Positions 1-64,000 of a stretch of DNA of 64,000 bases are shown piece by piece. How positions within the stretch are numbered: position 1 is the stretch's first letter; each line of letters begins with the position of its first letter. Source of the stretch: Batkoa obscura (taxonomy: Eukaryota); assembly GCA_030770535.1 (NCBI GenBank), contig JASVEC010000012.1, positions 124,001 through 188,000 of the forward strand, in the 5' to 3' direction. The notes under the pieces are model-generated. The model had not been told where the DNA came from. It saw nothing but the letters and a program-made list of their open reading frames with translations, and ran no database searches. The position numbers and the translations under genes were made by a program.

Positions 1-2799
1 TATCTTCCAGTTTTATCGTCTTTGCCGATAAAGTTGAGGCCCGAAGACTGCTCCTGGTTTTGCCCAAGTTGTGGACCTTGTATTGTTTAATTGTTGTAGT
101 GGATATAACCGAATCCCTATTCATTTGATTCATACTTGACTTGGTTGATAATTGATATTCCTCTAAAGTTTCCATCTTTTCTTTAAATTTTATCCTAGGT
201 TCATCTTTATCTGAATTGATTTCTTCATTCGATGACTCCGTTAGGATACTATCTTCTCTTTTATTAGATTCATTTGATGTTATAGATTTTATATCAATTT
301 CTTGGACAGACGTCTCTGTTGAATTATCATGCTGGATTCCACCTGAAGTAATGGACACGGAGTCATTGTGTTGCGCTGGATCTTCAACAGTTTTATTATT
401 ATCAATTCTGTTATGCATGTTACTGCCATCCATGTTGATTTTATTTGAAGATCGGTTACTTACGCTAGAATGGATAGAGTTTGATTTACTCAAACTATTG
501 GGATCTCTAGACTTTATTGAAGATGCTTCACTTGTTTGGACAATACTTTCATCTAATTTCGAATGCATTGATTGAATTTCTTCATCTTTTGGCGCTTTTT
601 GTGTTTTTATAGGTTTAGAGTTACTTTTATTTGAATTTATTGAAACTTTATCTTCTAACACCTTTTGTTTATCGCTCAATTTATCAATAGGGCCTTTTGA
701 CTTCAATGATAAATTTTCTTTACTAGAATACTCAGGATCAGCTAATTTGATGCTTTGCTTTTCACTGTTATCCAAGTTTTCGCTATAGTTAGTGCTTACT
801 GTATTATTTAATACTATGTTTATAGAAGATTTATCTGGTTCATCAAAAGACATTTTAATTTTATCAATCTGATCTATCGGCATATCAACTTTAATATTAA
901 TGGAGCTAATATTTAGTATGCCGTTTGTAGAAGATTCATGTACTTTAGCATCATCAGTTTGCCTTAAGCTAGTCTGGAGTGAAGCTATTGAAGTTGCTTT
1001 TGATGTATTTGATTTTACAGATTTTGTATTACTAACCATACTTAAGTTACTTGTCATATTAGATATACATGACTCCTCTACGAGCGAGTTTTGATCTGAG
1101 TGATCTTCTAAATAATCAGATTCCTCCTCCGAATCTCGGTAATTTGATGGATGAGACGTTGAATAATCAGAATCTTCTACTGATTCAATTGGAGTTGAAT
1201 CATACCCAGTTGACGATATTGTCTCACTGGTTGTTTCAGTTTCATCAGAACTTGAGGTCAAAAAGGAATTTATGCTTGGTTTATTTGATATAGATACTTG
1301 ATTTAACGAATTATCATCATAAAGTCCTGTTTCTACATTTACTTCGCTTTCAATAGAGTAATTTGATTCATCAGAGCTTTTCAGGATATTTGAAGCAAAA
1401 CTATTTTCATTTTCTAAGATAGCTGAAGCCAAACTTTCCTTAGAATAAGTTGGAGATTTAATGTACCCTTCATCACTATCATTTGTACTGATGTTAATTT
1501 TACTCTTTTCCTGGTTTTTGACGTTTAAATCCTTATCTTCCGAACCTTCAATTTCAATTGAGGCTAGTTCATCCTCTTTACACGGAACTACGGCTTCAGA
1601 TACATCCTCTACCTCATGGCTTTCTTCTGATAAAACGGAGACTTCTTTTATTATAAAACTGTCCCATTTAGTATTCCTAGGACTTATGCCAACTCTTTCT
1701 TCTGAAACTATATTTGAGTTTGTTTAAAATACTAGTATAAAAAACAAGTAAACTACCTATTTGATTATCAATAGATGAAGATTCTTCATCAGTAGTTCCG
1801 AATTCCATTATATTCACCTTGCTTACCCCAAGGATTTCAGCATCTATATTATTATCTGAAATGATTTCATCTTCAATTGTTAATGAAGATGTATTGTATG
1901 CGTCCATTTCATTAAGCACTTTTTGTATTTCTTCTTCGTTCATTGCGATTGATGTCGAAAATAATGAGCCACTTATTGACGCATTGTCCTGTACTAAGTT
2001 ACTTGGTTCCAATTTATCTAATATCCAATTTTAATCAAAGCTTCATGATCATACACGAAATAAATGGAAATGTCTTTTTTGATCTACTATTTTACTAATG
2101 GTTTTTTTCAACTTTACATTGCATAAAAAAGAAAAAAAGAGTAGCAAAAAAGACTGTCCCAAATGAATCATAGAATTAAAAATTACCTTTAACACTAGCA
2201 ACTGAGGAACACTTTTTAGGTAAACTGTATTTCTCTATTATCATGGATTCTGTTGAACTAGATCTAGTCATACTTTGCTGTACATTTGATGTCGAAGACA
2301 TTGAATCAGCATATCTTTGTGAATTTATTTCAAAAGATTCCCTACAAATGGAACTGGGATTCGTATTTGTATCTGTGTCTAATCTAAACTGGATATGCAA
2401 ACTCTTCCTGGTCCTCACCATTTTTTTAAAAGAATCTCGTACCTCTTTTGCTAATAAAATAGCAGACTCTTCAAAATGTTCATTATCCCAATTTGTTAAC
2501 AATATTCTATATATAATTAGCAATTTCATTAAATTTCGGATAAAATCTCTCTGTTGTACACGTAAATTCATATTTGATAAAAGGATGTTGCTTTGGGTAT
2601 CAATGTCACTCTTTTTAAATATATCTTCAATGCATTCAACCAGACTTTGTATCTCATGAACTACAGAGCTGGTATCATGTTTTTTCAACTTCTTTTCTAC
2701 CAACTTCATCTTACTAATTGAATCATTTGAAGCTATAATCCACTCATTAGCTATTGTGTTTTTACTAATAAGCTCGTTCTTAGGCCTTTGCTTTGCCAT
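1..2799 (-). CDS. Multi-exon protein running off the window start: helical N-terminus plus long Ser/Glu-rich low-complexity region; possibly a Cdc25-type Ras GEF
   Basis: ORFs 2176-2799 and 1677-2012 join in frame through GT-AG introns (about 2187-2021 and 1756-1709) into a Ser/Glu-rich reading frame that appears to continue to base 1. The N-terminal helical block loosely resembles the region upstream of fungal RasGEF catalytic domains; no catalytic domain is visible. Confidence 0.6.
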
Positions 2800-3319
2800 T
2801 ATGAAATCTAATTCTAAAAAGTGAGTGTTGGTTATTGAATGCTAATTAATGAGATCAATGTATAAAATGAATAATTAAATGAGATTAATAAATAATCAAT
2901 AAAATAAAATTATTATAACAAATGGGTTTTTTTAATAAATAATATAATATCATATTAAACATTTAAGTTGAAATTAATTTAGTCAAGATCTGTAACGGTG
3001 TCAGATCATTCTAAGTTTTGTAAACTTTGCTATAATTTTCCTTAATTTTATTGGACAAAATTTGCTATTTCACATAAATTTAGTTCTAGTGACTGAAATA
3101 CAACTGCTAAAGTTCGCATGCAATTTCTCGCGAAATTTCTTTGACTGCTATTTGTTTGGTTGTATATTTTAAAACTTAATTCTTAAGCTTTAACAAGGAT
3201 TATGTCTAAAAATTTATTCTCAAATGAACAGTTAGTTACCTCACATTTGAAGTTTAACAGCTGCTAATTTAAACTAACAAATTTTATGTCTTTACTTCTT
3301 TGAGTATAAATATATATAT

Positions 3320-3414
3320 AAGGATGTATTTTTTTGCTTGAATTTTACTAACAATTATTCTACTCAAATAGCGCTTAAAAGATGGAAAAAGTGATGAAAC
3401 TAAAAAACACCCTC
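3320..3414 (+). mobile_element. MITE family A copy (about 100 bp, GGGG(A/G)TGT...ACA(C/T)CCCC termini)
   Basis: Shared core ctcaaatagcgcttaaaa...gaaaaagtgatgaaac; ATAT on both flanks. Confidence 0.85.
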
Positions 3415-4369
3415 ATATGATATAAATTACTTTGGGGTAAAAAGTTTATACCCCCAAGGCTAATTAACTTGCTAATACATTTAAATCATAGTATGTTTTT
3501 GAAATATGTAGATGCTAATATATAACAAGATAAGATATAACTATCTCCTGAGCTATATTCATTATATTACGATAACGGTAAATCAAAATTTATGTACAAA
3601 TCGAAGTTATTTATCCATAACTGTTAAAAATAAAAACTAACGAAACATGAAATTAGTAATGATTATATATTATAATAATAAGAATGATCGTAAATTTTAC
3701 TTTGATCTCTAAACCCGCTTTATAAGCTTAAAGACAAGTTATTTAGTTGAAATGTTTATATCAAAACCTAGTTTCATTCCAATTATTAAATTATTATTTT
3801 GAGAGTTACAGGAGTAAATTAAACTGGTATGGTCAGTTATTTTAATCTTACAATTAAAATTTAATTTAGAAATAATGGAGTCCCTTTTTTATAAATTTTT
3901 AAAAATGTTTTGAACAAAAACCTCTCTCTACTTATAAAAATGACAGCTGATTTTAACATCAATCAAAATTTAAACGTAAACTATATTACGCTAATGATAT
4001 TACTTATATAAAGTCATCATTTATTAAGATGTTTATTCTTAGCATATAGATTTTAAACCTTGGACCATGTATTGATTAATATAAAACCATAAGTCTGTTA
4101 TTGATAAAATTACTAATAGCACTGCTATTACTATAATTAATATTAGTATAGTGATAAAATAAGGGGTTGTTTAAATTCTAGCAACTTAATTTATAAGTTC
4201 TCTTAAAAACAAAGAAATGTTAAAAAACCTGAATAATATATAACTTAGAATAATTTCTTTGTTTAAAACAGATTAGGTTCAAATGATTAATATTATTAAA
4301 AAAATGATCTTATTACTAAAATATAAATAAATATAAAGACATGAAAGGTATGGGAAATAATCAAACAAA

Positions 4370-5087
4370 ATGAAAAAGGTGGCCGACTTTATTTTAACGC
4401 TTTACAAGTATTTTTAATTTGATTATAAACAATAACAAAATTTATTTATACTTTGCTTAGATTACTCAATGAAAATTTATACAGTGGACTATTATCATGG
4501 GCTAATGATGGTCATAGCTTTTATATACATGACAGTAAAAAATTCGAAAACATCCTAAAAATGTATTTTAAGAGTTCAACATTGGGCTCTTTCTTCCGTC
4601 AATTAAATGTAAGTTTTAGTATTATTATTTTACAATTTATTTATTTATTTGTTTTTAGCTGTATCATTTTTATAGATTAAGTGATAGTAGGAAAAAGGAA
4701 TATAAGAATGTACACATAATTCAGTTTAAAAACGAGCACTTTATAAAAGACCATCCTGAATTGCTAACTAATATTCGCCGCCAGAAAGTTAAATGTTATA
4801 AGCCTAAAAAGAAAATAGGTCAAAATAACGATGATAGCACTAAGCTGGATAACTTGGAAAATCCTTTGTTATCATTTGATGCAAATAACGATAGTAATCA
4901 ATATATCGACAATAATAGCTGTGTTAATAGGCTTCAATACCCTTGTTATTATCCCTGTTATTATCCCTATAATTATAATTATAACTATAATTATAACAAT
5001 TACTACTACTACTATAATAGCTATACTTGTTATAAGCTAGATTTCGATTATAAATCTCTTCCTTCATTCCCAAATTTTTTATTGTAA
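4370..5087 (+). CDS. Small HSF-type DNA-binding domain protein with Tyr/Asn-rich tail (3 exons)
   Basis: Spliced product MKKVADFILTLYKLLNE..LLSWANDGHSF..YFKSSTLGSFFRQLN|LYHFYR..FKNEHFIKDHPELLTNIRR matches the HSF DBD signature; introns about 4408-4460 and 4609-4658. Confidence 0.88.
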
Positions 5088-5132
5088 TATTATTAAAAAA
5101 TATAGATTCAGTTTGAATTTAAAGTGTTATAT

Positions 5133-5231
5133 GGGGGTGTATTTTTGTGTTTAAGAATTTTACTAGCAATCTTTCCGCTCAAATAGCGCTTAAAAGATAG
5201 AAAAAGTAATGAAGCCAAAAAAAACACCACC
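5133..5231 (+). mobile_element. MITE family A copy
   Basis: Full consensus match; ATAT/ATAT target-site duplication. Confidence 0.9.
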
Positions 5232-5286
5232 ATATCTAAAGTTTAATTTTAACTTTTCCCCTCACAGCTTTTATCTCACTTTTATA

Positions 5287-5443
5287 GCTGTTGCGGCTCT
5301 ATTACTACCTAATTAGCAGTGGTTTTTAGACTAATTATTTTTTCGCAGGCTTTAAAAAAGCCTAACTTATATACTCTAATTTAATTATGGCTAAATTTTA
5401 CTCCTAAATAAACAGTAAATTAAGTCAAAATAGAACCGCAATA
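5287..5443. mobile_element. Second dispersed repeat (MITE-like family B)
   Basis: Homologous to about 18060-18320; inverted ends TTGCGGCTCTATT and AATAGAACCGCAA. Confidence 0.5.
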
Positions 5444-6007
5444 TGTGCACAAAATATATAAGAAAAGGTTAAGGCTTTTTAAAGATTTTTAAAGATTTTC
5501 AAAGCTCAGTAGTTTCAATTATCTAAAATCCGATTGAATAAAAATAGGTTATAAATAATCAATAAACAAAAAAGTACTATTATAAAATAAGCGGGGGCAG
5601 TTTAAAAGAATCCACCATTGGAGAAAAAAAGTGCCAATATTTCACGGGTGTAAAAAATGGGGAAATGAATAACTGTAAAAATAAGTTTATTAGTATTTTT
5701 AACCATCTAATTAGCAAATCATTAGGCTTATTTTTCGAGTTGGTTATTAACTTATTATTATTTAGTTTAAATAGCATGCTTTTTTTACTCATATTTTTAT
5801 GCAAATGATTATAAAAAAATATATAAATAGGAAGATTATTTATTATCTGTTAACATTTTAACATCAACAAAATAGATATTAATATAAATAATATAAATAA
5901 TATAAATAATATAAATAATAAATAATAACATAAATAGACCTATAGAAATAAATTGAATCATCAAAATAATTTACGGCAATTGAGTTGTTGTAGATAAATA
6001 ATCAATT

Positions 6008-6574
6008 ATGAATAATGAAAAGAAATATAAGAAAGATGGCATATTAAAAAGATTTAATATAGCTAATTTATTTAGCAAGTTTAAGCCAGGGAAGAAAGAG
6101 TCAAAATTCGAAAAGCTACCTTCGATACCACCAAGTCCACAGCCAAGTAAAGAAAAGAACAAAAGGGTCTCGCTGCCAATCATACCTAGTATTATTAAAA
6201 GTTTAGATTTTACAAATAGCAATAGAAGATCTTTTCAAAGTAAAAGGAATAGTCTAAAGCATAATAGACCACAATCTTCCTTAAATTTAATTGGTGCTAC
6301 CCAACAACAGCAGACTAAACGCAAATCTTTTTTTAAATGTCGAAATATACAAGTTGAAGGTAATAGTGATCGTGACCTTAAAATCCGAAGCCTGTCATTG
6401 GAAAATGAAAGAAACGACGGAGAAATCATTGCACGTAAACAGCTTAGAAGCATACGCTCCTTTGATGAGATGATTTTTAATGGATTCGATCCCATCTTTC
6501 CTAATCAACCCAGACCCCTAACTGTTTCATTTTCTATTACACCTAAACTCCAATCTGAATCCTTATTAACTTAA
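6008..6574 (+). CDS. Hypothetical basic, Ser/Lys-rich protein (188 aa)
   Basis: Uninterrupted ATG-initiated ORF with higher GC than its flanks; no family recognised. Confidence 0.65.
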   Translation: MNNEKKYKKDGILKRFNIANLFSKFKPGKKESKFEKLPSIPPSPQPSKEKNKRVSLPIIPSIIKSLDFTNSNRRSFQSKRNSLKHNRPQSSLNLIGATQQQQTKRKSFFKCRNIQVEGNSDRDLKIRSLSLENERNDGEIIARKQLRSIRSFDEMIFNGFDPIFPNQPRPLTVSFSITPKLQSESLLT

Positions 6575-6957
6575 TATAATGCTTTTTTGTTTATATAGTT
6601 ATTATGATTTTAATTTTTTATTAAAAATGATTTATTAAATCTATAAGTATTTCAAATATAACACTTTATATAATAGAATATTAGGTTTAATAATAATGGT
6701 ACTTTACATCAGCCCTTAATTAGAATAACGACCTTGGGTAAATTTTATCTTTTAAGTTACTAACTATGACTAAACATTTTAAAATGAATTGCTTTAGTAA
6801 ATTTAAGAATATAAATTATTGTTTTAAATACAAAATTGTTATACCATACACTTTAATTAGATTACTTAATTTTTTAAATAACAATAAAAGTAATGAAATC
6901 AAGCTTTATTTGGCTATCAAACTTAAAATAAGGTAAAAAGAAATTAAGACAGATCAA

Positions 6958-7407
6958 CTATTTTTTTCCTTTTTTACCAAAGCCAATATTAAGACGTTTG
7001 GAGCCATTATTAGCGCCCTTACCACTACCTGCATTTCCACCTTTTACGCTTTGGTTATTGCCTTTGAGCTGGCCTCTGCTCCCTCCTTGTGGTTGTTGGG
7101 TATTCTTGGCTTGGCCTCTATTTTTTCCTTGGCCATTTTGATTATTATCTCTTCCTTGTCCACCTTGATTATTAGAATGGCCTAATAAGTTTTTCCCAGT
7201 ATTCCATGCACCTTTAATAGTGCTAGCTGCATTGTTTACTTTATTACTCAAGTTAGTAACCTTGTTTCCAACATTACTAATGGTGCCGAATATTCCACGA
7301 GACTGAACATATCCTCTTATATCAAGATTAGCGGACTCTTGGCTTCTGAAGCTAAAGGAGAAGGCACTGTTTAAAACGAGTAAAGTGAATAAGGTATTAA
7401 ACTTCAT
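6958..7407 (-). CDS. Small secreted cationic Gly/Asn/Gln-rich protein (149 aa)
   Basis: Signal-peptide-like N-terminus MKFNTLFTLLVLNSAFS, an amphipathic segment, then a G/N/Q/K-rich tail. Confidence 0.8.
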   Translation of the reverse strand: MKFNTLFTLLVLNSAFSFSFRSQESANLDIRGYVQSRGIFGTISNVGNKVTNLSNKVNNAASTIKGAWNTGKNLLGHSNNQGGQGRDNNQNGQGKNRGQAKNTQQPQGGSRGQLKGNNQSVKGGNAGSGKGANNGSKRLNIGFGKKGKK

Positions 7408-9091
7408 TTGTCTAACGTTATAATTAATTTATTATCAATGTTGTTGTTTTTGATATCTTAGTATTGAAATTTGTTTCTTATTTATATTATTTTTCCTCAT
7501 ACAATAACAATAATTGCTATTCAATTTATAATTATTATATAATATACGCCATATCATCATTGCCATTTTTTATAATATTAATTGACGTTTTATTTTTTTT
7601 ACTTTATTTAGTAATTTTTGAGTTTTTTAATAGATGTAATTAAAGTATGATTTTAACATTAATTGGTTAGTTTGATAAAGATTACTATACTTGAGCTTTT
7701 ATATTAATTCATTATATCTAAATAAACTATTATTATATTCAATGAACCAACAATTTAAATTAACAGTTTATGATGATAATTTCCTTTAATTTCGGGTCAA
7801 CATTTCATTAATACATAACCATTCCCATCAATATATTTTATTATTATATTGAATCAATAAATAAAATTACCAACTTTATCAATTGTATTACAATTTAATT
7901 CATTTTAATAGATTTTATAAATCATGTTACTATAACTAGTTTTTTTGCAATCTTTACATGATTCACCATAGTAAATACTAATCGAAAAGTGTTAGCTTGA
8001 TGAGAAAATTCCTTCAGAATTCTTTATAATAAAAGCATATACATCATAAAACATGTAGTATAATACATACCCATACACTGTAAAAAGTTACAAGTGTTAT
8101 AAAAACAAATATTTAGAACTGATTGGATTCAGATGCTTTTTTTATTTGTTGTCTATTTCTTTTATAGCAAATTTAAAAAAACGAAAGTATCTTAATGCAA
8201 TCAGTTCTAAACGAGAGGATTTTAAGAGTTAAATATAATACGAGTCTAACGAAACTATGTAGTAACTATGCTATAGTAGTCTTTTTTTTTTGAAATCTTG
8301 AAAAAGCTTATGGTTTTCAAGCGCCTCCATTCATGAAGCAAAATAATAGCTATCTTTTAAAAATGTTATTTTATAAACATGATTAAAATGTAAAGTATAA
8401 AATTTTACAGTCATTTTAAAATTTAATTCAAATATTCCAATAAACATTGAAGCAAATAGTATAACAAATTATGAAAAAACAGGGACGTTTGACCTCTCAA
8501 TTGAAATAGGTGCACTTTTTCTCAATATGCAACTTAATAAGAATTTAGGGTTGAAAGGTTCAAAGCTTTTAATTGGCCACCACTATTTTTACACATTTCG
8601 AATTTTCTCAATTAAACAAGTTAAATGTCTGTGTTTTTTCGTAATCGGTTATAGTATAAACTAAATTTCATTTACAATATTTTTTTAATGGTAGCTTAAA
8701 TAGAAATAAGATTAAAAAATGTTGAATATATCATAAAAGTTACTTAGATATTTTTATTATATATTTACCACTATATATAGAAATTAGATGTTTTATCAAT
8801 TTAGTTAATTTATTAAAAAATGTCTACATAGAGATGTCTTACATTAGTTTTATTTTTTTATCCAATTAAAAATTATATGTTTTAAAAACTTTGCATAAAT
8901 TCTGTAAAAATAATTTCTTTATTAAAAAGCAAAATTATCCAACATAGTTTTAAATTACTTTATTATAATTTATACTGTAAATTAGAAGAATTTTTATTAA
9001 ATTTAATAGAAATTCCCAAATTAGCAAGGCTTTTATTGATATAAATTATATATTGATATTAATTAAAGTTGTGATATGTAAATAAATACTT

Positions 9092-9191
9092 GGGAGTGTT
9101 TTTTTTTTGGTTTCGTCACTTCTTCCATTTTTTAAGCGCTATTTGAGTGGAAAAATTGTTAGTTAAATTCAAACACAAAAAATACATTCCC
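9092..9191 (-). mobile_element. MITE family A copy
   Basis: Consensus match; ACTT/ACTT TSD. Confidence 0.9.
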
Positions 9192-9318
9192 ACTTGTTTT
9201 TATAAAACTTTATTAAAAAATATTTATTATTAACTGCTTTATAGCTAACATTGCAGATTTATTATAAAATAAATAAATAGTTTTAATTTTATAATCATAT
9301 TATTAATATATTACTAAG

Positions 9319-9738
9319 TGTGAAAGTTGATATTCAGTGGTCGGAGTTAAAAGCTACTCTTGCTTAATTAACTTGCCTTGAGTCGAACGGTCTTAGTTTA
9401 TGTAACTAAGATAGACTTAATACTATACAATCTATGTAAGATGTCGTCAGAAAGACTTAGTGACTTTATTAATGATACGTTATCAGGGAGTAATTCAATT
9501 AAAAAGCCCCGAGTTAGTATATTGAAGAATCTCTTTTATACTCCAACTGAGTGGCTATATATATGGAACATTATAACAGTTATTCCTTATTATAGTTGCC
9601 AAGTATGGGCATTAAAACGTGGGCAATAAGTTCTTCATGATCAGGTGGTAGCAATTCTCACAGCAAATCTACATAAGGAACTCTGAATTGATTATTATAC
9701 TATAATCAATCCTAGAGCCAATGAAGCGATATTCCACA
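9319..9738 (+). mobile_element. Solo-LTR-like element (TGTGAAA...CACA), internally deleted
   Basis: Homologous to 25388-25866; TG...CA ends; TAAG/TAAG 4-bp TSD. Confidence 0.8.
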
Positions 9739-9958
9739 TAAGTTAATAAATAGCTGGATGGGAGGGAGTGGTTAGCCCTAAAACTATAATTAACCATCTT
9801 TATATGATGTAAGCAACATAATAATAGTTTTTATTTATCACTATAACTACTTGGTTTTTAGTTATCTATTAACTTAGCTATTAATAACTTAAATAATAAT
9901 AATAATATTTAATTATTAGTTTTTATCATTCAATAAGCTATTTACTTATTTAATAAAT

Positions 9959-10056
9959 GAGGATGTATTTTTTTGTTTGGAATTTTACTAGCAATTTTTC
10001 CACTCAAATAGTGCTTAAAAAATGGAAAAAGCAATGAAACCAAAAAAGATATCCCC
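9959..10056 (+). mobile_element. MITE family A copy
   Basis: Consensus match; AAAT/AAAT TSD. Confidence 0.9.
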
Positions 10057-10520
10057 AAATATTGAAATTTTTAAATTTTAAATTATTTTTATAAATAAGC
10101 GCTGGAGTTGATCTTTATTTTTTTATTTTTTATAGACTTTATAACTTTAATTGGAATTATATTATTATTTTTTTTGATTTATCAGATACTATATAACAAT
10201 GCAGTTTATCATTGTTTAATAAAATATAAACACTTTTTAATACCTTATATTTTTTCTATTTTTTTCATACTTTTTAAAAATTATATCTGTTTTTCCATTA
10301 TTAACAGTTAAGTTACTATTTCTATTATATTTATAAATAAAAATCTTATCTCGAAATTAACTAATTAATATTTTTTATTTTATTTAGTGCTTTAAAACTA
10401 CTTTTCCATTATGAAAAATTTTCAAATTGTCTATTAACTATACTTTTTTTATGATGCTTAGCAAAAAAATTAAAATCAATATTTAAACTATTATTTATTT
10501 TGTAAATTTTTTAAATAAAT

Positions 10521-10618
10521 GGGGATGTTTTTTTGGTTTCATTACTTTTTCCATTTTTTAAGCACTATTTGAGTGAAAAGATTATTAATAAAATTCTTAA
10601 ACTAAAAAATACATCCCC
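10521..10618 (-). mobile_element. MITE family A copy
   Basis: GGGGATGT...ACATCCCC termini and consensus core. Confidence 0.9.
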
Positions 10619-10741
10619 AATATTGTTTCTATTTTAGAGGGGTTGTAAATTCATAATATAATATCTAATTATCCATGCGTTTAATTTTTAAAATACAATG
10701 ATAATTTAAATCTAATCAAAAATTATTAAAGGATTAAATAT

Positions 10742-10839
10742 GGGGATGTATTTTTTTGTTTAAGAATTTTACTAACAATCTTTCCACTCAAATAGTGCTT
10801 AAAAATTAGAAAAAGTGATGAAACCAAAAAAACACCCTC
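10742..10839 (+). mobile_element. MITE family A copy
   Basis: Consensus match; ATAT/ACAT flanks. Confidence 0.9.
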
Positions 10840-12027
10840 ACATATTGATTAATCGTACTTCACTTTTGGATTTTTTGTAGTTAAATATCATGATTTTCGG
10901 AATAATGGTAGTATTTTTTTACAGCTTGTTAACTATTAACTATGAATATAAGGGTTTTAAGTTAATGTATGTTTCAAAGTCTCAGCTTTTACAGTAGTTA
11001 CTTTTATTTAGTACTTTATTGTTTAAATCTTTTTAGAATAGGTTAGTAATGTATAGAGTAAATAAAGAGATAAGTTATTAATATTTATAATCGTGCTTCC
11101 TAAACAACCGTTTCTTATTAAAATAAAACTTAATTTTAAATATAAATAGTATAAATTAAAACTGCTTTATTATATTATAGGTTTAATTTAATATTGAGAC
11201 ATTTAATTTTATTTATTGAATTAATGACATAGTTGTAAAAAATACACCAAAACAAACTGAACTTTACCAATTTTGGAATTTATACCACAAATATCACTGT
11301 ATAATAAAATCCTGTATTAACCTGTATTAACCTTAATGAAAAAGTAGTGATAATGTAAAGTAGAATTTAACTTAGTTTCTTTTATTCTGCCATAAGAGTA
11401 GATAATATATCATCAAAAAGTATTTTCCTTTATTGTCTATTGTTTTCTCCTATAGTTGCTATAAGACCTTTTGATTTGGATTTTATTTTGCTATTTTTTA
11501 ATATACTGCTTGCTTTAATATACAAATTTAAGATTTCAAAAAGCTTATCTTTAAAAAGATGTGAAGCATTTGTCTATATTATCTATCTATCTATCTATTT
11601 ATTTATTCTTAAAATTACTTGCTTTTCCGCTATCTCATTCAATAATTTTTTACTATGGGTTTATGCTTTTTATAGAAAAAGAATGCTTTGACCATTTTAG
11701 GTAGACTTTTTTTTAATAAAAGAATATTAATGATTCCATTATCAAACTTTGAAATAAAATATTAAAATAATTGAAATGATAAATGTTTTTTATCTACAAT
11801 GACTCAGGGATTCTTTATAACGAGTACACACTTATTTTAATAATACAATTCACGAATAGTCATTATAGAGTATTAATACTAGTGGGAAATGATACTACTA
11901 TAGTTTGTATGGCAAGGTTGGTGAATCTATTACTAGGTTTTTTCATCTTTATTTCTTTTTTACTAAAGAAATAAGTTATTGGTTGTAGTGGTATATAAAT
12001 TTTTACTTAAGTAGTATATTTTAGTAA

Positions 12028-12124
12028 TTGTATATTTTTTTTGAGTTCATCACTTTTTCTATTTTAAGCACTATTTGAGCGGAAAAATTATCAGTAAAAT
12101 TCTTAAATAAAAAATACATTCCCT
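12028..12124 (-). mobile_element. MITE family A copy, one end decayed
   Basis: Core aagcactatttgagcggaaaaa...aaaatacattccc. Confidence 0.75.
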
Positions 12125-12353
12125 AATTTTTTACGTAACAATTCTATACCTTTACTACTTTGAATATGCTCAAAAAGAGAGATGTATATGAGAAGCATAG
12201 TGTTTTTATAATTTTTATTTTTTAAATTAAAACTAATCAAAAACATGTAGCTTTATTATAATAATTAAAATTTATTATTGATATTAATTTCCAACCAGGG
12301 AAAATTAAGAAATAAACAAAAGTGATTATACTAAGTAATCTAGAAAAAAATGC

Positions 12354-13025
12354 TTAAAAAGAACTGAAATAAGTATCGAAAGAAAAAGTATCCGTTGGGA
12401 TGATATCATTAGGGGTATAGTCTACACTGTAGAAATTTAAAATGTTGCTATTGTAAGGGATAGTATTAATTAATGGAAATGGAATGCTGTAATCATAGTT
12501 ATAAAGGTAGCAAAGGGGTTCATAATCATTGCTAGGAGACACGTGTAATGTAGAAGGCGAAGAATTACAGCTAAATACATTATCTTGCACTGCTTCTTGT
12601 TTTAGCTGTTTCTTTTTGGGCTTGGATCTTCCTTTAGGATATCTCAATCTTTTAATTTTACTCAGAGTGTCCTCCGAGTTAACTTTAAAATGAGGATTCT
12701 TAAATTGACACCAGGAGTCAATATTGCCATCAGGGTTTAAGTTCTTTCCATCATTAACTCGAGTAAAACCATAAAGATTAAGTTGTCGAAAAAAGGAACC
12801 AGTACTATTATTTCGAAAATGTTTAGGAAGTATCGTTTGTCCAAAAGCTGAAGTGCTATTTACTGTGAATGTTTCACCTTGACCATCCCAATTTAGTATA
12901 TCTGGATAACTTTGTTCGCTCAAAAGTCTATTAATAATATCGTTAATAACAATATTCATTAAACAATTAAATTTGTAAACTTACCTATGAAGAGTTAAAA
13001 TAAAAGGAGAAATCTTCTGTTTCAT
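12354..13025 (-). CDS. Small HSF-type DNA-binding domain protein (2 exons)
   Basis: MKQKISPFILTLHR|LLSEQSYPDILNWDGQGETF..LPKHFRNNSTGSFFRQLNLYGF..FKNPHF; one GT-AG intron at the same position as intron 1 of the other two HSF genes. Confidence 0.9.
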
Positions 13026-13699
13026 TGAAGAAAGTCTAAAGTCTAAAAGTGATATATCTAATTAACTTAAAGCTCCATTCAGCTATTTATATATAGGTGT
13101 CCGAGAATTGACAAAATTTTTAGGGGTTAATTAGGAACAAAGTAAACAGGACAAAATTAAATTTTTACCCCTGATTTGGAAGTAAATACAAAATAAATGA
13201 CTTGGTAAAATCATATTACTTAAAATTCCGGTTTATTTTTGATGTACTTTAACATTATATTTGAAATTACTGGTTCTTTATCTTTTTCATGTACGTCACC
13301 TTATTGAATTTATTGGATGATTTATCGACATCATAAAAAGTATAGTTATAGGAATAGGATCATTTTATAGATTACATTATAGTATTTTTGAGTACCTTAA
13401 ATTGTCAAATATTTAAACAGAACCTATACAAAAGGGTATTACAAATCATTATCATGTATCATACATAGATTTTTAAACTTTCACAATAATATAAAAGTAG
13501 AGATAAGAATTTTGAAGAATGAACAAACTTGTTCTTAAACTGGTTTGTTCAATTTTGTGAATTTAAGTTGTAGATATAAAAGTAGCGATAAAAGTTATTT
13601 TAAATAAAGGTAATTTGTATATTCTATATAAAGGAACCTTCCTTATAACACATAACATTAAATGTAATGATATGATTTAATAAAATTCATTCTTAATTT

Positions 13700-14750
13700 A
13701 GCTTTCGAATCATACCTTCATATTATCTAAAGACAAAATTTCTAATTATATTATTAATTTTAAGAATAATAGCGGTTTCTACTCTAATTTACTAATTTTT
13801 TGAAATATGAAGTAAAATTGTTGTCATGCTTTTTATATTCCTACTTTTTTGATTTTGTGGTTTAATTGAAACTCATATATTTCTAATTTGGATTTGAATT
13901 ATCAAAAGTTGAAGCCTTATATAATATTACAGTATCAAGTTTCATGATTTTAAACAATAGGCTAATGTCTACTTTCCTGTTCCTTTAAAAAATGACTTCT
14001 AACATCTTTTAAAGCCTTTTCACACTTAAGTCTTTAAATTTGGGACTATTATACTATCAATTTAATTTATTTTGAAGCTATGATACATTAATCTATATCA
14101 TGAAATAATAATGTTCAAAAAAATCCATTCAAAATTCAAGCCACTAGCTTAATTCTCCTATACATTATTTGGATATAGAATAAGTTATACTTTTAATAGT
14201 TCCAAGTTTTCTGGGTAATGTGAATTTTTACTAATTAATAAATTTATACTAGAAAATATTTTAAATAGTTCTAGATAGAATCAATACTGGGGGTGTTTTT
14301 TTTGGCTTCATCACTTTTTCCATTTTTTAAGCGCTATTTGAGTGGAAAGATTGTTAGTAAAATTCCAAACAAAAAAATATACCCCCACTATTGGGCTTCT
14401 TATATGATACGCTTCAATAATCTTTAATAACTTTCGCTAATTTTTGATTTAATAATAATTTCAATTATTTATATCATAACAACTTTAAATATTATAAAAC
14501 ATAAGGCTTATATGTTACAATAAACAAGCTATCTATGCTATAATATGTTATATTTTTCTAACAAAATTAACTTTTACAATTAAACAGATGATTTGAAATT
14601 ATAGTTTAGCTTTTTCTATTTTCGAAGTAAATAATAGGCTTCTACTTACTTATTTCCATAAAATCTCTTAGCCATATTGTATCTACTATTTCTTAGACTT
14701 TTTAAAATTATATAGTTTACATTATCCTCTAAATGATAGTATGATTGAGC
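13700..14750 (-). pseudogene. Possible highly decayed Ty3/gypsy RT-RNase H remnant
   Basis: Fragmentary translations in the expected order (KLGTIKS..PNNV.GELS*WL; CEKALKDV; TLAY..LIL..AS), with many stops and frameshifts. Boundaries approximate. Confidence 0.3.
14289..14386 (-). mobile_element. MITE family A copy
   Basis: GGGGGTGT...ATACCCCC termini and consensus core. Confidence 0.9.
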
Positions 14751-16048
14751 TTTCTTTAATTTTTTTATATAAAATTTCGTCATTAAATGAAATAAAATGA
14801 AGATTACAATCAAAAAGTTAAATAGGTATAGTTAATAAAAATTCATTTAAACAAAATTAAGTGTGTGTTTTAATAATCTAACTCACGAATTTTAAATTTT
14901 AAGCTACTTAAAAATGGTCAAAATATTGAAACAAAAAAGATACTTCCAAATGGCTTATTAATAAAAAATGATAAATATAATCAAAGGCCATGGTTAAAAA
15001 AAGGGTAATAATAATGAGCTTTTAAAATCAAACTTAGTTTAAAAAGCTATAATTGGGTCTATTTACATTACAAATATAATCCTTGCCAAAATAAATTTGA
15101 TTACTTTACTAACAACTACTTAGTGAAGTAGTCTGTTTTGTAATTATGTTCAAACAAATTTCCACTTCGTTTAAAGTTAACCAGAGCTAGAGTTATCTAC
15201 TCATTTATTGATCAGTTTAGAGATAAAATTTGGTAGCATCTTGTATAAGTACTTGATAAGAAATTGTCACGAATTATTTGATATTATATTAAATATGGGT
15301 GTTTGCCTACTAAACATGATGGCAACCCTTAGAAGTGGCAAGTTTTATTTACATTTTTGCTTTGATTAACTTTCGTGAAAAAATATACAGGTACAACTGT
15401 TTCAACGCTATTTATTGCGAACTAACTATTGATGATTTTTAGAGCCAGTTCTCTGTTTATCTAGTTTATTTAGTTTATTTAAAGCCTAATTTTATAAATT
15501 ATCTAGATTTTGACTGAATTTATTCGAAAATAAACCGTTACATATACTACATTAGAGTTACAGCAATTGCAAACTTATGTACAAACTATCCATATAATTT
15601 CAATAAAAAGCTTATATTTAACAAAGTCATTTTGTATTTATTAGATATAATAATTGGTATTGTCAAACTTAGATATGCTTTTTGTTAACTGCGTTAATGG
15701 GCTATTAACTATATGCCACCAAATAAATAAATATTCAATATTTTAATTTATTAGCATCAATAAATTATTATACGAAGAGCGAATATATTAATACTATTGT
15801 AAAGTGTTTTGATATAATCATAATCAATAATATGTATGGCTATAGATTTAATGTCTATAAGTTTCAATTTTCCAATATTTGATAGAATCATAAAATCTAT
15901 TATATTTTCATGATTTTTTTATTTAAATTAATATGTTAAAAAATGTCAAAATATAATACAATAAAATAGTACGATTTTAAATGCAAAAATAATATTAAAT
16001 AATTAACTTGTTATTTAATGTATTATATATATAATAAAATGCAAATAT

Positions 16049-17792
16049 TTAAAAGTTTTCTAAAAAAACGAATTAGTAAATGAATATAACTAAAAATTTT
16101 AACTTACCTTTTCCAAAATAAAACTTAGTGCCATTTTCATCTGGCTGATTATATTTGTTGGCAGCATTGTTCAACTGAGTAGACAAAATCCTAGGTCCGC
16201 AGAAAAAGACGCCAATATCAGTGGCTGGGTGAATATGACAAAGCCCAGTAAAAAGTTGATCCAAATTGGGACGTCCATAATGAGTCGGAGAACGTAATCC
16301 AGTTACTGCGTCTTGATGACCTTCTTGATCATTAAGGATAATATTTGCTGCTTCATCAGCCTTCAATCTACCAGTTAAATAAGTATGAATTTCTATAAAC
16401 TGCTGAATATCTTCTTCTTCTATAGCCTTCAATAAATCTTGAAACCATTCAAATGCCTACTATATAAATATTTATTTTTAAATGAAACTATATAATAAAT
16501 TACTTCTTTATCTCTACAAATCCATATAAAATATACTTTAGATAGCCTAGTTTTACTTTGGGGATAATTAACACGATACCTAAATTCAGAATAAATATTT
16601 GATTAATTATTCATTAAAAATATTACCATATAGATTTTAAAATCGAAGCAAAAGGAGTTACACCAATGCCAGCACCAACTAAAACGGCTACTTCATATTT
16701 GAACACGTCTTCAGAGGCAGAGCCAAATGGGCCATCCACCATAACTCTAGGCAAAACAGTGGATATGGAACTATTAGCTGTGTCACCATCACCCAAATCA
16801 CAGCCTAAAGATTTAGCCAAAGCAGTAGTAAAATTACCTACTACACGAACGTGCACTGATATATAATCTTCTTCTGGAGCAGACGTTAGTGTGAAAGGAT
16901 GCCATTGATGTAATGATACTGCGGGGCAACATAAAAATATCCATTGCCCAGCTTGTGTTTTTATCCCTTCTTTTTTCATTTGAATTTCTACTACGTTACT
17001 AGGGTGCAATACAACTTTGGATACCACGGTATGTTGGAATCCACGCAACTCTCTCAAAATACGCTCAACTAAATATAAAATTCCAGATAAAATCCAATAT
17101 TTATAAAATGAACCTCCATCTTTACAAAAGGGCGGACCATCTGGTTTTACTAAACAATAAACTCCATGAATCGAAAAACCAAAGAAGTAAACAGCAAATA
17201 GATGATGTGTATACCAAAACACTTCGAAATACTTCATCCTTACTTTGTTTAATGCAGTCGCTACTATTAATATCAATGCGAGTAACATAAGATGACCAGT
17301 CCATCCAGGTCCAGTAACGAAAGAATAAAAGGCCCAAGATGGCCCATTTTCAATTTTAACAGATAATTGGTAAAAGTTTACATAATGAGCGAATGTATGT
17401 AATAAAGAGAAGAATAGGATCGTCCATCCACAAATTTTATGAAATTCGACATTTTGATCAAATGGAATTACTCTTCCTAAAGGAGTAATACGCATTAAAG
17501 ATATCAAATTTCGGCACATAGGTAGCATTATGATTCCAGTATCCACATGTAAGTTGATTGCACTAGCACGAGCTATTGGTAATGTAATCCCTAACAAACC
17601 TCTTGCTACAGTAAACCTTTCGTCATAATAAAATTTTATGAAACCAACGGTAAACATTACAATTTGGGAAATAATCCATAACACGAAAAATATTACTGTC
17701 AAACCTTCATTTACCATCCATTTATCAAGCCTTTGGCGCCAGTTTGGTACAAACAAAGTTGGCTGAGGGTATCTTGCATAAGGATCTAACAT
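16049..17792 (-). CDS. noxA: NADPH oxidase, gp91phox/NoxA type
   Basis: Ferric-reductase TM region with heme His residues (FHK, HTFAH, YTHH), FAD motif HPFTLTS, DGPFG, GAGIGVTPFAS, FFCGP and a spliced C-terminal KENF; 3 introns. Confidence 0.95.
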
Positions 17793-18059
17793 TGCTTTTA
17801 TTAAATAGAAAAAAATAAAAAAATCAATAACATTTTTTTCTTATGGGTTTTGTTTGATTTTAAATAGCGTTATACAACTGTTAATATTATTTGTTTGTTT
17901 TTATTAACAGAAAAATTCCTTGAATTTAGTCTAAATCTGTTAGTTTAATTTTGAACCATTATTTTTAAGTAACTAACAGCATTAAAAATTTAACAATATA
18001 AAATCTATTCAACTACCGTTGCTTTGTGTGTTTGCCCCTTTGATCTTATTTTTTTATAC

Positions 18060-18320
18060 AGCTGTTGCGGTTTTATTGCAATCTAATTAGTGGTGGTTTT
18101 TTGAGATAATTATTTGGGGATGTATTTTTTTGTTTAAGAATTTTACTAACAATTTTTCCGCTCAAATAGCACTTAAAAAATGGAAAAAGCAATGAAACCA
18201 AAAAAACATCCCCATTTACTTATTGGTTTTTCGAAGCCTGACTCTTATATTATAGCTTGATTTTGGCTAACTTTTACGCTTGAATGAATGGTTAATTGTG
18301 TTGTAAGAGAGTTGCAGCAG
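18060..18320. mobile_element. Family B repeat copy interrupted by a family A MITE
   Basis: Aligns to 5287-5443 once 18116-18213 is removed. Confidence 0.5.
18116..18213 (+). mobile_element. MITE family A copy, near consensus
   Basis: GGGGATGT/ACATCCCC TIR; ATTT/ATTT TSD. Confidence 0.93.
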
Positions 18321-19798
18321 CAGTAATCACTTTCCTCATGCTCTGCGAATAAACCAGATCTTATTAAGTAAGTAATTGGACTATCTTAATAAACTTACAT
18401 TTTTTTGAAAAATGTTTAAAACTCTGGTGGTTTAACAATTATAAGCAAGAAACATTTAAAACTAAACAAAGTACTACAAATTTCTAGTATTTTGCTCAGT
18501 TTTTGTTTGCAGTTGCCAACGGTTGGAGTTTTAGACATTTTTCAAAAAGCTGTGTTGGTTTTTTATAAAGACAATGCCCTAAAATTAAAACAATTTAGTT
18601 TAAGATCTTTTTAACATTACTGTCAATCTAGAAAATAATGTTTAAAGCTATTTAGTCACTGTTTTCATTTTATCAAAATGTTTATTGTGAGTTTAATTTT
18701 AACTCAAATGGAATTTGTCTTTAATGAAATATTTTTATACTTACTTTTTCCAAGTAAACATGAATTTTTTGATAAAGACGTTGAGCTAGACTTATAAATT
18801 TATCTAATTTATAACAAAATACTCTTCTCTGATATTTTAAGTACTTTAGCATTTTGCTTTTCAATATAGTCACTCATATACTTATTAGTTATTATATCTA
18901 TATAATCTATTATTATCGTATTTTATTATGATTACTTTGATCGTTTATGTGTAAATCGTCTGATATTTATAAAAAAATTCAATTTGGTTCTATTTAATTC
19001 AATGTGACTATAGATTATTGCTTTTATTACTAATACAACAAACTTTAAACAACTATAATTAGTATAGTTTAAAAATTAATCAAACTTGTATTATGCTGCT
19101 TTTTTATAAGCTTGTATTAGACTAATATGAGATAATTTAAACAAAATCAAGCTTAAAAATATAAGCTATTTTTTATCAAAACAAGGATAGCTACTGCACC
19201 TGAGAGATATATTTTATTTTAAAATTATAAGAGCTCAAAAGCTGAATATTAAACTCCAAAACAAAAAAGTACCGCAGTAGCCATTTTAGCTTAGACTTAG
19301 TGCTCTTACAGTGTTAACTAAATGTAATTTGTAGTTGTTTTAAAATCCTTGTAAGTTAACCCTAGTGATTTATTAGTCAAAATAAAAATTAATCAAGTGG
19401 TGATAAATAGAAAGGCCTTGGATAGACTGGTCCAAGGAAACGTTTAGAAAATAATTTAAGAAACGCTTAACAAGGAATTTTATACAATTTTATTTATCTA
19501 TTTTCATATTCTTAATTTGACTAAAATGGACATTGTAATTTATGTTTTGAGTATTGATTTAAATACTGCATATTTTGCGTTTTTATAAGGAGGTGTATTT
19601 ATGCTGAAGTTTTTTATTTGTTATAGTTGTATTTTTATCCAATTTTGAAACCCCATAAAAAACTTTGGCATAAATACACTTATATTAATTTGACTATTTT
19701 CATTTGTCTTATGATTCTAACAAAAATTAAATTTATTACCAAGAATTAAAATCTTTTGAATTATTTTTGTTGTAAAATTCAATTGAAAAAGGAACAAG

Positions 19799-22303
19799 AT
19801 GACTAGGTTAACCAAATTCCAGAAAGTACAGCTAATAAAAGTAAATATAATCCAAAAACAAGAGTCAATATTTACCTTTGATATAGGAAATGGAAAGAAC
19901 TATACCAGTGTATTTAGTTGTTAATTTAAAAAATGTCATAAGGGAGATAAATTCGAATTATAGTACAAATTTTCTTTCGACGGGATTAAAGAAAGAGCTT
20001 GTAGAAAGAATTCTTGAGTACTATAAAAGTTTTGTAGAGACTGAACCTCACGCCAGTGTTATGGAATTAAGGAAAATAATTAAAGACCAAGGTCCCAATG
20101 TGTAAGTTTGGAATTGTTTTTTAGTATTTAATAATTATTTTAAAATAGGAATCCTCCTATCAATTATCATCACAATAATCTATCAAGTGTAAACAATGGA
20201 GCTCAACAACCTATAAGGCCACAGTACCAAGGCTATTTAAACCCTCCAATGAAAATTACATCTAAACCAAGCCCAATTAATGGTAAGATATAGCTGAATA
20301 TATTATTAATAGCTCATTTTCTTTTAGTTTTTAGACTAAGTCCTTCGCAGCTCAACTCATTTAAAAATACTGTATTTTATTCTTTAATAAATCCAGTTGA
20401 TCCTCATACATTTTGTCCTAGTAAGCAATTAGTTGAAAATGAAATTCAAGTGCTAATAGATTCACTTTTGAAGGTAATAGCGATAGACATTCCGTCGTTT
20501 TTCAAATCAAGCTTAATGATGAGATGATCAAATTTCTATCGTAAGTATCTACAATTTCAAGAAACATATTATTTATTCCGATTATAGAACTCCTGGAGAT
20601 AATTACAAGCCTGGGATAAAGCTTTTATGTGCTCAAGTTTCTGATTTCTCTCCCATGACACAAACATCTAATTGTACAAAAGTTAGCCTAAAGTATCCTC
20701 ATGTATCCGAGCTTTATGTAAATGGAACCAAGATTGCTTCAGTAATATTTAGTTAGCAAGTCTCATAATCACTTTAACCTTTATAGAATATTAGAGGTAA
20801 AAAAAACAAAGCAGATTCTGTACGCGCCCCAGATTTAAACCCATACCTTAAATTGGTATCTGGATTCGGGAACCATATTGAGTTAATTTATATGAATTTA
20901 TCTGAGGTTTTTACATTTAATATTATAAAAAATAGTCTAACAATAGTAGTCTCTGGTAATGGTACCGTTTTTAGTAAAAAATATTAACATCGATTCAATT
21001 ATCAAAGACATAGTAGAAAAAAAATCAATGAGTAAAGAAAAGGTTTTCCAACAATGTAAGATAATAATAAAATTTATATAGCCATTACTAATTGTTAAAG
21101 TGTTTAATAAAAAAGAAGATGACATTGAAGCAACGGTCGAACTCTCACTTAGATGTCCGGTAATTAAAAATAACCAAATAATTTAGAAACCAATTTAATA
21201 TATAAAAGCTTTTATTTAATAGAATCAAAGAACCATTCCGTTCTAAAAATTGTGTGCATGCTCAGTGCTTTGATGCTTATAATTTTCTAGAAATGAATGA
21301 ACAAATGGAAACATGGGAGTGTCCAGTTTGTCAAAAATATATAAATCCCTGGGAAGATTTCATTAGAGACAATTTTTTCATGGAAATACTGCAAAACACT
21401 CCAGAAGATGCTGAAAGTGTTTTCTTGGAGCCTAATGGCGCTTGGTCTTTAAAAACAGATAAGAAATCGGATGACAAAAGGACATCTTCAAAGGCCCTAC
21501 TAGAAGAAATTACTGTTGAAAAAAAGGCTTATATTGAAGAAGTAGACTTGTTATCGTCATCTGACCCTTCATGTAGTGGGCGCGATATCGAAAATAACCA
21601 AACTAATAATTTGGTTCTACCTGGAGAATTCCCGGCCCCTGAAAATAATCCAGTCGATACAATAATTGACCTTACCTTAAGTGATGATGAAACAGGGCTC
21701 GACCCTCCTTCAGTTAATGCTGGCCAAAGTAATACACCGAGTAAGATAAATGGACACGAAGAAAATATAGCTCAGGAAGTTGGTACATCTAATATTTTAA
21801 AAAATGACACACCTTCTAAAATTCCTAGGAGGGCAACAACGCCAGAGCTTTTTTCAAATTCTTACGTTAATGTCACAGGGGATTCGTTCAGCACTGTTGA
21901 ACAGGGTCTTCAAACAAGTGTAAACCAGAATACGAGTACATTACAAACAATCACACGGCAACTCTACCCACAAAACACCTCAAATACCTATAATGTACCC
22001 AATAATGGCTTTAGTACCTATTATACTCCCAACATTCAGTATCAGCTACAACCAAGGCCCAATTATATGAAGTATAGTAATCACAATACATATACCCCGC
22101 ATCAACCAAGTGGTTACAATGGTAGCTATACCATGGCACCAATACAAAGCAGGTACACTAGGATCATACCGACTGCAGCTCCTCTTATCAATCAATATGT
22201 AAAGAATAAGGAAACATTTTATAATGATCGTCCTCCCCAAAACTCTACTTATCCACCACAGCCTCCAAGTTCTAATCCATATACAGCAACCAGGGACCTT
22301 TAA
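19799..22303 (+). CDS. SIZ1: Siz/PIAS-type SUMO E3 ligase (SAP, PINIT, SP-RING, SIMs)
   Basis: SAP-like VVNLKNVIREIN..STGLKKELVERI; SP-RING SLRCP..RIKEPFRSKNCVHAQCFDA..WECPVC; SIM-like EEVDLLSSSD and IIDLTLSDDE; about 8 short introns. Start codon inferred. Confidence 0.9.
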
Positions 22304-22964
22304 TTTGACATCTAATAATTATTTACTTAAGTCTTTTATTCTAATATCTTAAACTCTATCTCAATCAAAAGTAAAATATGCGCTTTATAGATTTATACTG
22401 TATAGTTTTTTCTCTTTATCAATATTTCTAAAATTAATGTTAAACAATCGATACATTTACTATAGACTTACACCTAATATCATTTTTTGACGTCTAAAAA
22501 GAATAGGGTGCTTTGCTTGTTTAAACTGTATTCTTTATAGTTCATATTATATATTATACAATAAGGAACTAGGATAGTTTAAATAGCTTGTTGAAATTCA
22601 GTCTTTCACAAATTTTTATATTTTAAAATTATAAATTATTTTTAATAGTAGTTAAAAAACAACCAAAAGTCGTAAAAACAAGTTGGTCTTTTTATTTAAT
22701 ATAGGTTCTAAATTTTATTAAGTTTTATTATAGTGCAATATTTATTATAATATTTTGGAATTTAAATTTTTACGTAAAACATGTTAATATTGAACATTAA
22801 ATCAAATACAAACAATCAATAGTTTAGTTGGATTTTAAAACCATTGGTTAAAAAAATTGCTCTACTAATTATTAAAGATACAATAGTATCAATAATCACA
22901 AAATTTATTTTCTTGATAATTTTTTGTCAAAAACAAAAATAAATAACTATAAATACAGACATAT

Positions 22965-23063
22965 GGGGGTGTTTTTTTTGGCTTCATTATTTTTTACATT
23001 TTTTAAGCACTATTTGAGTGGAAAGATTATTAGTAAAAATTTTAAACAAAAAAATACATCCAC
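22965..23063 (-). mobile_element. MITE family A copy abutting the large transposon's left end
   Basis: ATAT/ATAT TSD; the second ATAT is directly followed by the large element's TIR. Confidence 0.9.
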
Positions 23064-23416
23064 ATATGGGGATGTCCGAATTGGTTTCAGAATTTAGTTA
23101 AAAATTAATCCAATTTTAAGTTTTTAAATTTATGTCTTTAATGTATGATTAGCTAAATTTAAAAAGCTTAAAATTAAATATAAATTTAACTTAAAAGACT
23201 TATTTTAATTCTTTTACTCTTTTTAAATTTTAAATTTTTTTAATTGTATGTTTTATATTATTTCTATTAAACGTTTAATAGATATAGAATATACAATACA
23301 TATATACATAGCTATTTGGCTTTACTTTTTATTAAAGTAAAAACAAAATGCAAGCTTTTTGACTAAACTTCGAAATGGAATTTCTAAAAATTTTAACACA
23401 ATAGGGAGAAGCACAC

Positions 23417-23874
23417 TGTGAAATATTGTTTTATCAGCTCTCGGATTGATTATAAGATAATAATCATTTGACTTGTTTACGAAGCTAGTGGTAGTCTTGT
23501 AATCAATTTGACCGTAAATCATGTGGTATAATCGATCCAGAGTTCCTTGTTTTGATTTGCTGTGAGAATTTCTAACTTCACATTGCAAAGAATATAAAAG
23601 AGATTCTTGAACATGATAACTTGAAGCTTTTAACTGAATTACTCCCTAATATCGTACCATTAATAAAGTCACTAAGTCTTTCTGACAACACCTTACATAG
23701 ATTTTACGGTAGTATCTTCTATTATATTTGTTTTGCATAATTCGTAACTTATTACGTATTATTCTTATTCATTTAAGTCTATCTTAGTTATATAAACTAA
23801 GACCGTTCGACTCAAGGCAAGTTAATCAACCAAGAACTGCTTTTAACTCCTACTACTGAGTACCAACTTTCACA
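23417..23874 (-). mobile_element. Solo-LTR-like element nested in the transposon
   Basis: Reverse complement of the 25388/39733 family; TGTGAAA/TTTCACA ends; no clear TSD. Confidence 0.8.
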
Positions 23875-25387
23875 AAAGGAAACAGGAAATAAAAACCAAC
23901 AAGTAGCATTATTATCAACTATAGCTTCAGTATATTCTTTTGATGAATGTAAAAGTTTTGGATTTAATATAAGTAGAGATTAATATAATTATTTTTGAAT
24001 AATTAATAACGATAAAATACCAGCATTATAACCTATTATTAAAAATACAAAAAAAATCAACGAGCAAATTAAAATTATTATACAATATTTACTTAATAAT
24101 TCAACTATTTCATCAAGATTTAATTAAAAAAAAATAATGATAATAAATATTCATCAGATAATGTATATATATTAAATAAAAGTAAAAAAATGATATATAG
24201 TAAATATTTTAATGATTTAAAAGATAAAGCAGTAGCTAGGTCAACATTTTTTAAATATATACCAAATAATTTTAAAAATCCAGCAAGAAAAACAGATTTA
24301 TGTAATATATGTGCCCAGTATACAGTTAGAAAAAAGTTGTTTGAAAATAAAACAAATACAGCGACAAAAAATAAAGCAGAGATAGAGGAATATTTTAATA
24401 AAGAAAAAAGGTTATATAAATTACATGAATTCTGTGTTGATACTCAAAAAAACATACTTAATGAAACTATTGAAAAATTAAATAACAAAAGTTGTATAAT
24501 AATTTTAGACTTTAAACAAAATATGGAAATAGGAACAAGACCAGATCCAATAAACCTAGATCATTATAATAAACAAGCCATATCAGTATTAAAGTTTGGC
24601 GTTTTGTATTTGAAAAATGATAAAACAACAGGCAAAGTTTATTTTGATTATTTATCTGAAATATTAAATCATGATTCAGCATATGCAGGAGATTGTTTAA
24701 TTGATTTAATATCTAAAGAGCCTTTGTTTAAAAAGTTTACAAAAATTAATATATGGGCAGATACAGGATATCATTTTAAATCTCAAGAGTTTTTACACTA
24801 TATATTTGAAGAAATTTACAAAATAAATAGTAGTTTAGATATTGATCTTAATTTTTTTGCTGAGCATCATGAAAAAAGTATAGTTGACGGACATTTTGGA
24901 AATCCCTTACAATGAAAAAATAGTTTTGAAGCATTAGGTAAAATAGAAGATATTAATCAATTAATTTCAAAATTTGAGATTTTTATTTTTGAACATAATA
25001 GAATTAATAACTCAACTGTCAATAATGGGAAAACATGAGGATGTTTTTTTTGGTTTCATTACTTTTTCCATTTTTAAGCGCTATTTGAGCGGAAAAATTG
25101 TTAGTAAAATTCTTAAAAAAAAAATATCCCCATATATAATTTTCAAAAAAGTACGAGAAAAACAAAAACATAATAAAAACAATAGAAATACAAGGTATCA
25201 AAAAGTGTTTACATTTTATCAAACGTGATAATAAACTACACTGTTATCCAGTATCTGATAGATCAAAAAAAAGCGATATAATTACAATTAAAGTTATAGA
25301 GTCTATAGAGAATACAAAAATTAAAAGATCAACCCCAGCTTATCTTACAAAAATAACTGAAAACTTAAAAGTTTCAATATTTGGTAA
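23875..25387 (+). pseudogene. Disrupted transposase (core ORF 24190-24915)
   Basis: Cys motif TDLCNIC; acidic triad in IILDFKQN, IWADTGYHFKS and FFAEHHEKSIVDGHFG; premature TGA at 24913, frameshifts, and MITE/LTR insertions. Confidence 0.8.
25037..25131 (-). mobile_element. MITE family A copy inside the transposase
   Basis: Consensus match; the homologous site in the 8830-10520 copy is empty. Confidence 0.9.
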
Positions 25388-25866
25388 TGTGAAAGTTGAT
25401 ACTCAGTGGTCGGAGTTAAAAGCAGTTCTTGGTTGATTAACTTGCCTTGAGTCGAACGGTCTTAGTTTATATAACTAAGATAGACTTAAATGAATAAGAA
25501 TAATACGTAATAAGTTACGAATTATGCAAAACAAATATAATAGAAGATACTACCGTAAAATCTATGTAAGATGTTGTCAGGAAGACTTAGTGACTTTATT
25601 AATGATACGTTATCAGGAAGTAATTCAATTAAAAAGCCTCGAGTTAGTATGTTAAAAGATCTCTTTTATACTCCAACTGGGTAGCTATATAAGAAACATG
25701 GTAACAGCTATTTCTTATTATAGTTGCCAAGTATGGACATTAAAACGTGGGCAATAAGTTCTTCATGATCAAGTGGTAGCAATTCTCACAGCAAATCTAT
25801 ATAAGGGACTCTGAATTGATTATTATACTATAATCAATCCTAGAGCTAATGAAGCGATATTTCACA
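25388..25866 (+). mobile_element. Solo-LTR-like element
   Basis: TGTGAAA...TTTCACA ends; GTAA/GTAA TSD; 479 bp; no long ORF. Confidence 0.85.
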
Positions 25867-27219
25867 GTAAACAAGTAGTTTATTAAATTATAGAAATCAG
25901 TTACTAAATGTTGATATTACTTGAATTGTTAATAGCTAAGTCAATAAATAGTTAAAGAGCAAGTAATTGTAATAATAAATATAAACTATTATTATACTGC
26001 TTGTAGTACATACGGATGGTTAACTATGTTTTTGGGGCTAACCACTCCCTCCCATGCAGCTGTTTGTTAACTTAGTGATATATTAATAATGTAATTATAA
26101 TATTAAAATTGTTTATTTATTTGATACCAAATCTGCAATGTTGGCTATAAAGCAGTCAATAGTAAATATTTCCCAATGAGGTTTTATGGAAATATGTATT
26201 TACTTACATACTACAACTTTAACTAATATCAATATATAGGCTATATTAGTAAAAGCCTTACTAATCCGGGGATTTGTACTAAATCGGGTACTTTTGGTTT
26301 TTAATAAAAAATTTATTTCTACAGAATTTTAAGCAGTTTTTAAAACATAAAATATTTAAAAATTGGATAAAAAAATGAAATCAATTCGGACATCCCTAAA
26401 TCTACATTTAAAAGTCACCACTCTTTTATTTAATTGTCACCTTTTAAACCATTAATATTACAATTTAAGTTTGTTTTTGAATTTTACTCCAGAAGTAGGA
26501 ATGAACTAAACTAGAAAGTGTGATTGGGCAAAACAACCTAAATGAAAATAGTAATAGTCAATCTCAATAATTACTATTTTTAGGAATAAACCTTAAGAGT
26601 TAAAGTATTAGTTAATCAAATTGGAAATACCAATTTAAGCACGATAATTAAATCTTCGTCTAAATCAAATAAGTTAGGATGATCTAATTAAAATACTCTA
26701 ACATGATAATAACTTACTTTTCATCAATATACTTCATAAAGTATATATAAACAACTAATAATAGTAATAATAAATAAAGGATTAGGAACCATTTAAATAA
26801 CAATATAATATTATTTCCTTCCTATTTATTAAATAAATTAAATTTATAGCTCCAACTAGTATTCCGCGAAAGCTGACTTATTTCAAAGATAATGACCAGG
26901 TTTCTTTGAATATCACGTTTATGATTTTAAAAAGTAAACAAACTTTATTCGTTGTATTAGTCATGAAGTATATCTCAATTTAAAAATTTATTAATTTAGT
27001 ACAAATATGGCGTTTGATGGCTTCTAAGAAACTTAAATGTTGAACCACTTTGTTAAATTTACAATTGTGAATTACAACTCCTATCACTCTTAGATTGATC
27101 AATTTTAAACCATTATAGCTACCTGTGCCAGAAATATGGTAAATATTAATTTTATACATATAAGTTGACTTCGATTTATACCACACATTCATAAATAGTT
27201 TAAATAATTTTGCTTATAT

Positions 27220-27317
27220 GGGGATGTATTTTTATGTTTAAGAATTTTGCTAACAATTTTTCCGCTCAAATAGCGCTCAAAAAATGGAAAAAGTAATGAA
27301 ACAAAAAAAACACCCCC
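27220..27317 (+). mobile_element. MITE family A copy
   Basis: Consensus match; ATAT/ATAT TSD. Confidence 0.92.
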
Positions 27318-27523
27318 ATATGTCTTTTGTTATATCATGTTGACTAACATTCTATTTTACAAAAAAAGTTTAAAATATTTGGTTTGATATTACCTATCCT
27401 TAATTTTCCAAATCAAATACTAAGCAGCGGTATGTATTTACTTTTGCATAATTTTAATTAAAGTTCCTATTTATAAACAAATATACCTTATAAATCAATA
27501 GATAAAACAAATAAACTATGACA

Positions 27524-27648
27524 TTTTCAAAAAGGGTATATTCCTTATTGTTGCGTTTAAAAAGGGTATATTCCTTATTATTGCTTTCAAAAAGGGTACG
27601 TTCCTTATTATTGCTTTGAAAAGGGTAAATTCCTTATTATTGCTTTCA
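27524..27648. repeat. Minisatellite, about 30-bp unit, 4 copies
   Basis: Unit approximately TTTCAAAAAGGGTATATTCCTTATTATTGC. Confidence 0.9.
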
Positions 27649-27937
27649 TAAGACATTATGAAAATACGCCCCATTTCATCATTAGGCTACATATTATCTG
27701 TAATGAATTATAATCATTATATTTAACATCTTTTCAAAAACTTTATATTTTTTAAACACAAACATATAATATTTTAGGTTAATATTATTATCAATAAATA
27801 AAACTCTGTTTAAAAGACCTTAATAACCAAATCTTAAATCAATTATATATATTAAGGTGTTTATTCTCATGTTTTTCTTACTCTACTATAGACCTTCAAT
27901 GAAAAAATTGTAGGTTTTATTAGCTCAAATAATTAGA

Positions 27938-28032
27938 TATTTGTATTTTTTGTTTCATCACTTTTTCCTTTTTTTAAGCGCTATTTGAATGGAAATGTTA
28001 TCAGTAAATTCTAAACAAAAAAATATATCCCT
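27938..28032 (-). mobile_element. MITE family A copy, degenerate
   Basis: Core tttcatcactttttc..aagcgctatttgaatggaaa..atatccc. Confidence 0.75.
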
Positions 28033-28469
28033 ATATAAAGATGAATTTTTAAAATAACTATGTAATTATTCTAGAACTAGTATCTAGTCTATTATCGCTC
28101 ATTCATATAAACCATATTAGTAAAGTTAATGACACTAGTTAAAATATTCATATGATTCAAGAAATAAGGGAGTACCATTTTTAATGTTCTATTTATCAAT
28201 TTTGTATTTTTAAACTATATTAGGTTTTCCTATTACTATTACTATTACTATTATTAATTAAATATATTAATGAATACATTCAAAACTGGTACATAAATCA
28301 GAATTTTTCATTCTTTGTTCATTGGTTTTATCCCTGGAATTATCAATATTTTGCCAAAACGTATAGCAATTTACTTTCATTTAAGGAAATTGTAAGTACA
28401 TATATAAAGGTATTAAACAAAAAATTTAAAGATCAAAAAATTAGTTAATTTTTTATTAATATCACAAAT

Positions 28470-29277
28470 ATGAAAAGTCCAAAGATTGCACTCTTTGTAT
28501 TAAAGCTATATGAGTAAATTACTTAACTATATTATATCATAGGTATTAATCAGCTATATAGAATGCTTTCTGATGAAAAATACTCCTCATTGTTGTCCTG
28601 GGGCCCTACAGGAAAAAGTTTTATGATCCTCAACGTCAGTGAATTTAAGGAAATTCTTAGTTTTCATTTTAAAAGTCGAAATTTGGGCTCGTTCTTCCGT
28701 CAGCTTAATGTAAAGCATTATCTCTATTACATTATTATTACTAATTAGATTATAGCTTTACAACTTTTACCGCATCAGTGATGGACGGAGGAAAGAGTGT
28801 AAAAAGCTCTCATATGCTCAATTTTCTCATGAGTATTTTATAAAAGATCAGTCTGATTTGCTTTTCAAAGTAAAAAGGCAAAAGGTGAAATACTCTAATT
28901 TAACAAAAGCACGATTACCGACTCAATCTATTACATCTAAAACTTCAATCAAAAGTGAAGAACTGGAACCAAGTTTGGAAATTGAAGAAACACCTTTTGA
29001 AGCTTGCTTGAAAAGCCATGCTTTAAGCTCTTACTATCAAGACGAGTATAATGCTCAAAATGTTGCCTCTCCACCGTTCTACTATATAGATTCCTCTAAC
29101 AACGAGGATGAATTCTCCAATATACAGCCTTATTATGAATATCATAGTCCTTTTTACTACTCAATTGAGTACTACAATTCATTATATAATGCGAGCTATT
29201 TATATCCTGCTTCTTATTGCGACTATCACAACTCCAACGGGAACGTCTTATATTATGATTCAACATCCTTTACATAA
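28470..29277 (+). CDS. Small HSF-type DNA-binding domain protein with Tyr-rich tail (3 exons)
   Basis: MKSPKIALFVLKLYE|MLSDEKYSSLLSWGPTGKSF..HFKSRNLGSFFRQLN|LYNFYRISDGR..FSHEYFIKDQSDLLFKVKR; same two intron positions as the 4370 gene; TATATAAA at about 28401. Confidence 0.9.
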
Positions 29278-29914
29278 TTGTATATCTCTATTCCTTTCAT
29301 ATCTTTTTTTGTATTTGTATGGTTATTTTTTTATTTTTAAAATATAAAAATAAAGCACTTTTGTTAATAAAACAAACTATATATTATATCATTTTACAAA
29401 TAGTCCAAATACATTCCATAGGATTATGCTATATATATATTGTTTATATAGAGCAAGTGTTTTACATGAAGTATTAATACCTCATTTTTTAGATATTAAA
29501 AATTCAAAAGAAACATAAGAACATCAGAAGGAACTTGGATCAGACACTGCTATAGACCTTTTTTCATGTCTTGTTGCATCGTCTTTTCTATGAGCTTTTT
29601 CCACTTAGGTAGTTTGTTATATTGTATAGTACTTATTGTATTTAAAATTAACAAAATGCCTAAGCTATTTAGATAGGAGCAATTGTATTATAAAAATTAT
29701 GAGTCCATGCTTTATAGCTATTGGATAACTACAATATCACTTTACTTTAGTTAATTGCCTTTAACGAATTTAAATTTTTGAAAATAAATGCTTTTAAAGC
29801 AATTTTTGGTATTAAAATATACATAAAGTATATTATTTTGTACAGGTTCTTTCTATTATAATATGTTTTTTAAAATATATTTACATTAAAAGGATGCCAG
29901 TAAGGTTACTTTAA

Positions 29915-30137
29915 CTCTTTGAGTACCAAACATTTCAAAAAAAAGCTCAACTGGACTGGAATTTTCGATCCATCTGATTATTAAAGAATGATTTTTGCCT
30001 AGCCAGGGCTAATTTAACTACTAACGTTCGTCCTGGTTTTATTTTGATTTAAAATCATATGCGAATAACGCTTGCCATAATTTAATTTTGCTCTACAAAA
30101 ATATGGTGAACACAGCTCATCTATGGTACTCAAATGG
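29915..30137. mobile_element. Possible piggyBac-type MITE
   Basis: TTAA on both flanks; imperfect TIR CTCTTTGAGTACCA versus reverse-complemented CCATTTGAGTACCA; single copy in this window. Confidence 0.5.
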
Positions 30138-30181
30138 TTAAGCAAAGAAAGTAACAAAGTAGCCATTAAAAATCATCATAT

Positions 30182-30277
30182 AGGAATGTATTTTTTTGTT
30201 TAAGGATCTTACTAATAGTCTTTCCACTCAAATAACGCTTAAAAATGGAAAAAGTGATGAAACCAAAAAACATCCCC
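30182..30277 (+). mobile_element. MITE family A copy
   Basis: Consensus match; ATAT/ATAT TSD. Confidence 0.88.
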
Positions 30278-32055
30278 ATATAAACATCAAAAATTATCAT
30301 GAGTAAAAATCCAATGACCAAAGGAATATCAAATAATAGCTTTTTGGGTAATCTGAGAATGAGCTTTGGCAGCAGACAGGGGGTTAACCCTGTATTCTAT
30401 ACGTTTTGAGATTTTCTTTACTTCATTCAATTTTGAGTATTTTCTCATAAATTTTATTATTGGTTCTAAAATAAGATCAACACCATTGAAAACTTCCAAC
30501 GCATTTTTTAATAACGTATAGTACTTCTATTATTAGAGTACTTAGAATAAAGATTGATCTTAATTCTAGCTACCCTTAGTTATCCCTAGTATTATTGCAT
30601 CAACAGTTCTAAAACCTATAAGCTTATTTCAAGGGACTTATTTTCTGCCCTTAAAAAAGCTTTAATATAAAAATGGGAATTGCGCATTTCTATTTAAAAA
30701 ACGGTAATTAGTATAAATGTGTATATGATGATAAAAAAATTTAATTTTTAAATAAAGTTTCAATTGTATCATAGCTCTATTTTTAGTTAAATCCTCTGTG
30801 AAAATAATTTTACGATGTTGTTTGATTTAAAAATAAACAAAATCTTGATATTCTAAACGAGTATAACAATTAAACTTTCTGCTATTGGTATATATTTATT
30901 AATAAATAACTTTGCAAAATTAATAAATACTCAGCCTTGAAACTTTTAGACATCAACGCCATTGTCTCATATAAACTATAAATACATCAAAATTTCATCA
31001 TTGCTTTTGATTATAACAGGGAGGAAAATGCCAGATCTGGATTCTTTACCATATTTTACCACTATCTTGCCTCCCTTAAATTAAAATTGAAATCTATTTA
31101 GTTTGATACATTTTAATAATTAATAAGAGATAAAGGGATGAAGTTTATTGAAGTTAAAATCAAAATAAGGAATGTATGTTTAAATAATTATGAACCTTAT
31201 AACCAATGTTCTAAAAAAATCAGGTTTATTATCATATTTAACATATGCAGTAAAGAATTGGAACTGATAAAAATGTTAAATATTTCCTTAATATATAAGT
31301 ACTATATTTTTTAAAACGTTAATACCTTGAGATTAGTAGCATGCGCCCATATATGAAACTGGCTTAAGTTTATACTGTTAAACTTTTTGAGAACTTTGGG
31401 TAAATTTCCTCTTTTATAAAGGCTGATTACGTTTATATCATTGTATATACGTTCAAAGTCATCTATATCCCTTATATATGGCGTGTATGATAAAACGAAC
31501 CTTACGATTTAAAACAAAATGGTGTTTTTACATTAACTAAGCGTAAACCATAAAAAAATGAAACCCCCTTACTTATCAGTGAATTTATATATTATTCTTT
31601 ACTTCACCATATTAGAATTTTATTTATAACGAATCTTTGATTTTTTTTTTAAAACTACAAAAGAAATGACAATAGATAAGCTTCAAACTTTAGTATAAAC
31701 TCTTAAAATTTAAATTTGGATATGACTTTCTTAAAGTTTGAGGTTCTAAATTCGATAACTATATTACTCTTAGAAGGATTGGATTTTTGTAGCGGATGGA
31801 GCCAAGTTTATTTAGTCTAATTGACATTTGAATAGAAGTCCTAGCAAAGGTGTTGATGATAGTCACTTATCACTACCAGGTCATCTAACTTACATGAGTT
31901 TTACTATTTTAAAGACTATGCTTAAAAACAACACCCATATTTGATGGTATATCAATAGAAGCGTCTTAGATGAAAACCCCTGCTTTTAAAAATAATAACT
32001 CATTCTAAAAATCACATTATCCCAAGATAAAGCATAAAAAATTTAAGATGAATAT

Positions 32056-32153
32056 GGGGATGTATTTTTTTGTTTAAGGACTTTACTAACAATCTTTCCG
32101 CTCAAATAGCGCTTAAAAAATGGGAAAAATAATGAAGCCAAAAAAACACTCTC
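32056..32153 (+). mobile_element. MITE family A copy
   Basis: Consensus match; ATAT/ATAT TSD. Confidence 0.9.
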
Positions 32154-32432
32154 ATATTTTGAGTTTATCTATGGAAATCACTCTCAAAAATAGTAACTTA
32201 TTATATTGCGTGGTTGAGTATGCTTGTCTCAAAGTAAAAATGACATCTATACAGTAAAATAAGGTACACTTAAGATGCCATAATTAGCTAAAATGTATTA
32301 AAATATGCTCATTTGATATAAAAACTAAAATCGAAATAAAATATAAAAACATCAATTTAGTATAATAAATAGTTAAAAACATTTTTAAGTCTATTCCCAT
32401 ATCATAATTTTATTTTAAAGGGAAATCTATAA

Positions 32433-33539
<1,107 letters not shown>

Positions 33540-34350
33540 TTTTTTTGATATTATCCTATTGATAAAGTGCAAGTATCTTATTTTGAAAAGATTGTTTTCT
33601 TTTAACTTGTCAACTTTGTACAAATTTTGTTTTATTTTTTTATATTTCGGCTCTCATTGGCTTTAAGGAGAATCCTGTTGTTTTATTAGCTATTTTAAAA
33701 ATAATGTGCCTTTCCACTAATTTAGGAGTTATACAGCTCCGCATTTATTTCAGAGAATTGCAAAGCTACAAATTTAGTGAAAAAATAATTTCTGAAAATA
33801 ATTTTAGTGAAATAAAATTAATAATAATAATACAAAGTGACATTATATACAAGCATCCTTTTGTTTTGATATTTAACCAGTGCCTTTACTTGATTCTATG
33901 TTGCATACAAAGCGTACAAAATTCTGAATTTAAAAGATATTCCTAAGTCATAAATTTTTTATCAAGAATAGTAGACTAAAAATCAAAAATATGGGAATGA
34001 TTTTTTTTCCTTTTGTCCATTTTATACGTAGCATAAAATTTAGAAAACACTAACAAGTTACTGAAACAAACAAGTTACTCCTATATTGTAAATAAAGTGC
34101 AAGCTTTAGTTTAAAGATAAATATATAAAATATTAGTTTTATAGTTACTATTTAGTTTGAGTTTTTGAACTTGATTTTATTGTCTTAATATAAAACATTT
34201 TCCACAAAATTAACAATTTATTAAAGAAAGCTCAAAAAGAGTAACATATTTAATGGTTAGAATAATATAGCGTAAATGGGTGGTTAAAAATCCACTTCTA
34301 ACAACACATTAAAAATATTAGACACTTAATCAAAAGTAGGTATTATAATG

Positions 34351-36190
34351 TTATAAATGACCATCATTGGAAACGGTTGGGAACTCGGAATTGACTACAC
34401 CAAGATGAAGAATTCTATTACCAGATTGACAAACTGGGTCCATGTTTTTACCCACAACAATGCCATCTTCTGGTGCAAAATATGTTTCTTCAAGATTCCC
34501 AAAGATATTGTGTAATGTAGCAATTGGTTCATTCTTTTTAACCCATGTATTAACATCTGGAAGTACAGTTAAAATACCTCCTCTAGATGCAAAAATCCAA
34601 TAAGATTTAGCACATATTACTGGTGCGTATTCGGATGGTGTCAAAGTACCATCTTCATTAATCATTTGTAAATGTGACATAATGTTAGTTACTCCCATCA
34701 ATGCTGATCTTATAAATCTTTTTTGGAATCTAGAAGGATCTCCAATTTCTACAGTAATTGCTGGTATCCCTAATTCCATGGCTGCTCCTCTAAGTGAACC
34801 ATCTGGAGAAGTATTATGTACAATGATCTGAGGGTTTTGTAATTGTGCCATATTTCTGGTTTTTGAATCCATCATATTAGCTCTAACATACAAACTATTA
34901 ACTCTTCCTCGTGATGCTGTATGTAAATCGAGTAAATACTCGATTTTATTTATTATTCGGTCCATCAAATTATAAGAATATACCTGTGGTCTGGATCCGT
35001 TCTTTTTTCTAATTAAATAATGTAAATGACCAACCTACAAATATCAAATATATTTTACCCTGGCATTAACCTATTTAAATCTTGTCCATCATAAGTTCTC
35101 TGACTTGTTAAATAACCTGGAACATTTGCTACTGGAACAGCGACAATAATTCCATGTAAATTGGATGTTTTGATTTCACGGAATAATCGATGTATCAAAG
35201 GAATTCCGTTTAATTCATTTCCATGTAATGCTGCAGTAATGCCTAAAATTGGACCAGGTTTAACACCCTAAGAAATAGTTCGGTATGGTATATTTAATAT
35301 TTAGATTGTAAACTCACTTTGGCTACAATAACTGGAACTTTAATCGGAAGTGATAAACCATCTTCAGCAACTACTACCCAAAGCCTTGAGATCCTATCAC
35401 CTGGTAAAGCATCTAAATCTAAATTAGTTACAGTAGGAACCACGGGTTCAACTGGATGGATATCTTCCGTCGGAGCTAATGGAGCAGGTGGAACATGAGT
35501 TCTCCAAACCTGTTTAGCTTCAAACAACATACTTTCATCTTTTTCACTAGCAACGAAGGAACAATTAGTAACTAATGGCCACCAATCTTCTCTTATATTG
35601 GTATCAATATGTTTATCAAATTTTTTCAATATTTTTTGAAACCCAGTAATATTTGTATTGGTAAACTCTAAAAATTAATATGACTTTAAATAGTTAAAAT
35701 AGTTACCGAATAAATATTCTAATTGTTGTAGCAATTTTGAAAAATCTTGTCGCCTAGTAAATTGTTATTTATTGTTTTAAAATCAGGAATTTTTTACCAT
35801 CTATTTGTTTCATTTTGAGTCATTTCATCACTCCACTACCAAATATTTTAATATCATAAATAAAATATATAAAAATAGTCTTACAATACTCCTTAAGCTA
35901 TTTAGTCTTTCTCTTAATTCATTTTCTTTTACTTTATATCTATCGTCTACTTTATGTAATTCTTCTAATAAAAGCTCCTTAAACTCCTTCATCAAATCAT
36001 CTTTTACTTCATCGCTTTTAACGCTATCTTCATCATATTATTAGAATAAGGCATATAAACAGATTAAATCTAGCTTACCATTATAAGTGACCTCATACTC
36101 TTTAATTGCTTTTTTTAAAAGTTTATAATCGATATAATAAATAGCCCAAGTGGGTATTGACCTTAAGGCTAACTGTTTAGCAAATTTCAT
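34351..36190 (-). CDS. SPX domain fused to a succinylglutamate desuccinylase/aspartoacylase (M14 AstE/AspA-like) domain, 518 aa
   Basis: Exons 36190-36079, 36027-35885, 35835-35798, 35753-35707, 35667-35318, 35267-35059 and 35008-34351 total 1557 nt in one frame. SPX motifs MKFAKQL..W..YIDYKLLKK, EELHKVDDRY, NITGFQKILKKFDKH; M14 motifs HGNE, DLNR, DLHT, TVEIG. Confidence 0.9.
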
Positions 36191-36858
36191 TTTCCTTCAA
36201 ATATTTAATAGAAAAACAAATTGTAACTATTTTTTTAAAATTTTTATTTATCATGGATAGTTACAAAAAGTATAGTAATGAGTTAGTACAAAAACAAATC
36301 GCTTAATTTCTGTTAAATAGCCAATAGTTGTGTACTATAGTATGGGAATTGCTTTTTTTGATTGGTTTTTATTTTCCTCCCGCCTCATTTTAGTGTTCTG
36401 GCTAAACTTACCTCATTATCTAGTTAGTGTGACTGGATTTTATTCTTTTTTTTAAAAAATAATTTGCTGGTGGATGCGTCATAACTAAAATGTAGTTTAT
36501 TAAAATTAAAATTATTTAATAGTCCGGGAAAGCTTATATATTATAGGTAAATTCATTTAAAGATGAGAACCTAACCTAATACATCTGCTTTAAGACTTCA
36601 TATTTTATGACACATTCAATCTTGTGTGATGTATACAATTCGTAATTAGTCCAATTCAATAAAAAGTGTTCCAAAATTGATCAGAGTGTTATTATATCTT
36701 TGAGAATAAGCTGATTGAATTAAAATTAAACTTGTGAACATCTTAATGTCTCAATATAGAAATTAAGAATGAATAATGACCAAATAGTAAAAAATGTCAA
36801 AAAAATGCTACAAATTATTACCATTATTTTATTATAAACTAATATCAAGCTTTATATT

Positions 36859-36952
36859 GAAGGTGTTTTTTTTTGGTTTCATCACTTTTTCCGTTTTTTT
36901 GAGCGCTATTTGAGTGGAAAAATTGTTAGTAAAATTTAGGTAAAAAAATATA
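36859..36952 (-). mobile_element. MITE family A copy, one end decayed
   Basis: Core ttggtttcatcactttttcc..gcgctatttgagtggaaaaattgttagtaaa. Confidence 0.8.
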
Positions 36953-36997
36953 TGGTGATATCCTTTTTAAGTCTTGTGAAAAATAAGAAGTTTGAGC

Positions 36998-37071
36998 GCT
37001 CGTATGGCGCAATTGGCTAGCGCGTCCGATTGTTAATCGGGAGGTTACTGATTCGATCCCAGTTATGAGCG
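36998..37071 (+). tRNA. tRNA-Asn(GTT), possibly a pseudogene
   Basis: Acceptor stem GCTCGTA/TATGAGC; D-arm GCGC/GCGC; anticodon arm TCCGA-TTGTTAA-TCGGG; T-loop TTCGATC, but with A at position 53 opposite C61. Confidence 0.8.
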
Positions 37072-37118
37072 TAAATGATCAATTCGATGTGAATAATTTT
37101 TTGTTTTGTCTAAAATAG

Positions 37119-37211
37119 GGGGATGTCTCTTTTCTTTAGGAAATTTACTAACATATTTTCCACTCAAATAGCGCTTAAAAATGGTAAAAGTGAAGTCAAA
37201 AAAACACTCCC
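37119..37211 (+). mobile_element. MITE family A copy
   Basis: Consensus match; ATAG/ATAG TSD. Confidence 0.88.
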
Positions 37212-37736
37212 ATAGTAAGAAGCTCATGAATAATAACGCTTTTATATTTAAAAAGTATTTTCTCAAGCATTTTATGACTATTATAATTTTATCGTCGTTG
37301 ATATTATAATATTTTATAAGTTGGACTTGAAAATTAACTCTATAAGTGCTCTTTAATAACTTACACTGGATTTTCCAACTATAAATTCGTATATTGGAGA
37401 TATATAAATTAAAGTATCTTTGATTATGTTCAATTTATTACATCTAATATTTTATACTTTTCTTATGGCAATATTACTTTAGTAGAATCATAAGAGTATT
37501 AAAGATATCTTTTAGAAATTAAGTATCCCTTGTAGCATTCTATACAACTTTTAAGCTATATATTAATTATAAAAACAACGAATAATAGCATTTGATAGCT
37601 AAAATAGCAAAATTCAACATTACAATCTACTTAAAAATCGACAAAAAGCATATAGAAAAAGGTTACTAATATTTATAAATAAACAAAAAAGGAAATGGAA
37701 AATTAAATGAATAGTAAAATTAAATGAATAGTAAAA

Positions 37737-38521
37737 TTAAAGTCGTGTCAAACTAGTCGAAGGTACGACGGAATTCCTTTTGAACAGTCTTTTATCTAGC
37801 TCATAAATTTCAAGCTAAAAATAGATTAATACTTTAAAAATACAAAACCAAACTAGATACAACTTACATATAAAAAGCCACTTTTAGTAGGATCTCTTAG
37901 GCACCAGCCTATAGGATAATAAACATCCATATTTTGTTGTTCAATAAATTTACTCACTTGTTCAGTAGCCTAAAGGAATTATTTTCATTTAAATATTGGT
38001 ATTAAAAAACTCAACAACTATTTCGTTTTACCTTATATAAATCGTTTTTACAACATTGAGTATAAGTATAACAAGAAGCGATATCTAAAAAGAAAGTGAA
38101 AATATCTTTTAATTTTTCACCATGCCCTTGACTTATTATTCTATTAATAGTATCTATTGTATTATAAAATGTTTCTGGTGGTATCTAATAAATTAAAATA
38201 AACAAATGAATTATTCCCATAGAGTTAAAAAAATGGGCTTACTTTTTGTGCCAACATAGGAGGAAATTGCATTTCAAATTTAGGTACATCTGGGGTAGAA
38301 TAATCCCTTGGTACTTTAAATAATTTACCATCTTGAAATAGGATACTATTTCTTATAATCCGATTGGTACTTAATCGTTTATTTTGTAAAACGGATTTAA
38401 GCTTATCCTTTGGTGGAGTATCTTGTTTTAAATGAATAGGTAATGGTGGAGGTAATTCACCTATTTGTTCCATGGAAAATTCTTCTTCTTTAATACCATT
38501 TTCTTGTAAACGTGTTGCCAT
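37737..38521 (-). CDS. ERF4: Erf4/Golgin-A7 family palmitoyltransferase accessory subunit
   Basis: KVPRDYS...PKFEMQFPPML|IPPETFYNTIDTINRII...FIEQQN..VYYPIG..LRDP.KSGFL.LEI; 3 introns. Confidence 0.8.
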
Positions 38522-39468
38522 TATGCTGTGTTAAATCAAACTAGTATAGTTTTCATGTAAATAAAAATAATTAAAGCTTTTCATTAAATGTTTATTAGTA
38601 ACTTCCCCTTATTCATGGCAAAATTTAGGTGGGGTGGGAATTGATCTACTCTTATTGGTGGATTAAATTATAGTTTTTTTATGCAAACTTAAACCCATTG
38701 AATTTTTAAACCGAGCATTAGGTAAGTATATTTAAATTGGTAAGTTGTCTCATAGAGTTCAGTGGTTTTATAAATGAAATGTTGCAACCTGGTTAGTAAA
38801 TTCATAGTAGAATAGCAACATTTAATTTATGAGATTATCAAATTAACTGAGACAAATTGTCAGTATAAAAAGAACATACTACTATGTCGTTCTCTATTTC
38901 AAATACTTTCATTTAAATTTGTCATTAATTTTTTTATTTGCATGTATAGGCTATGTATAGTCATATAGTTTTAAGTTCAGGTAAAAAAAATTAACGACAA
39001 ATTTAAATAAAAGTATCTGAAAGAGAGACCAGCTTAATAATAAATAAGTTGGGTTTATTCTTCAACTTTCATCAATTATTACTCTTGAGGCTTAATTTGG
39101 CTAGGATTTTTTAACTCAAGAATAAATTTAATTAATTTTGTTGCAGTTTTGAATTACAACCAATATAGTTTTTAGAAATATATTAAGATTTATTATAAAT
39201 TTAATTATTAAGTACCTTCGAATAAACTCTAATATCTAAATTTTTATCAGATAAATATAGGTCTGTTACTTTTAGTACTACTTGTAGTTGAATAATTCAA
39301 CTCAAATGCTATGTTATGATGATGTGTCATTCCTCTTTTTTAAAACTTTTAATATAAAATCAACCTTATGTTTGATCATAATTATTTAAAATTCAATTAA
39401 AAACAAAATCAATTTCTAAACACCTTAATGTTACTTTAAGTTTTATAGTATTATACTATTTAATATAT

Positions 39469-39567
39469 GGGGATGTATTTTTGTGTTTAAGAATTTTACT
39501 AACAATCTTTCCGCTCAAATAGCGCTTAAAAGATGGAAAAAGTGATGAAGCCAAAAAAAACACTCCC
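39469..39567 (+). mobile_element. MITE family A copy
   Basis: Consensus match; ATAT/ATTT flanks. Confidence 0.9.
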
Positions 39568-39569
39568 AT

Positions 39570-39732
39570 TTAATGAACTATTTACTTGCTTAATTAATAT
39601 TAAAACTTTTAAATTTTTTGTTATTTTCATAAAATAAGTCAGGGTTTATTTTTTTATTCTTTTATTTTCTATAAACTTTATAGCTTTAATTAGAATTATA
39701 TCACTTTTTTTAATTTATCAGATACTGGATGT
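39570..39732 (-). mobile_element. Third fragment of the Sola-like transposon
   Basis: Matches about 9930-10195 and the reverse complement of about 25245-25385 (atttatcagatactggat). Confidence 0.65.
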
Positions 39733-40283
39733 TGTGAAAGTTGGTACTCAGTGGTTGGAGTTAAAAGTAATTCTAGCTTAAATAACTGGCTGTAAGTCGA
39801 GAGGCCTTAGTTTATGTAACTAAGATAGACTTAAATTAGTAAGAATAATACGTAATAAGTTACGAACTATGTAAAACAAATAGAATAGAAGATACTACTG
39901 TATAATCTACCTAAGATATTGCCAGAAAGACTTAGTAGCTTTATTAATGGTACGATATCAGGGGGTAATTCAATTAAAAAGCTTCGAGTTATCATGTTGA
40001 AGGATCTCTTTTATACTCCAACTGGGTGGCTATATATAAGGAGCATGATAACAGTTATTCCTTAATATAATTGCCAAGTATGGAGATTAAAACGTGGACA
40101 ATAAGTTCTTTGCAATTAGGCAATAGAAATTCTCACAACAAATCTAAGTGAGGAACTCCTCTGAATTGATTATACCACATGGATCACGATCAAATTGATT
40201 ACAAGACTACAACTAGTTTTATAAACAAATTAAATGATTATTATCTTATAATTAATCCGAGAGCTGATAAGCAATATTTCACA
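39733..40283 (+). mobile_element. Solo-LTR-like element (longest copy, 551 bp)
   Basis: TGTGAAAGTTGG...ATATTTCACA; same family as 25388. Confidence 0.85.
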
Positions 40284-40477
40284 CTATTGCAGAAGTAAAT
40301 AATAAAAGCTGAGTTTTTTAATTTTATATTTTTATAATATTATATTGTTATATTTGTTATTGCTAGTATCAATATTATTCAATAAAATAAGCAAATGATT
40401 TATATAAATATATAATATATAAATATACTATTATTTTAAAAAAAAACTATAGCTTAGTTAAGTATTTTAAAATTATT

Positions 40478-41142
40478 ATTATAAAAGCTAGTATTTAATG
40501 ATTAAAATTAAAAGCAGCTTTTATTTAATCAACTAGCTGTAAATTAAAAAGTCTTAGTTTATATAATCAAAATAAACTTAAATTAATAAAAATAGTATAT
40601 AACAAGTGTGAAATATCGCTTCATTAGCTTTATAATTGATTATAGCATAATTACTTAATTTGTTTATAAAACTAGTTGCAGTCTTGTAATCAATTTGATC
40701 GTGGTCCATGTGGTATAATCAATTCAGTTTTTTATTTTTATTTGCTGTGAGAATTTCTATCACTTAATTATAAAAAACGCTATCTTTTTATTTTGATGTC
40801 TATATTTAGCAATTATAATAAGGAATTATAACTGTTATTATGTTTTTTATATACAGCCATCTAATTAGAATATAAAATAGATTTCTTAATATAATAACTT
40901 AAGGTTTTTTAGTTAAATTATTCCTTAATATTATACTTTTTAATGAAGCTACTAAGTTTTATAATATTTTATATAAATTTTATAATTTTATTCTTTTGTT
41001 TTATATAGCTTATAGCTTATTGCATGCTATTTATATTAATTTAAGTTTATTTTGATTATATAAACTAAGGTTTTTTAACTTACAGCTACTTGACTAAGCA
41101 AAAACTGTTTTTAACTTTAATTACTGAATACCAACTTTTATA
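40478..41142. mobile_element. Two heavily AT-shifted LTR-family copies: partial + copy about 40478-40606 and full - copy 40607-41142
   Basis: Alignable to 39733-40283 with numerous C>T and G>A changes. Confidence 0.75.
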
Positions 41143-41713
41143 ACCTGAAGTTAATTAAATTTACTATATAAGTTATAATTAAATTAGTTATAAAACTGCA
41201 ATTGATTTTATTTATTTAAAATTATATAATTAAAAACTAATAAAATATCAGTTAAAATAAAATAAAATAGACTCAAATATATTAATTAAAGCTATTTAAA
41301 TTTGATCAAAAAAATATTTACTAATTATTTTAGTATGAGCATTAATATTATAATTATTTTTATTTAAAAGATTATTTAAAGGAATATTATATATTATTTT
41401 ATTATCAGTATTAATAAACTTTTCTATAATAGTTTTATTGAAATGTAAACTTAAAATATTGGCTTTTACTGGCATGATTTAATTTTTTTTTTAAATTTGC
41501 TTTGCTAGTATATTAATACTATTTAAAGTTCTAAAAAAGGTCAAAAAACATTTATGAAATAATTTTTATAAGTTTATTTATCTTTTTTTAATAGTTTTAA
41601 CCAACTACAATACTAACTGGTTACTTTATAGTATTAGACATAATTAGCTTTTTTAAGTCAATTAATTCAAATAAGTTGATTTTAATTATTACTTGTTAGC
41701 AAGCAGATAATAA

Positions 41714-43039
41714 TAGCATTTGATTTGTTAAAATTAGATTTAGTAAAAGTTAAGATCACTTATTAAAAATAAATCTTGATATTTAACAGACTAACTTAAG
41801 CTCATTGGGGAAAACCTTAGTAATGACTTATAACATGAGCCCATCACTAGTCCGGAAATAACATTCTTATCCTCCTAATATAGCTTTACTTCTACTGTAT
41901 AAATACTCTGATCAAACAACTACGAAAACACTATTTTTTTTAAAAAGTACAAAAAATGCTTACCAAATCCATCATTATCCTCACCACTCTTTTTAGTTTT
42001 ATCTATTCAACCCCATAGACCCAAGATGGTCGTATAGTTGGTGGAGTTGAAGTAAGCTCAAAATTTAATATCCACAGTTAATATCATTACAAGTGAAAGG
42101 TGTCCACAACTGCGGTGGTATTATCCTTAACAGGGACACTGTATTGACTGTTGGTCATTGTTCTGAACTTCCAGTGTCTCCATATACTATTAATGTACAT
42201 CATCACAACCTCAAATAACCCTCTAACTCTGAAGATGCACAATCTATCTTTGTTTCTAAAATCATTAATCACCTAAATTTTGATTCTTTTAATGTTACCA
42301 ATGATATTTCTATTTGGAAGCTTACTACCCCTGGTTCAGTTGGCATTAGTAGTATTGATTTAAATGATGGTCTTATGTTGAAAAGAATGGTCTTAAAGTG
42401 ATTGCTGCTGATTGGGATATCACTAAAGCTAATGGTCCTAGTTCCCTTATATCAAAGGAGGTTGGAATTCCGATTTTTGATGAGAAGGCTTGTGCTAGTT
42501 ATTGGGTCAATAATAGTTATGATACTAATGTTAATTCATAAGTATGTATTGGTACTGAGGGTGGTAAAGATGTATGTAATGGTAATTCACGAGATCCTCT
42601 TCTCATTATTGGTGCTAATGGACGTCCAGTTTTAATTGGTACTACTTCTTTTGGAGAACCTTGGCTCATAAAGGGATATCTACTGTATGGACCTGTGTCT
42701 CTACTTTCAGATCTTTTATTTCGCAGAATTCTTAGTCTAAGTAAAAACTAATTTAATATATTAGTGGGTGTTTTTTTGACTTGATCACTTTTTTCATCCT
42801 TTATAATGTCTTTAAAAAACATTGATTTAAATTTTTTATTTAAATTAGTAAACACTTATTGAAAAGATACAAAGTAAATTATGAAAATAATAAATAAACC
42901 TTTGATATAAAATTTATATAATAAGTTTAAACTAGTTTTTTTCTAATTATAAATAATCAAAAAAATAATTTTAATAAGTATTTTAACATACATATTTACA
43001 TATTCTAACAAATATTTAATTTAATGTAGTTATAATTAT
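41714..43039 (+). repeat. Left arm of a 1.3-kb inverted duplication
   Basis: Position x mirrors 88493-x; ORFs 42087-42272(-)/46221-46406(+) and 42402-42635(+)/45858-46091(-) have identical translations. Confidence 0.97.
41956..42735 (+). pseudogene. Secreted trypsin-like (S1) serine protease pseudogene
   Basis: Signal peptide, RIVGG, CGG..VLTVGHC, NDISIWKL; GDSGGP degraded to GNSRDP; in-frame stops and frameshifts. Confidence 0.9.
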
Positions 43040-43142
43040 AGATAAATTAGGTTAATTTGTTTTACAAAATACAAAATACAAAATACAATATACAAAACAA
43101 TATAAATAACATAAATAATATAAAGCACCAAATAATTTATTT

Positions 43143-44006
43143 TTAATAAAATAATATCCAAAATATCAAAATATAATTGAAATAAATAATTAACTTTAAC
43201 TTGGAATTGAATGCATTTGATGAGATCATAAATTTAGGATCTAAATTAGTTGAATCAAAAATAAACAATTGAGTAGCAGCCGTTATTAAATCGTTACAAT
43301 CATCAGAAACGCTAGTATAATCTAAACCATCTTGATGAATAAATAATCGGTATTGACCTGAATTTAATGTAAATGTACGATTCTCTCTTTCATTATAAGC
43401 TCCGATATCCCAATTATAAGTACCGTTGATTTTAGTTAAATTATCTGCTATTGGTATAACAGATATTCCATCTGTTCGTTTTTCTAATAATATATCCAAT
43501 TTAAATGATTGTTTAGGTGGTGGATCAATTGTCCATTTGATTGTTATACTACCATCAATTGGGGCTAATACCATTTTAGCTAAACTAGATTGTAATGGAG
43601 CAATAAAAAATATCCTTGATTGGGTACAATTTTTTGTATTTGAGTTGTTATCTTTGTTAGATGTATTTTTATCATTATTACCACTATTACTTTTATCTGT
43701 TGTACTAGACTGTATATTACCCTTATCTATTGTACTAGACGTTGTACTACTTTTATCGGTTTTACTAGATTGCGTATCACTCTTATCTGTTGTTTTGCTT
43801 TTATTTGTGTTACTATTATCAGTATTATCATTATCCTCCTTACTCCTTAAAAAGAACCTTGTTATGTGATTAGTAATAGGAAAATGAAAAGGCAATGCCG
43901 GTTTTTTATCATTAAATTGTAATATCCCTTTAATATTTTTAAACGAAGATAAAAAGTTGATTGCTATTATATTAGTAATGAATAATAAATAAATAAAGAA
44001 TTTCAT
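43143..44006 (-). CDS. Secreted or membrane-anchored Ser/Thr-rich cell-surface protein (287 aa)
   Basis: Signal peptide, 10-aa repeats (TDKSxTxSST; 30-bp period at about 43690-43800), beta-rich domain (ITIKW..YNWD..YRLFI) and a hydrophobic C-terminus (TM or GPI signal). Confidence 0.85.
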   Translation of the reverse strand: MKFFIYLLFITNIIAINFLSSFKNIKGILQFNDKKPALPFHFPITNHITRFFLRSKEDNDNTDNSNTNKSKTTDKSDTQSSKTDKSSTTSSTIDKGNIQSSTTDKSNSGNNDKNTSNKDNNSNTKNCTQSRIFFIAPLQSSLAKMVLAPIDGSITIKWTIDPPPKQSFKLDILLEKRTDGISVIPIADNLTKINGTYNWDIGAYNERENRTFTLNSGQYRLFIHQDGLDYTSVSDDCNDLITAATQLFIFDSTNLDPKFMISSNAFNSKLKLIIYFNYILIFWILFY

Positions 44007-44559
44007 ATTTTTTTAGAGAAAAGAAAAAATTGAATTTGAGTTTGTTTTTTTTTTCTATTTTCTATACGGAGAATTTACTGTTTGTCCGTTTTTTAGGTAT
44101 TCAAGGATTTAGTCTCCCTTATTTTCTTTAATTTTGATTAGAGTAAAATGAATTTAAAATTTTAAATCTTGATTTGGTTAAATATGAGAACATTTAAAAT
44201 TTAAAGCTTCAAAATACAATTTTTTTTCAAAAATAATATAAAATTAAAATATTTTTATAACTATTATTATTTGATTTTGATTATATTAAATAACCATAAT
44301 ACCCTATTTAAAGCTCAGTTAGATTATATAGAAAGAAACATTTAAATAATCAATTGTTTATAATTTATCGAATTTGGAATTAAATAATTAAAATGAAATT
44401 ATTTTATATAATATATTAAGTTTAGTTAACAAAAATACTCATAATAAATTCAAAAACATAAATAGAAAATCTTTTATTTAGACTTATTAATTTGAAATAT
44501 TTTTATTAATTTAACTATTCTTTAAAATATATCTTAAACTTATCATCATTACATCAAAT

Positions 44560-45250
44560 TTCAAATGGGACCTGGATATCTGAAGATATGGGACCAAGTA
44601 AAATTATAACAGCCAACTTAGCTAAAGATCATGACACTGTAACTTCTATCATATTTATACCGTTTAAGTCAAAAAGGTGAAGATAATGCTATTATGCATC
44701 CAAACTACATCAAAAATACTTCAAATGGTTTCTTTAACATTACTTGTTTGAATAGTTTAAATCTAAAAGATGGTAAAATAATTGTTGGTGGTTATTCTGC
44801 TAGTGTTCATTCAAGTGCTTTATTCGCATTAGATGCTAGTCAGTATACTAATAATAACAGTGTTAGGTCATTGAGTCAAATCAAAGGAGTGGTTTCAATT
44901 GGCAGGACCTTCGATATAGACCTATTAGCTATACAGGGTAATTCATATATTCATCAATTTGTTGAACCTGCCTTTAGTGCTAGTGAATCAGGTGCATGAA
45001 AAAGGCATTTCCAAAATACAACGTTACTTCTGATTCATTGAACAAGATCAGTTATGCTTCGCTACCAAAGTATTTATTAATTGATTCTACTGAGGATATT
45101 CATGTTAAGTCATAATAAACAACTCAATTTGCTAAATATTTACATGATATTAGATTGACCCAAATTAATGTTATCTAAGGTCAATTTGGCAAACATGATC
45201 AAATTCCTACTTATGCTGAAGTACAAAATAATATCACTAAATTTAATTTA
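44560..45250 (+). pseudogene. Alpha/beta-hydrolase (esterase/kynurenine formamidase-like) pseudogene
   Basis: YRLS..HP, IIVGGYSAS (decayed GHSAG elbow), IKGVVSIG.TFDI, VFLIDST.D; stops and frameshifts. Boundaries approximate. Confidence 0.6.
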
Positions 45251-45344
45251 AATGAAATAAAATTAAGATAGAACTCGAGTGTTGCTATTCTTTAATTTTA
45301 TGCTTCATTAAGTCTATATACTCATAAAATCCCACGATTTATAT

Positions 45345-45442
45345 AAAGGTGTTTTTTTTAGTTTCATTACTTTCTCCATTTTTAAGCGTTATTTGAGCCG
45401 AAAAATTGTTAGTAAAATCCTTAAATCCTTAAATACATCCTC
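45345..45442 (-). mobile_element. MITE family A copy
   Basis: Consensus core; ATAT/ATAT flanks. Confidence 0.8.
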
Positions 45443-45453
45443 ATATGTTAAAA

Positions 45454-46779
45454 ATAATTATAGCTACATTAAATTAAATCTTTGTTAGAATATGTAAATA
45501 TGTATGTTAAAATACTTATTAAAATTATTTTTTTGATTATTTATAATTAGAAAAAAACTAGTTTAAACTTATTATATAAATTTTATATCAAAGGTTTATT
45601 TATTATTTTCATAATTTACTTTGTATCTTTTCAATAAGTGTTTACTAATTTAAATAAAAAATTTAAATCAATGTTTTTTAAAGACATTATAAAGGATGAA
45701 AAAAGTGATCAAGTCAAAAAAACACCCACTAATATATTAAATTAGTTTTTACTTAGACTAAGAATTCTGCGAAATAAAAGATCTGAAAGTAGAGACACAG
45801 GTCCATACAGTAGATATCCCTTTATGAGCCAAGGTTCTCCAAAAGAAGTAGTACCAATTAAAACTGGACGTCCATTAGCACCAATAATGAGAAGAGGATC
45901 TCGTGAATTACCATTACATACATCTTTACCACCCTCAGTACCAATACATACTTATGAATTAACATTAGTATCATAACTATTATTGACCCAATAACTAGCA
46001 CAAGCCTTCTCATCAAAAATCGGAATTCCAACCTCCTTTGATATAAGGGAACTAGGACCATTAGCTTTAGTGATATCCCAATCAGCAGCAATCACTTTAA
46101 GACCATTCTTTTCAACATAAGACCATCATTTAAATCAATACTACTAATGCCAACTGAACCAGGGGTAGTAAGCTTCCAAATAGAAATATCATTGGTAACA
46201 TTAAAAGAATCAAAATTTAGGTGATTAATGATTTTAGAAACAAAGATAGATTGTGCATCTTCAGAGTTAGAGGGTTATTTGAGGTTGTGATGATGTACAT
46301 TAATAGTATATGGAGACACTGGAAGTTCAGAACAATGACCAACAGTCAATACAGTGTCCCTGTTAAGGATAATACCACCGCAGTTGTGGACACCTTTCAC
46401 TTGTAATGATATTAACTGTGGATATTAAATTTTGAGCTTACTTCAACTCCACCAACTATACGACCATCTTGGGTCTATGGGGTTGAATAGATAAAACTAA
46501 AAAGAGTGGTGAGGATAATGATGGATTTGGTAAGCATTTTTTGTACTTTTTAAAAAAAATAGTGTTTTCGTAGTTGTTTGATCAGAGTATTTATACAGTA
46601 GAAGTAAAGCTATATTAGGAGGATAAGAATGTTATTTCCGGACTAGTGATGGGCTCATGTTATAAGTCATTACTAAGGTTTTCCCCAATGAGCTTAAGTT
46701 AGTCTGTTAAATATCAAGATTTATTTTTAATAAGTGATCTTAACTTTTACTAAATCTAATTTTAACAAATCAAATGCTA
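45454..46779 (-). repeat. Right arm of the inverted duplication
   Basis: Reverse complement of 41714-43039. Confidence 0.97.
45758..46537 (-). pseudogene. Second copy of the trypsin pseudogene
   Basis: Mirror of 41956-42735 carrying the same lesions. Confidence 0.9.
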
Positions 46780-47649
46780 CTATCACCTGTTTGTTAATTA
46801 CTCATTTTACTGCTATATATAACAAGTCAAGCTATTTTTGGTTCAAAATAGAACTCTTATGTTTTAATTTATTACTAAATTATTTATGTAAGAATTCTAA
46901 TGGCTTAGGGGATAAGTGTCATTTGTATAAAGTTGAAATCAAATGTAAGAGAATAGTTTAGAAGATTCGATTTTGAAATTCAATAAAATAAATAGCAATA
47001 ATATCCATTAATAATTTAAATGTTCATTCCAGAATAAATGAAACTAGCTCTAGATAAGTAATATGAAAGAATAGGTATTTATTTTTGTATTTTTATATAA
47101 AAAAGTATACTTGATATGTAATTTAGTTTAAACTGCTATTTTAATCAAAGTTGGTTTAAAGTCATTAAACAATAACTATGAATATTTTAATAAAATAACA
47201 TTAAAAGTGCTTAAAAATTATTTAACCTATAAAACAATACTTGATTAGTTTAGATTTACAATTGTAGTAAAAAACATTTATTAAGATAATATGACTTTGA
47301 CTGTGTTTGGGTTATATTCTTACAAATGGGTATATTATTATTCTGATTAATGGCATATAAAACATCTTTATTTAATATAAAGAGCATATGACTTTTATTT
47401 TTATAAATGTAATGAAATTTGTTTTGACATTAAAGTTATGAAATAAGACTGGTACAAAACTTTAGTCTCATTTGATCCTTTAATAACAAAATAGTACCAG
47501 CTTTACTTTCGTCGTTTACATGCTTTTTCCGCTTCATTTTACTCTTGTTTTCTCTTTGTTTGTCTAGTTTTATGTTTCTTTTCTTTATTAGACTTAGCAG
47601 TTCTTTCTCTAGATCTTATAATTTATGAAGCACAATAAGAGTGAAAAAC

Positions 47650-48420
47650 CTTTTTCTCAGTTATCTATCCAATAGCTTGATGAAGTAGAAGAGCATTCTA
47701 TTTCATGCGTATGTATACAATATTTTTCATTTTCGGATCCATAACCATCCACACTTTCTTTCAACCTTTTGATAAAATATATTTATAAAACTTTTAGCAA
47801 AGTCTGAATATAATAAAAAACATAAACATTTTGAATACAAATACTTTACCATCTAAAAATTATTGTCAACAATGTTTTTTAGGATCGTTGTCATTGTTTA
47901 CCTATCATTATCGCCTCTAATTTTTCTAAAACAACCGTTCAAGTTAAATTATGTCTATAATATGCTTCCGAATCAATAGTTTAATCTTCGATGGTTTAAT
48001 ACATTAAAGCACAGGAAGTTATAGTAGTTTTTATAATTCACTTGAAGTTCCACTTTATAGTATAAGCCTATAAGGCTCTTGCCCTCATCATAACTATTTA
48101 AGTTTAATAAAAATATCAAGCGCAAAGGCATTAATAGGATTAATATGATATAATTTTTCAGATAGGTTACTTGATAAATTTACTACTTCCAAGGTCTACA
48201 AGATCTTGACGCTTTTCAATTGTGGTGAATTGCCCCTTTAGGTTTCTGAAGATGGCTTTGATGTTATCAGTAAAATGAATATTGTCATAATCTAAATTGT
48301 AAATATTTTGAAACTGAAGACACAACAAACCCCGTTTTATAAGATTTGAGCTTCTACCAAACCTATCTGTAGTTTCCTTTGCATCAATTTCTAACATATC
48401 GTTTGGCTGTTATTGTATCA
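47650..48420 (-). CDS. Possible multi-exon hypothetical gene divergent from SMC6
   Basis: 76-aa ORF 48167-48397 ends near a GT donor and further short exon-like frames follow; the model is unresolved. Confidence 0.3.
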
Positions 48421-48588
48421 CTAAAAGTCATTTCCTTAGAGATTGTAGTAGCAAAAAATGTGATCATCAAATTATTGCCTAGAATTACTTATAATGCCGA
48501 ATTTATGTAATCGGAGCAAAAAATATCCCTATATGGTCAAAAGTTAAAATTGGCAAATTAGAGTTATTGCTTTTTTAATTTTATTCGA

Positions 48589-51500
48589 ATGAAGAAAAGA
48601 GTATTATCTGATGATGAAAGCCAAGGCTCCATCGAAAGTGAAGAAGCCCAAAAGGCATCTACTACAAATGTAATCAATTCTGAATTTCTTGATAAATTAG
48701 CTATTTATAAGTAAAAAATTGTTTTATAAATTAAAGACAATTTGACATTGTAATGAATGTATGTATTAATTTACTTTCAATAGGACAAAAAAAGAAGCAG
48801 AGGCAATGAAATAGATGAAGAACGTCCAGGAAAGATACTATCTATTACATTGAATAACTTCATGTGTCACGAACATTACCAAGTAAAACTTGGGCCCTAT
48901 GTCAATTTTATAACTGGTAGTAATGGAAGTAATATAACTCATTAACAATGGTTAAATACCAATAATAATAATAAAAATAATGCTTTAGGTGGAAAAAGTG
49001 CTATTTTGACTGCTTTAATTATATGCCTTGGTTCAAGAGTTGGCTTTACCCAAAGGGCAACTAATTTAAGAGCTTTGATTAAAGAAGGACAAAAGTAAAT
49101 TACTTACTAATATCTTGTTTTAAATTGATGTCTTTCAAGTACTGCTTTAATAACTGTAGTCATATCAAATAATGGCTCTGGGGCTTATAAACCAGAAATA
49201 TATGGGGATATAATAATAGTCGAAAGGAGAATAAGCAGAGAAGGCGTTGGTAGCGTCTACAAAATAAAAAATAGTCAAGATAAAGTAGTCAGCAATAAAA
49301 AGGAAGAACTTAGTGCCATATGCGATCATTTGAAAATTCAAGCTGATAACCCTATCATTATTTTGTCTCAAGAAAATGCCAAAAAGTTTATTGGAAATAC
49401 TACTTCAAATGATAAATATAAGGTTTTTCATTTTACTCTGTTTGATATTCAGTTATTTAATATCTAATTATTACCAGATGTTTTTAAAAGGAACGAACTT
49501 AAGCCAATTGGCAGAGGATCTTTTAATGATTACAGATGCTACCAGAACTACAGAAAAAATCATTAAAGAAAAAGTGGAAGTAGAAATATTACATAGTAGA
49601 TGATTAAATAAATAATAAATTTAATATTCTAGGAATTACCGGGCATTAAAGAAGATTTCTTGCAAGCTGAAGCCAAATATAAAAGTTTAGAAAAAGCCCA
49701 TGAACTTCATTATGGTATTAAAGAATTGAAGAAGGAAATGGCTTGGTCACAAGTTGTTGAGTTTGAAAAAGTAAGTCAATTTATATACAATTACTGCTGT
49801 TTTATTGACATTGTATAAAGAAAGAAAAGGCATTGATTACTAAAGAAGAGGAAGAAAAAAAAAGAGTAGATTTAGTTCATAACAAAATTAACCAAAGAAA
49901 AGTAGAATTAGAAGATGTACAAGATTGTTTGAAACAAATTGAAGAGGAAGCTAAAAAACATGGTGAGAAAGAAACTGAATTGACCGAGAAAAAGAATGTA
50001 GTTAGACAAAGAAGTGAACAATCAAAAGCTAGCTTTGACGATGCTGAAGTAATATTTTATTTTTATATGAAAAAAAAATATAACAATTCATTTACTTAAA
50101 TTAGAAAACTATAGAAGAAATAGTTTCAACAATAAAAAAAAATAAGCTTGAAATCGCAGATCTTAAGAATAAAATACAAGCTGAAAACGATAAGCTAAAT
50201 CATGGAGATAGGTAAATACTATAAATATATAGTAAACTATTAATATTGGCTTATGGTAGTAAGAAGAAAGAAATTGCACAGAAAATCGAAAACATAGATT
50301 CAAAATTAAAAGAATTCGAGCAAAAAATTATTGATGTAAGTGTGATTAATTTATTATTATATTATATTATAACATATATTAGAATGAGGACAAAATCAAT
50401 CATAATGAAATGGAGCATGAGGCTAAATTGAGAGAAATTGCACAAATAGAACAGAAGATAAAGGAAATCGACCCAAAATTATACCAGTATAAAGAGAATC
50501 TCCATAAATATAATTCTATCAAAGCAAATAGCTTAAGTGTGTTTGGTTCTAATATACCTGGTGTATTGGATGATATTAGCAGGGAGCGTAGATTTACAGT
50601 TAAACCTATAGGTCCGATTGGACGATATGTTAAAATTAAACATCCCAAGTGGACCAAGGTAGTTGAATCAGTTGTTGGGTCTTTTTTGGATGCTTTTATG
50701 GTTACAAATCATAATGATCATAAATTGTTAGAGAATATATTAAGTGCTAGAAGATGGTAATTATTACGAAATAATACCTATATCATTTTAATTTTTAATT
50801 TAGTCAGAATCGTATATTTGTGTCTTCATTGGATCAATTTGATTATTCAGTAGGAGAGCCAGATAGAAACTATTTAACTATATTGAGAGCACTAGAGGTG
50901 AATACATAATGGATATACAATTAATATATTAAAATGGCTAAAATTGATTTTAGTTTTCAGATGAAATTGTGAAAAGGCAGCTGATTGTTTCTAATAAAAT
51001 AGAAAAAATTATTTTAATTGAAGACCGTAAAACAGCTGATGAAGTTATGTACCGACCACCTCATAATGTTGCCTCTTGCTTTACCGTCGATGGCTTTCAA
51101 GTTGGTACCAAGTAATTCTTTTCAAGTTCAAATAAAAATTGCTCATTATTTTGTATAGAGGCGGAGGTTATCAAACAATAGCAGTAAATCTATATAATGG
51201 GCCATCAAGATTAAGTCAAGGTAATGAAGCGGCATCCCAAAAGTTGAAAGACGCAATCAACCAGTTGCAACAAGAGTTGAACGAGCAAATTAAAATATTA
51301 AAGGATTACCAGAATGAAGAAAGAGGTTTGGACAAAGCAATTAGAGAATACAAGGTAATAATTAATTTAAAATAGGGAAATAATTTACTAATTATTAGAA
51401 TAACAATATAACCATCAAAGGCAATATTCGTCAATGGAAAGTTAGGAAAGAGGATTTAGAGCAAGAGTTGGCAGTATGCTTAATTAGTTGATTGATTTCT

Positions 51501-53007
51501 AAAGTGAATTTATGCTTTTTATATAGGCAGAAGAAACAGCTAATATCGGAGTATTGCAAGAATCTCTTGAAGTAATTTGATATTTTTAAATAGAATCTAG
51601 TTAACATTAAATTTTAGGAGAGTAATAGTAGACGAGATATATTTAAAAACCAATTCAAAGCAGCAGTTGAATCGCATAGAATAGCTAAACTTGAAAAGGA
51701 TAGTTGTGCCGAAGAATTTGAAAAGGTTAGAACAGAGATTCTAGCATTCAAAAAAGGCAAACATTCAATTGAAGTAAATTGTAATTTATAAGTTTGTTGT
51801 CTTTGCTAATGTTTTTAATAGGAAAGGAAAAATAAAGAAATTGAGAATATTGAAAAAATAAAATTTAGGATTGAGCATTACAATGCAAAGTTGAATGAAC
51901 TCAATACTAATCTAGATCGCATCCAAGTCGACCGTAATAATAATCAAGAAGAGTTGGAGGTAGGCTTTTATTAATAATAATATATGATTATTTAGTGTTC
52001 AAATCCTATAATAAAATAGAAAAGAATGAAAACGGCCTTGATTTATTGCCCACAAAGAGTAAAAGTAACACAAACCCCAGAGGTTTTAGACAAAGAAATT
52101 CAAAAACTTGAGCAACAATTGGAAAGGGCGCAGAATGTGTAATTGAATATTTATTTGTTAAAGACCATAAAATAATATATTTAATTAGTGTTGGTAAAAG
52201 CTTACAAGAATGTCTTACTGAATATGAAGATAAGAAACTTCGATACAAAAAAGCAAAAAGCGAAACAAACAGTATGCAGAATTTTATTGAGGTAAAAATG
52301 TTAAAGTTAAAGTTAAAGAAAGAGATAATTTATGTTTTATTAAACAGGAACTTCATAATGCATTGCAAGTACGTAGAGATAAATGGGAATTTTTTAGGCA
52401 ATCAATCAGTAAAAGAATACGCTCTTTATTTGTATATCAACTTTCCCATCGTGGGTTTTCTGGAAAATTAGAAATTGACCATGCTAACGAAAAATTAATT
52501 CCACATGTATTAATATTATTGTTGTTATTGACTTATCATACTAATAATTCTTAGGTTCAAGTTAATAAAGGTGATCGAGCAGCTTTGACTTCTAGTAATG
52601 ATCCTAAATCCTTATCTGGTGGTGAGAAATCATATTCTACCATCTGCTTATTACTTTCCTTTTGGGAAGCTATTGAATGCCCTATTAGATGGTATTTAAT
52701 CTTATAAATAGTTAACTCATCGATTTACTTGTTTACTTAGCTTGGATGAATTCGATGTGTTTATGGATGACGCTAATAGGAAAATTTCAGCCGAATTACT
52801 CATCAATTCAGCTAGAATGTCCAAAGGAGTACAGCATATTTTGATTACCCCTCAATCTATTAAGTAAATTTCATTCAATTATTTAAAAACTTAAATTAAT
52901 TTTCTAGTGATATTGTATATATGGCGGGTCCGGATACTAAGTTTATTAGGCTCAACGAACCCGATAGGGACCCTAAACAAACAACTCTTAAACCAGTAAG
53001 ATATTAA
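48589..53007 (+). CDS. SMC6: Structural maintenance of chromosomes protein 6
   Basis: NFMCH, Walker A GSNGSGKS, coiled coils, hinge PIGPIG, signature LSGGEKSYST, Walker B CLDEFDVFMD, ILITPQ; about 20 short introns. Confidence 0.95.
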
Positions 53008-53192
53008 ACATAATATGCTATTACTTTTACAATAAATTGTATCTTATCTAAATATGGTTTTGAAAAGTTATTTTAAATTATATCGTTGTACTTTTACAAA
53101 GTTTGAAATAGCTTATTACAAATAAATTTCGAGTTTTTATTATAATTAAAATTGAGATGAATTAAAAATTAAAAGGAGAGAAAAATTGATTA

Positions 53193-54122
53193 TCATTTCA
53201 GTCTAGCAAAAGTTTCGATCCCAATACCAAAGAAAACGAGACCGACAGCGCACCAACGGTCAAACGTGAGAGTATGGTTATACAAAAAGAGGGATAACAA
53301 TAAAGTAAAAAGTTTTCTAGTGACTGTTACAGTGACCAAAACCAAAGATCCATAATTTTCCAAAGTATAAAAGATGAAGCATTGGCCCAATGAACCACAT
53401 AAAGAAAATAATAAAATGTCTTTCCAAACCTGTGAATTTCTTGAACAAAAGCTCAAAGCTTGACTAAGTTCTGGATTATATGGATTTATCAACCAAAAAA
53501 ACATCAAACCAGCCGAAAACAATTGCATATAAAACATCATTTGTTGGGAGGTGAGTTTATGTTTAATAAATATCTGATCCTGTGTTGAGTTGGTCACTCC
53601 ATCCATCAATAAGTTCATAAACACTAAAAATAAACCATAAACCGAAGAGCTTACCACTTTAGAACTTTTCTTATTGGGTTCTAGATACATGAACAAAGCT
53701 ACCCCCAAGGTGACAAAAAATACAGTTAAATACTTGTATAGTGGGAACTTACGTCTATATAATATCACGTTTAATAACAAGACTGGTACCAACTTACACG
53801 ACTTTCCTAGTACCAAAGTGGGATAATCAATGTGCTTCAATGAAGCATAGCCAAAAGGAGAAGCTAGGGCATTGGTCACAGCAGCTTGGGCCACCTTGGC
53901 TAATAACTCTCTACTTGGTGTACCAATACTCCTCTTTGTCAACTTAATATAAGTAAATGCCACCAGACATGCGATAGTAGCTTGAATAAAATTTAAAAAG
54001 ATAAAATAGTTAAATTTTTCATTTAGCAAACCATAAGTTGTTGTTGATACCCTCTCTTGTAATACTCCCCATGTTAAAAAACAGCCATAAATACCACCAA
54101 TACAAAATAATAGATCCAACAT
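53193..54122 (-). CDS. HUT1: UAA-family ER transporter Hut1/SLC35B1
   Basis: GIYGCFLTWGVLQER, ASLKHIDYPT..LGKSCKLVPV, DGVTNSTQD, GQCFIF.TL..YGSL.LVTVTVTRK. Confidence 0.93.
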   Translation of the reverse strand: MLDLLFCIGGIYGCFLTWGVLQERVSTTTYGLLNEKFNYFIFLNFIQATIACLVAFTYIKLTKRSIGTPSRELLAKVAQAAVTNALASPFGYASLKHIDYPTLVLGKSCKLVPVLLLNVILYRRKFPLYKYLTVFFVTLGVALFMYLEPNKKSSKVVSSSVYGLFLVFMNLLMDGVTNSTQDQIFIKHKLTSQQMMFYMQLFSAGLMFFWLINPYNPELSQALSFCSRNSQVWKDILLFSLCGSLGQCFIFYTLENYGSLVLVTVTVTRKLFTLLLSLFLYNHTLTFDRWCAVGLVFFGIGIETFARLK

Positions 54123-54689
54123 TTGAGTTGTTTGTTGATGAAATTTCGATTTTTATTATCTATGTAAATTAAACTTCTAGATTTACTCCAATCATATTCT
54201 TACAACTTTATTACGATGAGATGGACAAGCTTAATTGGCCGATACTAATTTGGGCAATGACCTGTTCATTGTAATTAAACCAATCAATAGTGCCAGCTAA
54301 GCTTGGTAGCTTAAATAATAGATTATTAGCACAAAAAAAAGTAAAATAATTAATGACTAATATACATATTACTAATAGTGTGGGTAATAAATTTCATGCT
54401 TGAAAAGGAACTTACAGTAAAGTAGCTACAGTTATAAATGGCTATAGTACATCAAGGGGCGTCCTCGTGAATATATATGTAGCTTATCCTATAGCAAATA
54501 AGCTTAACTATTTACATCATAAGAGCTTAATACTCCCTGAAAGTCTTTATTCTTAGCCAATAAAAAGGCTCCTCGTTTAGAGTCGAATATCAGCGAATAA
54601 AAGGATACCAAGTAAAATAAAAAGTATATAAAAAAAGCAAAAAGCAAAAATTTGATAACCATTCTTTTCATTCACCCGTCATATCTATA
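54123..54689. promoter_or_regulatory. Bidirectional HUT1/PDI1 promoter with ERSE-like motifs
   Basis: CCAAT-N9-CCTCG at 54557-54575 (+) and CCAAT-N9-CCATC at 54238-54220 (-); TATA-like TATATAAA near 54626. Confidence 0.5.
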
Positions 54690-56439
54690 ATGAAATTTTT
54701 AAATCAAATTGCTTATACCTTGCTTTTCGCTGCTGGTTTCCGTGGTGAAGAAGCTAAGGTTTCTGATGTATTAGACCTTAACAAGGAAAACTATGCTAGT
54801 ACCCTTAAGGCTGAAAAACTCATCTTAGTTGAATATTTCGCCCCATGGTGTGGTCACTGCAAAGCTCTTGGTAAGTTTTATTTTTTGTTTAAATTGGGAT
54901 TGGTTTAACGCAACTTTAGCTCCTGAATACGAGCTTGCTGCTACTGCCCTTAAAGAACATAACATCAAAATCGCTAAGGTTGATTGTACCGTTGAACAAG
55001 ATATCTGCCAAGAAGAAGGTATCCAAGGTTACCCATCCCTCAAAGTTTTCTCGTAATTTTTACTATGTTATTTATTTTTGATTTAAACTAACCTTTTTAA
55101 TAGTGATGGTAATGCTTCCAGCTATGGTGGTCAACGTAAGAGTGATGCTATCATTAGCTTCATGAAGAAGTAGGTTTACAACTGCCTTTAGTTAATGCAT
55201 AATTAACATCTTTTTAGACAAGCCCTTCCAGCTGTTTCTGAACTCAAAGCTGATGAACTTGAAAAATTCTCCACTTCCGATAGAGTAGTACTTATTGGTT
55301 TTGTTGAAGAAGGTAGCAAAGAACGTAAAGTTCTTGATGAACTTGCCAATAAACACCGTAATGATTTCCTCTTTGGTGCTATCTCAGATAAAAAGGTAGC
55401 CAAGAAAGAAGGTGCTTCTAAGAATGGATTCGTCCTTTATAAACAATTCGATGAAGGTAAAAACGTTTATGATGGTAAAGTTAACGAAGAAGACCTCCTT
55501 GAATTCATCAAAACTAACTCTATCCCTCTCATTGACGAAATTGGTCCTTCCAACTTTGCTACTTATATGGATTCTAAGAAGCCAATTGCCTACATCTTTG
55601 TTGACAAAGTAGAAGACCGTGAAACTTATGATAAAGACCTCAAAGACCTTGCTAAAGAAACCAAAGGCAAAATCAACTTTGTTTTCCTTAATGCTACCCT
55701 CTATGGACGTCATGCTGAATCTATTAACCTTAAAGAAGAATTCCCAGCTTTCGGTATTCAACAAATTGACCCAGCTGGTAAATTCCCACTTGATGGTGTT
55801 AAAGAACTCAATGCCAAAGCTATTACCAAATTCGTTAAAGAATTTTTAGCCGGTGACTTAAAACCATCTATTAAATCTGCTGCTGCCCCAGAAAAGAACG
55901 ATGGACCTGTCAAGGTTATTGTTTCTGATGAATTTGATCAAATTGTTAATGAAGCTGATAAGGATGTCTTAGTTGAATTCTATGCTCCATGGTGTGGACA
56001 CTGCAAGAAGCTTGGTAAGTTTATTTATTTTAAATTCCAGGATTATTAGGACTTATATTAATTTATAGAACCAATTTACAAGGAACTTGGTGAAGCTTAT
56101 GCTGATAAAAAGAACATTGTTATTGCTAAGATGGATGTTATTGATAATGATCTTCCATATGGTGCTAAATTTGAAGTCAATGGCTTCCCAACAATCAAAC
56201 TTTTCAAAGCTGGTAAAGATAAGGAAATTGTTGAATATGAAGGTGATCGTACCCTTGAAGATTTAGCTAAATTCCTTGCTGAAAATGCTGTGTAAGTTTT
56301 TTTGTTATTTTATCTACGTATTTCTTTATTAATTTATTTTATTAGCAATGATGCTAAGGTTGAACTCAAAAAATCTGAAGAATCACCTGAAGAAGACTCA
56401 AGTGAAAAGGCTGAAGAAGAAGAAAAGGATGAGTTATAA
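54690..56439 (+). CDS. PDI1: Protein disulfide isomerase
   Basis: Signal peptide, two APWCGHCK thioredoxin sites, acidic tail ending KDEL-stop; 5 introns. Confidence 0.97.
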
Positions 56440-57309
56440 GCTTAATTATCTTTAATTTTAAATAAAATAAATGTTCAAATTAAAGATTATTTTTTATTGT
56501 CTTTAAATATAAACTAAGAGTTGTTATATTGGTGTTAATGATTGTTAGTAATTGTTATAATTGAAAGTTAAGTTTAATTGAAAGTTAAGTTTAATTGAAT
56601 GGTTTATTAAAAGAGATGGTTGATAAAAGTAGTAAAGGTTGGAAATTACAGCTTACTTAATTTTAAGTGATTGGTTAAAATTATAAAAATCAAAGATTTA
56701 AAAAAAAATTTAACCTTGAACTTAAAAGGATAAGTATCTTTATTTGGAAATAATAAGAGCAAACAAGTTAGCAGGCCAACTGACTAAAAGGTCAATGCCT
56801 TTGGAATTGGATTATAGTTGTTTTATGGATAGGTAAGTATTGTTGGGCCAAACTATTAAATAAAAATTAAAATCATATTATTGTATTATTTATTATAATC
56901 TCTGCTTTTAAAAAAGTTTTAATTTTATTTATTTTATTATTAATAAACTTTAATATTAGACTATAATATTATATTTATATTTAATAAACTCTTAAAACAA
57001 TATGAAATTAAAATTTTATTATATTAAATGACTAAAATATAGTAAAATACACAAATGATTCAATAATTGCCTAAAAATTATACTGTTTTAATTTGATATT
57101 TTAATTTGATATTTTAATTTTAAAAACATATATAAAAGTTTTATTTGCATTATAAAGCTTTCTCAATTTTTTAGAAAGCTTATTAGCTAATTTATAGCAG
57201 ATACCAGGTTTAGTCTTTTTTTGTATTTTTGCAAATTTTATTAAATACAGTTGATTATAAAAAAAAATTTAGTAATTAAAATTAATTTGTAAATAAAAAA
57301 ATAGTATAT

Positions 57310-57407
57310 AAAAATGTGTTTTTTTATTTATAAATTTTACTAATAAATTCTTTGCTTAAACAGTGTGAAAAATTAAAAAAATGTTAAAGCTAAAAAAAAA
57401 CATTATT
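57310..57407 (+). mobile_element. Very degenerate AT-shifted MITE family A copy
   Basis: Residual pattern tgtgttttttt..aattttactaa..gcttaaacagtg..aaagctaaaaaaaaaca. Confidence 0.45.
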
Positions 57408-57968
57408 ATATAATAAAATTTTAAAAAAAATATAATAAAAAGTTTTTTTTATATTTCATATTTTGTGTCAAAGTGTTATATACGAAAAACATGCTATCAG
57501 TTATAATTTTTTATTATAGCTACTAAGTGTAAGTATCAAAATATAAAAATAATGTTTTTTGCATTAAATTTTTTTTTTAAATTAATTATATAAATTTATA
57601 AATATATTTAATTTTAATGATAAAATTACCTAAATTAAATTAATAAAATAATATTTTGCAATATGAATATTATTATTATATAATATAAGCTTTATTATTT
57701 ATTTATTTATTTAAAATTTATTAATAACATAAAAAAAGTTACATTATAGGATCAGTTATACCTTTTATTATGTATCTGTATTAAACTTGTAATTTAAAAA
57801 ATCAAATTGTTTAAAAAAATTTTACTCCAACATTTAAATCATTATCAGTAAACTCTTTAATTGGTAGCCTTTTGCAGCTACTTTTTGCAACTTTATTGAT
57901 GTGTTAAATTTCAATAAGTTCCTAAATATTGATATTTTATTTTTTACATAAAATTTAAGAAATTCAAT

Positions 57969-58784
57969 ATGAATCCTGAAGACATTGATGATATGGATTT
58001 CCCTTTGCCAGGGGCAGTTGCCGTGGATGATTTTAGTAATGTTGGACCTAAGAAAATGATTTATTCTGAAGATGAACAAAAGTTTAAAGAGTAAGTTAAA
58101 ATTTGTTTTTGTTTCTATTAATTACTTTGTATCTACTTTTTAAAAAAAAGAGGGATTAATAGTTGATGATTCTTTTTTTTTTGATAAAGAGTATTTAGAA
58201 AAGAATTCAATAATACCTTTTTTTATCTTAGTTGGACCGTTATCTATCCAATTTATTTTGATAAGGCACGAAAATTTGGAAGTGGTGGTAGAAGAGTTAA
58301 TAAGGAATTAGCTATTGATAAACCAAATGTTTTACACTTACTTTATGTAACACATAACTTGGGATTAAAAACAACGTTTGAAGTAAGAAAGATTTTTATT
58401 GCTCTAAATATCAAACTTTTTTTGAATCTAAAGAAAGATATATTAAGTATGAATAACATTGATTTTATATCAAATAGGTATTAAAACGTCATCCTAAAGA
58501 TTTTGATAATTATGGTCGTATTCGAGTAAATTTATTATTGGATAATGGGTTTTATTGTTTTGATGATATTACTTCAAGTAAGGAATTTTATATATATATT
58601 AATTCATTTGTTTAATTTTAATTTTAATTTTAATTTATTATTGTTACTAGAAAAACAACTATTATTAAAGATAGCTGAATTACTTCCAAATGCTAAAGAT
58701 ACTGTTGATGAAGTGGATACTTTTGATCCTAAAATGTTAGTTGAAAAAGCTAATCAATTGATTGCTAATATTGGAAGGTTTTAA
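57969..58784 (+). CDS. SEC65: Signal recognition particle subunit SRP19/Sec65
   Basis: DIDDMDFPLP, WTVIYPIYFD..GRRV....AIDKP, KRHPKDF.NYGRIRV, KKQLL..IA; 3 introns. Confidence 0.92.
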
Positions 58785-58869
58785 AATAAAAAATAAAAAT
58801 AAAAATAAAAATGAAGAATGATAACTTAATATTAACTAATAAAATAAGACTATTATGATATTTTTTATT

Positions 58870-59535
58870 TTAAATTAACCCTGATTGAGTCAAATATTTA
58901 ATTAAATTTGATGAAAATAAATGATTATTAAAAGACCAAGAATGACCTTTTACTTTATCTTCTATTTCATTATTTATCTCTTTTCCTTCTTCTTCTTCTT
59001 CATCGTTAAGATTAATATTTTCCATAGCACTGGTATTTGTTGTTATTGATAATGGATTTTTTAATATATTATTAATATAGATGGACTCAAATATATATTT
59101 TAATGTATCTTTTTGATTTTTACAATTAATATCAGAATTTAATACAAATCTTAAACCTGATAAAGTTTCAAAATAATGTAATTTATACGAGTCAGTACTA
59201 AAGGTAAAGAAACCATCTCTAAATTTAAAAAAATTAACAATAAAAAATTATAAACATAAAACTTACTCTAATTTCTCAGATAATTTTAAAATGAAATTTT
59301 TTAGTGAAAAAATAGTACCATATAATAATTTATTTTTTTCAATAAATTCAGCTTCATTAAAATTCATATTATAATATTCCATATCATACCCTTGTTTATA
59401 ATCCGGCCAAATAAAATAATCAATTGTATTTCCTGGTTTTAAACCTCCTGTTTGAGTAAAATTGATTCGATTTTGAAATTCAATATAATAAACGCACTCA
59501 CATTCTCGATTGAATATATAAAAATTATATAACAT
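58870..59535 (-). CDS. BET5: TRAPP complex subunit Bet5/TRAPPC1
   Basis: MLYNFYIFNR.CECVYY, KLLYGTIFSLKN, F.TDSYKLHYFETLSGLRFVLNSD, KNPL; 1 intron. Confidence 0.9.
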
Positions 59536-59701
59536 TTTAATTGAAGATTAGGTTGAGTTATGGAAAAAAATAAAAAAATTTAATAAAAATATTAAAATGT
59601 TGATTACTTAGAAAATAGATATATATATAATTTTTTATTGGTTCAATTAACTATTTCTAACCAATAGAAACCAACCACTTAATACAATGAACTCCTCTAC
59701 C

Positions 59702-60046
59702 TTAGATCATCTCTACTTCAGTAATTATTGTTGGCCTTGTATTAAAACTAATTTTTTTATTAATAATCCCATTTAATTTATAATCTTTATCATCCTCCTT
59801 CTTTGATATATAAGCCAACTTTTTTTTTAGTTCAATTAATTCACCTTCTAATTGATAATTTTCAATAGTTAATACTACTTTGTTAGATGTTGGAGAGAAA
59901 GTTAAATCACCTACTACGATAGGAGTATTAGGAGTTGAGGACTCAATGTTATGCTCAATAACACCTTGTAAGTCTAAGAGAATTAATTCCGAATTACAAA
60001 GTATTTGTTGAGTGGGTTCATTAGGATTAATTTGAATTTGTACCAT
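59702..60046 (-). CDS. CTF8: Chromosome transmission fidelity protein Ctf8
   Basis: LLDLQG.IE, VGDL.F, LTI..YQLEG....LKK.LA, INKKI.F.TRP. Confidence 0.85.
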   Translation of the reverse strand: MVQIQINPNEPTQQILCNSELILLDLQGVIEHNIESSTPNTPIVVGDLTFSPTSNKVVLTIENYQLEGELIELKKKLAYISKKEDDKDYKLNGIINKKISFNTRPTIITEVEMI

Positions 60047-60172
60047 TTTGATAAGCTTTTAATTATTATTGTTTAAAATGAGCTAAATAAAGTTTTATAA
60101 AAAATTAAGGGAATAAAGTTAAATTTTTTAAAAAAAATTATAAATATTCTTTTTAAAAAAATAATTCAAATT

Positions 60173-63459
<3,287 letters not shown>

Positions 63460-63511
63460 AATTAAAAATTAAAAATTAAAATTAAGATGTTTATTTTGAT
63501 TTATTTTATGT

Positions 63512-64000
63512 CTAATCTTGATCTATTTTTTGTTTAAATTTAAACTGTACATACAGTTGATTTAAAAAATTGTTTAGGATTACCATTAGATAATAGAAAT
63601 TTGCGATTTAATTCTTTTAAAGAGAAACCTAAAAATAAAAATAAAAAGATTAATATTAAATATAATAACAAATTATAATAAAAAATATATAAAAAGAATA
63701 AAATTTAATAAATTCAACTTACTCTTAAAAATTAAATGAGCTTCATTATAATATTTATAAATACTTTCTGCTTCTTTTAAATTGAAATTATTGATATTAA
63801 ATTGTTGATATTGAATCTTCTTATTCTCCGATACCCTTGATAGAAACTCATCATATTTGATCTCTTCTTCATTATTCTTATTATTAAATTCATTACTACT
63901 ATATTTTAAATCAATAGTAGAATTAGCTCCAATAATTAATCCTTGATTCTATTTAAGAGAATAAAAAAATATTATTAATATTAATATTAATATTAAATAT
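63512..64000 (-). CDS. 3' end of a probable mitochondrial ribosomal protein mS29 (Rsm23/DAP3)
   Basis: Last two exons give GLIIGA.S...FNLKEAESIYKYY....KELNRKFLLSNGNPKQF; the gene runs off the window end. Confidence 0.55.

What the first reader, a model, noticed from the sequence alone, without database searches (positions are those of the whole stretch)
34351..36190. SPX phosphate-sensor domain fused to an intact M14 AstE/AspA-type deacylase
Seen in sequence: seven exons splice into one 518-aa frame. The SPX C-terminal motif (GFQKILKKFDKH) and the start of the enzyme domain lie on the same exon, joined by a Pro-rich linker, so this is not two neighbouring genes merged by a model. The SPX Tyr/Lys ligand clusters (YIDYKLLKK, KILKKFDK) are intact. 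The enzyme keeps its Zn ligands (HGNE, DLH), the NR carboxylate-binding pair, the catalytic Glu (TVEIG) and a C-terminal barrel-sandwich subdomain. Established: SPX domains bind inositol pyrophosphates and are known fused to Pi transporters, EXS proteins, VTC subunits, Gde1, Pho81 and RING ligases, while this deacylase architecture is mostly known from bacteria. I do not know of a characterised SPX-M14 fusion. Inference: a phosphate-status-regulated amidohydrolase or peptidase, possibly from a horizontally acquired gene that gained introns and a eukaryotic sensor. The ORF track misses it because the SPX part is split over small exons.
Basis: partly seen in the sequence, partly recalled or inferred. 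Interest (0 to 1): 0.9.

Follow-up and report, generated by a model that had tools for sequence, protein, structure and literature searches.

The report
Phosphate sensor fused to zinc hydrolase
This fungal gene joins a phosphate-status sensor domain (SPX) to a zinc enzyme predicted to cut amide bonds; the design is shared by early-branching fungi and several protists, we found no study of it, and it likely puts the breakdown of an unknown small compound, probably made by an unnamed partner ligase, under phosphate control.

Summary
All six GT-AG introns are skipped in contigs from three studies, and single contigs cross all seven exons. The spliced frame is 518 aa and differs at 7 positions from a Neoconidiobolus thromboides protein. 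SPX and AstE_AspA_cat both pass Pfam cut-offs. Ligand and catalytic residues are conserved. This is not a recent transfer. The fusion occurs in 95 of 120 listed homologues: early-branching fungi, Pneumocystis, Amoebozoa and Rhizaria, plus a stramenopile. It fails the AstE, AspA and DoeB family cut-offs. Its closest bacterial relatives co-occur almost perfectly with an unnamed, permuted ATP-grasp ligase: 32 of 33 ligase-bearing genomes among 201 Myxococcota. That ligase is also present in N. thromboides and Pneumocystis. Best reading, inferred: inositol-pyrophosphate binding to SPX gates hydrolysis of the ligase's small acidic amide product. Substrate and regulation are untested. Ten paper searches found no description. 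This scan noted the same fusion once before, on another genome (e1-7322260).

The parts
36079..36190 (-). Exon 1, aa 1-37: SPX N-terminus with Y22 and K26
   Evidence: Joint; Pfam SPX E 4e-9
35885..36027 (-). Exon 2, aa 38-85: SPX long helix
   Evidence: Joints; Pfam SPX E 3e-5, below cut-off alone
35798..35835 (-). Exon 3, 38 nt, SPX
   Evidence: Joints
35707..35753 (-). Exon 4, 47 nt, SPX
   Evidence: Joints
35318..35667 (-). Exon 5, aa 114-230: SPX lysine cluster (K125, K128, K129, K132), Pro-rich linker (low confidence 176-186) and first strands of the enzyme
35059..35267 (-). Exon 6, aa 231-300: zinc ligands H245 and E248; carboxylate-binding R287, N295, R296
   Evidence: Pfam AstE_AspA_cat E 6e-16; conservation
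34351..35008 (-). Exon 7, aa 300-518 and stop: zinc ligand H329, catalytic E387, basic pocket residues (R335, R342, H364, R373), C-terminal beta subdomain and the conserved DGH tail

Best explanation
The gene encodes one protein with an N-terminal SPX domain and an AstE/AspA-type zinc amidohydrolase domain, and it likely hydrolyses a small acidic amide made by a co-inherited, unnamed ATP-grasp ligase, with inositol pyrophosphate binding to SPX predicted to switch that breakdown according to phosphate status. Shown here: the gene structure, both domains, intact ligand and catalytic residues, wide conservation, and tight co-occurrence of enzyme and ligase in bacteria. Inferred: (1) the zinc site releases a terminal amino acid from an N-acyl or isopeptide bond, as in EutE, CphZ and ASPA; (2) that amino acid is acidic, because the pocket is invariantly basic; (3) the substrate is the ligase's product, probably a gamma-glutamyl or beta-aspartyl type amide; (4) SPX acts on its own enzyme domain. 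My guess on direction is activation when phosphate is plentiful, releasing a store built up under phosphate limitation. The conserved C-terminal tail may be part of the gate. Direction and tail role are the weakest steps.
For: Pfam SPX 71.1 bits (cut-off 27.8) and AstE_AspA_cat 117.4 (cut-off 25) on P0001. Model pLDDT 92.7. Enzyme part matches 3cdx Z 35.1 (rmsd 2.1, 307 aligned), EutE Z 34.0 and CphZ Z 28.3; SPX part matches XPR1 SPX Z 21.2. All six SPX ligand residues are kept in 77 of 89 homologues with both SPX ends detected. H245, E248, R287, N295, R296, H329 and E387 are kept in 46 of 46 clade rows. R335, R342, R373 and H501 are invariant in SPX, HutD and bacterial rows. R373 aligns without gaps to an Asp in EutE, whose substrate has an amine side chain. 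The ligase lies within 5 kb in 53 of 80 bacterial loci and elsewhere in the genome for 26 of the other 27. Among 201 Myxococcota genomes, 33 have the ligase, 32 have an orthologue-grade enzyme, and all 32 overlap. Among 301 Bacteroidota, 4 have the ligase, 5 have the enzyme, and 4 overlap. The ligase occurs in N. thromboides, Pneumocystis, Mortierellaceae, Glomeromycota and chytrids. It folds as a permuted ATP-grasp, best match 3k1t Z 17.1. SPX binds inositol pyrophosphates and controls VTC (PMC7381174, passages).
Against: No activity, binding or substrate was measured. pTM is 0.65 and the linker is low-confidence, so SPX docking on the enzyme is not shown. Even for Gde1 the regulatory role of SPX was unconfirmed as of PMC7381174 (passages). 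Eukaryotic co-occurrence comes from two lists each cut at 120 rows. Kickxellales carry the fusion but are not among the 120 listed ligase hits, so their status is unknown. Mucorales have the ligase and no listed SPX fusion; the two checked have a HutD-fused paralogue instead, so SPX is not required for the pathway. Bacterial genomes are related to each other, and the orthologue cut-off (a gap between 43% or more and 36% or less identity) was chosen. Bacterial relatives mostly replace R296 (His in 55 of 80), so their substrate may differ. In bacteria a second, GshB-like ligase is often adjacent (42 of 80 loci); I did not test for it in eukaryotes.
Confidence: 0.45

Rival explanations
1. The substrate itself carries phosphate, for example an amide of a phosphorylated amino acid or amino alcohol. 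The ligase and hydrolase would then store and release phosphorus, and SPX would work as it is expected to in Gde1.
For: The yeast SPX proteins listed in PMC7381174 move, store, recover or signal phosphate (passages). The invariant Arg/His-rich pocket would fit a phosphate as well as a carboxylate. PPK2 genes lie in 9 of 80 bacterial loci.
Against: Most PPK2 loci are Phaeodactylibacter relatives, so they are not independent. The sister paralogue carries HutD rather than SPX, which argues the chemistry is not tied to phosphate. No top fold neighbour acts on a phosphorylated substrate.
Confidence: 0.15
2. The ligase adds glutamate-type tags to proteins, as RimK or tubulin glutamylases do, and the SPX enzyme is a phosphate-controlled tag remover.
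For: The pocket suits an acidic C-terminal residue. RimK/LysX-type ligases lie in some bacterial loci and are second-rank fold neighbours of the ligase (ArgX Z 14.0). CCP5 appears among lower Foldseek hits.
Against: The best fold neighbours of both proteins act on small molecules. [quoted passage not shown]
Confidence: 0.13
3. The enzyme and substrate are as in the best reading, but SPX works in trans. It would control a partner, location or turnover of the protein, possibly by binding the ligase, and not the catalytic rate.
For: SPX with 5-IP7 acts as glue between proteins in Cryptococcus Pho81 (PMC7587432, passages). The model leaves the SPX position loose.
Against: The SPX clade keeps its own invariant C-terminal tail (42 of 47 rows), which suggests coupling inside the protein or oligomer. 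That is only a hint.
Confidence: 0.17
4. In eukaryotes the enzyme has been uncoupled from the ligase and is a general N-acyl-aspartate or N-acyl-glutamate deacylase.
For: The two genes are not neighbours in this window (tblastn negative). The family includes AspA and AstE. R296 differs between eukaryotic and most bacterial members.
Against: Scores are far below the AstE, AspA and DoeB cut-offs. The other pocket residues are shared with the ligase-linked bacterial enzymes. Both genes persist in the genus Pneumocystis, whose genome is known to be reduced (recalled).
Confidence: 0.1

Closest known systems
SPX-enzyme fusions: fungal Gde1 (SPX-ankyrin-glycerophosphodiesterase) and Vtc4 (SPX-TTM polyphosphate polymerase)
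   Same: N-terminal SPX domain with an intact basic ligand patch, fused to a catalytic domain (PMC7381174 passages).
   Different: The catalytic domain is an M14-type zinc amidohydrolase with no known link to phosphate. No paper on this pairing was found.
EutE/DoeB N-acetyl-diaminobutyrate deacetylase (PDB 6twm, 6twl) and 3cdx/3na6
   Same: Same two-domain fold (Z 31-35, about 20% identity), H-E-H zinc site, R/N/R carboxylate site and catalytic Glu.
   Different: 66 bits against a cut-off of 403 for TIGR02994. Arg stands where EutE has Asp. EutE has no SPX.
CphZ/AotO cyanophycin dipeptide hydrolase (PDB 8ein, 8eip; PMC9974463)
   Same: Same fold (Z 28) and catalytic set; shows that this fold can split an isopeptide made by an ATP-grasp-type system.
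   Different: 15% identity, below the paper's 30% threshold. Cyanophycin synthetase is in only 5 of 39 ligase/enzyme genomes tested.
Aspartoacylase (ASPA) and succinylglutamate desuccinylase (AstE)
   Same: Same Pfam family; they act on acidic amino acids, and ASPA R168 is proposed to bind the side-chain carboxyl (PMC10998430 passages).
   Different: Far below both NCBIfam cut-offs; weaker fold match (AstE Z 19-21, rmsd 4.4-5.1).
For the partner ligase: ATP-grasp-type GshA (PDB 3k1t), eukaryotic glutathione synthetase, and GspSA synthetase/amidase
   Same: Permuted ATP-grasp fold; GspSA is a known make-and-break amide pair (recalled).
   Different: 13% identity to 3k1t. None of 59 members hit PF08886, and no Pfam family scored better than E 0.01.

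Membership tests
SPX domain | Pfam PF03105 above curated cut-off | tested here: met
   71.1 bits against 27.8 on P0001
SPX domain | N-terminal helical bundle matching solved SPX domains | tested here: met
   Residues 1-176 match XPR1 SPX Z 21.2, rmsd 1.4-1.9, and Gde1 SPX Z 20.2
SPX domain | Tyr/Lys ligand patch (K i, i+3, i+7 spacing as in CnPho81 K221/224/228, PMC7587432; Y22/K26 assignment recalled from Wild et al. 2016, not read) | tested here: met
   Y22, K26, K125, K128, K129, K132 present; all six kept in 77 of 89 homologues
SPX domain | Binds inositol polyphosphates and regulates its effector | not testable with these tools
   Needs binding and activity assays
AstE/AspA family (M14-like zinc amidohydrolases) | PF24827 above cut-off and two-domain fold | tested here: met
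   117.4 bits against 25; Z 35.1 to 3cdx
AstE/AspA family (M14-like zinc amidohydrolases) | H-E-H zinc triad, R/N/R carboxylate site, catalytic Glu (as defined for CphZ and ASPA in PMC9974463, PMC10998430) | tested here: met
   H245, E248, H329, R287, N295, R296, E387 in 46 of 46 clade rows
Succinylglutamate desuccinylase AstE (TIGR03242) | Equivalog score cut-off | tested here: not met
   21 bits against 305.65
Aspartoacylase (NF002601) | Equivalog score cut-off | tested here: not met
   29.8 bits against 180
DoeB/EutE (TIGR02994) | Equivalog score cut-off | tested here: not met
   66.2 bits against 402.7
CphZ | Over 30% identity to AbCphZ at over 70% coverage (PMC9974463) | tested here: not met
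   15% identity in the structural alignment; no phmmer hit to CphZ at E 0.001
CphZ | Acidic D222/E223 pocket for Arg or Lys | tested here: inconclusive
   No residue-level alignment to CphZ was obtained; the conserved residues in this region are basic
Partner ligase as ATP-grasp-type GshA (PF08886) | Pfam match | tested here: not met
   0 of 59 members matched at E up to 5, although 3k1t is the best fold match

The most novel reading that the evidence does not exclude
Early eukaryotes ran an unrecognised make-and-break metabolite cycle, shared with myxobacteria and Saprospiraceae. An orphan permuted ATP-grasp ligase builds a small acidic amide store or signal. A zinc hydrolase releases it, and exists in two ancient versions wired to different nutrient sensors (SPX for phosphate, HutD for another cue), each gated by its own invariant C-terminal tail. 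It would be an inositol-pyrophosphate-controlled amide hydrolase linking phosphate status directly to amino-acid or nitrogen storage, kept even in Pneumocystis and absent from the model yeasts where SPX biology was worked out.
Probability: 0.3. Interest if true: 0.87.

Novelty: new variant of a known kind. Interest (0 to 1): 0.72.

Why it matters
Known SPX effectors transport, store, recover or signal phosphate. An SPX-gated amide hydrolase would extend inositol pyrophosphate control to amide and amino-acid metabolism across a wide part of the eukaryote tree. It also gives a handle on a highly conserved ligase family with no Pfam model: the two enzymes can be expressed together and the product found by mass spectrometry. 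As a soluble two-domain enzyme it could be a simple model for how SPX passes on a ligand signal.

Tried and rejected
Gene-model merger: rejected by the spliced contigs and shared exon 5. Recent fungus-specific transfer from Myxococcota/Planctomycetota: rejected at p-AU 0.028 on a 41-row quick tree; other donors were not tested. Cyanophycin link: CphA in 5 of 39 genomes. Ligase as a stand-in for glutathione GshA: PF04262 is missing in 39 of 39 genomes, but a strong GCS2-type ligase is present in 30 of the 31 Myxococcota among them, so a stand-in is not needed there; 7 of the 8 Bacteroidota have only weak or no GCS2 hits, so it stays open for them. Polyamine link, suggested by the neighbouring spermidine synthase gene and by note e1-2194093: polyamine genes were found in 7 of 80 loci using five queries, too few to adopt. 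GshB-like co-occurrence scan was uninformative because 172 of 201 genomes matched. The SPX-on-enzyme complex prediction gave no verdict. No run is on record as RNA. The ESM Atlas added no named family for the fusion and only unnamed clusters at the top for the ligase. No whole genome is held for the window, so the ligase was not checked in this assembly itself. Paper searches returned nothing; 24, 39, 49, 51, 52, 82, 90 and 97 were seen as listings and showed no report of the fusion. PMC11291939 (horizontal transfer in early-diverging fungi) has none of the terms in its text or its 2 held supplements. The EutE structure paper is not held, so the role of EutE Asp195 is unverified. P0273, an apparent ligase-hydrolase fusion in EukProt, looks like a mis-called bacterial contaminant and was not used. 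I first grouped P0152 with the SPX clade; the careful tree places it outside.

Full report
Observation. The window is AT-rich fungal DNA. The gene runs on the minus strand from 36190 to 34351. Laying public contigs on it gave six joints, each removing a GT...AG intron of 39-51 nt. The eight runs come from three studies. None is on record as RNA, but their contigs lack the introns. One contig each in X5 and X8 covers all seven exons in order. Splicing gives one 518-aa frame, which differs at 7 positions from NCBI protein P0001 of Neoconidiobolus thromboides. Exon 5 carries both the SPX lysine motif and the first enzyme strands, so the fusion is not a merger of two genes.

Domains. P0001 scores 71.1 bits on Pfam SPX and 117.4 on AstE_AspA_cat, both above cut-off. 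The AlphaFold2 model has pLDDT 92.7 and pTM 0.65, with a low-confidence linker at 176-186. Residues 1-176 match XPR1 SPX at Z 21.2. Residues 192-508 match 3cdx (Z 35.1), EutE (34.0) and CphZ (28.3). Of 128 homologues examined, 89 had both SPX ends detected, and 77 of those keep all six ligand-patch residues; 4 of the 12 exceptions are alignment gaps. The zinc triad, carboxylate site and catalytic Glu are invariant in 46 of 46 clade rows. The protein is far below the AstE, AspA and DoeB cut-offs, so it belongs to the wider family but is none of those enzymes.

Distribution and origin. A search with the last exon, limited to proteins of 383-2000 aa, gave 145 hits. Of the 120 listed, 95 carry both Pfam domains; several of the rest are cut at the N-terminus and keep part of the SPX motif. 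Named carriers include Zoopagomycota, Mortierellaceae, Glomeromycota, chytrids, Pneumocystis, Saitoella, Plasmodiophora, Spongospora and Balamuthia, Paulinella and Mucochytrium. No Mucorales or model yeasts were among the listed rows; that is not a test of absence. In an IQ-TREE tree of the enzyme part (79 rows picked from 188), fungi form one group (100/100), Fonticula joins them (93/81), and 38 SPX-type rows group at 80/97, which is not strong support. A HutD-fused paralogue forms its own group (100/99), with members in Mucorales, chytrids, Rozella and Acanthamoeba. Myxococcota and Planctomycetota group at 99/94. The order among these three groups is unresolved. Forcing fungi with the Myxococcota group is rejected at p-AU 0.028 (41 rows, quick tree). 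The fusion is therefore old, or spread between eukaryotes, and the direction of any bacterial transfer is not shown.

Partner. I fetched the 80 best of 558 bacterial loci, from a scan that stopped about halfway. In 53 of them an unnamed protein of about 480 aa lies within 5 kb, on the same strand in 45; a GshB/RimK-like ligase lies in 42. For the other 27 loci, 26 have the unnamed protein elsewhere in the genome. In an even sample of 201 Myxococcota genomes, 33 have it. An orthologue-grade enzyme (43% identity or more, two of them partial) is in 32 genomes, all among the 33. The 37 genomes with only distant relatives (27-36%) have no ligase. I set that cut after seeing the gap, and the genomes are related to each other. 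In 301 Bacteroidota the counts are 4 and 5, with all 4 overlapping. The fungal homologue P0344 of N. thromboides models well (pTM 0.82). It matches permuted ATP-grasp ligases: 3k1t best at Z 17.1, rmsd 4.0, 328 aligned, and glutathione synthetases by Foldseek. It has no Pfam family. Homologues 64-80% identical to the fungal query occur in Mucorales, Mortierellaceae, Glomeromycota, chytrids, Rozella and Pneumocystis murina (120 listed of 4346). Many species appear in both lists, but both lists are truncated, so eukaryotic co-occurrence is indicated and not measured.

Substrate clues. R335, R342, R373 and H501 are invariant across SPX, HutD and bacterial rows, and H364 and R498 nearly so. R335 was part of the pattern that selected the bacterial loci; the others were not. 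R373 aligns without gaps to Asp195 of EutE, whose substrate has an amine side chain, so an acidic leaving residue is likely. I could not read the EutE paper to confirm that Asp195 touches substrate. ASPA is proposed to use R168 for the side-chain carboxyl (PMC10998430, passages), and CphZ uses an acidic pair for Arg (PMC9974463, passages). Against simple transfer of function, R296 is His in 55 of 80 bacterial rows. The SPX clade ends in a DGH motif in 42 of 47 rows, and the HutD clade ends in an ENY-like motif in 9 of 10. Such fixed C-termini on a carboxypeptidase fold suggest a gate, but this is untested.

Mechanism. I commit to a make-and-break pair. The ligase forms a small acidic amide; this enzyme hydrolyses it; inositol pyrophosphate on SPX sets the rate, most likely switching it on when phosphate is plentiful (confidence 0.45). 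SPX binding of inositol pyrophosphates and control of VTC are established, while the SPX role in Gde1 was unconfirmed (PMC7381174, passages). Rivals are SPX acting in trans (0.17), a phosphorylated substrate (0.15), protein tag removal (0.13) and an uncoupled general deacylase (0.10). Cyanophycin, stand-in glutathione synthesis and polyamine links were tested and got little support.

Novelty. Databases label these proteins only as hypothetical or SPX domain-containing. Ten full-text searches of the open library found no description. Subscription journals, including the main SPX structure papers and their supplements, were not searchable, and an architecture table there could list this fusion. 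SPX-enzyme fusions and ligase/amidase pairs are known kinds, so I rate this a new variant. Earlier notes of this scan saw the same fusion on another genome and the bacterial ligase-deacylase cassette several times. They are not independent support. In the few lines shown to me, none of them linked the SPX fusion to the ligase.

Noticed in passing
window 32433-33500 (- strand): Spermidine synthase gene about 850 nt downstream on the same strand (Pfam PF01564); four introns seen as joints. No evidence that the adjacency is conserved.
   Followed up: partly
window 36896-36936, 37141-37181 and 32063-32149: A short repeat in three copies; two inverted copies flank tRNA-Asn at 36997-37072. Many contigs with loose ends pile up on it, which suggests a dispersed small element.
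   Followed up: partly
P0128, P0129, P0147, P0149, P0400: A paralogue of the enzyme fused to a HutD domain, with its own fixed C-terminal motif, in Mucorales, chytrids, Rozella and Acanthamoeba (the stored Rozella protein is short and was not scanned for HutD). Chytridium lagenaria has both versions.
   Followed up: partly
P0339, P0392: The orphan ligase is annotated in two sciarid flies (Pseudolycoriella hygida on a 156-Mb contig, Bradysia odoriphaga) at 64-66% identity to the fungal query: possible transfer or contamination.
   Followed up: no
P0152: Sporothrix eucalyptigena has a short copy with no SPX signal that still ends in the DGH tail.
   Followed up: no
L061:890-2416, L061:4048-4680, L061:108-887: A GNAT/carbon-nitrogen hydrolase fusion (10 of 80 loci), a SET-domain gene (13) and PPK2 (9) recur near the bacterial enzyme, mostly in Phaeodactylibacter relatives.
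   Followed up: partly
window 4659-5087, 12354-12980, 28756-29277: Three ORFs that look like heat-shock-factor-type DNA-binding domains (recognised from recall, not scanned).
   Followed up: no
window 24124-24915: A 263-aa ORF that looks like a transposase remnant by eye; no Pfam hit at E 1e-4.
   Followed up: partly
window 16073-17840 (- strand): ORFs resembling an NADPH oxidase (recalled; not scanned).
   Followed up: no
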